Source: Macrostomum lignano (taxonomy: Eukaryota). From it: DNA of 64,000 bases. Location of the stretch: assembly GCA_002269645.1 (NCBI GenBank), contig NIVC01000001.1:2356001-2420000 (forward strand), written 5' to 3'. This document shows positions 1 to 64,000 of this stretch, in pieces. Each line of letters opens with the position of its first letter. Position 1 is the stretch's first letter. Position numbers and translations under genes: made by a program. The notes under the pieces were generated by a model. That model saw nothing but the letters and a program-made list of their open reading frames with translations. It was not told the DNA's origin and made no database searches.

Positions 1-815
1 GAGATTTTGGCCAGGGGTGATTTTGGTCAGGGTGATTTTGGTCAGGGGTGATTTTGGTCAGGGTGATTTTGGTCAGGGTGATTTTGGTCAAGGTGATTTG
101 GTCAGGGTGATTTTGGTCAAGGTGATTTTGGTCAAGGTGATTTTGGTCAGGGTGATTTTGGTCAAGGTGATTTTGGTCAGGGTGATTTTGGTCAAGGTGA
201 TTTGGTCAGGGTGATTTTGGTCAAGGTGATTTTGGTCAGGGTGATTTTGGTCAGGGTGATTTTGGTCAGAGTGATTTTGGTCAGGGTGATTTTGGTCAGG
301 GTGATTTTGGTCAGGGTGATTTTGGTCAGGGTGATTTTGTTGACGGGTGATTTTGGTCAGGGTGATTTTGGTCAGGGTGATTTTGGTCAGGGTGATTTTG
401 GTCAGGGTGATTTTGGTCAGGGTGATTTTGTTGACGGGTGATTTTGGTCAGGGTGATTTTGGTCAGAGTGATTTTTGTCGGCGATTTTTGTCAGGGTGAT
501 TTTGGCCAGGGTGATTTTGGTCAGGGTGATTTTGGTCAGGAGTGATTTTGGTCAGGGTGATTTTAACCAGGGGTGATTTTATGTCAGGGTTGATTTTGGT
601 CAGGGTGATTTTGGTCAAGGTGATTTTAACCAGGGGTGATTTTATGTCAGGGTGATTTTGGTCAGGGTGATTTTGGTCAGGGTGATTTTGGTCAGGGTGA
701 TTTTGGTCAGGGTGATTTTGGCCAGGGGTGATTTTATGTCAGGGTGATTTTGGTCATAGGTGATTTTGGTCTGTGGTGATTTCGGTCAGGAGTGATTTCG
801 GTCAGGAGTTACATG
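1..815. repeat. 15-bp minisatellite (GGTGATTTTGGTCAG)n, intronic to CFAP77, runs off the window start
   Basis: Unit visible throughout, degenerating toward about 815; explains ORFs 17..214 and 202..441. Confidence 0.95.
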
Positions 816-968
816 ACTTTATGTCGGGGGTGATATTTGGTCGGATAATTATTTCTGCTAAATTTTAACTAAAGTTAACAAGAAACAAAGAAATCGTAAA
901 CTTGGAAGTTACAAGAACAGAAAACGAACTTCCTTTCATCAAACTCCACTTTTCCAAACCCCGACAAG

Positions 969-1669
969 GTCTGGCGACCCGCTGCACGAGCTTCTGTCGA
1001 ACCGCTACTTCACCGAGTGGCAGCAGAGCCGTTTCGACCGACACAGCGTCAAGAGCGCCACCGACGCTGTCAGAGTGAGTCAGAAATTCCTATCGCCACC
1101 TTGGGCTGCTGAATTCGGTTGTTGACGTTCAATTATTGACTATTTGATTTGTTGCCCGAACTTTTAGTCGTTTCAGGGATTGTCCTTTTGCTTTATAATT
1201 TAGCTGACTGGCGTATGGTGCAAATGATTGATGCAATCAATCAATTTCTTTCACCATTCTCACACTCATTCTACACTACTGCTAGTAAAAGTATCATAAA
1301 ATTACACTCGGATTTTAAAACTTTATTTGTTAAACTTCAACTCACCTACTGCAAGTAGAAAAATGCGTTTTTCTACTATTTTTGTACCAAAAAACCTTCC
1401 AGCCGGACTTCACGCAGCCGACCATGACTCGGGCGGCGATGCTGCGCCAGCGTCTGCTGCCTGTGGACGCCTCTTACCCGTCGGCACTGCAGCCGCAGGC
1501 GCACCAGTTGCCATGGAGACTGGCTCGATTCGAACGGTCAGCCAGGCCGCAGCTGGACACGTTCCGCAGCGAGAGAGCGCGCCAGGCGGCCGTGGCAGCG
1601 TGGCGGGCCGAGCAGAGCCACCGTCAGGGCCCCGTGGGGCTGGGAATCTACGCTGCCAGTAGGCGCTAG
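969..1669 (+). CDS. CFAP77: Cilia- and flagella-associated protein 77, last two coding exons join(969..1074,1403..1669); 5' exons lie outside the window
   Basis: AG acceptor at 967-968, donor GTGAGT at 1075, acceptor TTCCAG at 1397-1402; phases compatible. The translation SGDPLHELLSNRYFTEWQ...WRLARFERSARPQLDTFRSERARQAAVAAWRAEQSHRQGPVGLGIY matches the recalled CFAP77 C-terminus (STPFFDLLQHRY...WHMPHFQKVGRHLDTF...RQGTLRMGNY). AATAAA near 1767. Confidence 0.85.
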
Positions 1670-1898
1670 TTGCGGTAGAGAGGATAAAATCCCTTAGATA
1701 ATGGTAGGATTTTTCTGGCAGGTGATTGAAGGTAACTGAGGATTTTTTGTTTCAGTTTTTTTCAAAAATAAAATGTTAATGCTGACTGGCTTTTTATATT
1801 TGCTTTACTTATTGTTATTAAGTAATCTCCTGTGCATATTTCTGCTTTTAGGGGCAAATTTGTTTCGAGTTGAAGGAAAATTGTTTTTGTTGGAGGTT

Positions 1899-2478
1899 CC
1901 GGAATTGAATCATTTTTTATGGTTAATGAGTCACTCTGGAATTGAATCATTTGATTTTTAATGAGTCACTCCGGAATTGAATCATTTGATTTTTAATGAG
2001 TCACACCGGAATTGAATCATTTGATAGTTGATGAGTCACTCCGGAATTGAATCATTTGATGGTTAATGAGTCACTCCGGAATTGAATCATTTTGATGTTT
2101 AATGAATCACTCCGGAATTGAATCATTTGATGGTTAATGAATCACTCCGGAATTGAATCATTTGATGATTAATGAATCACTCCGGAATTGAATCATTTGA
2201 TGGTTAATGAATCACTCCGGAATTGAATCATTTGATGGTTAATGAGTCACTCCGGAATTGAATCATTTGATAGTTAATGAGTCACTCTGGAATTGAATCA
2301 TTTGATGGTTAATGAGTCACTCCGGAATTGAATCATTTGTTAGATTGTTAATGAGTCACTCCGGAGTTGAATCATTTGATGTTTAATGAATCACTCCGGA
2401 ATTGAATCATTTGATAGTTAATGAGTCACTCTGGAATTGAATCATTTGATGGTTAATGAGTTACTCCGGAATTGAATA
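1899..2478. repeat. 35-bp minisatellite GGTTAATGAGTCACTCCGGAATTGAATCATTTGAT, about 16 copies
   Basis: Direct tandem periodicity of 35 bp. Confidence 0.95.
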
Positions 2479-2817
2479 CCCCGTTCGCTCGCTGTCTGTG
2501 AGTGACAAATCTTGTGTCATGACAGCTGATTTAATGTATCTTTCAGAAGCAATCTGGATCATAACTATATTTTAAGCTCTTCAATCTCTTTTAGAACTGC
2601 TGCGAAATGTCAAAACACCAAAAACTGCTGAGCTATGATTTCAACTTTTTACTTTTTAGAAATAAACTTGCTTAAATTTTCTATACGCGTTATGGTTAAA
2701 CGCGATGCTTTTAGCGAGCTTTAAATTTAAATTTTGTTTTATTAGAATTGCATTTTTGCATGCGGGCGTATTGCTAGCACGATTTTGTTTAACTAAAATG
2801 AGTCACTTTATGAAACG

Positions 2818-3818
2818 TCAAGGATCAGAGGACTGGTAGTCCATGACACAAGTCTCTGCAGTTTCAAAGATCAGAGGACTGGTAGTCCATGACACAGATC
2901 TCTGAAGTTTCAAGGACCAGAGGACTGGTAGTCCATGACATAGATCTCTGAAGTTTCAAAGACCAGAGGACTGGTAGTCCATGACATAGATCTCTGAAGT
3001 TTCAAGGACCAGAGGACTGGTAGTCCATGACATAGATCTCTGAATTTTCAAGGACCAGAGGACTGGTAGTCCATGACACAGATCTCTGAAGTTTCAAGGA
3101 CCAGAGGACTGGTAGTCCATGACATAGATCTCTGAAGTTTCAAGGACCAGAGGACATGGTAGTCCATGACACAGATCTCTGAAGTTTCAAGGACCAGAGG
3201 ACTGGTAGTCCATGACATAGATCTCTGAAGTTTCAAGGACCAGAGGACTGGTAGTCCATGACACAGATCTCTGAAGTTTCAAGGACCAGAGGACTCGTAG
3301 TCCATGACACAGATCTCTGAAGTTTCAAGGACCAGAGGACATGGTAGTCCATGACACAGATCTCTGAAGTTTCAAGGACCAGAGGACTGGTAGTCCATGA
3401 CATAGATCTCTGAAGTTTCAAGGACCAGAGGACATGGTAGTCCATGACACAGATCTCTGAAGTTTCAAGGACCAGAGGACTGGTAGTCCATGACATAGAT
3501 CTCTGAAGTTTCAAGGACCAGAGGACTGGTAGTCCATGACACAGATCTCTGAAGTTTCAAGGACCAGAGGACTCGTAGTCCATGACACAGATCTCTGAAG
3601 TTTCAAGGACCAGAGGACTCGTAGTCCATGACACAGATCTCTGAAGTTTCAAGGACCAGAGGACTCGTAGTCCATGACACAGATCTCTGAAGTTTCAAGG
3701 ACCAGAGGACTCGTAGTCCATGACACAGATCTCTGAAGTTTCAAGGACCAGAGGACATGGTAGTCCATGACACAGATCTCTGAAGTTTCAAGGACCAGAG
3801 GACATGGTAGTCCATGAC
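2818..3818. repeat. 46-bp minisatellite AAGGACCAGAGGACTGGTAGTCCATGACACAGATCTCTGAAGTTTC, about 21 copies
   Basis: Near-identical head-to-tail units with no spacers; explains ORFs 3048..3514. Confidence 0.95.
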
Positions 3819-4304
3819 AAATTTGCACTAATACTGATTAAAAATTTATGTTCCGATGCACTTTATATTTTAAGCACTCAGAACGAATCAATCCTTTTGT
3901 CGTCTTTAAAATCAAAAGTTTTTTAAGCTCCAAAGGTCAGTGCTGGTGGCGTGAGTTGGCATAAATTTATTTAACTGAGGAGCTGGGCATGGACAATGGC
4001 TGTGAATAACAGAAGCATTTTACATTGGCATACGGCCGCCACTTCAGACTGGTCTGAGCAAGACGGCAGGCATCTTGCAAGGCGATCGATCAAAAAATAG
4101 GAGGCTTAAGATTATCAGTGCAAAGCAGAAATTCGCCCTCGGCAGACAGCGATCGATGCTCGGCCTCCGGGTGAAAATGAAATAACTCACGGATGGGGTG
4201 GGTGGCGAAGCTGTCTGACTCCCGCTTCTGGTATGGAATAAGACTCATCTGGCAACTCGGAGTTGAGGAATTTAAACTCATTTTAATGAGTTTGAGTTAC
4301 CGAA

Positions 4305-4417
4305 TGGGCTAGATTAGCAATCCATTCTATTCCTGCATCCGCGTGGGCTAGATTCGCAATCCATTCTATTCCTGCATCCTTGTGAGCTAGATTAGCAATC
4401 GATTCTATTCCTGCATT
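4305..4417. repeat. Short repeat of about 39 bp, 3 copies (core GCTAGATTAGCAATCCATTCTATTCCTGCAT)
   Basis: Three imperfect copies visible. Confidence 0.8.
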
Positions 4418-4753
4418 CACAACAAACAGGCAAGCAAACCAATTCGCGGAGAGCACTTCATGTTGCGAGCTGCTTTTTATCAAACGCTAAATATCTGCAA
4501 CCTTAAGTTCACGACCGACATTATAGAATGACGGCTCCCATCGGTCTAACCGCTGTAGACAGTCAAAAAGCTTGCAAGCAACTACAAAGGCAGCTGTCAG
4601 TCACATATGTAATAAACTTTAAATTTTTGTGAAGAATAAAAGCATTATGCAAAACAAAAACTTTATATTCGGGCTGATGGTTTCAAATCAAACAGATTTT
4701 GACAGAAAAGTCGTGCGACAGAGTTTGGACTATTTATTATTGCATTTTTCTTC

Positions 4754-5660
<907 letters not shown>

Positions 5661-6529
5661 TTTCTATCTACAGTCCAGTCTAGTCTTATTAAAGAGCCTT
5701 CACGCGCCAGTCAATCAGGATGCAGGAGGCTCAGCAAACACAGACAGACAGAGAATCCCACACAGCCAGCGAAACAGCCCCAGCAATCAGCTCCGAAGGC
5801 CCCAACTGCTATGGATACACAAGTACTCCCAGTCAGGAACAGTCGAGTAAGGAAAACACTGCATTTTCAGATTTCTAGACAGTCCGCCGAACCCGGCGAC
5901 TCGAAGCTTCGGAGCCGCAGCGCCCTTGCGCATGATTAAGTGTTCAATAATGCGCAGTGGACTGCACCGACGGCCCTCCATAATTAATCAGCGGCTGGAT
6001 GGGGTAGGAGTTCAGACAGAGGCTTCTCGCGTAGGATTTCGAGTGACGAATAGAGTTAGCAACCGACCAGCCCGAGTGTTTCTTTGGTGGAGAAAGATGG
6101 TTAAGCGAGTATAGCGCGAGAAATGGATCGGTGGGCTATTGGCTACGATAATGTTCTCAGGATGGCTGTGGGCACCGTGGCGGAACACGTTCGGCGGCAC
6201 CGCGTCCCGCAACCAATGTGCTGAGGCAACTCGATCTTGCCTCGATCTCGTCGCGACTACGGAGTTGTCTCAAGATCCCGTCTAGACCTCTGAAAAGATT
6301 TGTCCACTGCTACAAGAAGAACTTCACTGGATAGTAATTTAAAAAGAGGACACCAGACTTCAGCTTTATAGACATTTTAATTTTTGAACTTTTACTATGG
6401 CATAATTTTCAGCAGCGTGTAATGCATGCGTTTGATTCGCTAGCTTTCTTTAATTTAAATTTTCTTTTTCTAAGAATTCCGTTTATATGATCAAGTATAC
6501 GATCATTGATAAAAAGTTATTGATGATTT

Positions 6530-6830
6530 ATTTTTTATGATTAATTATTGGTTATTGATTTTCGCAATTCATTTTTTATTTTAGGCTTTTATTATTGATT
6601 TTTTTTTTCTGATTTTTGATTGTTGACTATTGGTTATTGATTATTGATTATTGATTTTTTATTTTTTATTTTTGATTGTTGATTGTTGATTATTGATTTT
6701 TGATTATTGATTATTGTTTGTTGATTGTTGATGATTGATGATTGATGATTGATGATTGATTATTGATTATTGATTGTTGATTATTGACTGTTGGTTATTG
6801 ATTTTTTGTTAGAGATTTATTTGATTATGG
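6530..6830. repeat. Low-complexity (TTGATTA/TTGATGA)n
   Basis: Degenerate 6-7-bp periodicity. Confidence 0.8.
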
Positions 6831-7499
6831 ATAGTTTATTATTTATAGTAATTTTTTGTGTATTGTTTGTCAATGAATAATTTTTATTATTGATTGTTCA
6901 AACAATATTATTGGTTATTGGTTTTCAATTTTTGACGTTCGTGTATTGAACAATGATTCTTTATATTACTTATTTAAGATCAAATAAGGATTTTGCCACA
7001 GACCATTTTGGACTGGAACCGCCCTGCCAAGAAAACAATATCTCTAGAAAGTTAGTGACAATCCATATGTTGCATACTCTGCGGCATTAGTCAAGAGGAG
7101 CCTTCTTGCCTCTTCAGCATGCCTCTTCAGTTTCAGACCAGAAGAAGTAGCATGTAGCATGTACTTAGCTATAGGGCTTGAGTGAAGGAAGGGCCGGGAC
7201 TCTGGGGGCTGGTTGAGCTCAGATGGGGTACATAGATACAGGATAAGGATTTGCTGAGTTTGCTCTGCTGTCCTCAGGTCATCTACACTTTATGAGCAAT
7301 TGAATATTGTTATTTTAGCCTCTCTAGGCTTTGCACTATCAAATTATTTGAAGACACACACGAAGCAATGCAAGCAGGGACCTCTGTTGATAACGTCTGG
7401 ACTGGATTTTTTTAGTTTTCGTGGCGTTACTTTTTGCTTCACACGATATACAGTTGTAAATTCAGCTCAGTTAGGTTGTCCCTTCGCTGTGCTCCGTGC

Positions 7500-7675
7500 T
7501 CAATACTCGGTACCCAGTACTCAGTACTCAGTTCTCAGTGCTCAGTGCTCAATGCTCAATGCTCAATGCTTTAAGTGCTCAATGTTCAGTGCTCAGTGCT
7601 CAATGTTCAGTGCTCAGTGCTCAATGTTCAGTGCTCAGTGCTCAATGTTCAGTGCTCAGTGCTCAATTCTCAGTG
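7500..7675. repeat. 21-bp repeat CTCAGTGCTCAATGTTCAGTG built from 7-mers
   Basis: Direct periodicity. Confidence 0.9.
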
Positions 7676-8516
7676 TACAGCAGGGTAAAAGTTCCCCAAT
7701 TTCCAGCCGTTAAAAAAACTGAAATCCTGCAGCTTTCAAAAGCAGCCAGAGCATTGCAAACAAAATAGAAAGGAACTTATTTCACAACCGCGAGTACCGC
7801 ACGAGCTCACTTGCATTGTCTGATCTGTCTTTCCTGCAGCCAGCAGCAGCAGCAGCAGCAGCAGCCCCTCAATGCGATCGACTGGCTTGACGCCCGAGCT
7901 CTGCCGATAAATTGGGAGAAGTCAGTCTGAGGCAGTGGGGAAGAGAAAGTAAGAAATGGGAGACGCAGGTGCCGCCGATTCGGGTTGAAAGTTTCCAGCT
8001 GCAAGAGGAGTCACTGCGAGAACAACCCCTCTCCCCTCATCCACTCTCCCCGCTCCCTCCCGAGGAAGACTTCCCACGAGCAGGGTTCAAAAGAATCCCA
8101 AGGCCCTAGAAATCCTTTTTTCTGCCTTTTCTCTCAAGCTGAGGACTGCTGGAGCAGAAGCAGCGTCACCTTTTCCAGTCTTCCCAGCCATAGCGTCGTT
8201 TCGTCTCAGTTGCAGTCGCCTCGGGCAACCAAACTTCCTGTAACAATGCTGCGCGGCCCAGTTCCAACTTCTCCCTGCCAAGGTGAAGAGCAGGCAAGAG
8301 AGGAACACGCGCCCGTGCGATTGTTTGCCGTGCAAAGGCAGCTAAATCTTTAGCTGTAAAAATGACAAAGGAAATGAATGGTTTGGTGAGGAAGGAAAAA
8401 TGGAGTGAAAGTTTGCTCGATTTAAATTTACTACTATACATATCGGCAAGCAGCAAAGATTCTATGACAAACGCAGAGTGGGAAGAGACGCTAAGGTACG
8501 TAAATATTCCATCATC

Positions 8517-8661
8517 CGCCCATTTTACTGCTGGGTGACTGAAAGCAATGCAGAGTTTCAAGTGTCTTGCTCAAGGACACAAATCGTTCCGGGTGAGTCG
8601 AGAATCGAACCCCCGACCTTTCACTCGTGAGTCCGACGCTCTAACCACTAGGCTACAACCC
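8517..8661 (-). mobile_element. tRNA-derived CORE-SINE, 5' half (tRNA head plus CORE domain)
   Basis: The reverse complement has A box TAGCCTAGTGG and B box GGTTCGATTC, then GTGTCCTTGAGCAAGACACTT...GTAAAATGGG, resembling the MIR/CORE domain. Closely similar to the copy at 46781-47053. Confidence 0.85.
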
Positions 8662-9153
8662 TTGGCCACTATAGGCTATTTTCAGCATTAGCTGGGGTAA
8701 CTCAAGGTGTGTGGTGACTCCCCAGTAATAGCCGTACGCAGCCTTCAGATGCGCCCAATATCTATTCAGACCGTAAGAAAAATCTGAGTACAGGTTCTCT
8801 GGCAGCCAATTTCTGGATTTCGTGAAAAAATTGAAATTTATTATTCGAGAATGGAGAAGCTGACGTTTTTCAATGAAACACAAGGCAGAATCGAGTACAT
8901 CCATCTTTGTGTCTATCTCTTGAAACTGATCGTATTAAGATTTATTGAATGAGAGCAGAGAAAATGCGAATGGTTTAAAAATAGTAACAGTCAAAACATA
9001 TTGCAGAACACAGACTGGATCCGAGCTTTGGCCTTGCTCACTTTGCGGGATGGCGAGAGGGTGAAGTTTCTACGCTATAGTGTCTACCAAAACTAATCCT
9101 AGGAATGAATGACTCAGGGCTCTCTTGTTGCGGGTAGGATGGTGTTGATCAGA

Positions 9154-11400
9154 TCAGGTCAACCGAGCGTCGCAGTGCCGACATGTGGTGTGCCGGCAGG
9201 TGCCGCGCTGCGGCTGCAGCCGTCGCCTGCTCTCCACTGACGTTGCCGATTGGTTGGCGGCAGCGGCGGCGGCAGCAACGGCGGCGGTGGTGGCGGCGGC
9301 CGCGGGGGCAGCGTCGACCGCAACTCCGGAGCTGCCGGCCCCGCCGCTGACGCCACAGCATGTTGTCGGCGACAACGAAGACGATGTTGGTGAAGAGGCG
9401 GCCGCAGCCGCCAGCACAGTGTTCAAGCAGCGACGCCTCGCTCGGCTGTCGGCCAGAAACAGCAGCAGAGCGTCAAGCGTCTCCAGCAGCGTCACCAGAG
9501 ATGCTCCCAGAAGCAGACCGAGTGCGCCGCCGCAGTCGGCCAGGAAGGCGCTGAGCGGGTAGAGCCAGACCTCCATCAACTGGCGTTCGGTCAGGGCCGA
9601 CGGTCGAATCTCCAGCATGCCGGTGGACTCCTGCAGCACCTGGTAGGCGTAGATGGTGAACTCTGTATCCTTAAGCCGTCGCAGGTAGGCCTGAACGTGC
9701 AGGCTGGCGTTCCGTCGACGAGCCTCTGGTTCGAGGACTTCGCGTTCGAATTGGCGCACATTCTGCGCGATGTAGGCCGCTTGCATGGTGTCCGTGGAGC
9801 GAAACCAGGGCCCAGAGTCCACCTGAGCGGAGTACCTGGTCGACACTGGGTCTGGCTGCACGCTACCAGCCTTAGTCTCCTGCGCCGATATCAGCTTGGG
9901 AAACCGCTTCACGAAGCAGTCAACAGACCGTTTGAACCCGGCGTAGTTGTACGTATCCTCGATCCACCTGCTGCGCTGGTCGCTGTCGCTAATGTACAGG
10001 TAGCGGCCCATGTAGTGCACTCGGTCGGGGTCGAACAGCAGCAGGGCTGGGTCGCGAATCCCGATGCAGGCGGGCGCAGCGTTGGCTCCCTCGGCCACCG
10101 GCAGCGGCAAGGCGTCGCTGACGCAGTCGCATTCGGCCATCAGGTCGGCTTGTCGCTGGGCCAGCACACGGTCGGACAGCTGGCTGGCAAAGGAGCGGCA
10201 CCAGCGACGCTGCCCGCCGAAGCAGTACTCAACTGAGGTGAGCATCCGGTTGAGCGACAGCTGCACGGAGGCGTCGTCTTCCAGACTGGCTCGCCAGACG
10301 CGGCGCATCCGGACTCGCATGGAGGTGACGCGGCCGCTGGCCACGTGAGCGACTTGATTGAAGGTCGGCCAGGTCATAGGCGGGTGCAGCGTCGCTGTGA
10401 AGCTGTGCCGGTGAGTCATGCTGGTCTGGGGATCGGCCGTGAGCAGCCAGTCCCGAGGAGTCAGGGTGTAAAACTGCAGCACAAGGCCAGGCGTGTCGTG
10501 GTCCAGGTAGGAGGAATACACTGTCCGCCTGGGCGGGTGGTAGGTCAGACAGGAGCCGTAGGATGGATGAAAGAATATTGAGAAATTGCTCATTGAGCAA
10601 AGTTGGCCTTGGTAGCGGCAGTAAGCGACTAGGTCTAGCGGCGTGAGCACGGCACTCGAGTTAAGATAATAACGAAACACGCTTGGCAGAGCCAGTTTTG
10701 AGGTGTACTCTCGCTGGGCCTGGGGAAGGTGCTGGTAGGACAGGTTATTGTACAGCACGTAGCTCCAGAAGGCCCGGGCTGTGGTCAGGGCGATGTCGAC
10801 CCCCAAACTGCGATTGCTGCCGTTCAAGTTGTCGGGCTTGCCGACATCTCGGCGATAAAATGGGCTGGGCGGGCAGACGGTCACGTCAGGGAACACGAAC
10901 GGCGTCTCGCGGCCCTGCGCCAGCACCGTGTAGCCGCTGTTGAACAGAGCGGCCAGCCGCCACAAGTGAAATCCGCTGACCGCCGTGCAGACAACAAATG
11001 CGATGAGCCACAGGGACTTCACTGGCGGCGATCGGTGCAGGAATTTCAACGCGAACGGCGTCAGCACCAGACGGTGGTAGGTGGCCGTGACGCGCTTTGT
11101 AGCGGCCGCGGCGGCGGAAGCTGTCGCGCCGGCTCTGGGCTGATAGCGGTGGTGGTGATTGCTGCTTCTATGAACTTGGTGGTTTTGATGCAGCTGCTGC
11201 TGCTGGTGAGCTGCCGGCATCAGCAGGGAACCGGTCGGCGGAACTCCTCCGCCACCGACTGACTGCAAAGGCGGCGGAGGCGGCGGCGGCGGCGGCGGCA
11301 GTGGAGGAGCTCCGTACGAGGAGGCTGGTGGCTTGCGTGACACTGACGCGAACGTGCCTTCGTCCGAGTCTTCAAAATCAAAGCTGTACCGTCCGAGCAT
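9154..11400 (-). CDS. Degenerin/ENaC/ASIC-family ion channel subunit, single exon, 748 aa
   Basis: ATG-to-stop ORF with TM1 (SLWLIAFVVC), post-TM1 motif FPDVTVCP, YCRYQGQLC and YGSCLTY motifs, and TM2 with selectivity filter FLADCGGALGLLLGASLVTLLE. Poly-Pro/Gln/His N-terminus; GC3-rich codons. Confidence 0.93.
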   Translation of the reverse strand: MLGRYSFDFEDSDEGTFASVSRKPPASSYGAPPLPPPPPPPPPPLQSVGGGGVPPTGSLLMPAAHQQQQLHQNHQVHRSSNHHHRYQPRAGATASAAAAATKRVTATYHRLVLTPFALKFLHRSPPVKSLWLIAFVVCTAVSGFHLWRLAALFNSGYTVLAQGRETPFVFPDVTVCPPSPFYRRDVGKPDNLNGSNRSLGVDIALTTARAFWSYVLYNNLSYQHLPQAQREYTSKLALPSVFRYYLNSSAVLTPLDLVAYCRYQGQLCSMSNFSIFFHPSYGSCLTYHPPRRTVYSSYLDHDTPGLVLQFYTLTPRDWLLTADPQTSMTHRHSFTATLHPPMTWPTFNQVAHVASGRVTSMRVRMRRVWRASLEDDASVQLSLNRMLTSVEYCFGGQRRWCRSFASQLSDRVLAQRQADLMAECDCVSDALPLPVAEGANAAPACIGIRDPALLLFDPDRVHYMGRYLYISDSDQRSRWIEDTYNYAGFKRSVDCFVKRFPKLISAQETKAGSVQPDPVSTRYSAQVDSGPWFRSTDTMQAAYIAQNVRQFEREVLEPEARRRNASLHVQAYLRRLKDTEFTIYAYQVLQESTGMLEIRPSALTERQLMEVWLYPLSAFLADCGGALGLLLGASLVTLLETLDALLLFLADSRARRRCLNTVLAAAAASSPTSSSLSPTTCCGVSGGAGSSGVAVDAAPAAAATTAAVAAAAAAANQSATSVESRRRLQPQRGTCRHTTCRHCDARLT

Positions 11401-12671
11401 ATTTTGAGACGGATCTCTCTTGTTCAGCTGTGGGTGGTTTGCCTGCTACGAGTAACTGTATTGGCACCTGGCTAGGCTTCGCAGATCTCCCTTGGCTGGG
11501 TAAAAAGGCGCTGCAAGATGACACTCGCGATTTAGACCGGCCCGAATTCGCGCTGCCAGAGAAGGTCTGGTGTTTTCCCTTCTGCCGGCTGTGAGCGCCA
11601 CGCCAATTGGCCCAGCGGCAGGAGAAGACCAGCGGAGGAGGATCGTCACTGAGTGGGAGTAGAGGATCCACCCGCATAGCTCAGGACCTCCGGATATGAC
11701 CCGCCGGAGACTGCACCCAATCAAACTTCGCCCAGCTCTAGGATTTCTTCTCTTTCACCACCCGAAGACTTGAGGTTCAAACTTCTTGCGGGTGGGTGGG
11801 CCGGGGAGGGAGTTTAAGGGCTAAAGTTCACGGCAGCCTGCATGCGGAATGGGCCGTTTTGGATGAGGGGGAGGGGAAGAGGCCGTTCGTTCGAGACCCT
11901 CCTGGAGCCTCCTACTCACCCAGCTGCCCGCGCCACTTGCTGCAGCAACGCAAACCCCTCCCCACCCAACTGGTCTTCGCTAGCTTTTTGGTTTGTACGC
12001 GGGATCGGAGATTATTTTAGTTGGCGGTCGGGACTATTGGGCCGAACAGAATCCGCTGTGTAGCCAGCCTGGCTTTGAGCACTGGTGAAGCAGGGGATTG
12101 GGAGCCCAGGAGGGAAAGGAACCTGTTGACGCGTCAGTGAAGTGGGAGACAGAGAGGGTACGGGGAGGGAAAGAGATGTGCAGCGACCAGCTTCCAGTCA
12201 TAGAAGGACCTTGTGGCCCTCTTTCCGCTATTAAAATCGATCCGCCCTATTCACACTGATTAGGTTAGACCCGACTACTGCCCGCTGAAGTGAACACAGT
12301 GCGCTGTGGCTGCCTGAGTGCCGTGAGGCTCCGTTGGGGGGGTGGTTAAGATTGGCACCGTCTGAGTGCGACGGGGGAAAGCAGCACTGGACGAAATCAA
12401 CTGTTAGAAAACATATTTTCAACAAAGAAGACTCGCTGAAGCAACAATAGCTTTTGCTGCTGAGGACGAGTCGTAATTAAATGAGCTGGATTCCGGTACA
12501 GTAAGGAATGTGCTCCCGTATATTCATCAGATCGCTAGTGTACAAGCTAAAACGAAGCCCCATTCAGCGCCACGACAAATATACGCTTGTGTAAGTCACT
12601 TGACGAACTCCAACTCATTTGTAAGAAGATCGAGTGTAGCGTTCTGCTACTTCATAACTTCAAATATAAAT

Positions 12672-13278
12672 GGTGTCCGAGTGTCTGTCCACGTGTCTGT
12701 CCAAGTGTCTTTCCGACTGCCTGTCCAAGGTCCTGTCCAAGTCCCTGCCCAAGTGTCTGTCCAAGTGCCTGTTTAAGTGCCTGTCTCAGTGTCTGTCCGA
12801 TTGTCTGTCGGAGTGTCTGTCCAAGGTCCTGTCCAAGTCCCTGCCCAAGTGTCTGTCCAATTATCTGTCCGAGTGTCTTTCCGAGTGTCTGTCCAAGTGT
12901 CCGAGTGTCTTTCCGAGTGTCTGTCCAAGTGTCCGAGTGTCTTTCCGAGTGTCTGTCCAAGTGTCCGAGTGCCTGTCCAAGGTCCTGTCCAAGTCCCCGG
13001 CCAAGTTTCTGTCCGAGTGTCTGTCCGAGTGTCTGTCCGAGTGTCTGTCCGAGTGCCTGTCCAAGGTCCTGTTCAAGTGCCTGTCCAAGTGCCTGTCCGA
13101 GTGTCTGTCCAAGTGTCTGTCCAAGTGTCTGTCCGAGTGCCTGTCCGAGTGTCTGTCCGAGTGTCTGTCCGAGTGCCTGTCCAAGGTCCTGTTCAAGTGC
13201 CTGTCCAAGTGCCTGTCCAAGTGCCTGTCCAAATGTTTGTCCATGTGTTTTTCAAGTGCCTATCCAAGTGCCTGTCTC
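12672..13278. repeat. 12-bp minisatellite (GTGTCTGTCCRA)n with variant units
   Basis: Direct periodicity; source of several spurious ORFs. Confidence 0.93.
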
Positions 13279-14197
13279 CAGTGACTTTCGTTTTTGTCTG
13301 TGGTTTTCTTATCGTTTGTCTTAGTATCTGTCTGAGTACATTTCATGCTGTCTGTTTTATTGCTTTTCGAAGTGTCCGCCTAGCCTCTGACAATGTATCT
13401 CTCCGAGCCTTCTAAATCCGCATGATTCTCAGCAGTCGGAGCCGGCTCACTCAAGCAGGGACTCTCTTCTTCGCCAGGTGTTGGCAGCGCCCAGGCCCAG
13501 CCAAGCGAAGCCCCCAATTTGCCGCCTCTCCCTGTCCCGACTCAGCTGGGCAAAGTCAAATTTCCTTCGCGCACACATTTCTTACAGCTCACGCGCCGCT
13601 GCTCAAGGCTCCGAGACCTGCTTAAGTCTCGCGCGCGCGCGCGTGTCCCGAGACCAACCGCTCGGGTGTCAGGATTCCCTGCCAGGATCTCTGGCGGGAC
13701 ATCCGGCCTCAGTCTGATCTCAAATTGGGCGTCTTCTCCTGCACTGACTTGAACATTGCTAACCGCGGGGCGCGCCCGACAGGGCAGCAATTCATTTCCT
13801 GCCGAATGCTCAGCGATTGCTGGAATTGAAACACGAGTGCTAATTAGAAATCTCGGCTGGCTGCCACGGCACCAGCCTCTGTGTGCCCCCGTGTTTCAAT
13901 GATTAATTAATCATTGCAGTCTCTCCGCCCGGCACTCTTCTTCCGTGCGTCTGGCCTGCTCTTCAACTGACACTTCAGACATTTGTACCGCGTGTTCAGC
14001 CTATGACACTGAGCTGCATATTGACACCGTGAATAGGGAGACAAAATAGCCGCCCCCTAGGGTATGGAATCAAATTATGAGCAGCTTGGGAAAATAACAC
14101 CTGGCCTCCGAGTGGCATCCGATTGTTCATCGATGTTTGTCTCCTGTCACATTTTTGCCGGAGTGAAGCCCGCTGTGATCTTTTGAATTGCCGTTTT

Positions 14198-14393
<196 letters not shown>

Positions 14394-16639
14394 GCTGATG
14401 GTTTGAAAGGAAATGGTAAGAAAATGAAATCAAGATGAATCGAACTTGCCACAGAAACCAAGAATCAGAAAGCCGCGGTGAGCCACGACTCCCTGGAACC
14501 AGAGAAATAATGCCAAGATGCTCAGAAGTCCTCAGGTTTGGTAAAAGAATGTAAAAACACTGATCTCTAATTCGGCTGCAATTCGAATAGGCTGAAAGAG
14601 CCCCTTTCACCAATCTTTGCCTTTTTACATTCTGTTTTGATTTTTCACTCAATGATTTTGTCGAGGTCAAGAGGTTGCCTTCTCCAGCAACCAAAAGCAG
14701 TCAGGAAGGAAGTCACTATCCATAATTATTTAGCTCTGCGATCAACTTAATTGCAGTTCTATTGCTTTCCCATTCTCGGAATGGGACAGCGCTTACTCAA
14801 GAAAAAAATTATATCTCCTGTTTGTTTAATTTCATGTTTTTTGTTTAATTTCACGGGTTTTGCTACAAATCGATGCATTGAATAGGATGATTGAAAAGCA
14901 CATAGCAAATTTCATAGATTGTCAATAACTTTGATTTTAAAATTAGCAAGGAAAGTCATGCCAAGACTGACTGCTTTGGCAAGCTGCGAAGAAAGCCGCT
15001 AAAGACATTCATCGTGGATTTTGCTGCTGGGTGGACAGGGCATTGCAGGCAACTAACCCGGAAGTGTCAGCTTCCCAGCTTTTGTTTAAGCCACAACCGG
15101 TCTCCCAGCTATAGATACTAGAACGACACGGAGCTTTCACAGCTGCACCCTAACGACAGACGCTGTGGCCAAATCCCTTGAGATGGGATCGGAGCGCTGG
15201 CTAGGGTGCCCCCAGATCCGCATTTACAAATCCCAAATCCAATCGACCGTTGCCCCTAGTGCTCTTTCCGTTCAATTTGCGTAGCTTTGGCAAGTTTTCT
15301 CAGTAGCCAAGTCGATTGAACTGAGGCCGGAGCTGCCTCGCCGAGGCCTGAACTGTCGCTCATTCCGAACAATTAGTGCGGCTAAAAGATAAGAACTGAA
15401 AACAACTTTTGACAAAGTCGGCGTAGCGCTTTCACTCTTTATGCCTTGATTAAAGCTCGCTCGCCCGGGCCTTGGGGACCGCGGGAGAGGGAGGAGAGCT
15501 CGCTATCTGGACCGGTTTTTCCTCCTCTAACTTCTGCTTTTTGTCTTCCCGACTATTCTGATCAAGTTTTTCGGATTAATTTCTTTGAAAAGAAGCTTCA
15601 AGACCAAAAAATTTCTTAATATAGTTACACCGAAGGCAGGTCCTCTTCACGGCCTTCCGCATAGAAAGATAGGCGGAGGCAGAACGTGTCGAGTAGGCCT
15701 GTGAACTATCATGATACTTCAATTGAGAGTTTTCCACGCGCCGCTATAAATGGCGTGCGCCGGAGTTGGGCGAGAAGGAGCGAGTCGTGGGAGTTTAGAG
15801 TGGAATGGGATTTAAGCCGTTCTTTCCGTTTTAGGCTTCGCTTTCTAGGCCAGATCGGTAATGAGCAGAGAGAGTGGGGTGGAGGAGTAGAAGAGTTCCG
15901 ATAGAGCTCTTCGAGTTCGAGTTGATGAAGTGGACACTCGAAGTGCTGTTCCAGATTCTGCTTTATTCTACTAGTGGAAAAGACAAAGAATGAGACATAG
16001 TCGCGCCGATATGTTGTGCAACTGACAATTATAGCAAAGTGCACAGGCCTAACCATCATGATCTGCTAAATGAGATTCAGATTTAGCAAGAATATACTGT
16101 ACACCAGGGACTGAAAAAATATAAAAAGAAAGTTAGTCAGTGAGCTGAAATTAGACATCTCTTACCATTGAGGAGTTTTTCTATCGACCGCGAGTCAGAC
16201 AAGTCCAACACAGTCCAGGCAAGCAACTTCCTGCCAGCTCCCCCTGCCTATTCTGCCGTCTCCCTAATCACCCCATCAGAGCCGAATTTGCTTGTTCCAA
16301 AGCAGGTCCTTGGCAACTCTAGGTCCCTATGGGCCACTGAATTCGCTGCTTCTCTCTCACACACCGTGACCGTAATGAGAGTCTCCAACTGAATCAAATT
16401 CCATTCATTGCCCGTCTCTTTCTCATGTTCTGTTCTTAACAAATCTCATTCGTCATCATTGGACGCTTGAGTATACAGATTCTTTTGTCAAATTGTTTCT
16501 CAATCGAAGTTCTTTTGCTTTGAACTGTCGAGCTGTTACTTTGTAGCTCGCCTTGCTGTGAAATAAAGAATTGAAAAACTCTCGTAGTTACTTCAGTGCT
16601 CGAAAGCTTTGTGTTCAGTTTGTAGTCGAAAGCCACACA

Positions 16640-17968
16640 GTGCACACAGCTCAGTGGGTCTTGTTCAAGGCACAACACTGTACAGTCCACAGAGCTCAGT
16701 GGGTCTTGTTCAAGGCACAACACTGTACAGTCCACAGAGCTCAGAGGGTCTTGTTCAAGGCACAACACTGTACAGTCCACAGAGCTCAGTGGGTCTTGTT
16801 CAAGGCACAACACTGTACAGTCCACAGAGCTCAGTGGGTCTTGTTCAAGGCACAATACTGTACAGTCCACAGAGCTCAGTGGGTCTTGTTCAAGGCACAA
16901 CACTGTACAGTCCACAGAGCTCAGTGGGTCTTGTTCAAGGCACAACACTGTACAGTCCACAGAGCTCAGTGGGTCTTGTTCAAGGCACAACACTGTACAG
17001 TCCACAGAGTTCAGTGGGTCTTGTTCAAGGCACAACACTGTACAGTCCACAGAGCTCAGTGGGTCTTGTTCAAGGCACAACACTGTACAGTCCACAGAGC
17101 TCAGTGGGTCTTGTTCAAGGCACAACACTGTACAGTCCACAGAGCTCAGTGGGTCTTGTTCAAGGCACAACACTGGGGTACAGTCCACAGAGCTCAGTGG
17201 GTCTTGTTTAAGGCACAACACTGTACAGTCCACAGAGCTCAGTGGGTCTTGTTCAAGGCGCAACACTGTACAGTCCACAGAGCTCAGTGGGTCTTGTTCA
17301 AGGCACAACACTGTACAGTCCACAGAGCTCAGTGGGTCTTGTTCAAGGCACAACACTGTACAGTCCACAGAGCTCAGTGGGTCTTGTTCAAGGCACAACA
17401 CTGTACAGTCCACAGAGCTCAGTGGGTCTTGTTCAAGGCACAACACTGGGGTACAGTCCACAGAGCTCAGTGGGTCTTGTTTAAGGCACAACACTGTACA
17501 GTCCACAGAGCTCAGTGGGTCTTGTTCAAGGCACAACACTGTACAGTCCACAGAGCTCAGTGGGTCTTGTTCAAGGCACAACACTGTACAGTCCACAGAG
17601 CTCAGTGGGTCTTGTTCAAGGCACAACACTGTACAGTCCACAGAGCTCAGTGGGTCTTGTTCAAGGCACAACACTGTACAGTCCACAGAGCTCAGTGGGT
17701 CTTGTTCAAGGCACAACACTGTACAGTCCACAGAGCTCAGTGGGTCTTGTTCAAGGCACAACACTGTACAGTCCACAGAGCTCAGTGGGTCTTGTTCAAG
17801 GCACAACACTGTACAGTCCACAGAGCTCAGTGGGTCTTGTTCAAGGCACAACACTGTACAGTCCACAGAGCTCAGTGGGTCTTGTTCAAGAGACAACACT
17901 GTACAGTCCACAGGGCTCAGTGGGTCTGCTTTAAGAGACACGAGACAACACTGTACAGTCCACAGGGC
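16640..17968. repeat. 45-bp minisatellite CTGTACAGTCCACAGAGCTCAGTGGGTCTTGTTCAAGGCACAACA, about 29 copies
   Basis: Direct periodicity. Two units carry the same CTGGGGTAC insertion variant. Explains the 486-501 aa ORFs. Confidence 0.97.
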
Positions 17969-18652
17969 CCTTGTGAGTTTTCTTCAAGAGACAACAAACA
18001 ATTCCGTTTCTGGAATATGGACTTTATCTGATGGACCAGCTATAAATACGAGTTAGCAATTATGTTTGTAGCAGACAGCCAATTTAAACCATAGACAGAG
18101 TGAAAGATTTCATTTTTATTTTTATTTGCTGTCAAAAGATTTTTTAAAATCATCAATTCTTTGAGTTAAGCTACAAATCACCTTAACTGCCAAAAATGAC
18201 ATCTTTACTAGACTGAAAAAACACAACTATAGGACTCAATTGCGACTCCAACTGCAGCCAAGCCAAATGCGTCCTTTGCTTCCAGCTACGAGCACTAGGT
18301 GAGCCCGCCTTTGTACACAGTGTTCCAAGTGCTTTCACTGTCTCATAGAGGGTGTTTGTTGATTCCACTGTCTCATTGAAGGCGATTGCTGCACCCAATA
18401 TGTCGCATGAAGGTTTTCGCTACCACCGGTGTCTCTTTAACTTTAAGAGCCCGTCTTAAGACTACCTCAACCGCCCGTTGAAACTGCAGGCATCAGGCTT
18501 CTGGTTACTGTCCGAATCGTGGGTCAACTGTCGCATATGGTTTGAAAATTCGACAATCGCAGAACAACTCAAAGCATGATTGCCTAGTCTCACTGTCCAT
18601 CGACTGTCGACGCGACAATCACAGTCAGCCTCAGCCAGCCGACTTTGAGACA

Positions 18653-19345
18653 ATGCAAACCACTCCGAGACAGTCTCAGAAAGACTACATTCAGCGGCCA
18701 CCGACGCCTCGACAGCGTTCCACCCCACTGTCAGCTGGCGCAGGCAAGTTCAATCAGCGTCATCAAAGTGGCAGGCTGACGCACACTTGGACCATCTCGC
18801 CTCAGTCTTTGGCTTCATCGACAGACGACGATTCGGACGAGTTCAGCGCCCAGATTCCAGCTTCGATAGGTCGGGTTGCCGCCGCAGTTCGCTATTTCAA
18901 CACCTTCACCACCCGCGGGTTATCACCGGTTGGCTCGACGCGCACAAGCAGCAGCTTCAAGACGTCGCAAGCTCAATCGCGGCCTGTCGCCGAGAACATC
19001 AACGCGACACCGCCATCCATGCCGATCGAACCTCCATCGATCTCGCCGCCTCCTAGGTCGCCGCCATCACCGCGACCAACATTTCGTGAGTTGGTGGCCA
19101 AATTCGAATCGATCAGTCGAGCTGAGAACGCGACAATGAAGTCTGACAACAGCCCCAGCAGTCTGGACAATGCTACAGTCCCAACCACTTGTCCACCGCA
19201 GATTCCGTCTAGCGTGCCTGAGGAGCAGCAGACCGCCGAGTCGTTGTTTACTCAAATAGTCGTCTCTACACTGCTCTGCGTCTGTCTTTTACTGGCAATT
19301 GCTGTCAATTTTTGCTTCGGAGCCATGGACTTTTGGCATCAATGA
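18653..19345 (+). CDS. Orphan Ser/Pro/Thr-rich protein (about 230 aa) with a C-terminal transmembrane anchor
   Basis: Non-repetitive open frame 18542-19345, first true ATG at 18653, GC-rich coding-like composition, hydrophobic tail IVVSTLLCVCLLLAIAVNFCFG. The true 5' end may include an upstream exon. Confidence 0.6.
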   Translation: MQTTPRQSQKDYIQRPPTPRQRSTPLSAGAGKFNQRHQSGRLTHTWTISPQSLASSTDDDSDEFSAQIPASIGRVAAAVRYFNTFTTRGLSPVGSTRTSSSFKTSQAQSRPVAENINATPPSMPIEPPSISPPPRSPPSPRPTFRELVAKFESISRAENATMKSDNSPSSLDNATVPTTCPPQIPSSVPEEQQTAESLFTQIVVSTLLCVCLLLAIAVNFCFGAMDFWHQ

Positions 19346-21249
19346 TCAGTCAATGATCCGGGCTATTTGAGAATTCGATTGAAAGAAATTTATGAAAATT
19401 CAAATGGACAAATTAACTACTATTCTGACAAGCAAATGATCACCTATCCGCATAATGTACTGTAAAATAAGTACATAAAAATTGATTTTACCACTTTTAT
19501 GTATAGTACCATAATAATTTTTCCGACGAATAGATTGATCAACTTTCGAGCTTCCAATGCAATCAGATTCCAAGCTGGTGCCTAGTCTGGCGTGACATTA
19601 GAGCGCGGAATTTAGAGCCAGCGCGTTGGCCCGGCTCCCTCTCTTGCAGTGGCTGCATGTCTCTGCTAGTGTATTGAAGAACTCCCAGCTATACTTTCAT
19701 GCATAGCTGCGCGCATGCAAGCTCGATCGTCCTCGAACTTCCCTGACTGAACGGACGTCACGCATGGCGGCTATTCCATCTGCAATCGAGCAGACTGCTC
19801 GAGCCTCGATTTGAAATTCTTTTGGCCAAATACAGTGCATTAACCGATCGGGAATATTGTTATTTTTTCCATACGAATCTTATGCAGTCAACATGTACTG
19901 AGCACAGTTTCCTTGCAACACGCGTGGATCACCAGCTACATCTCGATTGTCAATCAAACATATAAGGAACGGGTTGGTGCATGGGCCATGCAGTAAAGGC
20001 AAAATTGCGTAAGGAGTGATTCTCGAATTACTCAATTGTAAATTGCGGTAAGAGTTCAGTTTCATAACCTGAACTAACCTACATAATAACTTATTCAATG
20101 GCTTGCTCTTCTGGCCAAAAGTCTGACTTTAAAGCCTCAATTATTTTTTAATTAACCAGCAAAAAGGGTGCCGGCATGCTGGCTAACATGTCGGCGATGC
20201 GGCCTACTATAGCCCAAGGACGACTTAAATAGAAGGACGGGAAACCTCGTTTCTTAGAAAAGTTTTGAAGGCACTTTTTCCCGAAAAAATACACTACGGA
20301 GATAGGAAGTTTTCATTTTTTCAGCACAAAAATTGTTATTGCGTTTGATAGGAGGCAGGTCCAGTGTTCATCTTTTGATATGTTGTGCCCTTTTTATTGC
20401 TCTATCGATATTTATAAAGCTTTTCGTTCAGAAAATTAGGATATTGGAAAATAGACCTGCCATATTTGCAAGCTAAAAAAGTATGGCCCAAATTTTTTTG
20501 GCCATAGCTGAAGGGGGACTTGGCTTTGGCTTCGGCGCACGACCAAGACCGCCACACCAAGACCGCCACAGCTCTTACTGGCTACTGGAATTGAGGGGGA
20601 GCTACCAATCTTCCAGCATTGCTATTGGTTGTGAAGGGTTGTGGAGTTAGATGAGGAGGAAGCGTCCCAAGATCGGTCACGAATAAGACGATTAAGTGGC
20701 CCAAAACGATTGCAAGTCAACCAGGGTAATTTTAACAATCTTTAACAAAACCACAATTTGTTACTTTTAACAGTAGATGAGCATGAATAATGCTTTTGAG
20801 AGCAAAAGCTTGAATAATTAGATTTAACTTCCCACTTTCAAAAAGCCGTCAATTGCAAGTTGCTGTAATTTGAAAAGTTTTTTTACGAGCTCGCATGATT
20901 ATACGAGCGATTCGGCGTCTGGGTGCGTCTAGTGCATTACGGTCAAACAAATATTAAGCGACTTGATATGTGCTATGGTACGTGGATTTAGAGGTGCCAT
21001 TCATTTTGACGAAGGTTTACATGTATTTTGACGAAAGCAAGTCAACCACTATCGTTCACTCACATAACAGAAAAAGCGCATCTTAGGCCCAAAGCCTATG
21101 AGAATGTCTGTACATATGTACGAGCATTGTGTGTATTTTATTGTGTACTCAAAGCCGAGAATTTCGGAGAAAGCAAAGGGAGAAGATGAGAGTAAATGTA
21201 CATGTACATGTAATATGAGAGAATATATGGAGAGGGGTTAGAAGATCTC

Positions 21250-21515
21250 GATCTCTCTCACTCACTCTCTCTGTCTCACTCATTTCACACCCACTCCCAC
21301 ACTGACGCTCACTCTCACTCACTCTCACTCTCTCACTCACTCACTCACTCACTCACTCACTCACTCACTCACTCACTCACTCACTCACTCACACACTTTC
21401 TCACACTCACTCCTACACTCACTCTCCCTCACTCACTCACTCTCTCACCCTCTATCTCTCACACTCACTCCTATATTCTCGCTTTCTCTCTCACTCTCTC
21501 TCTCTCTCTCTCTCT

Positions 21516-21605
<90 letters not shown>
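21250..21605. repeat. (CACT)n then (CT)n microsatellite
   Basis: Direct observation; a shorter complementary (GTGA)n tract lies at about 21905-22015. Confidence 0.95.
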
Positions 21606-21606
<1 letters not shown>

Positions 21607-23924
21607 ACCAGGTCGATCATTGTCAATTGCATGGTAAATTAAAAGCAAGTGTAGCGATATACTGTCCGTCTGTTGTATGGTATAGATCAGAACTGCATGT
21701 ACATGCACAGTACACTGGTACCCAATGTGATGTACAAATGTACAATTGTAGCTATATTTATTCGTACAAATAGTTTTAGAACGTATTTTTTAATGAACAG
21801 GGAGAACATCCGAAATTAAAGTAAACGATTACATGTGCATGTGATGTACATGCATTTTCGTGCCATAAATTTTTATTGCATTAAGAGCGATCACAGAAAC
21901 TTTTGAGTGAGTGATCAAGTGTGTGCGAGTGAGTGAGTGAGCGAGTGAGATTCAGATACACATGTAGAGGGTGAGAGAGTGAGTGAGTTAGTGATTGAGT
22001 GATTCAAAAGTGAGTATGAAAACTGCTTACCAGGCGCGTACAACTCGATCGAGGCCCAGCAGCTCACATATCACAGATCGCTACTTAAGTGTCGTTTTTA
22101 TAGGAATTGAAGCCTGTACATGTACACGTAATAACAACGGTATGGCTGCACGATTCACCACCCGGTAACCTCTAAATACATGTGCATGTTGGCCTGCCTG
22201 CCTGCGATCGAATTGGCATATTTGCATTGGCAATCGGACATGGTTGAATCACACATGAAAACTCACATTATAACAAATTATAACAATGACAACCAACTCA
22301 AAGACCACATTCGAAACTGCGAATTAAGAATGCAGTTAAGTCAAGAGCTTTTTTCACAGCTTTCTACTAAAAGTAGCTGTTTATTTAGGATTGATAGTTC
22401 CTTTACAATTCAAATTGAATGAAAAAACGAGGAGGGATCACCCACGGTCGCTCTGAAGGCCGGTTCCTCTCTCGCGGCCTTGTCCTGTTGACTCTACCTA
22501 TCTCACCCTCCCCAGCACCATCCAATAACATGGCGAGCCAAATTCCTCCCCGGCTCCCCCAAGTGTGGCGGTCTTGGTCCTACACCTTGGCGGCTCGGCC
22601 CCCTGCCCCTACTAGATCTACAATACATACATCTACTGTGTTGTAAATAAAAAGAACATTAATGCCTATTAAATTCTTAGAATTTGAAATTATAACATTC
22701 TAAGACTACTAAGTATAATAGACATACATATAGAATTACTAGTTGACCTAGGCCTAGCTAGTGCTAGTCTGGCTAAATGTATGTAACAAAATTGAAAACC
22801 AAAATTAAAAAAGTATAGGGCCTACTAAGCCTAAGGCCTACAATAGATCAAAGGGAAAATAAAGAAAAAGTACAGTAACACTAGGATTAGGAATGCAAAA
22901 TAAAAAAGCAAAATGCTAAAATTTAGGCCCTATCATTCTTTTATCAAATTGTAAAAGAAAGCAAAGCTATATAAAGCCTAAAGGATTATATAAAAGGTTG
23001 TAAGTTGCTTTGAAAGTTGAATTATTAGTCAAAACAAGTTATATAGGCATATAGCTATAAGCTAATATAATTTTAATAGATATTATTTATAATTATAGTT
23101 AAATAGTATTTTATAAAAAAATTAAAATTTCTAGATTCTAGGCCCTAGCCAAACTAGGCCTAGGCCTATCATTTTACTAAGTTATATTTTCATTTATTAA
23201 TAGCAATAGGGGCCTAATTAGGGGCCTAAAAGTCAATGAATTTATTTTAGGTATTTATTCTATCTAGGCCTTAATAGCAAAATTTTATTTAAAAGTATTG
23301 AATAAATGCTTGTTTTAATTTTAAATAGGTATTAAGCTTGGCCTAGTCACTTTGTCATTATCAATTGGCATTTTATTAAATAATTTACTAAGTGACTATT
23401 AGGTAAGAGCACAGATACTATAAATACTAGATAGGCCACTCAGGCTAATTTTCTGGGCAAGTTTTTATTCTACTTTCTATTTTGTAGCAATGAAAGAAAG
23501 CAATAGTATTATTTGCTAAATTAGACAAATCAAGTGACTGTTTTTGAGACATCATTTTGCTAATGCTATAAACAACTAACTTGTTTTGTGCAGTAATGGT
23601 GTACATTAAAATGCGACAAATAGTATACAATGCTGCTATCTTTCAAAGTAGAGGAAGGGGGTAGTCTGGAATAGGGTTAAGATGAGTAGATTGGTAATTT
23701 AGGCCCACTGGTGGTAGGATAGAAAATAAAGGACTGCATATAGCTAGCCTGGGTTAAGGGTGGGGGTTGAAAGGTTGTAGGTTAGAAAATTTGAGGGTGG
23801 CAAATTGTGCTTAAATACAATCTTATATAGATAAACAGGACAAGAGTCAGAGTTAAAGAAAGTTTGAGTGCATAGCTCGTACTAGCTTTTTTATCTAATC
23901 TCATACTTGTAGAAATGTTTTGAT

Positions 23925-24880
23925 TTGAACCACTGCTGTGCTCCCACTTGCACTAGCTCTGTACTAGTGCTATTACCATCCGAGAAAGAAAATCTGTTGC
24001 GAATGCATAAATTACCAAAAGATGACACTGGCAAAGCACTAGCAGCAGCTACTGCAAGAGTGTGGATATTGACCTTTATAAACAATTAAATCACAGGGCC
24101 TACATGTTTTCAGCTTGCACTTTATGGACGAGGCCTACTGCTGCCTTACAAAGTGCCACAGATGTGCAAAACATCTGTTTTCACTAGGATGCAATCCCAC
24201 ACCAAGAGTTGATGCTGCCTCGGCTCATTCAAATAGACCAGCTACCCTCTATGCAGAGGACTGATAAACAATAAAGAGGCAGACAATATGTACCCTCCAG
24301 TGCTAGGACCAATTAGCAATCTATTTGCAGCTGAGCCTGTGACTTGCCTGCTGCCAGTGCTGTGGCAGAGCAACCTTCAGTTACCAGATTCTGCGTCGAG
24401 AACAGCTTTTGCGGCTGAAAGCTCTCACCTCTGCAGCCGATTCGCAGGTTCCAAGCGCTAGAGGCAACAATCAAGCAGCTGCAGCAACAATCCCGAAAGT
24501 GACAGGCGAATCAAGTGGCTGCAGTGGCAATCTCAAAAGCAACAGGCAAATCAAGTGGCTGCAGCAGCAACTCTCGATGGTCAAGGCAAGTGCAGCGCAG
24601 TCATGCATCTATGGACTGTGGAGGCGTAGCTAGCGCAGCTTCCAGTGGTCGACTGGGCGCTTGCAGTCAGGGGTGCTCTGGTCAAAGGATGTCATCTCAT
24701 CAGCAGCTCATTGCAGCTGCACCACAAAAGTCCTGCTGCTTATTGGCTGCCTGTTATGAAACCACTGAGGATTGGCTCTCCATCGGATACATCCCTGGAC
24801 CTTGAAGAGGCGCATTTGCCAGTTTTTTTCATCTGTTGGGCCGTGCTGAATGCTGCCTCTGAACCCTATTGGAATAAATG
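23925..24880 (+). mobile_element. Degenerate THAP-domain DNA transposon relic (P-element-like N-terminus)
   Basis: Frameshifted translation NHCCAPTC...RMHKLPKD...RVWIL / LHVFSLHFMDEAY / DAIP follows the THAP C2CH order (C-x-C, H-x-x-P-x-D, W, CSLHF, AVPT). Coiled-coil-like segments follow (QALEATIKQLQQ, RQIKWLQQQL). Stops and frameshifts are present. Confidence 0.55.
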
Positions 24881-24944
24881 TTAAAAACCCGCGGACGCGC
24901 GCTTTAGAAAAGAGTCAAACTATTTTACCGCGCTTTAGGATTAT

Positions 24945-25256
24945 TAGAGATGTTCCGAAAGATCTGCAGTTTTGTCGAAATCAAAATTCGCTAACTTTCC
25001 AAAATCAAAATTGAAATTTCCCGAAATCATAATTCAGAAAAACAAAGTTTAGTATGATCAACACTCACTTTTTTACTTTCAATTTACTGCTTAAGCAAAA
25101 AGTAATACATGTATATGTAGTAGAAAGTAGTTTATTTTTAGCGACTTTTTAGACACTACCAAAATTTTCACTTCTAAATTTTATTTCGAAATTGAAATTC
25201 GCTCTAAAAAATTTCAAATTTTGGAAAATTGAAATTGAATTTTCGGAACATCTCTA
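24945..25256. mobile_element. MITE with perfect 16-bp TIRs TAGAGATGTTCCGAAA (hAT-like ends)
   Basis: TIRs at 24945-24960 and 25241-25256; AT-rich interior with repeated CCGAAA/GAAATT motifs. The 8-bp flanks match only 5/8. Confidence 0.75.
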
Positions 25257-27174
25257 AGCTTAATAAATTACAAGTGTATAAGCCCCTTCAACAGAGGTAT
25301 TATACCCATTTCCATGTGTGTGTATTTGCTAGAGCAGCAGCCAGTAAGAAAGGGCAGCGTGCGCAGGCGCTGCGCCTATGCGCGTGCTGCGCTTTAGAAA
25401 AATTTCAAAAGTGCGCCGGACACCGTCCGCGGTTTTACAACTTTTTCCTATAGGGCCTCTGAACAAAGGCGACTGGCAACCCTGTGCTTCGAAAGCACGC
25501 TGCAAAAGTTTCACAAACAGATGAACTGATTAAGATGAGAAATCTTTCTATTTTGCTACATGAATATGGAGTATATGATATAGCTCGTATTTGCTAAATA
25601 TATTAGTACAATAGTTGACTGCAATAATATAGCCTTCAATGCAATCTAAAGCATTCACAATGTTGCTTTGAATTGTAGAAAGTATAATTATAAGTTTCTT
25701 TTTGCAAATAAAATCATTACAATTGCTGCATTGCATTCATTATTTTTTATTTTTAAAAAATATAAATAATGCTAAAATGTTTTTACTACTACTAAGCAGA
25801 AAGTAGAGTAAACTGTCATGTTGTGAAAATTAGCCGCAGTGGCCTATCTAGTGTTTATAGTATCTGTGGGTAGGAGTAGGCCCTTAGCAGTATTTGCAAT
25901 TGATGATATAAATGACCTTGTTTTTAATTATAGTTATTTTGGTGTAAATATGTATAAAGAATTGAGCTTTGTATAAAAGTTTTTATTAATGATTTTAATT
26001 AAAATGTTTATATTTAGTGATTAATTAGTTAATTGTTTATCCTTATTCATCATTTCTTCTAAACTAACCTTTTACCTTGTAATTCAATGTTTGACTTTGT
26101 ATTTGAATTTGAATAATTTAGAAAATTAAAATCTGTATCACTATACATTTTGGAAGCAATATATTAATGCTATTATCTATATATTGCATTTCAAAATTAA
26201 TTAACCTGCTTTAATCACCTTCATTCATATGGAAAAGTTTAACAGAACAATTCTGTTGTGCCTTGAAGAATCAACCTCACCGTTACTTGTTATGAATTGC
26301 TCCCCCACCATTACTTATTCCTTCAATGTTAGCCTTGATTCTTTATAGTTATATCTATGACCTCAATTCCCTACCAAAGCAGCTAAAGGCCCCAGCTTTC
26401 CTTTTCTTTCCTTAAGACCTGCTATGCTTACATCTTATTTCCTAAGTTAAAATACAATTGTGTTTTGCTAAGCTTGATATACAACAAATTCTTAGGATAG
26501 ATATAGCCATGAACAAATATACAAAATGCAGCACCACATAGATATACCTAATGCATAGTTGACAAAGTGATTACTATTTTAAAGTGTCACAATTAGCAAT
26601 TGACAAAGTGACCATATTTAGAGTTCTACTGATTAGCTAGTTAATAAAGTGACCTTAGAGCAATGGCTCCTCAGTTGACAATTTGACTAGGATATCTATT
26701 TTAAACAGGCAAAAACTAAGAACTTTCAATTAAATCACTTAACATAATGTGTATATTAAAGAAAGACAAGAATGTGCTATGTTTACTTTGTGGAATGGTT
26801 TGGAATATTGAAATAGAGATATTGATTTGTGGCTTAAAAAATAAATTTAGCAAATAATTATAATACTCAATTATACATTATATATCCCCATCATCCCCAT
26901 TATAAGCTGTTGAAACCCGCAAATTTTGAACCCAGGGAATTCCAATTCCAATCCAATCCAATTCTGAAATCTGATGCCATACTCAAAATTATTTGTTAAT
27001 AGTTAGTAGGATAGAGGTAAACAAAATGGAGTTCATTTGCGTAAAATTAGGATTTCAAACATTTGATATTGTTTGCTGGGGTGCTGTGCAGAATGTCAGG
27101 CAATGTCTGTCTGACTCTAAAACATATTGGCAAACTCTGGCCTCTGCCTCTCCCTACGTCCCTTGGATCCTTTG

Positions 27175-27548
27175 AAACTTCTATCTTCTCTTCTGTTTCC
27201 TCTCTTCTCTCTCATCCCTCATCTCTTCTCTCTTTCCTCTCCTCTTCTTTCTTCTCTTTTTTCCTCTCTCCTCTCCCCTCTTCTCTCGTCTTTTCCCTCA
27301 TCTCTCTTCTCTTTCATCTCTCTTATCTCATCTCTCTTCTTCTCTCCTCTCCTCTCACCTCTCCTCTCTTCTCTTTCTCCTCTTCTCTTGCCTCTTTCTT
27401 CTCCTCTATTATTTTATCTCTTTCGTCTACTCTCTCATCTCTCCTTTCTCCTCTTTAAGTCTTCTCATTTCTCTCTGCTCTCTACTCTCCTCTCCCCCCT
27501 TCTCATTCTTCACTCTCCCCTCTCTCGACAGTTTCCTCTTCTCTCTGT
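27175..27548. repeat. Pyrimidine-rich low-complexity tract (TCTC/TCC)
   Basis: Direct observation. Confidence 0.9.
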
Positions 27549-27721
27549 TCTACGCACATATCTACATATCTACATAAACATATCTATGCACAACTTTCAG
27601 TCTAAAAAGCTTGCAGTGGCAGTATAAGTTATATATTTACTCGTAAAAATCAAAGCAGCTCAATTGGAATCAAAACACAACAAATAACACGCAACAGCTA
27701 AGAGAGCAAGGCAGCAAGTTC

Positions 27722-27960
27722 AGCTAGCAAAATCCTCGCTAGCAAAATTCCTGCTAGCAAACTTTGGCCAGCAAAATTCTGGCTAGCAGATTTCGGCTAG
27801 CGGATTTCAGCTAGCAAACTTCGGCTAGCAGATTTCGGCTAGCGGATTTCGGCTAGCAAACTTCGGCTATCAGATTTCGGCTAGCGGATTTCGGCTAGCA
27901 AACCTCGACTAGCAGATTTCGGCTAGCAGATTTTGGCTAGCAAACTTCCTGCTAGCAGAT
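27722..27960. repeat. 14-bp minisatellite GGCTAGCAGATTTC upstream of SUGP1
   Basis: Direct periodicity. Confidence 0.9.
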
Positions 27961-28290
27961 CTCGTACTTCCTGTAGAGATACATTATACAATATTTTTAA
28001 GGGGTCTTCATGACATTTTGACAAAAGTCAGGATTCCATGGCATCTTTATATGGCAAATAAAAAGCCTACTGCTTAATTATATAAATATATAAATATATA
28101 TTTCAATATTACACTTACTAGATTGAGAATTACTATATATACAAGTGTAGGTAGCATAATTTTTGTTTTACTCAAGGTTGCTATTAAATTAATGCTGTTC
28201 CAAAAGGTATTGTTTAAATAAGTTATTGCATAGAGCTTTTAATTTCCAGCTAATTGATTTAAAGTGTCACAACATTTTACTGTTTGAGCC

Positions 28291-31200
28291 ATGAGCAACT
28301 CAAACCAAAAAACACCCAATTCAAGCCAGGCGTAAGTTCTTTTTTATATTTGTTTTAAATACATTGCTATAATTTCAATACTATTTGTTACAATATGTTA
28401 TACTATTTTATAGACCAATTAAACTTCCCTTCAACAATGATGGGTCTTTCATGGAAATGTTCAAGAAGATGAAGCAGCAGCAGCAACAACAGGGTCAGCA
28501 GTCGTCAGGCTCGCAGCAGGACGTCAAACCGCCAGTTGGTTTGGTTGCTAAGCAACCGGGTGAAGCTGTGAAACGATCAGCTGGTGCTATGGGCGACCTG
28601 GCTACTGTGTGAGTTGATATCTCTCGAATCATCAATTGCTAACCATCCCTATGATATAAATATCCCATATTGATAATCCCCAATATCCCCTATTGATTAT
28701 CCCCAATCTCCCCTTTTTATTATCCCCAATACTCCTTGTTGATAATCCCCAATATTCCCTATTGATTATCCCCAATTTCCCCTATTGATTTCCCCAGCGT
28801 CAGCTGTTTATCATCCCCCATATCAGTGGTTAAGAATCCGGAGTATGAGCAGCACCTATCGCACAAAGCCATCACATTGGCGCCCCCAATCTGCAGTGTT
28901 AAATCCAGCGCTAAGCCGAAGCTGGAGGAGATTCACGATTCGATCCCTCCGCCCGAGGACCCGATCGCCATCATGAACATCGAGAATCTGGCCTCGCAGA
29001 TCGCGCCGCTGGCCCCCGACGAAGAAGTCACCGCGCTGCGCTGCTTTAAATCCGAAGATTGCTACTCGTAAGTAGTGCTTACCGGTTTTCTATGTACAAA
29101 TTAAATTATAGTCTTTTATAAAAAAATTCCTTATGCAAACGCAGATTCTTGCGCGACCAGAGCAGTCAAGAGTGTCGCTATTTCTATTATCGGCTGGGCG
29201 AAATCCGCTTGGAACAGAGTCAGGAGGCTGAGGCGGCTGGTAAGTGCAAATACGAGTATATAATGAGAATTAAAAATACAATTAAATTTATTAACATCAA
29301 TAAAACTAATTGCAAATTGAGTAAGTCGACTTAGTCGCGGTTAGTGCTGGTGTACAAGGGGTCCAGGGATCCCTCATAGTTACTAAATAATTTGAAACTG
29401 AATGACTAAAATGCTAGGAAATGATTGTCGCACATTGCTACTACTAGTAGGCTAGTTAAAATTCTATGATAAGAAAATGATCATCGCGCATTGCTACTAC
29501 TAGTAGGCTAGTTAAAATTCTATGATAAGAAAATGATTATCGCGCATTGCTACTACTAGTAGGCTAGTTAAAATTCTATGATAAGAAAATGATTATCGCG
29601 CATTGCTACTACTAGTAGGCTAGTTAAAATTCTATGATAAGAAAATGATTATCGCGCATTGCTACTACTAGTAGGCTAGTTAAAATTCTATGATAAGAAA
29701 ATGATTATCTCACATTGCTACTACTAGTAGGCTAGTTAAAATTCTATGATAAGAAAATGATTATCGCGCATTGCTACTACTAGTAGGCTAGTTAAAATTC
29801 TATGATAAGAAAATGATTATCGCACATTGCTAACTACTAGTAGTCTGAAACGCAAGTAATGCGCGCATAATTTCAGACGCAAAGCGACCCCGGTCCGATC
29901 AACCGTCCTCCTCGGCGGGGACCGGTGCTGCCGGAGGTGCTGGCGCGGCCGACCTGTTCGATCCGTACTCTTCTAAGAACATCCGGGCTGCTAAGAAGTT
30001 CACCGGCGGCTTCCATCTGACTGAGGATCAGGCTAAACAGATCGCCTATCAACAGGAGCTCAATGCTATTCAGGTTCGCTAGCGCCTATTAAATTTTGTT
30101 ATTAGTAAGAGCAAATTTAATGCTGTATATTATACGCCTAATACTGCAGGAATTCATACTGGCCCAGAAGAAGCTGAAGATCAAAGAGAAGGAAGTGATC
30201 GCCGCCAGGGGCAAATACGAATACGACTCGGACGAGGAGGAGGCCTCAGCCGGGGCGCCAACTTGGGAGCACAAGCTGCGCCAGCAGGAGATGGAGGCCA
30301 CTAAGAATTGGGCCTTCAAGCTTACCGAGATGGGCAAGGGCCGGCATCATCTCGGCGATTTTATGGACCCGCAGGAGCTGACCAAGTTTATGGAGCAGTA
30401 CCGTCAGCTGAAGGTGATAACCTGGGTTCCGCTTACTGATTTCTTGGCTCATACTTTACACCTACCCTACATTGCCTAAACCATGCACTCATCTCAAATC
30501 GGAACTAACCAGTAATGGCACCCAAATTGCTCCAAAATCGTCCTTTGTCTAACTTTATCACCCGCACTGAGAACCGGCCCTGAACCACACTGAGAATCAG
30601 CCCTGAACCACACTGAGAATCGGCCCTGATACACACTGAGAACCGGCCCCTAAACCACTCTGAGAACCGACCCCTAAACCACTCTGAGAACCGACCCCTA
30701 ACCCAGACTGAGAATCGGCCCTGAACCACACTGAGAATCGGCCCTGAACCACACTGAGAACCGGCCCCTAAACCACACTGAGAACCGGCCCTGAACCACA
30801 CTGAGAACCGGCCCTGAACCAGACTGAGAATCGGCCCTGATACACACTGAGAATCGGCCCTGAACCACACTGAGAACCGGCCCTGAACCACACTGAGAAC
30901 CGGCCCTGATGCACACTGAGAATCGGCCCTGAACCACACTGAGAATCGGCCCTGAACCACACTGAGAACCGGCCCTGATGCACATTGAGAATCGGCCCTG
31001 AACCACACTGAGAATCGGCCCTGACGACACAGAATCGGCCCTGAACCACACTAAGAACCGAAATTGAACCACACTGAGAATCGCCCCGAACCACACTGAG
31101 AATCGGCCCTGAACCACACTGAGAACCGGCCCTGAACCACACTAAGAATCGGCCCAGAACCACACTGAGAATCGGCCCTGAACCACACTGAGAATCGGCC

Positions 31201-31620
31201 CTGAACCACACTAAGAATCGCCCCCGAACCACACTGAGAACTGGCCCTGAACCACACTGAGAACCGGCCCTTAAATGCCCCTTACTCGATGCCAACCGAA
31301 CCCAGGAGGACGGCGGCGAGATGTCTTCGGCAGACTACGCGGAGTTCAAGCTGACCTGCGAGAACGTGGGCTTCAAAATGCTGGAGAAGATGGGCTGGAA
31401 GGAGGGCGAAGGCCTGGGCCAGGCGGGTCAGGGCATCACGGCGCCGGTGGGCCAGCAGGGCGTCAACCAGACAGGCGCCGGCCTCGGCCTCATGTCCAGC
31501 AGCGCGATTGCCGAGCTCACTAAAGATGACGACGAATACGAGGCCTATAGGAAGCGAATGATGCTGGCTTATCGGTTCAGGCCTAATCCGCTAAATAATC
31601 CTCGGCGGAATTACTATTAA
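28291..31620 (+). CDS. SUGP1: SURP and G-patch domain protein 1 (splicing factor 4), join(28291..28331,28414..28608,28798..29067,29145..29239,29877..30073,30150..30413,31306..31620), 458 aa
   Basis: All introns are GT-AG with consistent phases (total 1377 nt). N-terminal [14 protein letters not shown]; SURP motif [19 protein letters not shown]; YDSDEE...TWEHKLR...GRHHLGDF; G-patch [19 protein letters not shown]; invariant tail [23 protein letters not shown]. Confidence 0.95.
28665..28795. repeat. Repeat of about 23 bp (GATAATCCCCAATATCCCCTATT) in SUGP1 intron 2
   Basis: 5-6 degenerate units. Confidence 0.8.
29420..29840. repeat. 56-bp minisatellite in SUGP1 intron 4, about 7.5 copies
   Basis: Period of 56 measured (29461 to 29517). 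Confidence 0.95.
30565..31271 (+). repeat. 23-bp minisatellite GAGAATCGGCCCTGAACCACACT in SUGP1 intron 6
   Basis: Direct periodicity; reverse complement of the array at 32885-33520. Confidence 0.95.
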
Positions 31621-31789
31621 GCCGGCTTATTTGTTTTGATTTTCTACTCCTGCTTCAGTTTGGGTGGTAATATTTTGCTCTATTAATGAGATGGTTTTGA
31701 GACCCGGGCTTAGCAATTGCTACGATTATTTTGCTACGTGCGCCTGTCACGTAAAATTCAGAAATCTCTTATCTTTAAAGCTCTGAAAC

Positions 31790-32275
31790 TCAACAACCAC
31801 CAAAATTCACAACCACCAAACTTCACGACCCCAAAATTCACAACCCACTAACTTCACAGCCCCAAACTTCACGACCCCAAACTCCACAACCCCCAAACTT
31901 CACGACCCCAAAATTCACGACCCCAAACTCCACAACCCCCAAACTTCACGACCCCAAAATTCACGACCCCAAACTTCACGACCCTAAAATTCACAACCCC
32001 CAAACTTCACAACCCCCAAACTTCACAACCCCCAAACTTCACAACCCCCAAACTTCACAACCCCCTAACTTTACAACCCCCTAACTTTACAACCCCTAAC
32101 TTTACAACCCCAAACTTCACAGCCCCCAAACTTCACAGCCCCACAAACTTCACGACCCCAAACTTAACAACGCCCAAACTTCACAGCCCCCCAAACGTCA
32201 CGACCCCAAACTTTACAGCCCCCAAACTTCACAGCCCCCAAACTTCACGACCCCAAACTTAACAACGCCCCCAAC
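31790..32275. repeat. 15-16-bp C-rich minisatellite (AACCCCCAAACTTCAC)n
   Basis: Direct periodicity. Confidence 0.9.
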
Positions 32276-32884
32276 TTTATTATTTTGAAATCGTAGCGAA
32301 GCCATCATTAAAAAAGGCAATAACCCAGAGATTTTGGGGTAGCGAAATAATAGTGCAATTGAATTCAGTACATTGACTGTCGGCCTGCTCTCTGATGTCT
32401 TGCTGGCCTAGTAATTAGTTTATCTGCTCTATTGTAACTTTGACTGGGCGGTCCAGTTAATTCTCTTGTGAGGTTTCGCATAAATTATGCTCACATTGTT
32501 CAACTGTTAAATGATTTCTTGATACTGCAGTGATCCTGGCATTTTGCATTTTGTCAGGCAAACCACTCAACCCCAATCTCCCCTTGTCATTAATATCAGT
32601 TTTCATTTATCCCTATTATATTGCCTGTTGTTTATTGTGTATGTAAATAGACTTCTTGTCTTTGTCTCATCAAGTTATACCCTGGTTAACTGTCACTCGT
32701 CTGTGTATGCTGTTAGGTACATAATATGTCAAATTTGAACTAAAATATTATATATTATTCATGTTTCTTTTCGTTTTACTGCCAAATGTGCTTTTGTTAA
32801 TGCTTTTTTGTGCTAATTTTAGCACTGAATTTTAACATTTACGGGTGGTTTGTTGCAATCTTTAATATGGTTATAAGACCTAAT

Positions 32885-33520
32885 CAGGGCCGGTTCTCAG
32901 TGTGTATCAGGGCCGGTTCTCAGAGTGGTTCAGGGCCAGTTCTCAGTGTGTATCAGGGCCGATTCTAAGTGTGGTTCAGGGCCGGTTCTCAGTGTGTATC
33001 AGGGCCGGTTCTCAGAGTGGTTCAGGGCCGATTATCAGTGTGGTTCAGGGCTGATTCTCAGTGTGGTTCAGGGCCGATTCTCAGTGTGGTTCAGGGCCGG
33101 TTCTCAGTGTGGTTCAGGGCTGATTATCAGTGTGGTTCAGGGCCGGTTCTCAGTGTGTATCAGGGCCGATTCTCAGTGTGGTTCAGGGCCGATTCTCAGT
33201 GTGGTTCAGGGCCGGTTCTCAGTGTCGTTCAGGGCTGATTCTCAGTGTGGTTCAGGGCCGGTTCTCAGTGTGGTTCAGGGCCGATTCTCAGTGTGGTTCA
33301 GGGCCGGTTCTCAGTGTGGTTCAGGGCTGATTCTCAGTGTGGTTCAGGGCCGGTTCTCAGTGTGGTTCAGGGCCGATTCTCAGTGTGGTTCAGGGCCGGT
33401 TCTCAGTGTGGTTCAGGGCTGATTCTCAGTGTGGTTCATTGCCGGTTCTCACCGTGGTTGAGGGCCGGTTCTCACTGGGGTTTCAGGGGCCGATTCTCAA
33501 TGTGGTTCAGGGCCAGTTCT
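32885..33520 (-). repeat. 23-bp minisatellite CAGGGCCGGTTCTCAGTGTGGTT, the same unit as SUGP1 intron 6 but inverted
   Basis: The unit is the reverse complement of the 30565-31271 unit. Confidence 0.95.
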
Positions 33521-33581
33521 TGGTGCGATTCAGCTGCTAATCCTGCGGTTATTAAACAATCTTCATCCGTTCTGTCTCCAG

Positions 33582-36500
33582 TTGCCCTTAAGTCGCTGCC
33601 TTCGATTTGGCCAGCAGCGCTTGGCGCTAGCTGCGCAAACGGCGCCACTTCCGCGCCAGCCTCGGCGCCTGCGGCACCAGCAGGACCCGGGCACCCTGCG
33701 CGCCCGGCTGATCCGCGCTGTCACGGAGCCGGTGGTGCCGCCCAAACCGGTCTCCGACACCGAGCGGCGCCTCCGCCTGGCCGAGTATCGTCGTCAGCAG
33801 CTGGAGAGCAGCGGCTACCTGGCCTTCCTTGTTGACGAATATCGACGGACTGTTCTGGACGCTGCCGACGGCAACATGCTGCTGCTGTTGGAAATGCTGC
33901 CAAACAGAATGGTGAGCTGCAGTCTGAGTCGTCCACAGTTGCTCAGAGATAGAATCAATTTTTTATCTCATGCTTCCATAGATAGATACCATTTTATCCC
34001 ATGCTCAGAGATAGATCCCATTTTCATCCCATGCTCCCAGAGATAGATCCTTTTTTTATCCCATGCTCAGAGATAGATCCCATTTTCATCCCATGCTCCC
34101 AGAGATAGATCCTTTTTTTATCCCATGCTCACAGAGATAGATCCTATTTTCATCCCATGCTCCCAGAGATAGATCCTTTTTTTTATCCCATGCTTACAGA
34201 AATAGATCCTATTTTCATCCCATGCTCCCAGAGATAGATCCCATTTTTATCTCATGCTTACAGAGATAGGTCCTATTTTTATCCCATGCTCACAGAGATA
34301 GATCCCATTTTCATCCCATGCTTATAGAGATAGATCCCATTTTTATCCCATGCTCAGAAAGATATATACCATTTTATCCCATGCTCAGAGAGATAGATAC
34401 CATTTTATCCCATGCTCAGAGAGATAGATACCATTTTATCCCATGCTCAGAGAGATAGATCCCTTTTTTATCCCATGCTCACAGAGATAGATCCCATTTT
34501 TATCCCATGCTCACAGAGATAGATCCCATTTTTATCCCATGCTCACAGAGATAGATCCCATTTTTATCCCATGCTCAGAGAGATAGATCCCATTTTTATC
34601 CCATGCTCACAGAGATAGATCCCATTTTTATCCCATGCTCACAGAGATAGATCCCATTTTTATCCCATGCTCACAGAGATCTTACTGTAAGCATCCCCTC
34701 AGCAACAGCAGGCTCATCGGCCTCCCTACTCCCCACCCGCAGCTGCTGAGCTTTTCGTATCGCAACGCCCTGCACGGCATCGGCTACTCCATGCCGCGGC
34801 ACTACCGCTACACCAATCCGGTTGTCAGGCGAGCCGCCGCCGGCACCAAATGGCAGCCGCTGGCCGAGCTGTTCTTTGCCGACGGCCTGAGAACCGAGCT
34901 CGCGTTTGGACCGGCCGAACCGGCCGCCTGCAAATCTGCGCTGGCCATTGTGGACGCCTCGCCATACCTGTTACTGCTTGGCGGAGTGACTGAGAACAGG
35001 ATGCTCACTGCCGAGCAGGTCGGTTGAAGCAATTTCTATACTGCCTTCTGCTGTTTTTTAAGTACAAGTATTATTTGTTAATATCCAGGAGTTCAGGAAT
35101 CAATGTATAGCGGGATTAGCGAGAATAGGGAGAACATGGATTATCAGCAATGTGGAGAATATGGATTATCAGCAATGGGGAGAATATGGATTATCAGCAA
35201 TGGGGAGAATATGGATTATCAGCAATGGGGAGAATATGGATTATCAGCAATGGGGAGAATATGGATTATCAGCAATGGGGAGAATATGGATTATCAGCAA
35301 TGGGGAGAATATGGATTATCAGCAATGGGGAGAATATGGATTATCAGCAATGGGGAGAATATGGATTATCAGCAATGGGGAGAATATGGATTATCAGCAA
35401 TGGGGAGAATATGGATTATCAGCAATGGGGAGAATATGGATTATCAGCAATGGGGAGAATATGGATTATCAGCAATGGGGAGAATATGGATTATCAGCAA
35501 TGGGGAGAATATGGATTATCAGCAATGGGGAGAATATGGATTATCAGCAATGGGGAGAATATGGATTATCAGCAATGGGGAGAATATGGATTATCAGCAA
35601 TGGGGAGAATATGGATTATCAGCAATGGGGAGAATATGGATTATCAGCAATGGGGAGAATATGGATTATCAGCAATGGGGAGAATATGGATTATCAGCAA
35701 TGGGGAGAATATGGATTATCAGCAATGGGGAGAATATGGATTATCAGCAATGGGGAGAATATGGATTATCAGCAATGGGGAGAATATGGATTATCAGCAA
35801 TGGGGAGAATATGGATTATCAGCAAAGGGGAGAATATGGATTATCAGCAATGGGGAGAATATGGATTATCAGCAATGGGGAGAATATGGATTATCAGCAA
35901 TGGGGAGAATATGGATTATCAGCAATGGGGAGAATATGGATTATCAGCAATGGGGAGAATATGGATTATCAGCAATGGGGAGAATATGGATTATCAGCAA
36001 TGGGGAGAATATGGATTATCAGCAATGGGGAGAATATGGATTATCAGCAATGGGGAGAATATGGATTATCAGCAATGGGGAGAATATGGATTATCAGCAA
36101 TGGGGAGAATATGGATTATCAGCAATGGGGAGAATATGGATTATCAGCAATGGGGAGAATATGGATTATCAGCAATGGGGAGAATATGGATTATCAGCAA
36201 TGGGGAGAATATGGATTATCAGCAATGGGGAGAATATGGATTATCAGCAATGGGGAGAATATGGATTATCAGCAATGGGGAGAATATGGATTATCAGCAA
36301 TGGGGAGAATATGGATTATCAGCAATGGGGAGAATATGGATTATCAGCAATGGGGAGAATATGGATTATCAGCAATGGGGAGAATATGGATTATCAGCAA
36401 TGGGGAGAAAATGGATTATCAGCAATGGGGAGAATATGGATTATCAGCAATGGGGAGAATATGGATTATCAGCAATGGGAAGAATATGGATTATCAGCAA

Positions 36501-36776
36501 TGGGGAGAATATGGATTATCAGCAATGGGGAGAATATGGATTATCAGCAATGGGGAGAATATGGATTATCAGCAATGGGAAGAATATCCTCAAACTCCTC
36601 AGGTGCGCAGCTACGCCCAGCTGGTCGACTTGGATACGGCTCGGGCGCGCCTCATCGGCGCCCTAAACGCGCCGGCTGAATCGTTGGCCGGACTGCTTAG
36701 CCGGCCGGCCGAACAGCTGATTACCCTGTTGGACAATCGACACAGTCAGCTGGGCGGCGACGGCGGCAGCGGTTGA
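33582..36776 (+). CDS. MRPL10: Mitochondrial ribosomal protein uL10m, join(33582..33911,34743..35018,36603..36776); no in-gene initiator ATG found
   Basis: All exons are phase 0. RLIRAVTEPVVPPKP (recalled human QKLMAVTEYIPPKP); PYLLLLGGVTENRMLT (PFLPLLGGCIDDTILS); YAQLVDLDTARARLIGAL...PAEQLITLLD (YSKLPSLPLVQGELVGGL...PLQLTTLLD). Arg/Leu-rich presequence-like N-terminus. Confidence 0.9.
33960..34680. repeat. 32-33-bp minisatellite TATCCCATGCTCACAGAGATAGATCCCATTTT in MRPL10 intron 1
   Basis: Direct periodicity. Confidence 0.95.
35135..36588. repeat. Highly homogeneous 25-bp minisatellite ATGGATTATCAGCAATGGGGAGAAT in MRPL10 intron 2, about 58 copies
   Basis: Direct periodicity with only about 4 variant units; explains the 504-557 aa ORFs. 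Confidence 0.98.
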
Positions 36777-36889
36777 ATGTGCGGTGCACATTGCTCTTTG
36801 TGCTGCTCGGTTCACAGACACATATAGGCCCTGTGCATTTTTGCTGTCTTACTCACTGTGTTCTGTTCTCATCTGTTTTCTCTTGTCTC

Positions 36890-37060
36890 TTATCTCTCCC
36901 TTCTCTACCCTGCCTCCCCTCTACCCTGCCTCCCCTCTCCACTTTGCCTCCCCTCTACCCTGCCTCCCCTCTCCTCTGCCTCCCCTCTACTCTGCCTTCC
37001 CTCTCCACTCTGCTGTCTCCCCCTTCTCCACTCCACTATCTCTCCTTTCTCGCCTCTACT
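36890..37060. repeat. Pyrimidine-rich repeat (CCTCTACCCTGCCTCC-like)
   Basis: Direct observation. Confidence 0.75.
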
Positions 37061-37658
37061 TGTTCTTTATCCACCAATCCTCCCTATGTTCCGTTCATAC
37101 TCCTTTTGTCTAGCCAATCATTTCACCTAACTTAAGGCTAAATTGATAAGTAAAGCACTGAGCAATTCATGTTTTTCACCTGAGCCGTTACCTAGGGATG
37201 CTGCAATGATGTCAATTTTTGTAGCAACTAAAGCTGTTATAATTATAGTTTAATTGTTGTTTATTGCCTTTCAATTGCAAATAGAAGAACAACTTGTTGC
37301 TAATTCCTTGTGTTGTCACACTCTATAAGACCCTCCGCTTTGTATTTTGGGTATGGATTTGCCGCAAAAGAACATATAATCGTTTGAGCTTTATTTATTT
37401 TCATTTCTGTTTTATCATGTAGCTTTTTAAAAGTATATTTGATCTTCTTATCGAGGTAGCGGTTAATAACATACTAGTCGTATTTACTTTTATCTAAAAT
37501 CTCTATGCATGACTGGATATTACCCATGAAAAGTAAAATAAATAGTTATGCACGTACTTTATATACATGCAGTGCGCACTGGTGCACTACTGGAGTCCTA
37601 CTACTAAAGCGTATCGCATATTGAGAGTGCACTTAAACACTATAAAAGTACAGATGCA

Positions 37659-38129
37659 CTAGTCATACGGATAAGCGGACACAAACGATGCAGAACCGCA
37701 GCGCTCCCTCTTGTCGCCTTCGCAATGCAGATGGCAGCGCTCTTCGTTGGTGTAGCCGGCACTCTTCACCTTGTAGCCGCAAAAGCAGAGCTTCTGCTTT
37801 AGTAGCACCTGTCTAGAAATGATGCTGCTTTTTAAGCATAACTTCCGGCAATTTTCCGACGTTAGGTTAGTCACGGGGAATATTTTTGCGCCATTGGCGT
37901 ATTGGTTTGTTGATTCGATTGTGTAACAGCCTGGCAGGTCGGCTCCGCCTTGACAAAGAGCAGAATGAACTAGTGCGAAAGTAACACATTTGAATTTTAA
38001 ATATTAAAGTAGACATACTATTCAGTACTTGTACTTACTAGTTTTGCAACCTTGAGCTAAGGTCGCTAGAAAAGCCCACGAAAGCAACCAGCAAGCGATG
38101 GCGATATATGCCTGCTGAAGGGTCCTCAT
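37659..38129 (-). CDS. Small secreted single-WSC-domain protein, complement(join(37659..37948,38039..38129)), 126 aa
   Basis: Exon 1 encodes the signal peptide MRTLQQAYIAIACWLLSWAFLATLAQG and ends at a GTAAGT donor (phase 1). Exon 2 has WSC cysteine spacing GCY...LTSENCRKLC...CFCG...CHLHCEGDKRERCGS. Confidence 0.88.
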
Positions 38130-38699
38130 TTTCGTAGTTGACGAGATTAGATATGCATGTTTACTTAACTTATTTTACAAGGAAGTTACTTTATCCATAA
38201 TATTATTTATGAAGCAAAAGTTCGATATTTTGCCCCATAGACCATCATTAAGTAACGAAACTATTGTTAGTCTTTATTTCTTAATAATTATTGAAATCGT
38301 TTTTTTCTCGTTAAAAATGGTCTGTTTTCTTAATTTTAGGCATAACTCAGTCATTAAATTAAAAACTTTGTTATACCAAACAAGAAGTAAGAATTTGCAT
38401 ATGTTGTTTTCTTAGAAACTCTGGTTGTAGTCGTGGCAGGCGCTGGATCTAGCTGGCTTAGTTTGTGGCTTTTTGTGCTGCTGAGGCCGAGGAAGCATTT
38501 CACGAGCTATTAGCTAAAATCTTTATAAGCTTAAGATTTAGCTTGAAGCTTCATAAATAAGCTTGCGATTTCACATGCCCAAGATTTCAGATTACATTGA
38601 GAGTTTTTTTCACAAACACGAAACTGACAACTGGTGGTGGTACTTTATCAGTTCGTTTGTGAATGATGTCATGCCCATGGCCATGAATGACTATGTATT

Positions 38700-40480
38700 T
38701 CTATATCCGAAAGACACCCACAAAGGCCTTATAATAAAAAAATAATAGCCTAAATAAATTTAAAATAGGCCTAACCTAATATTGAAAAAGAACAGTAATT
38801 TTTATCCCTTTTTTAGTTATTTTGTGTAAGATAACTTATAGTTATATAATGTAAACCTTTGTAAATAATTCAATATTTAAAACAGGAACTATCAACTTTA
38901 ATATGCCTTTTCTTTATCTTATGCTAAAGTTAAAAAATAGAATTATATTCCAAAAAGTATATCTTGTCATTCTAATCATTCTAATTGCAGTGTCTATATA
39001 CTAAATGCCTTTATAATAGTTTATATAGATATATGTTCATATATTTGCTCTATTTAAATAATATAAATAATCTATATAAATGCAATAATAACAAAAATAC
39101 AAAATTGGCAATGACAATAAAACTAAAACTAAAGTATTAAAATTAAAATGAAATTATTTTTTGTCTTTTTTTAAAGTTTTTTAGGCATAGCTAGAAACAG
39201 AAGATAGAATATAACTTAAAAGTTGCTAAAGTTAATATTTTGTCTTGCTAATTTTATTCAAAGCTTGTATAAAAGTTCTAGATTAAAGTTATCAAATATG
39301 CCAATTGCTAGTAATATATCAAAATATTAAATAATAAATAGCTAGTGTTATAACTTGTTATAATTTGTTAAATTTAATTGATCATAAATTTTGAAGCAAT
39401 TATTATCTTGCTCCTACCTTTTGACTACTTGACTACCCATATCACTTATAATAAAAAATAAAAAATAAGTTATTGCTGCTATTCATCATAACTATTACTT
39501 AAAGATTGTTTAGATATTATCCATTATAATTAGGCTCTCTATGTAATTCAATGGTATTATACATCCATATATGGCTATTAGCTACAGATTTACTTTCAGA
39601 TTCTATATTATCTAAATATGTCACTCTAGAATTCACTATAATATATATATTGGTCATCTCTGACCCTGAAAAACTCCCAAAGTTATGGCCACAGACACAA
39701 GCTACAAGTACCCTGTCAACCACAGAAAAGTGAACCAATTTTTCACAAAAGATCTGGTATCCTTAGTTTAAGAGGTTGCAGCACAGCTCAACCACTGTCC
39801 TCTCACTCATTGAAAAACTTTTGCAATTAATGCTGTCACCAAAATGAGTGTGCTGCAAGGTAGTGCTATGTACTAGACTGTGCACAAGGTAGCTAGTAAA
39901 TGCCTCAGGTAATAAAAGCTTTAGTCCATACTCGACCTTCTTGCTGAGAATGCTACTGCTTCAGTAGCACTCGACCCTTTGTACAGAACCAAGGTCTCAT
40001 CAACACTGGCCTTTCACTCCAGAGCATACATATTCACACAGATGGCTTGGACAAGCCCAAGCAAAGCTCGAATTCTGCAGCCGAGGCAGTCATTCTCGTC
40101 AAACTCGCTGAAATCATAGCACCGCAGAGAACAGCAGGATCTCTTGGAAACGATTTATTGATAAGCTCTGTGGCAGGTGAAAGTCAGTTGACCAGTAAAG
40201 CCGGAGCTCCGCTTTTACCTAAGAACAGAACGGCACCAATTAACTTGCCACTTCATTTTTAGTACAGGCCTTCCTTATTAGCCAGTTGAGATGGCAGTTC
40301 CTCTTCACGTGAGATTATTTCATTCCGTAATAAACTGGCTCAAAAAATGTTCCACATATTCATCCGGGTTGTCCGGACTTTCAAACCTCGGATTCACGCC
40401 TGGAGTTCCAAGGAATTGTGGCGGCACTGGCAATCACTTCTTCCCATTCCCCGGGTCTTCCGATGACGAGCTGACATCAG
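38700..40480 (-). mobile_element. Degenerate piggyBac (PGBD4-like) transposase relic; confident core 39690-40430
   Basis: Frameshifted minus-strand translation gives the expected motifs in order: PPQFLGTPG..DNPDEYVEHFL, NRFQEIL, IRALL...SVDETLVLYKG(R) (first catalytic Asp), SKKVEYGLKL, VVELCCNLLN*GYQIFC, weakly NYNKL. Multiple stops; no clear TTAA/TIR ends found. Confidence 0.75.
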
Positions 40481-40890
40481 AGTCACTGTTCAATCCAAGG
40501 CGCCGACATGGCGACATGCTTCGATGCCAGCACGATCGACGATTCCTGTTCTGTGGTCGGCGCCGCTCAGCCATGCAAGAGCAGAGTATAAAATTAAGTG
40601 AAGAAAACCGAGGGACAGTTTAGCTTCACAACAGAGGCCCTGATTGTCTATTTTTTGCTCTCCACCATAGAGTCAAGAACGCAGATTTTATCTGTCTTTG
40701 ACTGACTTTGTCTATAGGCTGAGTGAATCTGGGGTTAGAATTGTCTATGGCCGCTCTGCAGCCAAGTGGGTTTTTTTTTCATCGTGCTTTGTATTTCAGG
40801 CGGAGCTGAAGTGGTTTTAACTAAGACTAATAAACTTTCAGCAAATCTGCCTGTAATAAACAATATATTCCAGCAAAAACGGACCGGACT

Positions 40891-43800
40891 ATGGAAGAAT
40901 CACTGGAAGCAATCAACTTACAAATTCGAAAGTACAGTAAAAAGCTGCGACAGATCGAACGACTGGTCTGTTCACCACGGGCCTTGAATGAAGAGGAGCA
41001 GTCCAAGGTAACTCAATATAGATGCAAGTATTGGCCACTTGAAGTTTCTGAAATCAAATTGAACTATATAATTTTGCTATTACTCTACATTTAATCCTGT
41101 AGGTCTCTAAGAAGACTGCCCTGCAAGCGAGTCTGCTGCACTACATGCAACTCTTGAAACGGTACGTACCTTTCAGATCCTTCTCGGGTTTGGTCAGCAC
41201 TATTTTCTAGATTCTAAAAATGCTGGGGCACCGCCACTCTCCCAGATCCTGAGTTGCTAGGCCGCTGTTATTTCTTACATTCTCTGCTTCTGGGTCACCT
41301 CCCACAGCCAGATATTCTTAGGTATTGGGCTTAGGTATTTCGCTTTGCTGCCTTGCAGCCATCAGCCCAGCAGCAGCAGCAGCAGCAGCAGTCCGCAATC
41401 CGGCAATGAACAGCCGTTAAGCGAGGCTTCAGCTTTGCCCGCTGCCGTCACCGCGACAGCAGAGCGTTCGGAAGCAATAAGCGACTCGCAACAACCGCCG
41501 GCGAAACGAGTCGCTGTTGGTTGCTCAAATTTGCCTGAAGAATCATTGAGCAGCCAATCAGATCAGCTGTCTATCGAGTCTCTGCAAGGTTCTGCCGCCC
41601 AATCAATCGAGTCTGTAGAGGAACTACAGCAACCAGCCAGCCAATCAGCGCCATCGGTAGAAAAGCCACAGCAATCAGCCAGCCAATCAGCGCCGCCGTT
41701 GGAAAAGCAGCAGAAATCAACCAGCCAATCAGCGCCGTCGGTTCAAAAGCCACAAAAATCGACCAGCCAATCAGCGCAGTCGGCGCCTAAGCCCCGTTCT
41801 CTAGCCAGCTATTCAGTGTCCGAGCTGTCCAACGGTCATTCGGACATCATATTCTCGACTGACAGTAGCAAAAACCTGGCTGTCACCGCTGGACGGGACA
41901 CAAGCGTACAGGTGTACGAAATTGAAATTTCCGAAAGTGGACTAAGCTGCCAAGGTAGCAGCCGCCTGACCGGCCACGCCCAGGCGGTCAATGTAGCCCG
42001 TCTAGTGGACTGCTCGGACTGTCCGGCTCTGTCCGAGGCGCTCGGTGCGGCTTCAACAATTCTGTGCGTCACCGGCTCGGAAGATGCTACGGTTCGAATC
42101 TGGGAGTGCGAGTCGGGTGAGAGGCTGATTTGGCTGTGAAATCTTACTAGCTGTTTCAAGTCCAAATCAAAAAATATTGTTTGTTTAACTATCCCACACA
42201 CACAGATACTAGGATAACTAGGTGGGCCACTCAGGCATATATACTTAGCAAAACAGCTTTCTACTTTCAGTTCAATAGCAATGAAGAATACATAAGCTAT
42301 TTTATAAGAATAGAGGCAGCTGAGATGACTTTGATAAGTTTAAAAGCCAAGCTTGCAGACGTAAACAGCTTTGCTAATTGGTTCAGCCATAATGTACATT
42401 AGCCACTGCAATGTACATGGTAGATTTAAGCTGGAACAGCCAAGGAAGACAATAAAAATTGGATGGCGGGGCAATTGGTAGAGATTCTATGTGGAGTTTT
42501 AGGGTTTAAGCTTGAGGGTAAGAACCAATAAATAAGCCTTATCTTTAAAAATACATTAAATGCTTCAGTTTAACTTACTACTGAACTGAAAGTAGCTTAC
42601 ACGCAAATGTGTTGAGTGGCCTATCTAGTTATTCTATGAACTATCCTATTTAAATATTAATAATAACATTTTAAAAACAGTTCTTTCAAATAGGGAAATA
42701 ATTTTTTTCTAAATATTCTGGTTATACTACTCGACTTTCTGGTTAGTAGCCTGTTGCGCAGATTATAAGCAATCTTTTTGTTGAAAAAGAAATTTGATTT
42801 TTTAGCTTGAAGAAGCGCAATTAGAAAGTACTTTGTATAATAAAAACACAAATTGTACTTTTTATAGTTACTATTCGAATCATCTACTCTGCCTGTCACC
42901 CCAGGTCGTCAACTATTCGAGCACTACGTATTCGCTTCGGTCACAGCCTTGCAGGCGTTGAAGTCCAGTGGCACCCTGCTGCTGCTGACTGGCAGCTCCA
43001 GCGGCAAACTCGAACTGTGGGATCCGGCCGGACTGTGGGACCGGGGGCCGTGCCTGATGGCCGACCAGCTGTTCAACGGCAGGGTCACCGATCTGCAGGT
43101 CTACGATGGAGAGAGAGGCTGGGCGTCGCTGGTTAGTTTCCAACTTGGAATTGCAATGCAAAATTTAAACTTTATTGTCCGACACTCTCTAACTGAGATC
43201 CCACACTCTCTAACTGAGATCCCACACTCTCTAACTGAGATCCCACACTCTCTAACTGAGATCCCACACACTCTAACTGAGATCCCACACTCTCTAACTG
43301 AGATCCCACACTCTCTAACTGAGATCCTAGATTCTCTAACTGAGATCCCGGACTCTCTAATTGAGATCCCACACTCTCTAACTGAGATCCCACACTCTCT
43401 AACTGAGATCCTACACTCTCTAACTGAGATCCCACACTCTCTAACTGAGATCCCAAACTCTCTAACTGAGATCCCACACTCTCTAACTGAGATCCTACAC
43501 TCTCTAACTGAGATCCCACACTCTCTAACTGAGATCCCACACACTCTAACTGAGATCCCACACTCTCTAACTGAGATCCCACACTCTCTAACTGAGATCC
43601 CACACTCTCTAACTGAGATCCCACACTCTCTAACTGAGATCCCACACTCTCTAACTGAGATCCCACACTCTCTAACTGAGATCCCACACTCTCTAACTGA
43701 GATCCCAAACTCTCTAACTGAGATCCCAAACTCTCTAACTGAGATCCCAGACTCTAATTGAGATCCCAGACTCTCTAACTGAGATCCTAGATTCTCTAAC

Positions 43801-46235
43801 TGAGATCCCGGACTCTCTAATTGAGATCCCAGACTCTCTAACTGAGATCCCGGACTCTCTAACTGAGATCCCGGACTCTCTAATTGAGATCCCAGACTCT
43901 CTAACTGAGATCCCAGACTCTCTAACTGAGATCCTAGATTCTCTAACTGAGATCCTAGATTCTCTAACTGAGATCCCAGACTCTCTAACTGAGATCCCAG
44001 ACTCTCAAACCGAAGTCCCAGTCTCCCAGGCAACTCAGGTAATTCAGAGCTACAGATATTAATTTATTTAATGATTAATTAAATAACAAAAAATCAGTCA
44101 AATTGACTCATAACGCAGCTTTAGATTGCCATATTAATATTGTATAGAATTCTTATCTACATTCTGGTTCGTTTCCTAGAAATGATGCTCTCATAATCGT
44201 CTGAGATAAAAGTTCTTCAAGTGCAAGTTAAGAGCAGCGCAGAGTGCCGCAGCCGCACCCAGTTTTAGGGTGCAGGAGTTCTCCTGAATGATCTGCATTT
44301 TATGAGTACAGCGAGCCAACCCCACCGCCTCGCACTGGCCCCACTCTGTCCACCGAAAACAGATACGTTGATACAATGCCATCGCAAAAACAACGCAAAT
44401 TTGTAACAAAACAAGCTGGCAAGGAATGCATTTGGTTGGAATTTAACTAGTTTTAATAGTAACAAAAATAGAAAAGAGGCTTTTAAATGTGTTTACGTAC
44501 TTTTGCCCCGTGCCCCACAGAGTTTTGTTAACAAAAATAATATGACTCGCTGTTCTTTATTGCGCTCGTGTGCTTTTCAAGCTTTAGTAAGATTTAATGG
44601 TTACTCTGAAAGCAAGGTGAGAGATTAAACATACTTTCCTAATTACAGAGCTAAACTATTGTTCATGACACGATGTTCTTTAGTTTGCCATTGAAATTTT
44701 CACAATGTAATAGTTAGTGTTTCAGGCGTTTGACAGATCTATGATAAGTGAGAGTGACTCGGATAGAGGCAGAATGAAGGCAAGAGAGTTACGGGAGAGG
44801 ATTAGAAATGACTGGGAAGAAAGGGGAGTGACAGGAGAGAGGGTGGAGTGACAGGAGAGAAAGCGGAGTGACAGGAAAGAGGAGAGAGTGACAGGAAAGC
44901 GGAGGGAGTGACAGGAGAGAGGGCGGAGTGACAGGAGAGAGGAGGGAGTGACAGGAAAGCGGAGGGAGTGACAGGAGAGAGGAGGGAGTGACAGAAGAGA
45001 GAAGGGAGTGACAGGAAAGAGGAGGGAGTGACAGAAGAGAGGAGGGAGTGACAGGAGAGAGGAGGGAGTGACAGGAGAGAGGAGGGAGTGAAAGCAGAGA
45101 GGGCAGAGTGACAGGAGAGATTGTGGAGTGACAGGAGAGAGGAGGGAGAGGCAGGAGAGCGAAGGGAGTGACAAGAGAGAGGAGAGAGTGACAGGAAAGA
45201 GGAGGGAGAGGCAGGAGAGCGAAGGGAGTGACAAGAGAGAGGAGAGAGTGACAAGAGAGAGGAGAGAGTGACAGGAGAGAGGAGGGAGTGACAGAAGAGA
45301 GGTGGGCGTGACAGGAGGGAGTGACAGGAAATAGGTCGGAGTCACAAAAGATAGGAGAGAGTGACAGGAAAGAGGAGGGAGAGGCAGGAGAGCGAAGGGA
45401 GTGACAAGAGAGAGGAGAGAGTGACAGGAAAGAGGAGGGAGAGGCAGGAGAGCGAAGGGAGTGACAAGAGAGAGGAGAGAGTGACAAGAGAGAGGAGAGA
45501 GTGACAGGAGAGAGGAGGGAGTGACAGAAGAGAGGTGGGCGTGACAGGAGGGAGTGACAGGAAATAGGTCGGAGTCACAAAAGATAGGAGAGAGTGACAG
45601 GAAAGAGTAGGGAGTGAAAGGAAAGAGGAGGGAGTGACAGGAAAGAGGAGGGAGTGACAGGAGAGGAGAGTGACGAGAATGAGAAAGGAGTGCGGACAGA
45701 AGCACCAGGCCAGCAGCTAGAAACCCTCTTTCTCCGCCGCCCTCCCCGCAGGCGGGCAGCCGGGGGCAGCTGCTGGCCGCCTGCTCTTCCGCCGGCGAGT
45801 TGGCGCTGGGGCGTCTCAACGATCCGGCGGAGGCCTCCGCGGGCAGGTGCTGCCTTGTCCGGCCGCTGCTGTGCTTCCTGCCCGCGGTGGCGGCGGCGTC
45901 TCCAGCGTCGGGTCCGCGTCTTCGCCTGCGTCAGCCATCGGCGCTGCGGCTGCTACCATCGGCGTCTTCGGGTTCGACGATTGCGGTTCTGGGCGTGGCA
46001 GATCGGCACTGTTCGGGAGTGAAATGCGTCAGCTTGCGGACTGATGAGGCTTCTGGCAGTGGTGAGCTCGGGTGCGGCTTGCTGTGTCTGTCTGTCCGTC
46101 TGCCTGCCTGTCTGTCCATCTTACTGTCTGTCTGTCCGTCTTACTGCCTGTCTGTCCGTCTTACTGCCTGTATGTCTTCCTGTCTGCCGGTTTGTCAAAA
46201 TCAAGTTTGTCTGTCTGTCTGTCTGTCTGTCTGGC

Positions 46236-46280
<45 letters not shown>

Positions 46281-46287
46281 GGCTGGC

Positions 46288-46363
<76 letters not shown>

Positions 46364-46364
46364 A

Positions 46365-46408
<44 letters not shown>

Positions 46409-47768
46409 CAAATTTGTCCGTTTGCCAAATTTCGCAACGTAAACATCGCCGTATTCAGCAGGATCACCGGTGACTGCCGTAAGCCGACTGTCTGGCGCAG
46501 CGGCTGGTTCCACCGCCACCTCCATCTGCGACTGTCTGCTGCTTCTGCCGAATTCCCTGTTGGCCGTTGCCGCTTTTGACTACCTGGCTGGAGCCTCGTT
46601 TCTGCAGGGTGAGCCGCTGCGCTTTGAATGAGAAGATTAAGGTACAAGTTGTTGCTAAGTGGCAGTCAGAATACATCAGAGATAGGCGCTGGTTGACATG
46701 TAAATTGGTTAGTCTAATAAAGATCAACAAGCCAGCATGGTACGTTAAAAAACAAAGCATTTAAAGTTTTGCTGATCCCTAATAATAATAATAATTGATT
46801 ACACCTGCCTTAATGGGCAGATGTGCAACCAACAAAACAGCTGGCGCTGTGTGTGGCGGAGGGTCGCCACACACACCCTCAATTACAGTATCCCAGCTAA
46901 TGCTGTGGCACTCATTTTACAGCTGAGTGAACTGAAGCAATGCAGAGTTTAAAGTGCCTTGCTCAAGGACACAACTTGTTCCGGGTGGGTCGAGAATCGA
47001 ACCCCCGACCTTTCAGTCGTAGCTCCAACGCTCTGACCACTAGACTACAACCCCTGATCTCTATGTGCTGCTTTGTTTAATTTCTTCAAATCAGCTTGTT
47101 TTAGCCTGCAATGCTAATTTTAGTTCAGCCAGCAGATGGGAAACCGTAGATTAATGATTACCTGGAAACAGGGCTGATAGCAGGCTGTGCGTGTTTGACC
47201 GGCGTTGCGCGGTAAACAGCTCCCTGTTGTTGCATTTTTACTCTCTGCTCAAAAACACGACTGACTGCTTGTTACGCCGCTGTAATTATTGTTATTTTTG
47301 GGGGGAGGAAACGTGGCGAGAAGTGCGCGATTTTTCGCCCGAATGGGGCACGACGCAGTCACAGATCTGAGAAGCTGGATTTGGGGAGGAGCTGGGCTGT
47401 AAATCAAATTGAAGTACTGCGCGTCATCAGCCTTTTTAAAGCTTGGATAATGACCTAATCTACTGAGAAATGATTCAATTCCTGCACTGAATCTAAAGTC
47501 GAATTCCCCACCCAAACGGGTCGACTATCAAACCCTTGAATCCACAGTGTTCGACGCCGAATCCCTTGCCAGCCTGGGGAAGACCGATTCCAACCACAGC
47601 GGCTTGTCTATCGGCAGAATCCTTTGTCTAGCGGCCATCAACTCCGGCAATAGCGGCCCCGGAGACTCGGCGTTCACACTGATTTCTGGAGGCGATCGAG
47701 CACTGCTTTGGACTTTCTCTTATGCCGCCTGCCACAAGTCATCCGGCAGACTGGCACTTATTGCGTGA
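40891..47768 (+). CDS. WD40-repeat protein with an N-terminal coiled helix and Ser/Gln/Pro linker, join(40891..41007,41103..41161,41359..42116,42905..43131,45752..46061,46459..46608,47548..47768), 613 aa
   Basis: Seven GT-AG exons with consistent phases (total 1842 nt). WD motifs GHSDII...VTAGRDTSVQVYE, LTGHAQAVN...VTGSEDATVRIWE, LLTGSSSGKLELWD, LISGGDRALLWTF. N-terminal IRKYSKKLRQIERL...LNEEEQSKVSKK. Confidence 0.8.
43182..44006. repeat. 21-bp minisatellite ACTCTCTAACTGAGATCCCAC in WD40-gene intron 4
   Basis: Direct periodicity. Confidence 0.97.
44820..45670. repeat. Purine-rich minisatellite of about 20 bp (GAGTGACAGGAGAGAGGAGG) in WD40-gene intron 4
   Basis: Direct periodicity. Confidence 0.93.
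46085..46407. repeat. (TGTC)n microsatellite in WD40-gene intron 5
   Basis: Direct observation. Confidence 0.96.
46781..47053 (-). mobile_element. Full-length tRNA-derived CORE-SINE with (ATT)n tail
   Basis: A and B boxes, CORE domain, 3' stem-loops and (ATT)5 tail. Flanked by CTGATCCCT (46772-46780) and CTGATCTCT (47054-47062), a target-site duplication with one mismatch. Confidence 0.9.
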
Positions 47769-47819
47769 GAAAAAATTTCTGTTTGATTTTTTGCTAAACG
47801 ACGTCTTTTCACTATAAAT

Positions 47820-48645
47820 TTTCACCCACCCCCACTCACCCTTCCTCAGTTAAATTCTACACCCACCCCACTCCCCCAGCATCAGTTAAGTTCTACACCC
47901 ACCCCACTTCGCCAGCCTCAGTTAAATTTTGCACCCACCCCACTCCCCCAGCATCAGTTAAATTCTACACCCACCCCACTTCCCCAGCAATTCTATATGT
48001 ACACTCACCCACCCCGCCAGCATCAGTTAAATTCTACACTCACCCTACTCTGTCAGCCTTAGTTGAATTCTACACCCACCTCACTTCGGCAGCCTCAGTT
48101 AAATTCTACACCCACCCCACTCCATCAGTCTCAGTTAAATTCTACACCCCACTGCACTAGCATTAGTTAAATTCTACACCCACCCCACTTCGGCAGCCCT
48201 AGTTAAATTCTACACCCACCCCACTCCGCCATCCTAGTTGAATTCTACACCCACCCCACTTCGGCAGCCTCAGTTAAATTCTACACCCACCCCACTCCAT
48301 CAGTCTCAGTTAAATTCTACACCCCACTGCACTAGCATTAGTTAAATTCTACACCCACCCCACTTCGGCAGCCCTAGTTAAATTCTACACCCACCCCACT
48401 CCGCCATCCTAGTTGAATTCTACACCCACCCCACTTCGGCAGCCTCAGTTAAATTCTACACCCACCCCACTCCATCAGTCTCTGTTAAATTCTACACCCC
48501 CACTGCACTAGCATTAGTTAAATTCTACACCCACCCCACTTCGGCAGCCCTAGTTAAATTCTACACCCACCTCACTCCGCCAGCCTAGTTGAATTCTACA
48601 CCCACCCCACTCTGCCAGCCTTAGTTGAATTCTACACCCACCCCA
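47820..48645. repeat. Minisatellite of about 35 bp (core AGTTAAATTCTACACCCACCCCACT) with a 175-bp higher-order unit
   Basis: The variant AGTTGAATTC recurs at 48061, 48236, 48411 and 48587. Confidence 0.92.
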
Positions 48646-48653
48646 TTTGGCCA

Positions 48654-48950
48654 CATACATGCGCAACCTCCAAATTTCGGTCGGCCATGCGACTTAGTTT
48701 TAACAAAAATGCGACGTAGTTTTTGGCCAAAAATGCGACTTACATGTAAAAAAACCCAAAAGCAAAATTAACGCAACTTTGGGTAAACGGCAGGAGTAAC
48801 TATGACTGTCTTATAAAGCCAAAATGCCTCGTCAGCTACTTAGTACTACTACTCGGTGTTTTTTCGGGTTGGCATTTTTGCGACTTCCTTGGTTGGCCGC
48901 CAAATCGGTCGGCCGGATCGGCCGACTCGGCCGACTGTTGCGCATGTATG
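48654..48950. mobile_element. Non-autonomous hAT element (MITE), 297 bp, perfect 14-bp TIRs CATACATGCGCAAC, perfect 8-bp TSD TTTGGCCA
   Basis: TIRs at 48654-48667 and 48937-48950; TSD at 48646-48653 and 48951-48958. Subterminal TCGGCC/ATGCGAC repeats. The host minisatellite resumes after the insertion. Confidence 0.92.
48781..48843 (+). pseudogene. Degenerate 63-bp 28S rRNA fragment (helix 69-71; R2/I-PpoI target region) inside the MITE
   Basis: GGGTAAACGGCAGGAGTAACTATGACTGTCTTATAAAGCCAAAATGCCTCGTCAGCTACTTAG versus the recalled 28S GGGTAAACGGCGGGAGTAACTATGACTCTCTTAAGGTAGCCAAATGCCTCGTCATCTAATTAG: 52/63 identical ungapped, by hand. Confidence 0.88.
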
Positions 48951-49358
48951 TTTGGCCATTCTCAGTTAAATTTCACTCTATCGACTTTTAAAGTTTATTA
49001 TCCAACAAATTACCTTATTTAATCGTAAAAACAGTAAAAAAAAATTTAATAGCAACCTTTCTGCTAAAAAGCATCAGGACTACTCTCAGTATCTGCCCGA
49101 ACCGAACAATATCCTTGAGTTTTTCTGCTAACTTGTTTCCCTTCGAGTGGACAAAAAAATGACACGCGCGCTGTGTTTATGCATTTTCGATAGCAGATTA
49201 GCAGCTGAGTTCTTTAGCTAAGGTCGGCCGGGTGTCACATGACTGCCAGTTGTTTAGCCATCGTTTTCTTGTCCTGCTTGTTCTAATTTGAGACGTGGAA
49301 AGTAGCTAGTTAATTGACGAGGCCTCTCCTTACAGTTATTGCCGTTGCATCTATTCAA

Positions 49359-49406
<48 letters not shown>

Positions 49407-49436
49407 AATGTGTGTTTCTGTCTGTCTGTCTCTCAG

Positions 49437-51714
49437 TTTCGCAAACGCCGAGCCCTAATTCACCTTTTCACGTACCTCTAGTTGCAATCTTTTAGCTTAA
49501 AAAGTGCAGCCCTTAGTTTGTCTGGGCGCTATTGAGTGAGGCAGGAGAGACTGGCACAGTTGTGCGCTTGCATCTCATAATTGTTTTGCTAGTTACGCGC
49601 AGATAAATAGCAATTACTCGTGTATAAATGTCGGCAAGAATGGTGGCGGAAGATTTCTGTTACATCAAATCTAATAAATAAATATATTTGCTTCTAGCAC
49701 GCGAAACAACAAATTCTGTGTGTGAAATTCTAGTTAAAATTTACATTGTTTCTCTATTTTTTCCACGTCTGACCTTTCAAAACTCAATTTCCATTTTTAT
49801 GCGTACTCAAAATTAACATTTAACAGTGCGGCACCTCCTAAGATTTTACAGTATTTTCACGTCGAGCCTCATGTCTCCTAGGACAGTGTACCCATACCTA
49901 CCAAGATTCCCCAATACCTCCCAAGATTCCTAAATACCTCCCAAGATTTCCCAATACTTCCCAAGATTCCCCAATACCTCCCAAGATTTCCCAATACCTC
50001 CCGAGATTCCCCAATACCTCCCGAGATTCCCCAATACCTTCCAAGATTTCCCAATACTTCCCAAGATTTCTCAATACTCCCAAGATTCCTCAATACCTCC
50101 CGAGATTCCCCAATACCTCCCAAGATTCCCCAATACCTCCCAAGATTCTCCAATACCTCCCGAGATTCCTCAATACCTCCCAAGATTTCCCAATACTTCC
50201 CAAGATTCCCCAATACTTCCCAAGATTCCCCAATACTTCCCAAGATTCCTCAATACCTCCCGAGATTCCTCAATACCTCCCAAGATTTCCCAATACTTCC
50301 CAAGATTCCCCAATACTTCCCAAGATTCCTCAATACCTCCCAAGATTCCTCAATACCTCCCAAGATTCCCCAATACCTCCCAAGATTCCCCAATACCTCC
50401 CTAAATTCCCAAATACCTCCCGGGATTCCTCAATACCTCTCACTGTTCCCCAATACCTCCCACGATTCCTCAATACCTCCCAAGATTCCTCAATACCTCC
50501 CAAGATTCCTCAATACCTCCCAAGATTCCTCAATACCTCCCAAGATTCCTCAATACCTCCCAAGATTCCTCAATACCTCCCAAGATTCCTCAATACCTCC
50601 CAAGATTCCTCAATACCTCCCAAGATTCCTCAATACCTCCCAAGATTCCTCAATACCTCCCAAGATTCCTCAATACCTCCCAAGATTCCTCAATACCTCC
50701 CAAGATTCCTCAATACCTCCCAAGATTCCTCAATACCTCCCAAGATTCCTCAATACCTCCCAAGATTCCTCAATACCTCCCAAGATTCCTCAATACCTCC
50801 CAAGATTCCCCAATACCTCCCAAGATTCCTCAATACCTCCCAAGATTCCTCAATACCTCCCAAGATTCCTCAATACCTCCCAAGATTCCTCAATACCTCC
50901 CAAGATTCCTCAATACCTCCCAAGATTCCTCAATACCTCCCAAGATTCCTCAATACCTCCCAAGATTCCCCAATACCTCCCAAGATTCCCCAATACCTCC
51001 CAAGATTCCTCAATACCTCCCAAGATTCCCCAATACCTCCCAAGATTCCCCAATACCTCCCAAGATTCCCCAATACCTCCCAAGATTCCCCAATACCTCC
51101 CAAGATTCCTCAATACCTCCCAAGGTTCCCCAATACCTCCCAAGATTCCTCAATACCTCCCAAGATTCCCCAATACCTCCCAAGGTTCCCCAATACCTCC
51201 CAAGATTCCTCAATACCTCCCAAGATTCCCCAATACCTCCCAAGGTTCCCCAATACCTCCCAAGATTCCTCAATACCTCCCAAGATTCCCCAATACCTCC
51301 CAAGATTCCCCAATACCTCCCAAGATTCCTCAATACCTCCCAAGATTCCTCAATACCTCCCAAGATTCCCCAATACTTCCCAAGATTCCTCAATACCTCC
51401 CAAGATTCCTCAATACCTCCCAAGATTCCCCAATACCTCCCAAGATTCCCCAATACCTCCCTGCATACATTCCTGCATTTCCTATAAAGTACTTTCGGCA
51501 TCATTCCTCCATTCTCAGAGACCCAGTCCGGCGGGGTCCAGCCGCCAACTACGCTTTATCAACATCAGCCTGCTCATCCTCGTCTGACTTGGACACCGCT
51601 GCGTCCGCGGACAGCGACGACTGCTCAGATGACGCGGAGGACTCGGGCAGCCACGAGCTGCAGCCTTCTGAGTCTTTATCGAGTGGGCAGCGAAGCTGGT
51701 GCAGCATCGCCTAG
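49437..51714 (+). CDS. Candidate acidic microprotein ending in a CaaX box (CSIA), join(49437..49471,51519..51714); 5' exon tentative
   Basis: The terminal exon has acceptor TTCTCAG, strongly C/G-ending codons and stop TAG at 51712-51714. A phase-compatible 35-nt exon (FRKRRALIHLFT) lies between acceptor CTCTCAG and a weak donor GTACCT. No ATG. Confidence 0.45.
49900..51460. repeat. 20-bp minisatellite CAAGATTCCYCAATACCTCC, about 78 copies
   Basis: Direct periodicity. Confidence 0.97.
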
Positions 51715-51894
51715 ATGATGGATATACTGATAAACAAACACAATATGCGCTTCCGCTGCTTAAAGCTTCTGCCAGATCTACGCGACCCGCATGCTGCTTT
51801 TGAAATTGGTTTTTCATCATCTTGCTAACTGGTTATGATTAATTTTGGTTTACAATTGTCCGGTATGTGAGGCGTGCCAAAATTTAAACGATTA

Positions 51895-52180
51895 TGAGTG
51901 CCCAGATTTTTAATTATTGTGGAGTGCGTAAGATCAATGAATGAAGAGTGCCCAGATTCAATTATTGTGGAGTGCGTAAGATCAATGAATGAAGAGTGCC
52001 CAGATTCAATTATTGTGGAGTGCGTAACATCAATGAATGAAGAGTGCCCAGATTCAATGGAGTTGAGATTGCTCAGATTCAATGGAGTTGAGAGTGCCCA
52101 GATTCAAGGAGTTGAGAGTGCCCAGATTCAAGGATTTGAGATTGCTCAGATTCAAGGAGTTGAGAGTGCTCAGATTTAAT
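51895..52180. repeat. 48-bp repeat (3 copies) followed by related 24-bp units
   Basis: Direct periodicity (core GAGTGCCCAGATTCAA). Confidence 0.88.
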
Positions 52181-52759
52181 ATGATGAGAGTGCCCATAAA
52201 GATGGCATAAAAGTTTTGCGCCATAAATGAAAAAACTTCCACATTTTCCACACAGTGTGCTGTACCTGTGTCCCGCCTAGTCACCAACACTTGGCTCGTC
52301 GTGTCCTCAGCTACATATTAATAATTTAGAATGCCTTGTTATATATTGAGTACCAATATAAAGAGTCGCTTGTCTTGTTTTACGATGCGAGCCTAATAAT
52401 GGTAATAATTTTTAATTGCTCCAGCTTTCCTACCTGCCTGGTGAGTAAAGGTGTTTTTGTATTCTCTTACTTTATATGGCATCGCATTTGTACGGTTTGT
52501 GCCCGTACCTACACAGCACTGCACTGCAGCTCAGTGAGATATGAGCGGTTGCTCGGGCTGAGAAACCGTAAAAAGTGGTTGCTGTTGCACTTTTATTGAT
52601 TGTGCACCCAGTGGCGCATAACACAGTGCCAGTGCGTGTGTACGGCCCTACAGTACAGTGTATGCATGTTGCATGCGGCAGCTTGCACTCCAGGTTTGTA
52701 TAAGATGCAGTTACGGTACATGCAGATTGACAGGACATATGCCTAGTTAGACAGGCAAG

Positions 52760-54095
52760 CAGACAGACTGGCACTAAGCCAGACTGGCACTGGCACTAAG
52801 CCAGACAGACTGGCACTGGCACTAAGCCGGACAGACTGGCACTGGCACTAAGCCAGACAGACTGGCACTGGCACTAAGCCGGACAGACTGGCACTGGCAC
52901 TAAGCCAGACTGGCACTGGCACTAAGTCAGACAGACTGGCTCTGGCACTAAGCCAGACTGGCACTGGCACTAAGTCAGACAGACTGGCACTGGCACTAAG
53001 CCAGACTGGCACTGGCACTAAGCCGGACAGACTGGCTCTGGCACTAAGCCAGACTGGCACTGGCACTAAGTAAGACAGACTGGCACTGGCACTAAGCCGG
53101 ACAGACTGGCACTGGCATTAAGTCAGACAGACTGGCACTGGCACTAAGCCGGACAGACTGGCACTGGCACTAAGCCAGACTGGCACTGGCACTAAGCCGG
53201 ACAGACTGGCTCTGGTACTAAGCCAGACTGGCACTGGCACTAAGTAAGACAGACTGGCACTGGCACTAAGCCGGACAGACTGGCACTGGCATTAAGTCAG
53301 ACAGACTGGCACTGGCACTAAGCCGGACAGACTGGCACTGGCACTAAGCCGGACAGACTGGCACGCACTAAGCCGGACAGACTGGCACTAAGCCAGACTG
53401 GCACTGGCACTAAGTCAGACAGACTGGCTCTGGCACTAAGCCAGACTGGCACTGGCACTAAGTCAGACAGACTGGCACTGGCACTAAGCCGGACAGACTG
53501 GCACTGGCACTAAGCCGGACAGACTGGCTCTGGCAATAAGCCAGACAGACTGGCACTGGCACTAAGCCGGACAGACTGGCACTGGCACTAAGCCAGACTG
53601 GCACTGGCACTAAGTCAGACAGACTGGCACTGGCACTAAGCCGGACAGACTGGCTCTGGCAATAAGCCAGACAGACTGGCACTGGCACTAAGCCGGACAG
53701 ACTGGCTCTGGCACTAAGCCAGACAGACAGACTGGCTCTGGCACTAAGCCAGACTGGCACTGGCACTAAGTCAGACAGACTGGCACTGGCACTAAGCCGG
53801 ACAGACTGGCTCTGTCACTAAGCCAGACAGACAGACTGGCTCTGGCACTAAGCCAGACAGACAGACTGGCTCTGGCACTAAGCCAGACTGGCACTGGCAC
53901 TAAGTCAGACAGACTGGCACTGGCACTAAGCCAGACAGACTGGCACTGGCACTAAGCCGGACAGACTGGCTCTGGCACTAAGCCAGACAGACTGGCACTG
54001 GCACTAAGCCAGACAGACTGGCACTGGCACTAAACCAGACAGACAGACTGGCACTTAGCCAGACAGACAGACTGGCACTTAGCCAGACTGGCACT
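52760..54095. repeat. 22/26-bp minisatellite GCC(AGAC)AGACTGGCACTGGCACTAA
   Basis: Direct periodicity. Confidence 0.96.
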
Positions 54096-54699
54096 ACATG
54101 TAGCCAGGCAGCTACAGCCAGACAGTCGCACAAGCACTAATTCTCGAACTCGTACAATGCACTGCACTAAACTAATCCAGTCTGGGGAGCGATAGGGTGC
54201 ACTGCAAAGCCTGTTTTGTAATGCGATGCGAGCACTCGTTTCTTCGCCGTATAGGTTGAGAGTGAGAGATGAAGCAGCTCTGCGGGCGGGCTCCTGTCTC
54301 CCGAATCCCTATTCCCTGTCATGCGCTAATTCCCCTGCTGGTCCTGTCTTGCGTGCCGCGCTCGTGGCTAATCTGCCTCGTGTCCCGGACTCCCGGCAGC
54401 CTCTCTCCCCCCCACCCCGCCGTGTCCTTTGTTGTCCCACGTTGGCATTGCCTAATACCTAAACTAGTCTGTCAAATCAGAGGTGCGTTCTGAGTTGAGT
54501 GCGCAGCTACTGAACTGGATTGTTCCTATTAAATGGTCTTTTATTATTTATGCTCTGCAATGAAGTGTACTGTTTCATTGTGTATTAGCGGGGAAGAAGT
54601 GTTAGAATCCTTAAAATAAATACTGTGTAACTGGCTTTCAGCTTTTCTTGGAAACAATGTTCTAGCGTACTCTGTACGGCTTCCACTCTATGCCGAAGT

Positions 54700-55400
54700 T
54701 GCATCTGGCAGGGGGCAAGGGGGGCAAGGTTGCATCTGACAGGTGGCAAGGGGGGCAAGGTTGCATCTGACAGGTGGCAAGGGGGGGCAAGGTTGCATCT
54801 GACCGGGGGCAAGGGGGGCAAGGTTGCATCTGACAGGGGGCAAGGGGGGCAAGGTTGCATCTGACAGGTGGCAAGGGGGGCAAGGTTGCATCTGACAGGG
54901 GGCAAGGGGGGCAAGGTTGCATTTGACAGGGGGCAAGGGGGGCAAGGTTGCATCTGACAGGGGGCAAGGGGGGGCAAGGTTGCATCTGACCGGGGGCAAG
55001 GTGGCAAGGTTTCATTTGACAGGTGGCAAGGTTGCATCTGACAGGTGGCAAGGGGGGCAAGGTTGCATCTGACATGGGGCAAGGGGGGCAAGGTTGCATC
55101 TGGCAGGGGGCAAGGGGGGGCAAGGTTGCATCTGACAGGGGGCAAGGGGGCAAGGTTGCATCTGACAGGGGGCAAGGGGGGCAAGGTTGCATCTGACAGG
55201 GGCAAGGGGGGCAAGGTTGCATCTGGCAGGGGGCAAGGGGGGGCAAGGTTGCATCTGACAGGGGGCAAGGTTGCATCTGACAGGGGGCAAGGGGGGCAAG
55301 GTTGCATCTGACAGGGGGCAAGGGGGGGCAAGGTTGCATCTGACAGGGGGCAAGGGGGGCAAGGTTTCATTTGACAGGTGGCAAGGTTGCATCTGACAGG
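54700..55400. repeat. G-rich minisatellite of about 30 bp (GGTTGCATCTGACAGGGGGCAAGGGGGGCAA)
   Basis: Direct periodicity. Confidence 0.95.
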
Positions 55401-56126
55401 ATGCCAACTCCGGTTAACCGGTTTCAGGCCGAAAAAAACGGTTTTTTGGTCCGGTTTTTCACGGTTTTTCAAATGCTTATTAAAATTCGATAATAGAATA
55501 CAATTCGTGTATTTTGTACATTTTATATGAAAACAATACTATATCAATAATTATTTTAAAATCCAACTAACTGACAAACATTTCGTTAACTATAGGGCAG
55601 AGAGGCAGACTCAAGGGGGCAGAGTCCCCCCCCCCCATCGCCTGGGGCCTGGGGGGTGGGGTTGGGCGCGGCGGATACCAAAAACCAGGAGGCAATTGAG
55701 TGCCTGCGGCGCTAAAATGAGTGCCTGCGGCGCTAAAATGAGTGCCTGCGGCGCCAAAATGAGTGCCTGCGGCGCCAAAAGTGGCAATGGCAATAAGGCA
55801 TGGCCAGCCAGGCCAACCCGCCCCCCCCCCAATTGAAATTCCTGGCTACGCCGCTGTCGTTTGAAGTTGTAAAAGTTCACGTAATCACGTTATTCACAAA
55901 TTGACGACATAATCATTAGTTAGTTTAGATAGAACATAGAAGTTAAGAAAAATGACATGCTTCAGCAACAACAACAACAACAACAACAGCAACAGCAACC
56001 CCCGTCGTTAGAATAAGACGAATTTTTGATAGTATGTAAGTTCTATGCTTATTTTTGTTCTTTTAAAAAATTGACGCCCAAACCGGTTAACCGGTTCTCA
56101 AAAAGGCACGGATTTTGGCATCCCTA
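55397..56126. mobile_element. hAT-like MITE (TAGGGATGCCAA end) with a probable nested insertion at about 55596-55856
   Basis: Right end TTGGCATCCCTA (56115-56126); left end CAGGATGCCAA lacks one G. Subterminal CCGGTTAACCGG palindromes at both ends. The inner segment ends in CCTGGCTACGCCGCTG, a CAGCGGCGTAGCCAGG-type TIR, and contains a 20-bp repeat in 4 copies. Confidence 0.6.
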
Positions 56127-57579
56127 GGCCAAAAGTTCAACCAGAGCTATACTCGTAGTTTAATCCCTACTACGAGCTAGTTAGTATGTGAAGTTATCAG
56201 GTAGCAACTAGAGTTCGACGCTCGTACATCGTACTTTTAGAGGCTTGGGTACGATTCACCAGATTCTACGAACTGGTTAATCGCCTAACGCACCTGACAA
56301 GGGCACGCACGCGCAAAATTCTGTTTAATATGAAGAGCAAAACCTTTTCCTAAAGCCAAAAAAACCTCCGAGAAAGCCGGTTTATGCAGTGAGTCACACG
56401 CTACTGGAATGTACTTTTATTAATACTCGATAACAACTGGTCCTGCGCAGCCTGGGGGGGGGCTTACTTGCTTAGCGAGGTGTAGCAGAGCAGCGGCGTG
56501 GGCCAGGAGGGGTTATAAACAAGCTCCCCATTTCAGACAGCCGGGGGTTCCTTTTCTCATTCATTCTCCGCTCTCGGGCTAGAGAGGCCAAGGCACTCTG
56601 GGAGGCCGGACCGCCCGCGGTTCGCGCACTTTTAGTCTGGAGGGTTTAGGGAGGAATCTGGCCTGCGCTGGTGTTTATTATTGCGACCTAAAAGTACACG
56701 ATTAAATGCAAAGCTCTCGGGGGTAATTTTTAGTTGTATTATTAATATCGAGCATGTACAATTGTACACATAATTAAAATCAATTTACCTTTACGCCTAT
56801 CTTATCTCAATCGCTAATCATCATTGTCTTATCTCGATTCATCGTTTATCTTTTTTTCCGTCTAATCGAACATCAAAACTGAAGAAATGTACTTTTAAAC
56901 TAGCCTACGTGTTTACAAACGGAAGAGAATAGCAACACAATTTACAAAACACAAAATAGTGGCGTCTGCCAACCCCAGCTAATGGGCTTCTATTTAATTC
57001 TAATTCTAGTCTAGAAGTCCATGCCTTGACTAGAATTTATTCCAATTTCTATTCAACAATATTAGTGGTGCGCTGGTCTGTGTCTGTGTTCATCTAAGTT
57101 ATCAACCAGTATATAGAAGGCTGGCCAGTCACGCGGTTGGTTGGCAGCTGTGCACTTTTGCGTCTCTTGTTTATTTGCCCAACTCCATTTGCCAGCTATG
57201 CTAGTAATAGCAAGCAGCGATTGTGCATCCGAAAAATAATCCCAACTCAACTACACTCACAATGGGCTGGGCAGCTTCAGCTAAAGCAGATAAACCTTAA
57301 GCTTTCCGACTCGTCTCTACTCTCATATTTGCTTTGCAATTGCAACCATCTAATTTATTTTTTGCTCTACTTGCTTCTCTTTTGCACTTTAAGCTTGTTT
57401 TCCAGCTCTCGCTCGCAGTAGGTTTTCTCTGAGTCCATGACCACCCGTGAATTTTGTTCGATTTTATCTGTAGTGTTGAGCACATTGTGCTTTAATGCCA
57501 TTCTCGCTCTTGTCTACTCTCCATCTCATCTTCTGCCTCCTCTCAAGCAGACCTTCGTAAGACTGAGGAGTCCTCACCC

Positions 57580-60500
57580 ACCGTCGTGTCTCATCACTTT
57601 TCTCTCGTCTCGTCACTCCTTTCTCGTGTTCTCCGATCACTTCTCTCCTTGTTTCACCACTCCTCTCTCGTGTCTCCGATCACTTCTCTCTCGCGTTTCA
57701 CCACTCCTCTCTCGTGTCACCGATCACTTCTCTCTCGCGTTTCACCACTCCTCTCTCGTGTCTCCGATCACTTCTCTCTCGCGTTTCACCACCCTCTCTC
57801 GTGTCTCCGATCACTTCTCTCTCGCGTTTCACCACTCCTCTCTCGTGTCACCGATCACTTCTCTCTCGCGTTTCACCACCCTCTCTCGTGTCTCCGATCA
57901 CTTCTCTCCTTGTTTCACCACTCCTCTCTCGTGTCTCCGATCACTTCTCTCTCGCGTTTCACCACTCCTCTCTCGTGTCTCCGATCACTTCTCTCCTTGT
58001 TTCACCACCCTCTCTCGTGTCTCCGATCACTTCTCTCTCGCGTTTCACCACTCCTCTCTCGTGTCACCGATCACTTCTCTCTCGCGTTTCACCACTCCTC
58101 TCTCGTGTCTCCGATCACTTCTCTCCTTGTTTCACCACTCCTCTCTCGTGTCTCCGATCACTTCTCTCTCGCGTTTCACCACTCCTCTCTCGTGTCTCCG
58201 ATCACTTCTCTCCTTGTTTCACCACCCTCTCTCGTGTCTCCGATCACTTCTCTCTCGCGTTTCACCACCCTCTCTCGTGTCTCCGATCACTTCTCTCTCG
58301 CGTTTCACCACTCCTCTCTCGTGTCTCCGATCACTTCTCTCTCGCGTTTCACCACTCCTCTCTCGTGTCTCCGATCACTTCTCTCCTTGTTTCACCACCC
58401 TCTCTCGTGTCTCCGATCACTTCTCTCTCGCGTTTCACCACTCCTCTCTCGTGTCACCGATCACTTCTCTCTCGCGTTTCACCACTCCTCTCTCGTGTCT
58501 CCGATCACTTCTCTCCTTGTTTCACCACTCCTCTCTCGTGTCTCCGATCACTTCTCTCTCGCGTTTCACCACTCCTCTCTCGTGTCTCCGATCACTTCTC
58601 TCCTTGTTTCACCACCCTCTCTCGTGTCTCCGATCACTTCTCTCTCGCTTTTCACCACTCCTCTCTCGTGTCTCCGATCACTTCTCTCTCGCGTTTCACC
58701 ACTCCTCTCTCGTGTCTCCGATCACTTCTCTCCTTGTTTCACCACCCTCTCTCGTGTCTCCGATCACTTCTCTCTCGCGTTTCACCACTCCTCTCTCGTG
58801 TCTCCGATCACTTCTCTCCTTGTTTCACCACCCTCTCTCGTGTCTCCGATCACTTCTCTCCTTGTTTCACCACTCCTCTCTCGTGTCTCCGATCACTTCT
58901 CTCCTTGTTTCACCACTCCTCTCTCGTGTCACCGATCACTTCTCTCCTTGTTTCACCACTCCTCTCTCGTGTCTCCGATCACTTCTCTCCTTGTTTCACC
59001 ACTCCTCTCTCGTGTCTCCGATCACTTCTCTCCTTGTTTCACCACTCCTCTCTCGTGTCTCCGATCACTTCTCTCCTTGTTTCACCACTCCTCTCTCGTG
59101 TCTCCGATCACTTCTCTCTCGCGTTTCACCACCCTCTCTCGTGTCTCCGATGACTTCTCTCCTTGTTTCACCACTCCTCTCTCGTGTCTCCGATCACTTC
59201 TTTCTCGCGTTTCACCACTCCTCTCTCGTGTCTCATCACTCCTCTCTCGTGTCTCATCACTCCTCTCTTGTGTCTCATTACTTCTCTGTCGTGTCTCATC
59301 ACTCCTCTCTCGTGTCTCATCACTCCTCTCTCGTGTCTCATCACTCCTGTCTCGTGTCTCATCACTCCTCTCTCGTGACTCATCACTCCTCTCCTTGTTT
59401 CACCACTCCTCTCTCGTGTCTCCGATCACTTCTCTCTCGCGTTTCACCACCCTCTCTCGTGTCTCCGATCACTTCTCTCCTTGTTTCACCACCCTCTCTC
59501 GTGTCTCCGATCACTTCTCTCCTTGTTTCACCACTCCTCTCTCGTGTCTCCGATCACTTCTCTCCTTGTTTCACCACTCCTCTCTCGTGTCACCGATCAC
59601 TTCTCTCCTTGTTTCACCACTCCTCTCTCGTGTCTCCGATCACTTCTCTCCTTGTTTCACCACTCCTCTCTCGTGTCTCCGATCACTTCTCTCCTTGTTT
59701 CACCACTCCTCTCTCGTGTCTCCGATCACTTCTCTCTCGCGTTTCACCACCCTCTCTCGTGTCTCCGATCACTTCTCTCCTTGTTTCACCACTCCTCTCT
59801 CGTGTCTCCGATCACTTCTTTCTCGCGTTTCACCACTCCTCTCTCGTGTCTCATCACTCCTCTCTCGTGTCTCATCACTCCTCTCTTGTGTCTCATTACT
59901 TCTCTGTCGTGTCTCATCACTCCTCTCTCGTGTCTCATCACTCCTCTCTCGTGTCTCATCACTCCTGTCTCGTGTCTCATCACTCCTCTCTCGTGTCTCA
60001 TCACTCCTCTCCTTGTTTCACCACTCCTCTCTCGTGTCTCCGATCACTTCTCTCTCGCGTTTCACCACCCTCTCTCGTGTCTCCGATCACTTCTCTCCTT
60101 GTTTCACCACCCTCTCTCGTGTCTCCGATCACTTCTCTCCTTGTTTCACCACTCCTCTCTCGTGTCTCCGATCACTTCTCTCCTTGTTTCACCACTCCTC
60201 TCTCGTGTCACCGATCACTTCTCTCCTTGTTTCACCACTCCTCTCTCGTGTCTCCGATCACTTCTCTCCTTGTTTCACCACTCCTCTCTCGTGTCTCCGA
60301 TCACTTCTCTCCTTGTTTCACCACTCCTCTCTCGTGTCTCCGATCACTTCTCTCTCGCGTTTCACCACCCTCTCTCGTGTCTCCGATCACTTCTCTCCTT
60401 GTTTCACCACTCCTCTCTCGTGTCTCCGATCACTTCTCTCTCGCGTTTCACCACTCCTCTCTCGTGTCTCATCACTCCTCTCTCGTGTCTCATCACTCCT

Positions 60501-63500
60501 CTCTTGTGTCTCATTACTTCTCTGTCGTGTCTCATCACTCCTCTCTCGTGTCTCATCACTCCTCTCTCGTGTCTCATCACTCCTCTCGTGTCTCATCACT
60601 CCTCTATTGTGTCTCATTACTTCTCTGTTGTGTCTCATCACTCCTCTCTCGTGTCTCATCACTCCTCTCTCGTGTCTCATCACTCCTCTCTCGTGTCTCA
60701 TCACTCCTCTCGTGTCTCATCACTCCTCTCTCGTGTCTCATCACTCCTCTCTCGTGTCTCATCACTCCTCTCTCGTGTCTCATCACTCCTCTCTCGTGTC
60801 TCATCACTCCTCTCTTGTGTCTCATCACTCCTCTCTCGTGTCTCATCACTCCTCTCGTGTCTCATCACTCCTCTCTCGTGTCTCATCACTCCTCTCTCGT
60901 GTCTCATCACTCCTCTCTCGTGTCTCATTACTTCTCTGTCGTGTCTCCGATCAGTTCTCTCTCGTGTTTCATCACTCCTCTCTCGTGTCTCATCACTCCT
61001 CTCTCGTGTCTCATCACTCCTCTCTCGTGTCTCATCACTCTTCTCGTGTCTCATCACTCCTCTATTGTGTCTCATTACTTCTCTGTTGTGTCTCATCACT
61101 CCTCTCTCGTGTCTCATCACTCCTCTCTCGTGTCTCATCACTCCTCTCTCGTGTCTCATCACTCCTCTCGTGTCTCATCACTCCTCTCTCGTGTCTCCGA
61201 TCACTTCTCTCTCGCGTTTCACCACCCTCTCTCGTGTCTCCGATCACTTCTCTCCTTGTTTCACCACTCCTCTCTCGTGTCTCCGATCACTTCTTTCTCG
61301 CGTTTCACCACTCCTCTCTCGTGTCTCATCACTCCTCTCTCGTGTCTCATCACTCCTCTCGTGTCTCATCACTCCTCTCTCGTGTCTCATCACTCCTCTC
61401 TCGTGTCTCATCACTCCTCTCTCGTGTCTCATCACTCCTCTCGTGTCTCATCACTCCTCTCTCGTGTCTCATTACTTCTCTGTCGTGTCTCATCACTCCT
61501 CTCTCGTGTCTCATCACTCCTCTCTCGTGTCTCATCACTCCTCTCTCGTGTCTCATCACTCCTCTCTCGTGTCTCATCACTCCTCTCTCGTGTCTCATCA
61601 CTCCTCTCGTGTCTCATCACTCCTCTCTCGTGTCTCATCACTCCTCTCTTGTGTCTCATCACTCCTCTCTCGTGTCTCATCACTCTTCTCGTGTCTCATC
61701 ACTCCTCTATTGTGTCTCATTACTTCTCTGTTGTGTCTCATCACTCCTCTCTCGTGTCTCATCACTCCTCTCTCGTGTCTCATCACTCCTCTCTCGTGTC
61801 TCATCACTCCTCTCGTGTCTCATCACTCCTCTCTCGTGTCTCCGATCACTTCTCTCTCGCGTTTCACCACCCTCTCTCGTGTCTCCGATCACTTCTCTCC
61901 TTGTTTCACCACTCCTCTCTCGTGTCTCATCACTCCTCTCTCGTGTCTCATCACTCCTCTCTCGTGTCTCATCACTCCTCTCTCGTGTCTCATCACTCCT
62001 CTCGTGTCTCATCACTCCTCTCTCGTGTCTCATCACTCCTCTCGTGTCTCATCACTCCTCTCTCGTGTCTCATTACTTCTCTGTCGTGTCTCATCACTCC
62101 TCTCTCGTGTCTCATCACTCCTCTCTCGTGTCTCATCACTCCTCTCTCGTGTCTCATCACTCCTCTCTCGTGTCTCATCACTCCTCTCTCGTGTCTCATC
62201 ACTCCTCTCTCGTGTCTCATCACTCCTCTCTCGTGTCTCATCACTCCTCTCGTGTCTCATCACTCCTCTATTGTGTCTCATTACTTCTCTGTTGTGTCTC
62301 ATCACTCCTCTCTCGTGTCTCATCACTCCTCTCTCGTGTCTCATCACTCCTCTCTCGTGTCTCATCACTCCTCTCGTGTCTCATCACTCCTCTCTCGTGT
62401 CTCCGATCACTTCTCTCTCGCGTTTCACCACCCTCTCTCGTGTCTCCGATCACTTCTCTCCTTGTTTCACCACTCCTCTCTCGTGTCTCCGATCACTTTT
62501 TTCTCGCGTTTCACCACTCCTCTCTCGTGTCTCATCACTCCTCTCTCGTGTCTCATCACTCCTCTCGTGTCTCATCACTCCTCTCTCGTGTCTCATCACT
62601 CCTCTCTCGTGTCTCATCACTCCTCTCTCGTGTCTCATCACTCCTCTCGTGTCTCATCACTCCTCTCTCGTGTCTCATCACTCCTCTCTCGTGTCTCATC
62701 ACTCCTCTCTCGTGTCTCATCACTCCTCTCTTGTGTCTCATCACTCCTCTCTCGTGTCTCATCACTCCTCTCGTGTCTCATCACTCCTCTCTCGTGTCTC
62801 ATCACTCCTCTCTCGTGTCTCATCACTCCTCTCTCGTGTCTCATTACTTCTCTGTCGTGTCTCCGATCAGTTCTCTCTCGTGTTTCATCACTCCTCTCTC
62901 GTGTCTCATCACTCCTCTCTCGTGTCTCATCACTCCTCTCTCGTGTCTCATCACTCCTCTCGTGTCTCATCACTCCTCTATTGTGTCTCATTACTTCTCT
63001 GTTGTGTCTCATCACTCCTCTCTCGTTTCTCATCACTCCTCTCTCGTGTCTCATCACTCCTCTCTCGTGTCTCATCACTCCTCTCGTGTCTCATCACTCC
63101 TCTCTCGTGTCTCCGATCACTTCTCTCTCGCGTTTCACCACCCTCTCTCGTGTCTCCGATCACTTCTCTCCTTGTTTCACCACTCCTCTCTCGTGTCTCC
63201 GATCACTTCTTTCTCGCGTTTCACCACTCCTCTCTCGTGTCTCATCACTCCTCTCTCGTGTCTCATCACTCCTCTCGTGTCTCATCACTCCTCTCTCGTG
63301 TCTCATCACTCCTCTCTCGTGTCTCATCACTCCTCTCTCGTGTCTCATCACTCCTCTCGTGTCTCATCACTCCTCTCTCGTGTCTCATTACTTCTCTGTC
63401 GTGTCTCATCACTCCTCTCTCGTGTCTCATCACTCCTCTCTCGTGTCTCATCACTCCTCTCTCGTGTCTCATCACTCCTCTCGTGTCTCATCACTCCTCT

Positions 63501-64000
63501 CTCGTGTCTCATCACTCCTCTCTCGTGTCTCATCACTCCTCTCTCGTGTCTCATTACTTCTCTGTCGTGTCTCCGATCAGTTCTCTCTCGTGTTTCATCA
63601 CTCCTCTCTCGTGTCTCATCACTCCTCTCTCGTGTCTCATCACTCCTCTCTCGTGTCTCATCACTCCTCTCGTGTCTCATCACTCCTCTATTGTGTCTCA
63701 TTACTTCTCTGTTGTGTCTCATCACTCCTCTCTCGTTTCTCATCACTCCTCTCTCGTTTCTCATCACTCCTCTCTCGTGTCTCATCACTCCTCTCGTGTC
63801 TCATCACTCCTCTCTCGTGTCTCCGATCACTTCTCTCTCGCGTTTCACCACCCTCTCTCGTGTCTCCGATCACTTCTCTCCTTGTTTCACCACTCCTCTC
63901 TCGTGTCTCCGATCACTTCTTTCTCGCGTTTCACCACTCCTCTCTCGTGTCTCATCACTCCTCTCTCGTGTCTCATCACTCCTCTCGTGTCTCATCACTC
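57580..64000. repeat. Large pyrimidine-rich satellite: 42/44-bp dimeric units grading into 21-bp CTCTCTCGTGTCTCATCACTC units, with a 710-bp higher-order repeat; runs off the window end
   Basis: Direct periodicity; identical ORF artefacts recur at 62268, 62978 and 63688. Confidence 0.98.

Follow-up and report, generated by a model that had tools for sequence, protein, structure and literature searches.

The window analyzed here, a 64,000-nt stretch of the Macrostomum lignano genome (Mlig_3_7) whose position 1 is position 2,356,001 of record NIVC01000001.1 (GCA_002269645.1; 23,330 nt aligned with 0 mismatches), contains two genes in tandem, a SUGP1-like G-patch gene and a three-exon gene that by its sequence is uL10m/MRPL10, separated by a spacer that consists largely of satellite DNA (Table 1). 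The model of the upstream gene is that of the GenBank protein (P0153), from which the exon-3 acceptor at 28896/28897 was taken; a start of exon 3 at 28798 was rejected because the RNA-based GenBank model has 28897. Pfam places a G-patch (PF01585) at residues 373–415 (E 2.5e-13) and detects no SURP domain (PF01805) at E<=0.01; precomputed SURP matches are also missing for M. lignano and most flatworm SUGP1 homologs. The closest named homologs are flatworm and vertebrate SUGP1/SF4 (38–61% identity), and since these are the best matches, yet SURP goes undetected, the gene is called SUGP1-like. Its name, Mlig013643g1, says no more than that SUGP1 is gene 1 of its transcriptional unit (scheme in PMC5730564). 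Supplementary tables of five Macrostomum or flatworm papers contain no gene-level entry for Mlig013643, MRPL10 or SUGP1; one such table, the GO list of expressed M. lignano transcripts, names an MRPL10 homolog.

Table 1. Features of the SUGP1–MRPL10 locus (window positions)
Feature	Position	Strand	Description
Candidate SUGP1 trans-splice acceptor	28238-28249	+	tttaatttCCAG; fits [T/C]TNCAG; 41 nt 5' of SUGP1 ATG
SUGP1-like G-patch gene	28291-31620	+	GenBank BOX15_Mlig013643g1; ATG 28291-28293, stop TAA 31618-31620
SUGP1 CDS exons	28291-28331, 28414-28608, 28897-29067, 29145-29239, 29877-30073, 30150-30413, 31306-31620	+	
23-nt satellite array, SUGP1 intron 6	30565-31271	+	30.7 copies (TRF); reverse complement of the 32884-33520 array
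Spacer, candidate intercistronic region/outron	31621-33581	+	1,961 nt, SUGP1 stop to acceptor
16/31-nt satellite in spacer	31786-32277		TRF
AT-rich unique segment in spacer	32278-32883		606 nt, 35% GC
23-nt satellite in spacer	32884-33520		TRF
Alternative in-frame AG	33532-33533	+	attcAG/CTG; weaker tract (0.61), at satellite edge
Proposed SL trans-splice acceptor	33537-33581	+	Branch-like CTAAT 33537-33541, polypyrimidine tract, ttcatccgttctgtctCCAG
MRPL10 exon 1	33582-33911	+	330 nt, 110 codons, phase 0, donor GTGAGC, no start codon; presequence-like N-terminus, then conserved block QPRRLRHQQDPGTLRARLIRAVTEPV
MRPL10 exon 2	34743-35018	+	cag/CTG acceptor, CAG/gtcggt donor, frame kept; aligned to uL10 domain
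MRPL10 exon 3	36603-36776	+	Stop TGA 36774-36776; aligned to uL10/uL10m C-terminal helix

The three MRPL10 exons encode 259 amino acids, or 260 with an added methionine, and the N-terminus of the model reads (M)LPLSRCLRFGQQRLALAAQ. Exon borders follow the GT-AG rule and coding composition is GC-rich. An entry in the list of open reading frames that starts this frame at TTG, a bacterial reading, was rejected since that rule is inapplicable to a eukaryotic genome. Identity was assigned by homology: phmmer searches of the PDB with the M. lignano protein return uL10/uL10m (E 1e-6 to 1e-4), an exhaustive search of representative proteins gives named flatworm uL10m as the closest sequences (E 5e-30 to 1e-22), and a profile built from the query and its flatworm homologs finds mammalian uL10m (E 2e-27). 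Position 80 of the profile aligns to residue 80 of 9E9C_I, so that the two are collinear. Mammalian uL10m (PDB 3J7Y chain I and 9E9C chain I) has the same uL10 domain and nearly the same length (261–262 vs. 260 amino acids), with identity to the M. lignano protein of only ~25–30%. Pfam gives no match, the Ribosomal_L10 model missing the M. lignano protein, and a word-indexed homolog search with the 259-residue protein was empty, probably because low-complexity words saturated its candidate list.

Homology to flatworm uL10m sets in at query residues 13–25, N-terminal offsets between the M. lignano protein and its flatworm homologs stay within ~10 residues, and a conserved block (QP.R.R..PDPGTL..RL.RAVT.PV) occupies residues 27–52. 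A length of 260 amino acids is that of mitochondrial-type uL10 with an N-terminal extension (~250–280 amino acids) as opposed to bacterial uL10 (~165–180 amino acids). The sequence-only reading had proposed that AUG joined to exon 1 yields a 260-residue protein with a typical mitochondrial presequence, close to the human length of about 261. Both lengths hold, human uL10m in the PDB having 261 residues. With seven Arg and no Asp or Glu among the first 35 residues, the composition of the N-terminus fits a presequence, but its helical hydrophobic moment does not discriminate, being no better than that of shuffled sequences (732/2000).

No start codon for this protein is present in the gene itself. 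The MRPL10 frame is open from 33462, following an in-frame TGA at 33459–33461, and from that stop onward the first in-frame ATG lies at 33876, at residue 100, which aligns with an internal conserved Met; coding sequence conserved among flatworms begins ~70 codons 5' of it. The only other ATG in 33462–33875, at 33500, is out of frame and opens an overlapping ORF of 112 codons. Exon 1 follows in phase 0 an acceptor, ttctgtctCCAG / TTCTGTCTCCAG, that ends at 33581 and is the strongest of the region, with no stop between the acceptor and the MRPL10 ORF. Its CTCCAG (33576–33581) matches the M. lignano trans-acceptor motif [T/C]TNCAG, and its pyrimidine content (0.83) is the highest among all AGs in 33380–33700, an interval in which the motif occurs at one further AG, out of frame (exon start 33487). 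Additional in-frame AGs near the acceptor would start the exon at 33534, 33615 or 33618, which leaves the exact junction uncertain; joining an AUG at the first of these would add 16 residues (MLLILRLLNNLHPFCLQ-LPLS...).

A capped mRNA that is not trans-spliced could in principle initiate at a non-AUG codon (CUG or UUG near 33534–33584), as 40 codons, CTG and TTG among them, are open 5' of 33582, or at Met100. This is highly improbable: the out-of-frame ATG at 33500, with its 112-codon ORF, would capture scanning ribosomes, the 60 nt upstream of exon 1 are intron-like in composition (46% GC vs. 66% in the exon), and a protein begun at Met100 would be without its presequence and without the conserved block at residues 27–52.

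Alternatively, the ATG could be contributed by a cis-spliced exon, either a weak candidate within the spacer or an exon of SUGP1, the latter giving a SUGP1–MRPL10 read-through fusion. The spacer holds 13 ATGs and 11 phase-0 ATG...GT combinations, and weak donors (GTTCGC, GTCGGT) are in use within the SUGP1 and MRPL10 genes. Judged from CDS lengths, SUGP1 exons 5 and 6 both end at phase-0 donors, from which a junction to 33582 would stay in frame, and the last SUGP1 exon could be bypassed in a loop formed by the inverted satellite arrays. Against this, none of the 11 combinations has a GT[AG]AG donor and most fall within satellite or what is probably the SUGP1 3'UTR; no ATG has an open frame to the lone consensus donor in the spacer (32468); the N-terminus that begins at 33582 already equals those of homologs in length; and a fusion would leave the presequence buried internally. 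We consider a cis-spliced source of the start codon unlikely. The earlier claims of a strong phase-0 acceptor with a CTAAT upstream, of a frame without ATG until deep in the conserved domain, and of no convincing phase-0 ATG exon after SUGP1 were all borne out by these scans.

Spliced leader (SL) trans-splicing offers another source of the initiator. M. lignano has a single SL, CGGTCTCTTACTGCGAAGACTCAATTTATTGCATG, which ends ...TTGCATG; trans-splicing affects 30% of its genes, and 15% belong to operons (PMC8629364, which also defines the acceptor motif given above). Reported flatworm SLs all end in AUG, and more than 40 cDNAs of Schistosoma mansoni need the SL AUG for initiation (PMC9851317, PMC12582326). 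That flatworms can initiate at the SL AUG has been an accepted finding since 2006 (via PMC9851317, PMC12582326, PMC5832876), and Macrostomum annotators treat the final ATG of the SL as a start codon (PMC10468722). The literature thus confirms the premise of the sequence-only reading that flatworm SLs end in an AUG able to initiate translation.

In the proposed mechanism, trans-splicing of MRPL10 pre-mRNA would use the acceptor that ends at 33581 and join the 35-nt SL (...TTATTGCAUG) straight to UUG CCC UUA at 33582 onward, and the last AUG of the SL would become codon 1 of a 260-residue protein, MLPLSRCLRFGQ..., whose Arg-rich, acid-free N-terminus may act as a mitochondrial presequence. The predicted junction joins ...TTATTGCATG to TTGCCCTTAAGT (also written ...CAATTTATTGCATG to TTGCCCTTAAGTCGC) at NIVC01000001.1:2,389,582 (window 33582). 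Unprocessed RNA would offer only the out-of-frame ATG at 33500 or the internal Met100, and no full-length protein. Given the missing in-frame ATG, a phase-0 acceptor that matches the motif, an SL ending in ATG, conserved coding sequence far 5' of Met100 and no credible ATG exon in the spacer, MRPL10 lacks a start codon of its own and probably takes it from the SL-terminal AUG; from the same features we infer both the use of the 33581 acceptor for trans-splicing and initiation at the SL AUG. A counterpoint is that the context of the SL AUG would be weak at this junction (U at −3, U at +4). No SL RNA gene was found in the window, where Rfam and tRNA scans were empty.

Since the M. lignano DV1 line is highly duplicated, the MRPL10 copy in the window could be a non-functional duplicate. 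On this view the copy would be decaying, or its start would have been dropped or misread in the assembly (TTG in place of ATG at 33582, for example, or an exon hidden by a collapsed repeat), with a functional copy elsewhere. In M. lignano, 79% of BUSCO genes are duplicated (PMC10468722), satellites flank exon 1, and GenBank calls no gene at the MRPL10 locus. The last point is not specific, as the neighboring WD-repeat gene is also absent from the GenBank annotation. Moreover, all 259 codons are open, the exons have canonical splice sites and retain the conserved residues, and no other M. lignano uL10m, with or without its own ATG, was found in an exhaustive search of ~15 billion proteins. The same ATG-less architecture also occurs in two monogeneans: in Cichlidogyrus and Protopolystoma, conserved MRPL10 coding sequence likewise lacks an ATG and reaches an in-frame acceptor at its 5' end. 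A decayed or misassembled copy is therefore quite unlikely. GenBank and UniProt have no entry for M. lignano uL10m; proteins of the window (MRPL10 with Met, without Met and from the internal Met, and an ASC channel) had no exact match in the protein collection, and a metagenome scan with the 29 nt that open exon 1 gave no match.

SL-AUG initiation on MRPL10 is compatible with two arrangements of the transcription unit. Published operon calls in M. lignano require adjacent genes on the same strand that lie <1 kb apart after repeats are subtracted and are not separated by a gene on the opposite strand (PMC8629364). SUGP1 and MRPL10 lie on the same strand with no gene between them, and satellite makes up 58% of the 1.96-kb spacer (1,129 nt), which leaves 832 nt from the stop codon. 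The pair thus resembles described M. lignano operons (PMC8629364; PMC5730564), with which it shares genome, SL and motif, a repeat-adjusted spacing within 1 kb, and an intercistronic spacer inflated by repeats; SL-AUG-dependent genes are not discussed in those papers. If the two genes form an SL-resolved operon with MRPL10 in second place, the SUGP1 promoter would drive transcription of MRPL10 through the 1.96-kb spacer.

The opposing view keeps SL trans-splicing and the SL AUG for MRPL10 but makes the gene monocistronic, with its own promoter in 32278–32883 and an ordinary outron. The raw spacer of 1,961 nt is far above the operon mode of ~100 nt, and ~60% of SL trans-spliced genes in M. lignano lie outside operons (PMC8629364). 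The non-repetitive AT-rich segment could hold a promoter. The spacer contains no AATAAA; ATTAAA is present at 32307 and 33551, and the former could end SUGP1 well 5' of MRPL10. The monocistronic reading has to contend with the repeat-subtracted distance, which falls within the published rule, with polycistrons known in flatworms whose spacers measure several kb (PMC12582326), and with Echinococcus and Cichlidogyrus, in which MRPL10 lies 119–183 nt 3' of another gene, a spacing that points to a habitual downstream place in operons. We give the operon an even chance, and a separate MRPL10 promoter a chance slightly short of even. The candidate operon of the sequence-only reading accordingly survives by the published distance rule and is weakened by the raw spacer length and the possible promoter segment.

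The mechanism itself is already known from S. mansoni (Cheng et al., 2006), and MRPL10, so explained, is a further instance; as SL-AUG initiation has been textbook knowledge since 2006, the case extends understanding and does not change it. In the slORFs of S. mansoni (Cheng, Cohen, Ndegwa and Davis, 2006; PMC9851317) the SL AUG is in frame on an AUG-less ORF, as here, whereas M. lignano is a free-living member of the Macrostomorpha, the case is deduced from genomic sequence, and the AUG would go to a mitochondrial ribosomal protein, whose targeting presequence the donated Met would head. A flatworm precedent from 2003, as cited in PMC12582326, is one in which trans-splicing decides the presence of a mitochondrial targeting N-terminus; according to that citation it involves two isoforms from alternative mRNAs, whereas MRPL10 is expected to give one full-length protein and would depend strictly on trans-splicing.

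The orthologs of trematodes and cestodes have their own ATG a few nt after the acceptor, and the monogenean cases suggest that the ATG-less arrangement may predate a single species. A broader proposal, which we regard as rather unlikely, is that SL-AUG dependence of uL10m arose early in flatworms or recurs among them: Cichlidogyrus and Protopolystoma would share it with M. lignano, trematodes and cestodes would have lost it, synthesis and import of this mitoribosomal stalk protein would be obligatorily gated by trans-splicing, and the inverted 23-nt arrays around the last SUGP1 exon could shape processing of the M. lignano precursor. If SL-AUG initiation on MRPL10 is confirmed, an essential, conserved gene of a model flatworm would lie beyond annotation from the genome alone, and such genes would escape pipelines in which the SL is clipped off with its ATG or a genomic ATG is required. 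Transgenesis is available in M. lignano, so reporters can test the coupling of trans-splicing, initiation and mitochondrial targeting.

The satellite arrays bracket MRPL10 exon 1, and assemblies are most error-prone in such places. The 23-nt unit occurs nowhere else in the window beyond its two arrays, whose inverted arms reach up to 259 nt with 94% complementarity. Upstream of SUGP1, an SL AUG joined at the candidate trans-splice acceptor would open a 15-codon uORF whose UGA overlaps the SUGP1 AUG (AUGA).

Translation and splice-site enumeration yield a single consistent three-exon model for MRPL10, the gene for mitochondrial ribosomal protein uL10m (259 codons, N-terminal start LPLSRCLRFGQQRLALAAQ; see table), whose first exon follows an acceptor (ttcatccgttctgtctCCAG) ending at 33581 with a CTAAT 40 nt upstream; the coordinates, acceptor, CTAAT and phase 0 of the sequence-only reading are all correct. 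Exons in the window are GC-rich (64–67% GC), and the surrounding non-coding DNA is AT-rich or satellite-filled. The open frame is limited upstream by an in-frame TGA (33459–33461), no in-frame ATG lies between this TGA and 33582, and the first one, at 33876, encodes residue 100 (counting a donated Met as residue 1), in agreement with the earlier statement that none occurs until deep in the conserved domain. The sole other ATG within 33462–33875, at 33500, is out of frame and starts a 112-codon overlapping ORF. The 23,330-nt GenBank stretch surrounding the upstream gene SUGP1 (GCA_002269645.1, NIVC01000001.1:2,374,291–2,397,620) matches window 18291–41620 without a mismatch; the window is accordingly from Macrostomum lignano assembly Mlig_3_7, its position 1 corresponding to record position 2,356,001, and the assumed flatworm origin holds. 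GenBank has no gene call at the MRPL10 locus, which is weak evidence because the downstream WD-repeat gene is also uncalled in the annotation of the scaffold.

Coordinates (window positions) of MRPL10 exons and other predicted genes
Feature	Position	Strand	Details
MRPL10 exon 1	33582–33911	+	330 nt; donor ATG/GTGAGC
MRPL10 exon 2	34743–35018	+	cag/CTG ... CAG/gtcggt
MRPL10 exon 3	36603–36776	+	tcag/GTG ... TGA
WD-repeat gene	40874–43200	+	own ATG 40892, 18 nt after acceptor aatatattCCAG
Small gene	37660–38135	-	signal-peptide-like start (MRTLQQAYIAIACWLLSWAFLA...); GTAAGT donor
ASC/DEG-ENaC (amiloride-sensitive sodium channel) domain ORF	9154–11400	-	single-exon, 748 aa; Pfam E 9e-28

Neither Pfam nor a word-indexed homologue search gave a match to the MRPL10 product. 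Phmmer against PDB recovered bacterial uL10 and mammalian uL10m (E 1e-6 to 1e-4; query 133–248 on human 126–236), and HMMER, run exhaustively over 1.84 billion representatives, returned 297 matches; uL10m of Calicophoron, Echinococcus, Opisthorchis, and Spirometra is among the best of these (E 5e-30 to 1e-22, 32–38% identity), and Fasciola uL10m follows at 1e-18. When the query was combined with ten homologues into a profile, mammalian uL10m scored E 2e-27, position 80 of the profile falling on residue 80 of the chain; the proteins are collinear and of near-equal length (260 vs. 261–262 aa). On this homology the gene is securely assigned as MRPL10/uL10m, and the proposed identity and near-human length are borne out. 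The searched collections contain neither a protein nor a transcript of M. lignano MRPL10 (closest match 38% identical; exact look-ups negative), and a metagenome scan with the start of exon 1 gave no match; an MRPL10 homologue is listed among expressed M. lignano genes in supplementary tables, which hold nothing further on the gene.

Translation must begin upstream of Met100, because a conserved block precedes it (QPRRLRHQQDPGTLRARLIRAVTEPVVPP, residues 27–55, fitting the flatworm consensus QP.R.R..PDPGTLEQRLFRAVT.PV) and because Met100 is the counterpart of an internal conserved Met (ADGRMLL) in homologues. Flatworm homologue alignments begin at query residues 13–25, and 26 residues lead into the block vs. 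about 12–30 in homologues; therefore no substantial N-terminal part is missing. The first 26–35 residues are Arg-rich and without an acidic residue, consistent with the typical mitochondrial presequence claimed earlier, for which a hydrophobic-moment test gave no discrimination.

A cis-spliced exon is an unlikely source of the missing ATG. The 1,961-nt spacer (31621–33581) that follows SUGP1, the upstream neighbour, contains only 13 ATGs, giving 11 ATG...GT combinations that would join MRPL10 in phase 0, none with a GT[AG]AG donor; most fall in the satellite or lie no more than about 130 nt from the SUGP1 stop. The lone consensus donor in the spacer (GTGAGG, 32468) has no ATG open to it. The earlier failure to find a convincing phase-0 ATG exon is thereby upheld. 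Formally, a SUGP1 exon spliced to 33582 could provide the ATG in a SUGP1-MRPL10 fusion, since SUGP1 exons 5 and 6 both end in phase-0 donors that would keep the MRPL10 frame; such a fusion seems biologically implausible because the presequence would lie internally.

M. lignano has one spliced leader (SL), CGGTCTCTTACTGCGAAGACTCAATTTATTGCATG, which is added to transcripts of about 30% of its genes, with [T/C]TNCAG as the top motif at trans-acceptors (PMC8629364). CTCCAG at 33576–33581 matches this motif, and its tract is the most pyrimidine-rich (0.83) among 18 AGs in 33380–33700. Joining of the SL at 33581/33582 would give ...UUGCAUG/UUGCCCUUA, in frame by construction; the other plausible AGs nearby, with exons starting at 33534, 33615, and 33618, likewise keep the MRPL10 frame, and therefore uncertainty in the junction leaves the conclusion unchanged. 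Every reported flatworm SL ends in AUG (PMC9851317, PMC12582326, PMC5832876), and Macrostomum annotators explicitly take the final ATG of the SL as a start codon (PMC10468722). In Schistosoma mansoni 28% of trans-spliced mRNAs have the SL AUG in frame, and more than 40 cDNAs depend on it (Cheng et al., 2006, summarised in PMC9851317, PMC12582326, PMC5832876), so that the capacity of flatworm SLs to initiate, invoked earlier, has precedent (PMC9851317) and the mechanism proposed here is already known in flatworms. The AUG context at MRPL10 would be weak (U at −3, U at +4). From these features we infer trans-splicing at 33581/33582 and use of the SL AUG, which is the best-supported explanation for the MRPL10 start codon and probably the correct one; for annotation the finding is of practical use, and it offers a modest comparative lead.

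SUGP1 (28291–31620) and MRPL10 lie on the same strand with no intervening gene. M. lignano operons are defined by a repeat-adjusted 1-kb threshold, their spacers being lengthened by repeats (PMC8629364); the present spacer holds 1,129 nt of tandem repeat (31786–32277 and 32884–33520) and, measured from the SUGP1 stop codon, falls below the threshold at 832 nt without repeats. MRPL10 may nevertheless not be co-transcribed with SUGP1: operon spacers have a mode of about 100 nt and most trans-spliced genes are monocistronic (PMC8629364), 606 nt of unique AT-rich DNA (32278–32883) is a possible promoter, and the spacer contains no AATAAA. Co-transcription is therefore plausible, unproven, and about an even call on the sequence. 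The small minus-strand gene at about 37.7–38.1 kb, which stands between MRPL10 and the next plus-strand gene, would end any operon after MRPL10. ATTAAA occurs in the spacer only at 32307 and 33551, close to chance expectation for two in 1,961 nt; should the latter (33551–33556, 25 nt upstream of the acceptor AG) serve as the SUGP1 poly(A) signal, cleavage would take place next to the trans-splice site.

At other flatworm MRPL10 loci, those of Calicophoron (L005), Opisthorchis (L006), Echinococcus granulosus (L004), and a flatworm-like metagenome contig (L001) have a strong acceptor 11–47 nt upstream of a genomic ATG, where an SL AUG would open only a short uORF. Two monogenean loci (L007:2940–3010 and L003:54–130) have no genomic ATG ahead of the conserved N-terminal block and an in-frame acceptor in each. 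In Cichlidogyrus casuarinus (L007) the annotated Met lies inside the block (...QVRGHRY-M-PRPGTLEQ) and the frame extends back 54 nt without ATG to ttattttttggtatAG at 2945–2946, where an SL AUG would yield MRLFQIWATWGLQVRGHRYMPRPGTLEQ; the CDS annotated in Protopolystoma xenopodis (L003) starts at TTG, no ATG occurs in the open frame between there and the preceding stop, and two in-frame AGs in that stretch follow a pyrimidine tract, with the contig start just 110 nt upstream. An ATG-less, acceptor-first 5′ end recurs in MRPL10, and an SL-AUG start would restore a presequence (MRLFQIWATWGLQVRGHRY... in Cichlidogyrus); this stands as a lead and not yet as a result, because no characterised monogenean SL was found in the literature searched. 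A cestode (Echinococcus, L004:2881–3001) and a monogenean (Cichlidogyrus, L007:2817–3001) also have a Sec1-family gene on the same strand 119–183 nt upstream of MRPL10, a candidate conserved neodermatan operon whose spacing suggests that MRPL10 habitually occupies a downstream position in operons, although in M. lignano its upstream neighbour is SUGP1.

Several minor observations concern the window itself. The hand-built SUGP1 product equals GenBank BOX15_Mlig013643g1 at every residue, bar one alternative exon-3 acceptor: two in-frame candidates lie 99 nt apart, of which the RNA-based GenBank model takes 28896/28897, and 28797/28798 would add 33 residues. Pfam found a G-patch and no SURP domain in this product. 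Two 23-nt satellite arrays (30565–31271 and 32884–33520) share a common unit in inverted orientation (arms up to 259 nt, 94% complementarity), found nowhere else in the window, and flank the last SUGP1 exon, the SUGP1 3′UTR, and the first spacer satellite; pairing of the two within a read-through precursor could yield a long dsRNA stem bringing the SUGP1 exon 6 donor near the MRPL10 acceptor. Nearly all of MRPL10 intron 2 is taken up by a 25-nt satellite (35124–36587; 58.6 copies at 99% identity) without a stop in the exon-3 frame, which gives a spurious 557-aa ORF (35103–36776); its homogeneity suggests very recent expansion or assembly idealisation. The exact sequence of the ASC ORF is absent from the protein collection. 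Finally, if an SL AUG were joined at the nearest strong acceptor, a short uORF would result, and its UGA would overlap the gene's own AUG (AUGA) in M. lignano SUGP1 (28250–28294), Calicophoron MRPL10 (L005:2954–3005), and Opisthorchis MRPL10 (L006:2987–3005), that is, in three of six acceptor-plus-own-ATG cases, a tiny sample with guessed acceptor positions, which hints at termination-reinitiation.
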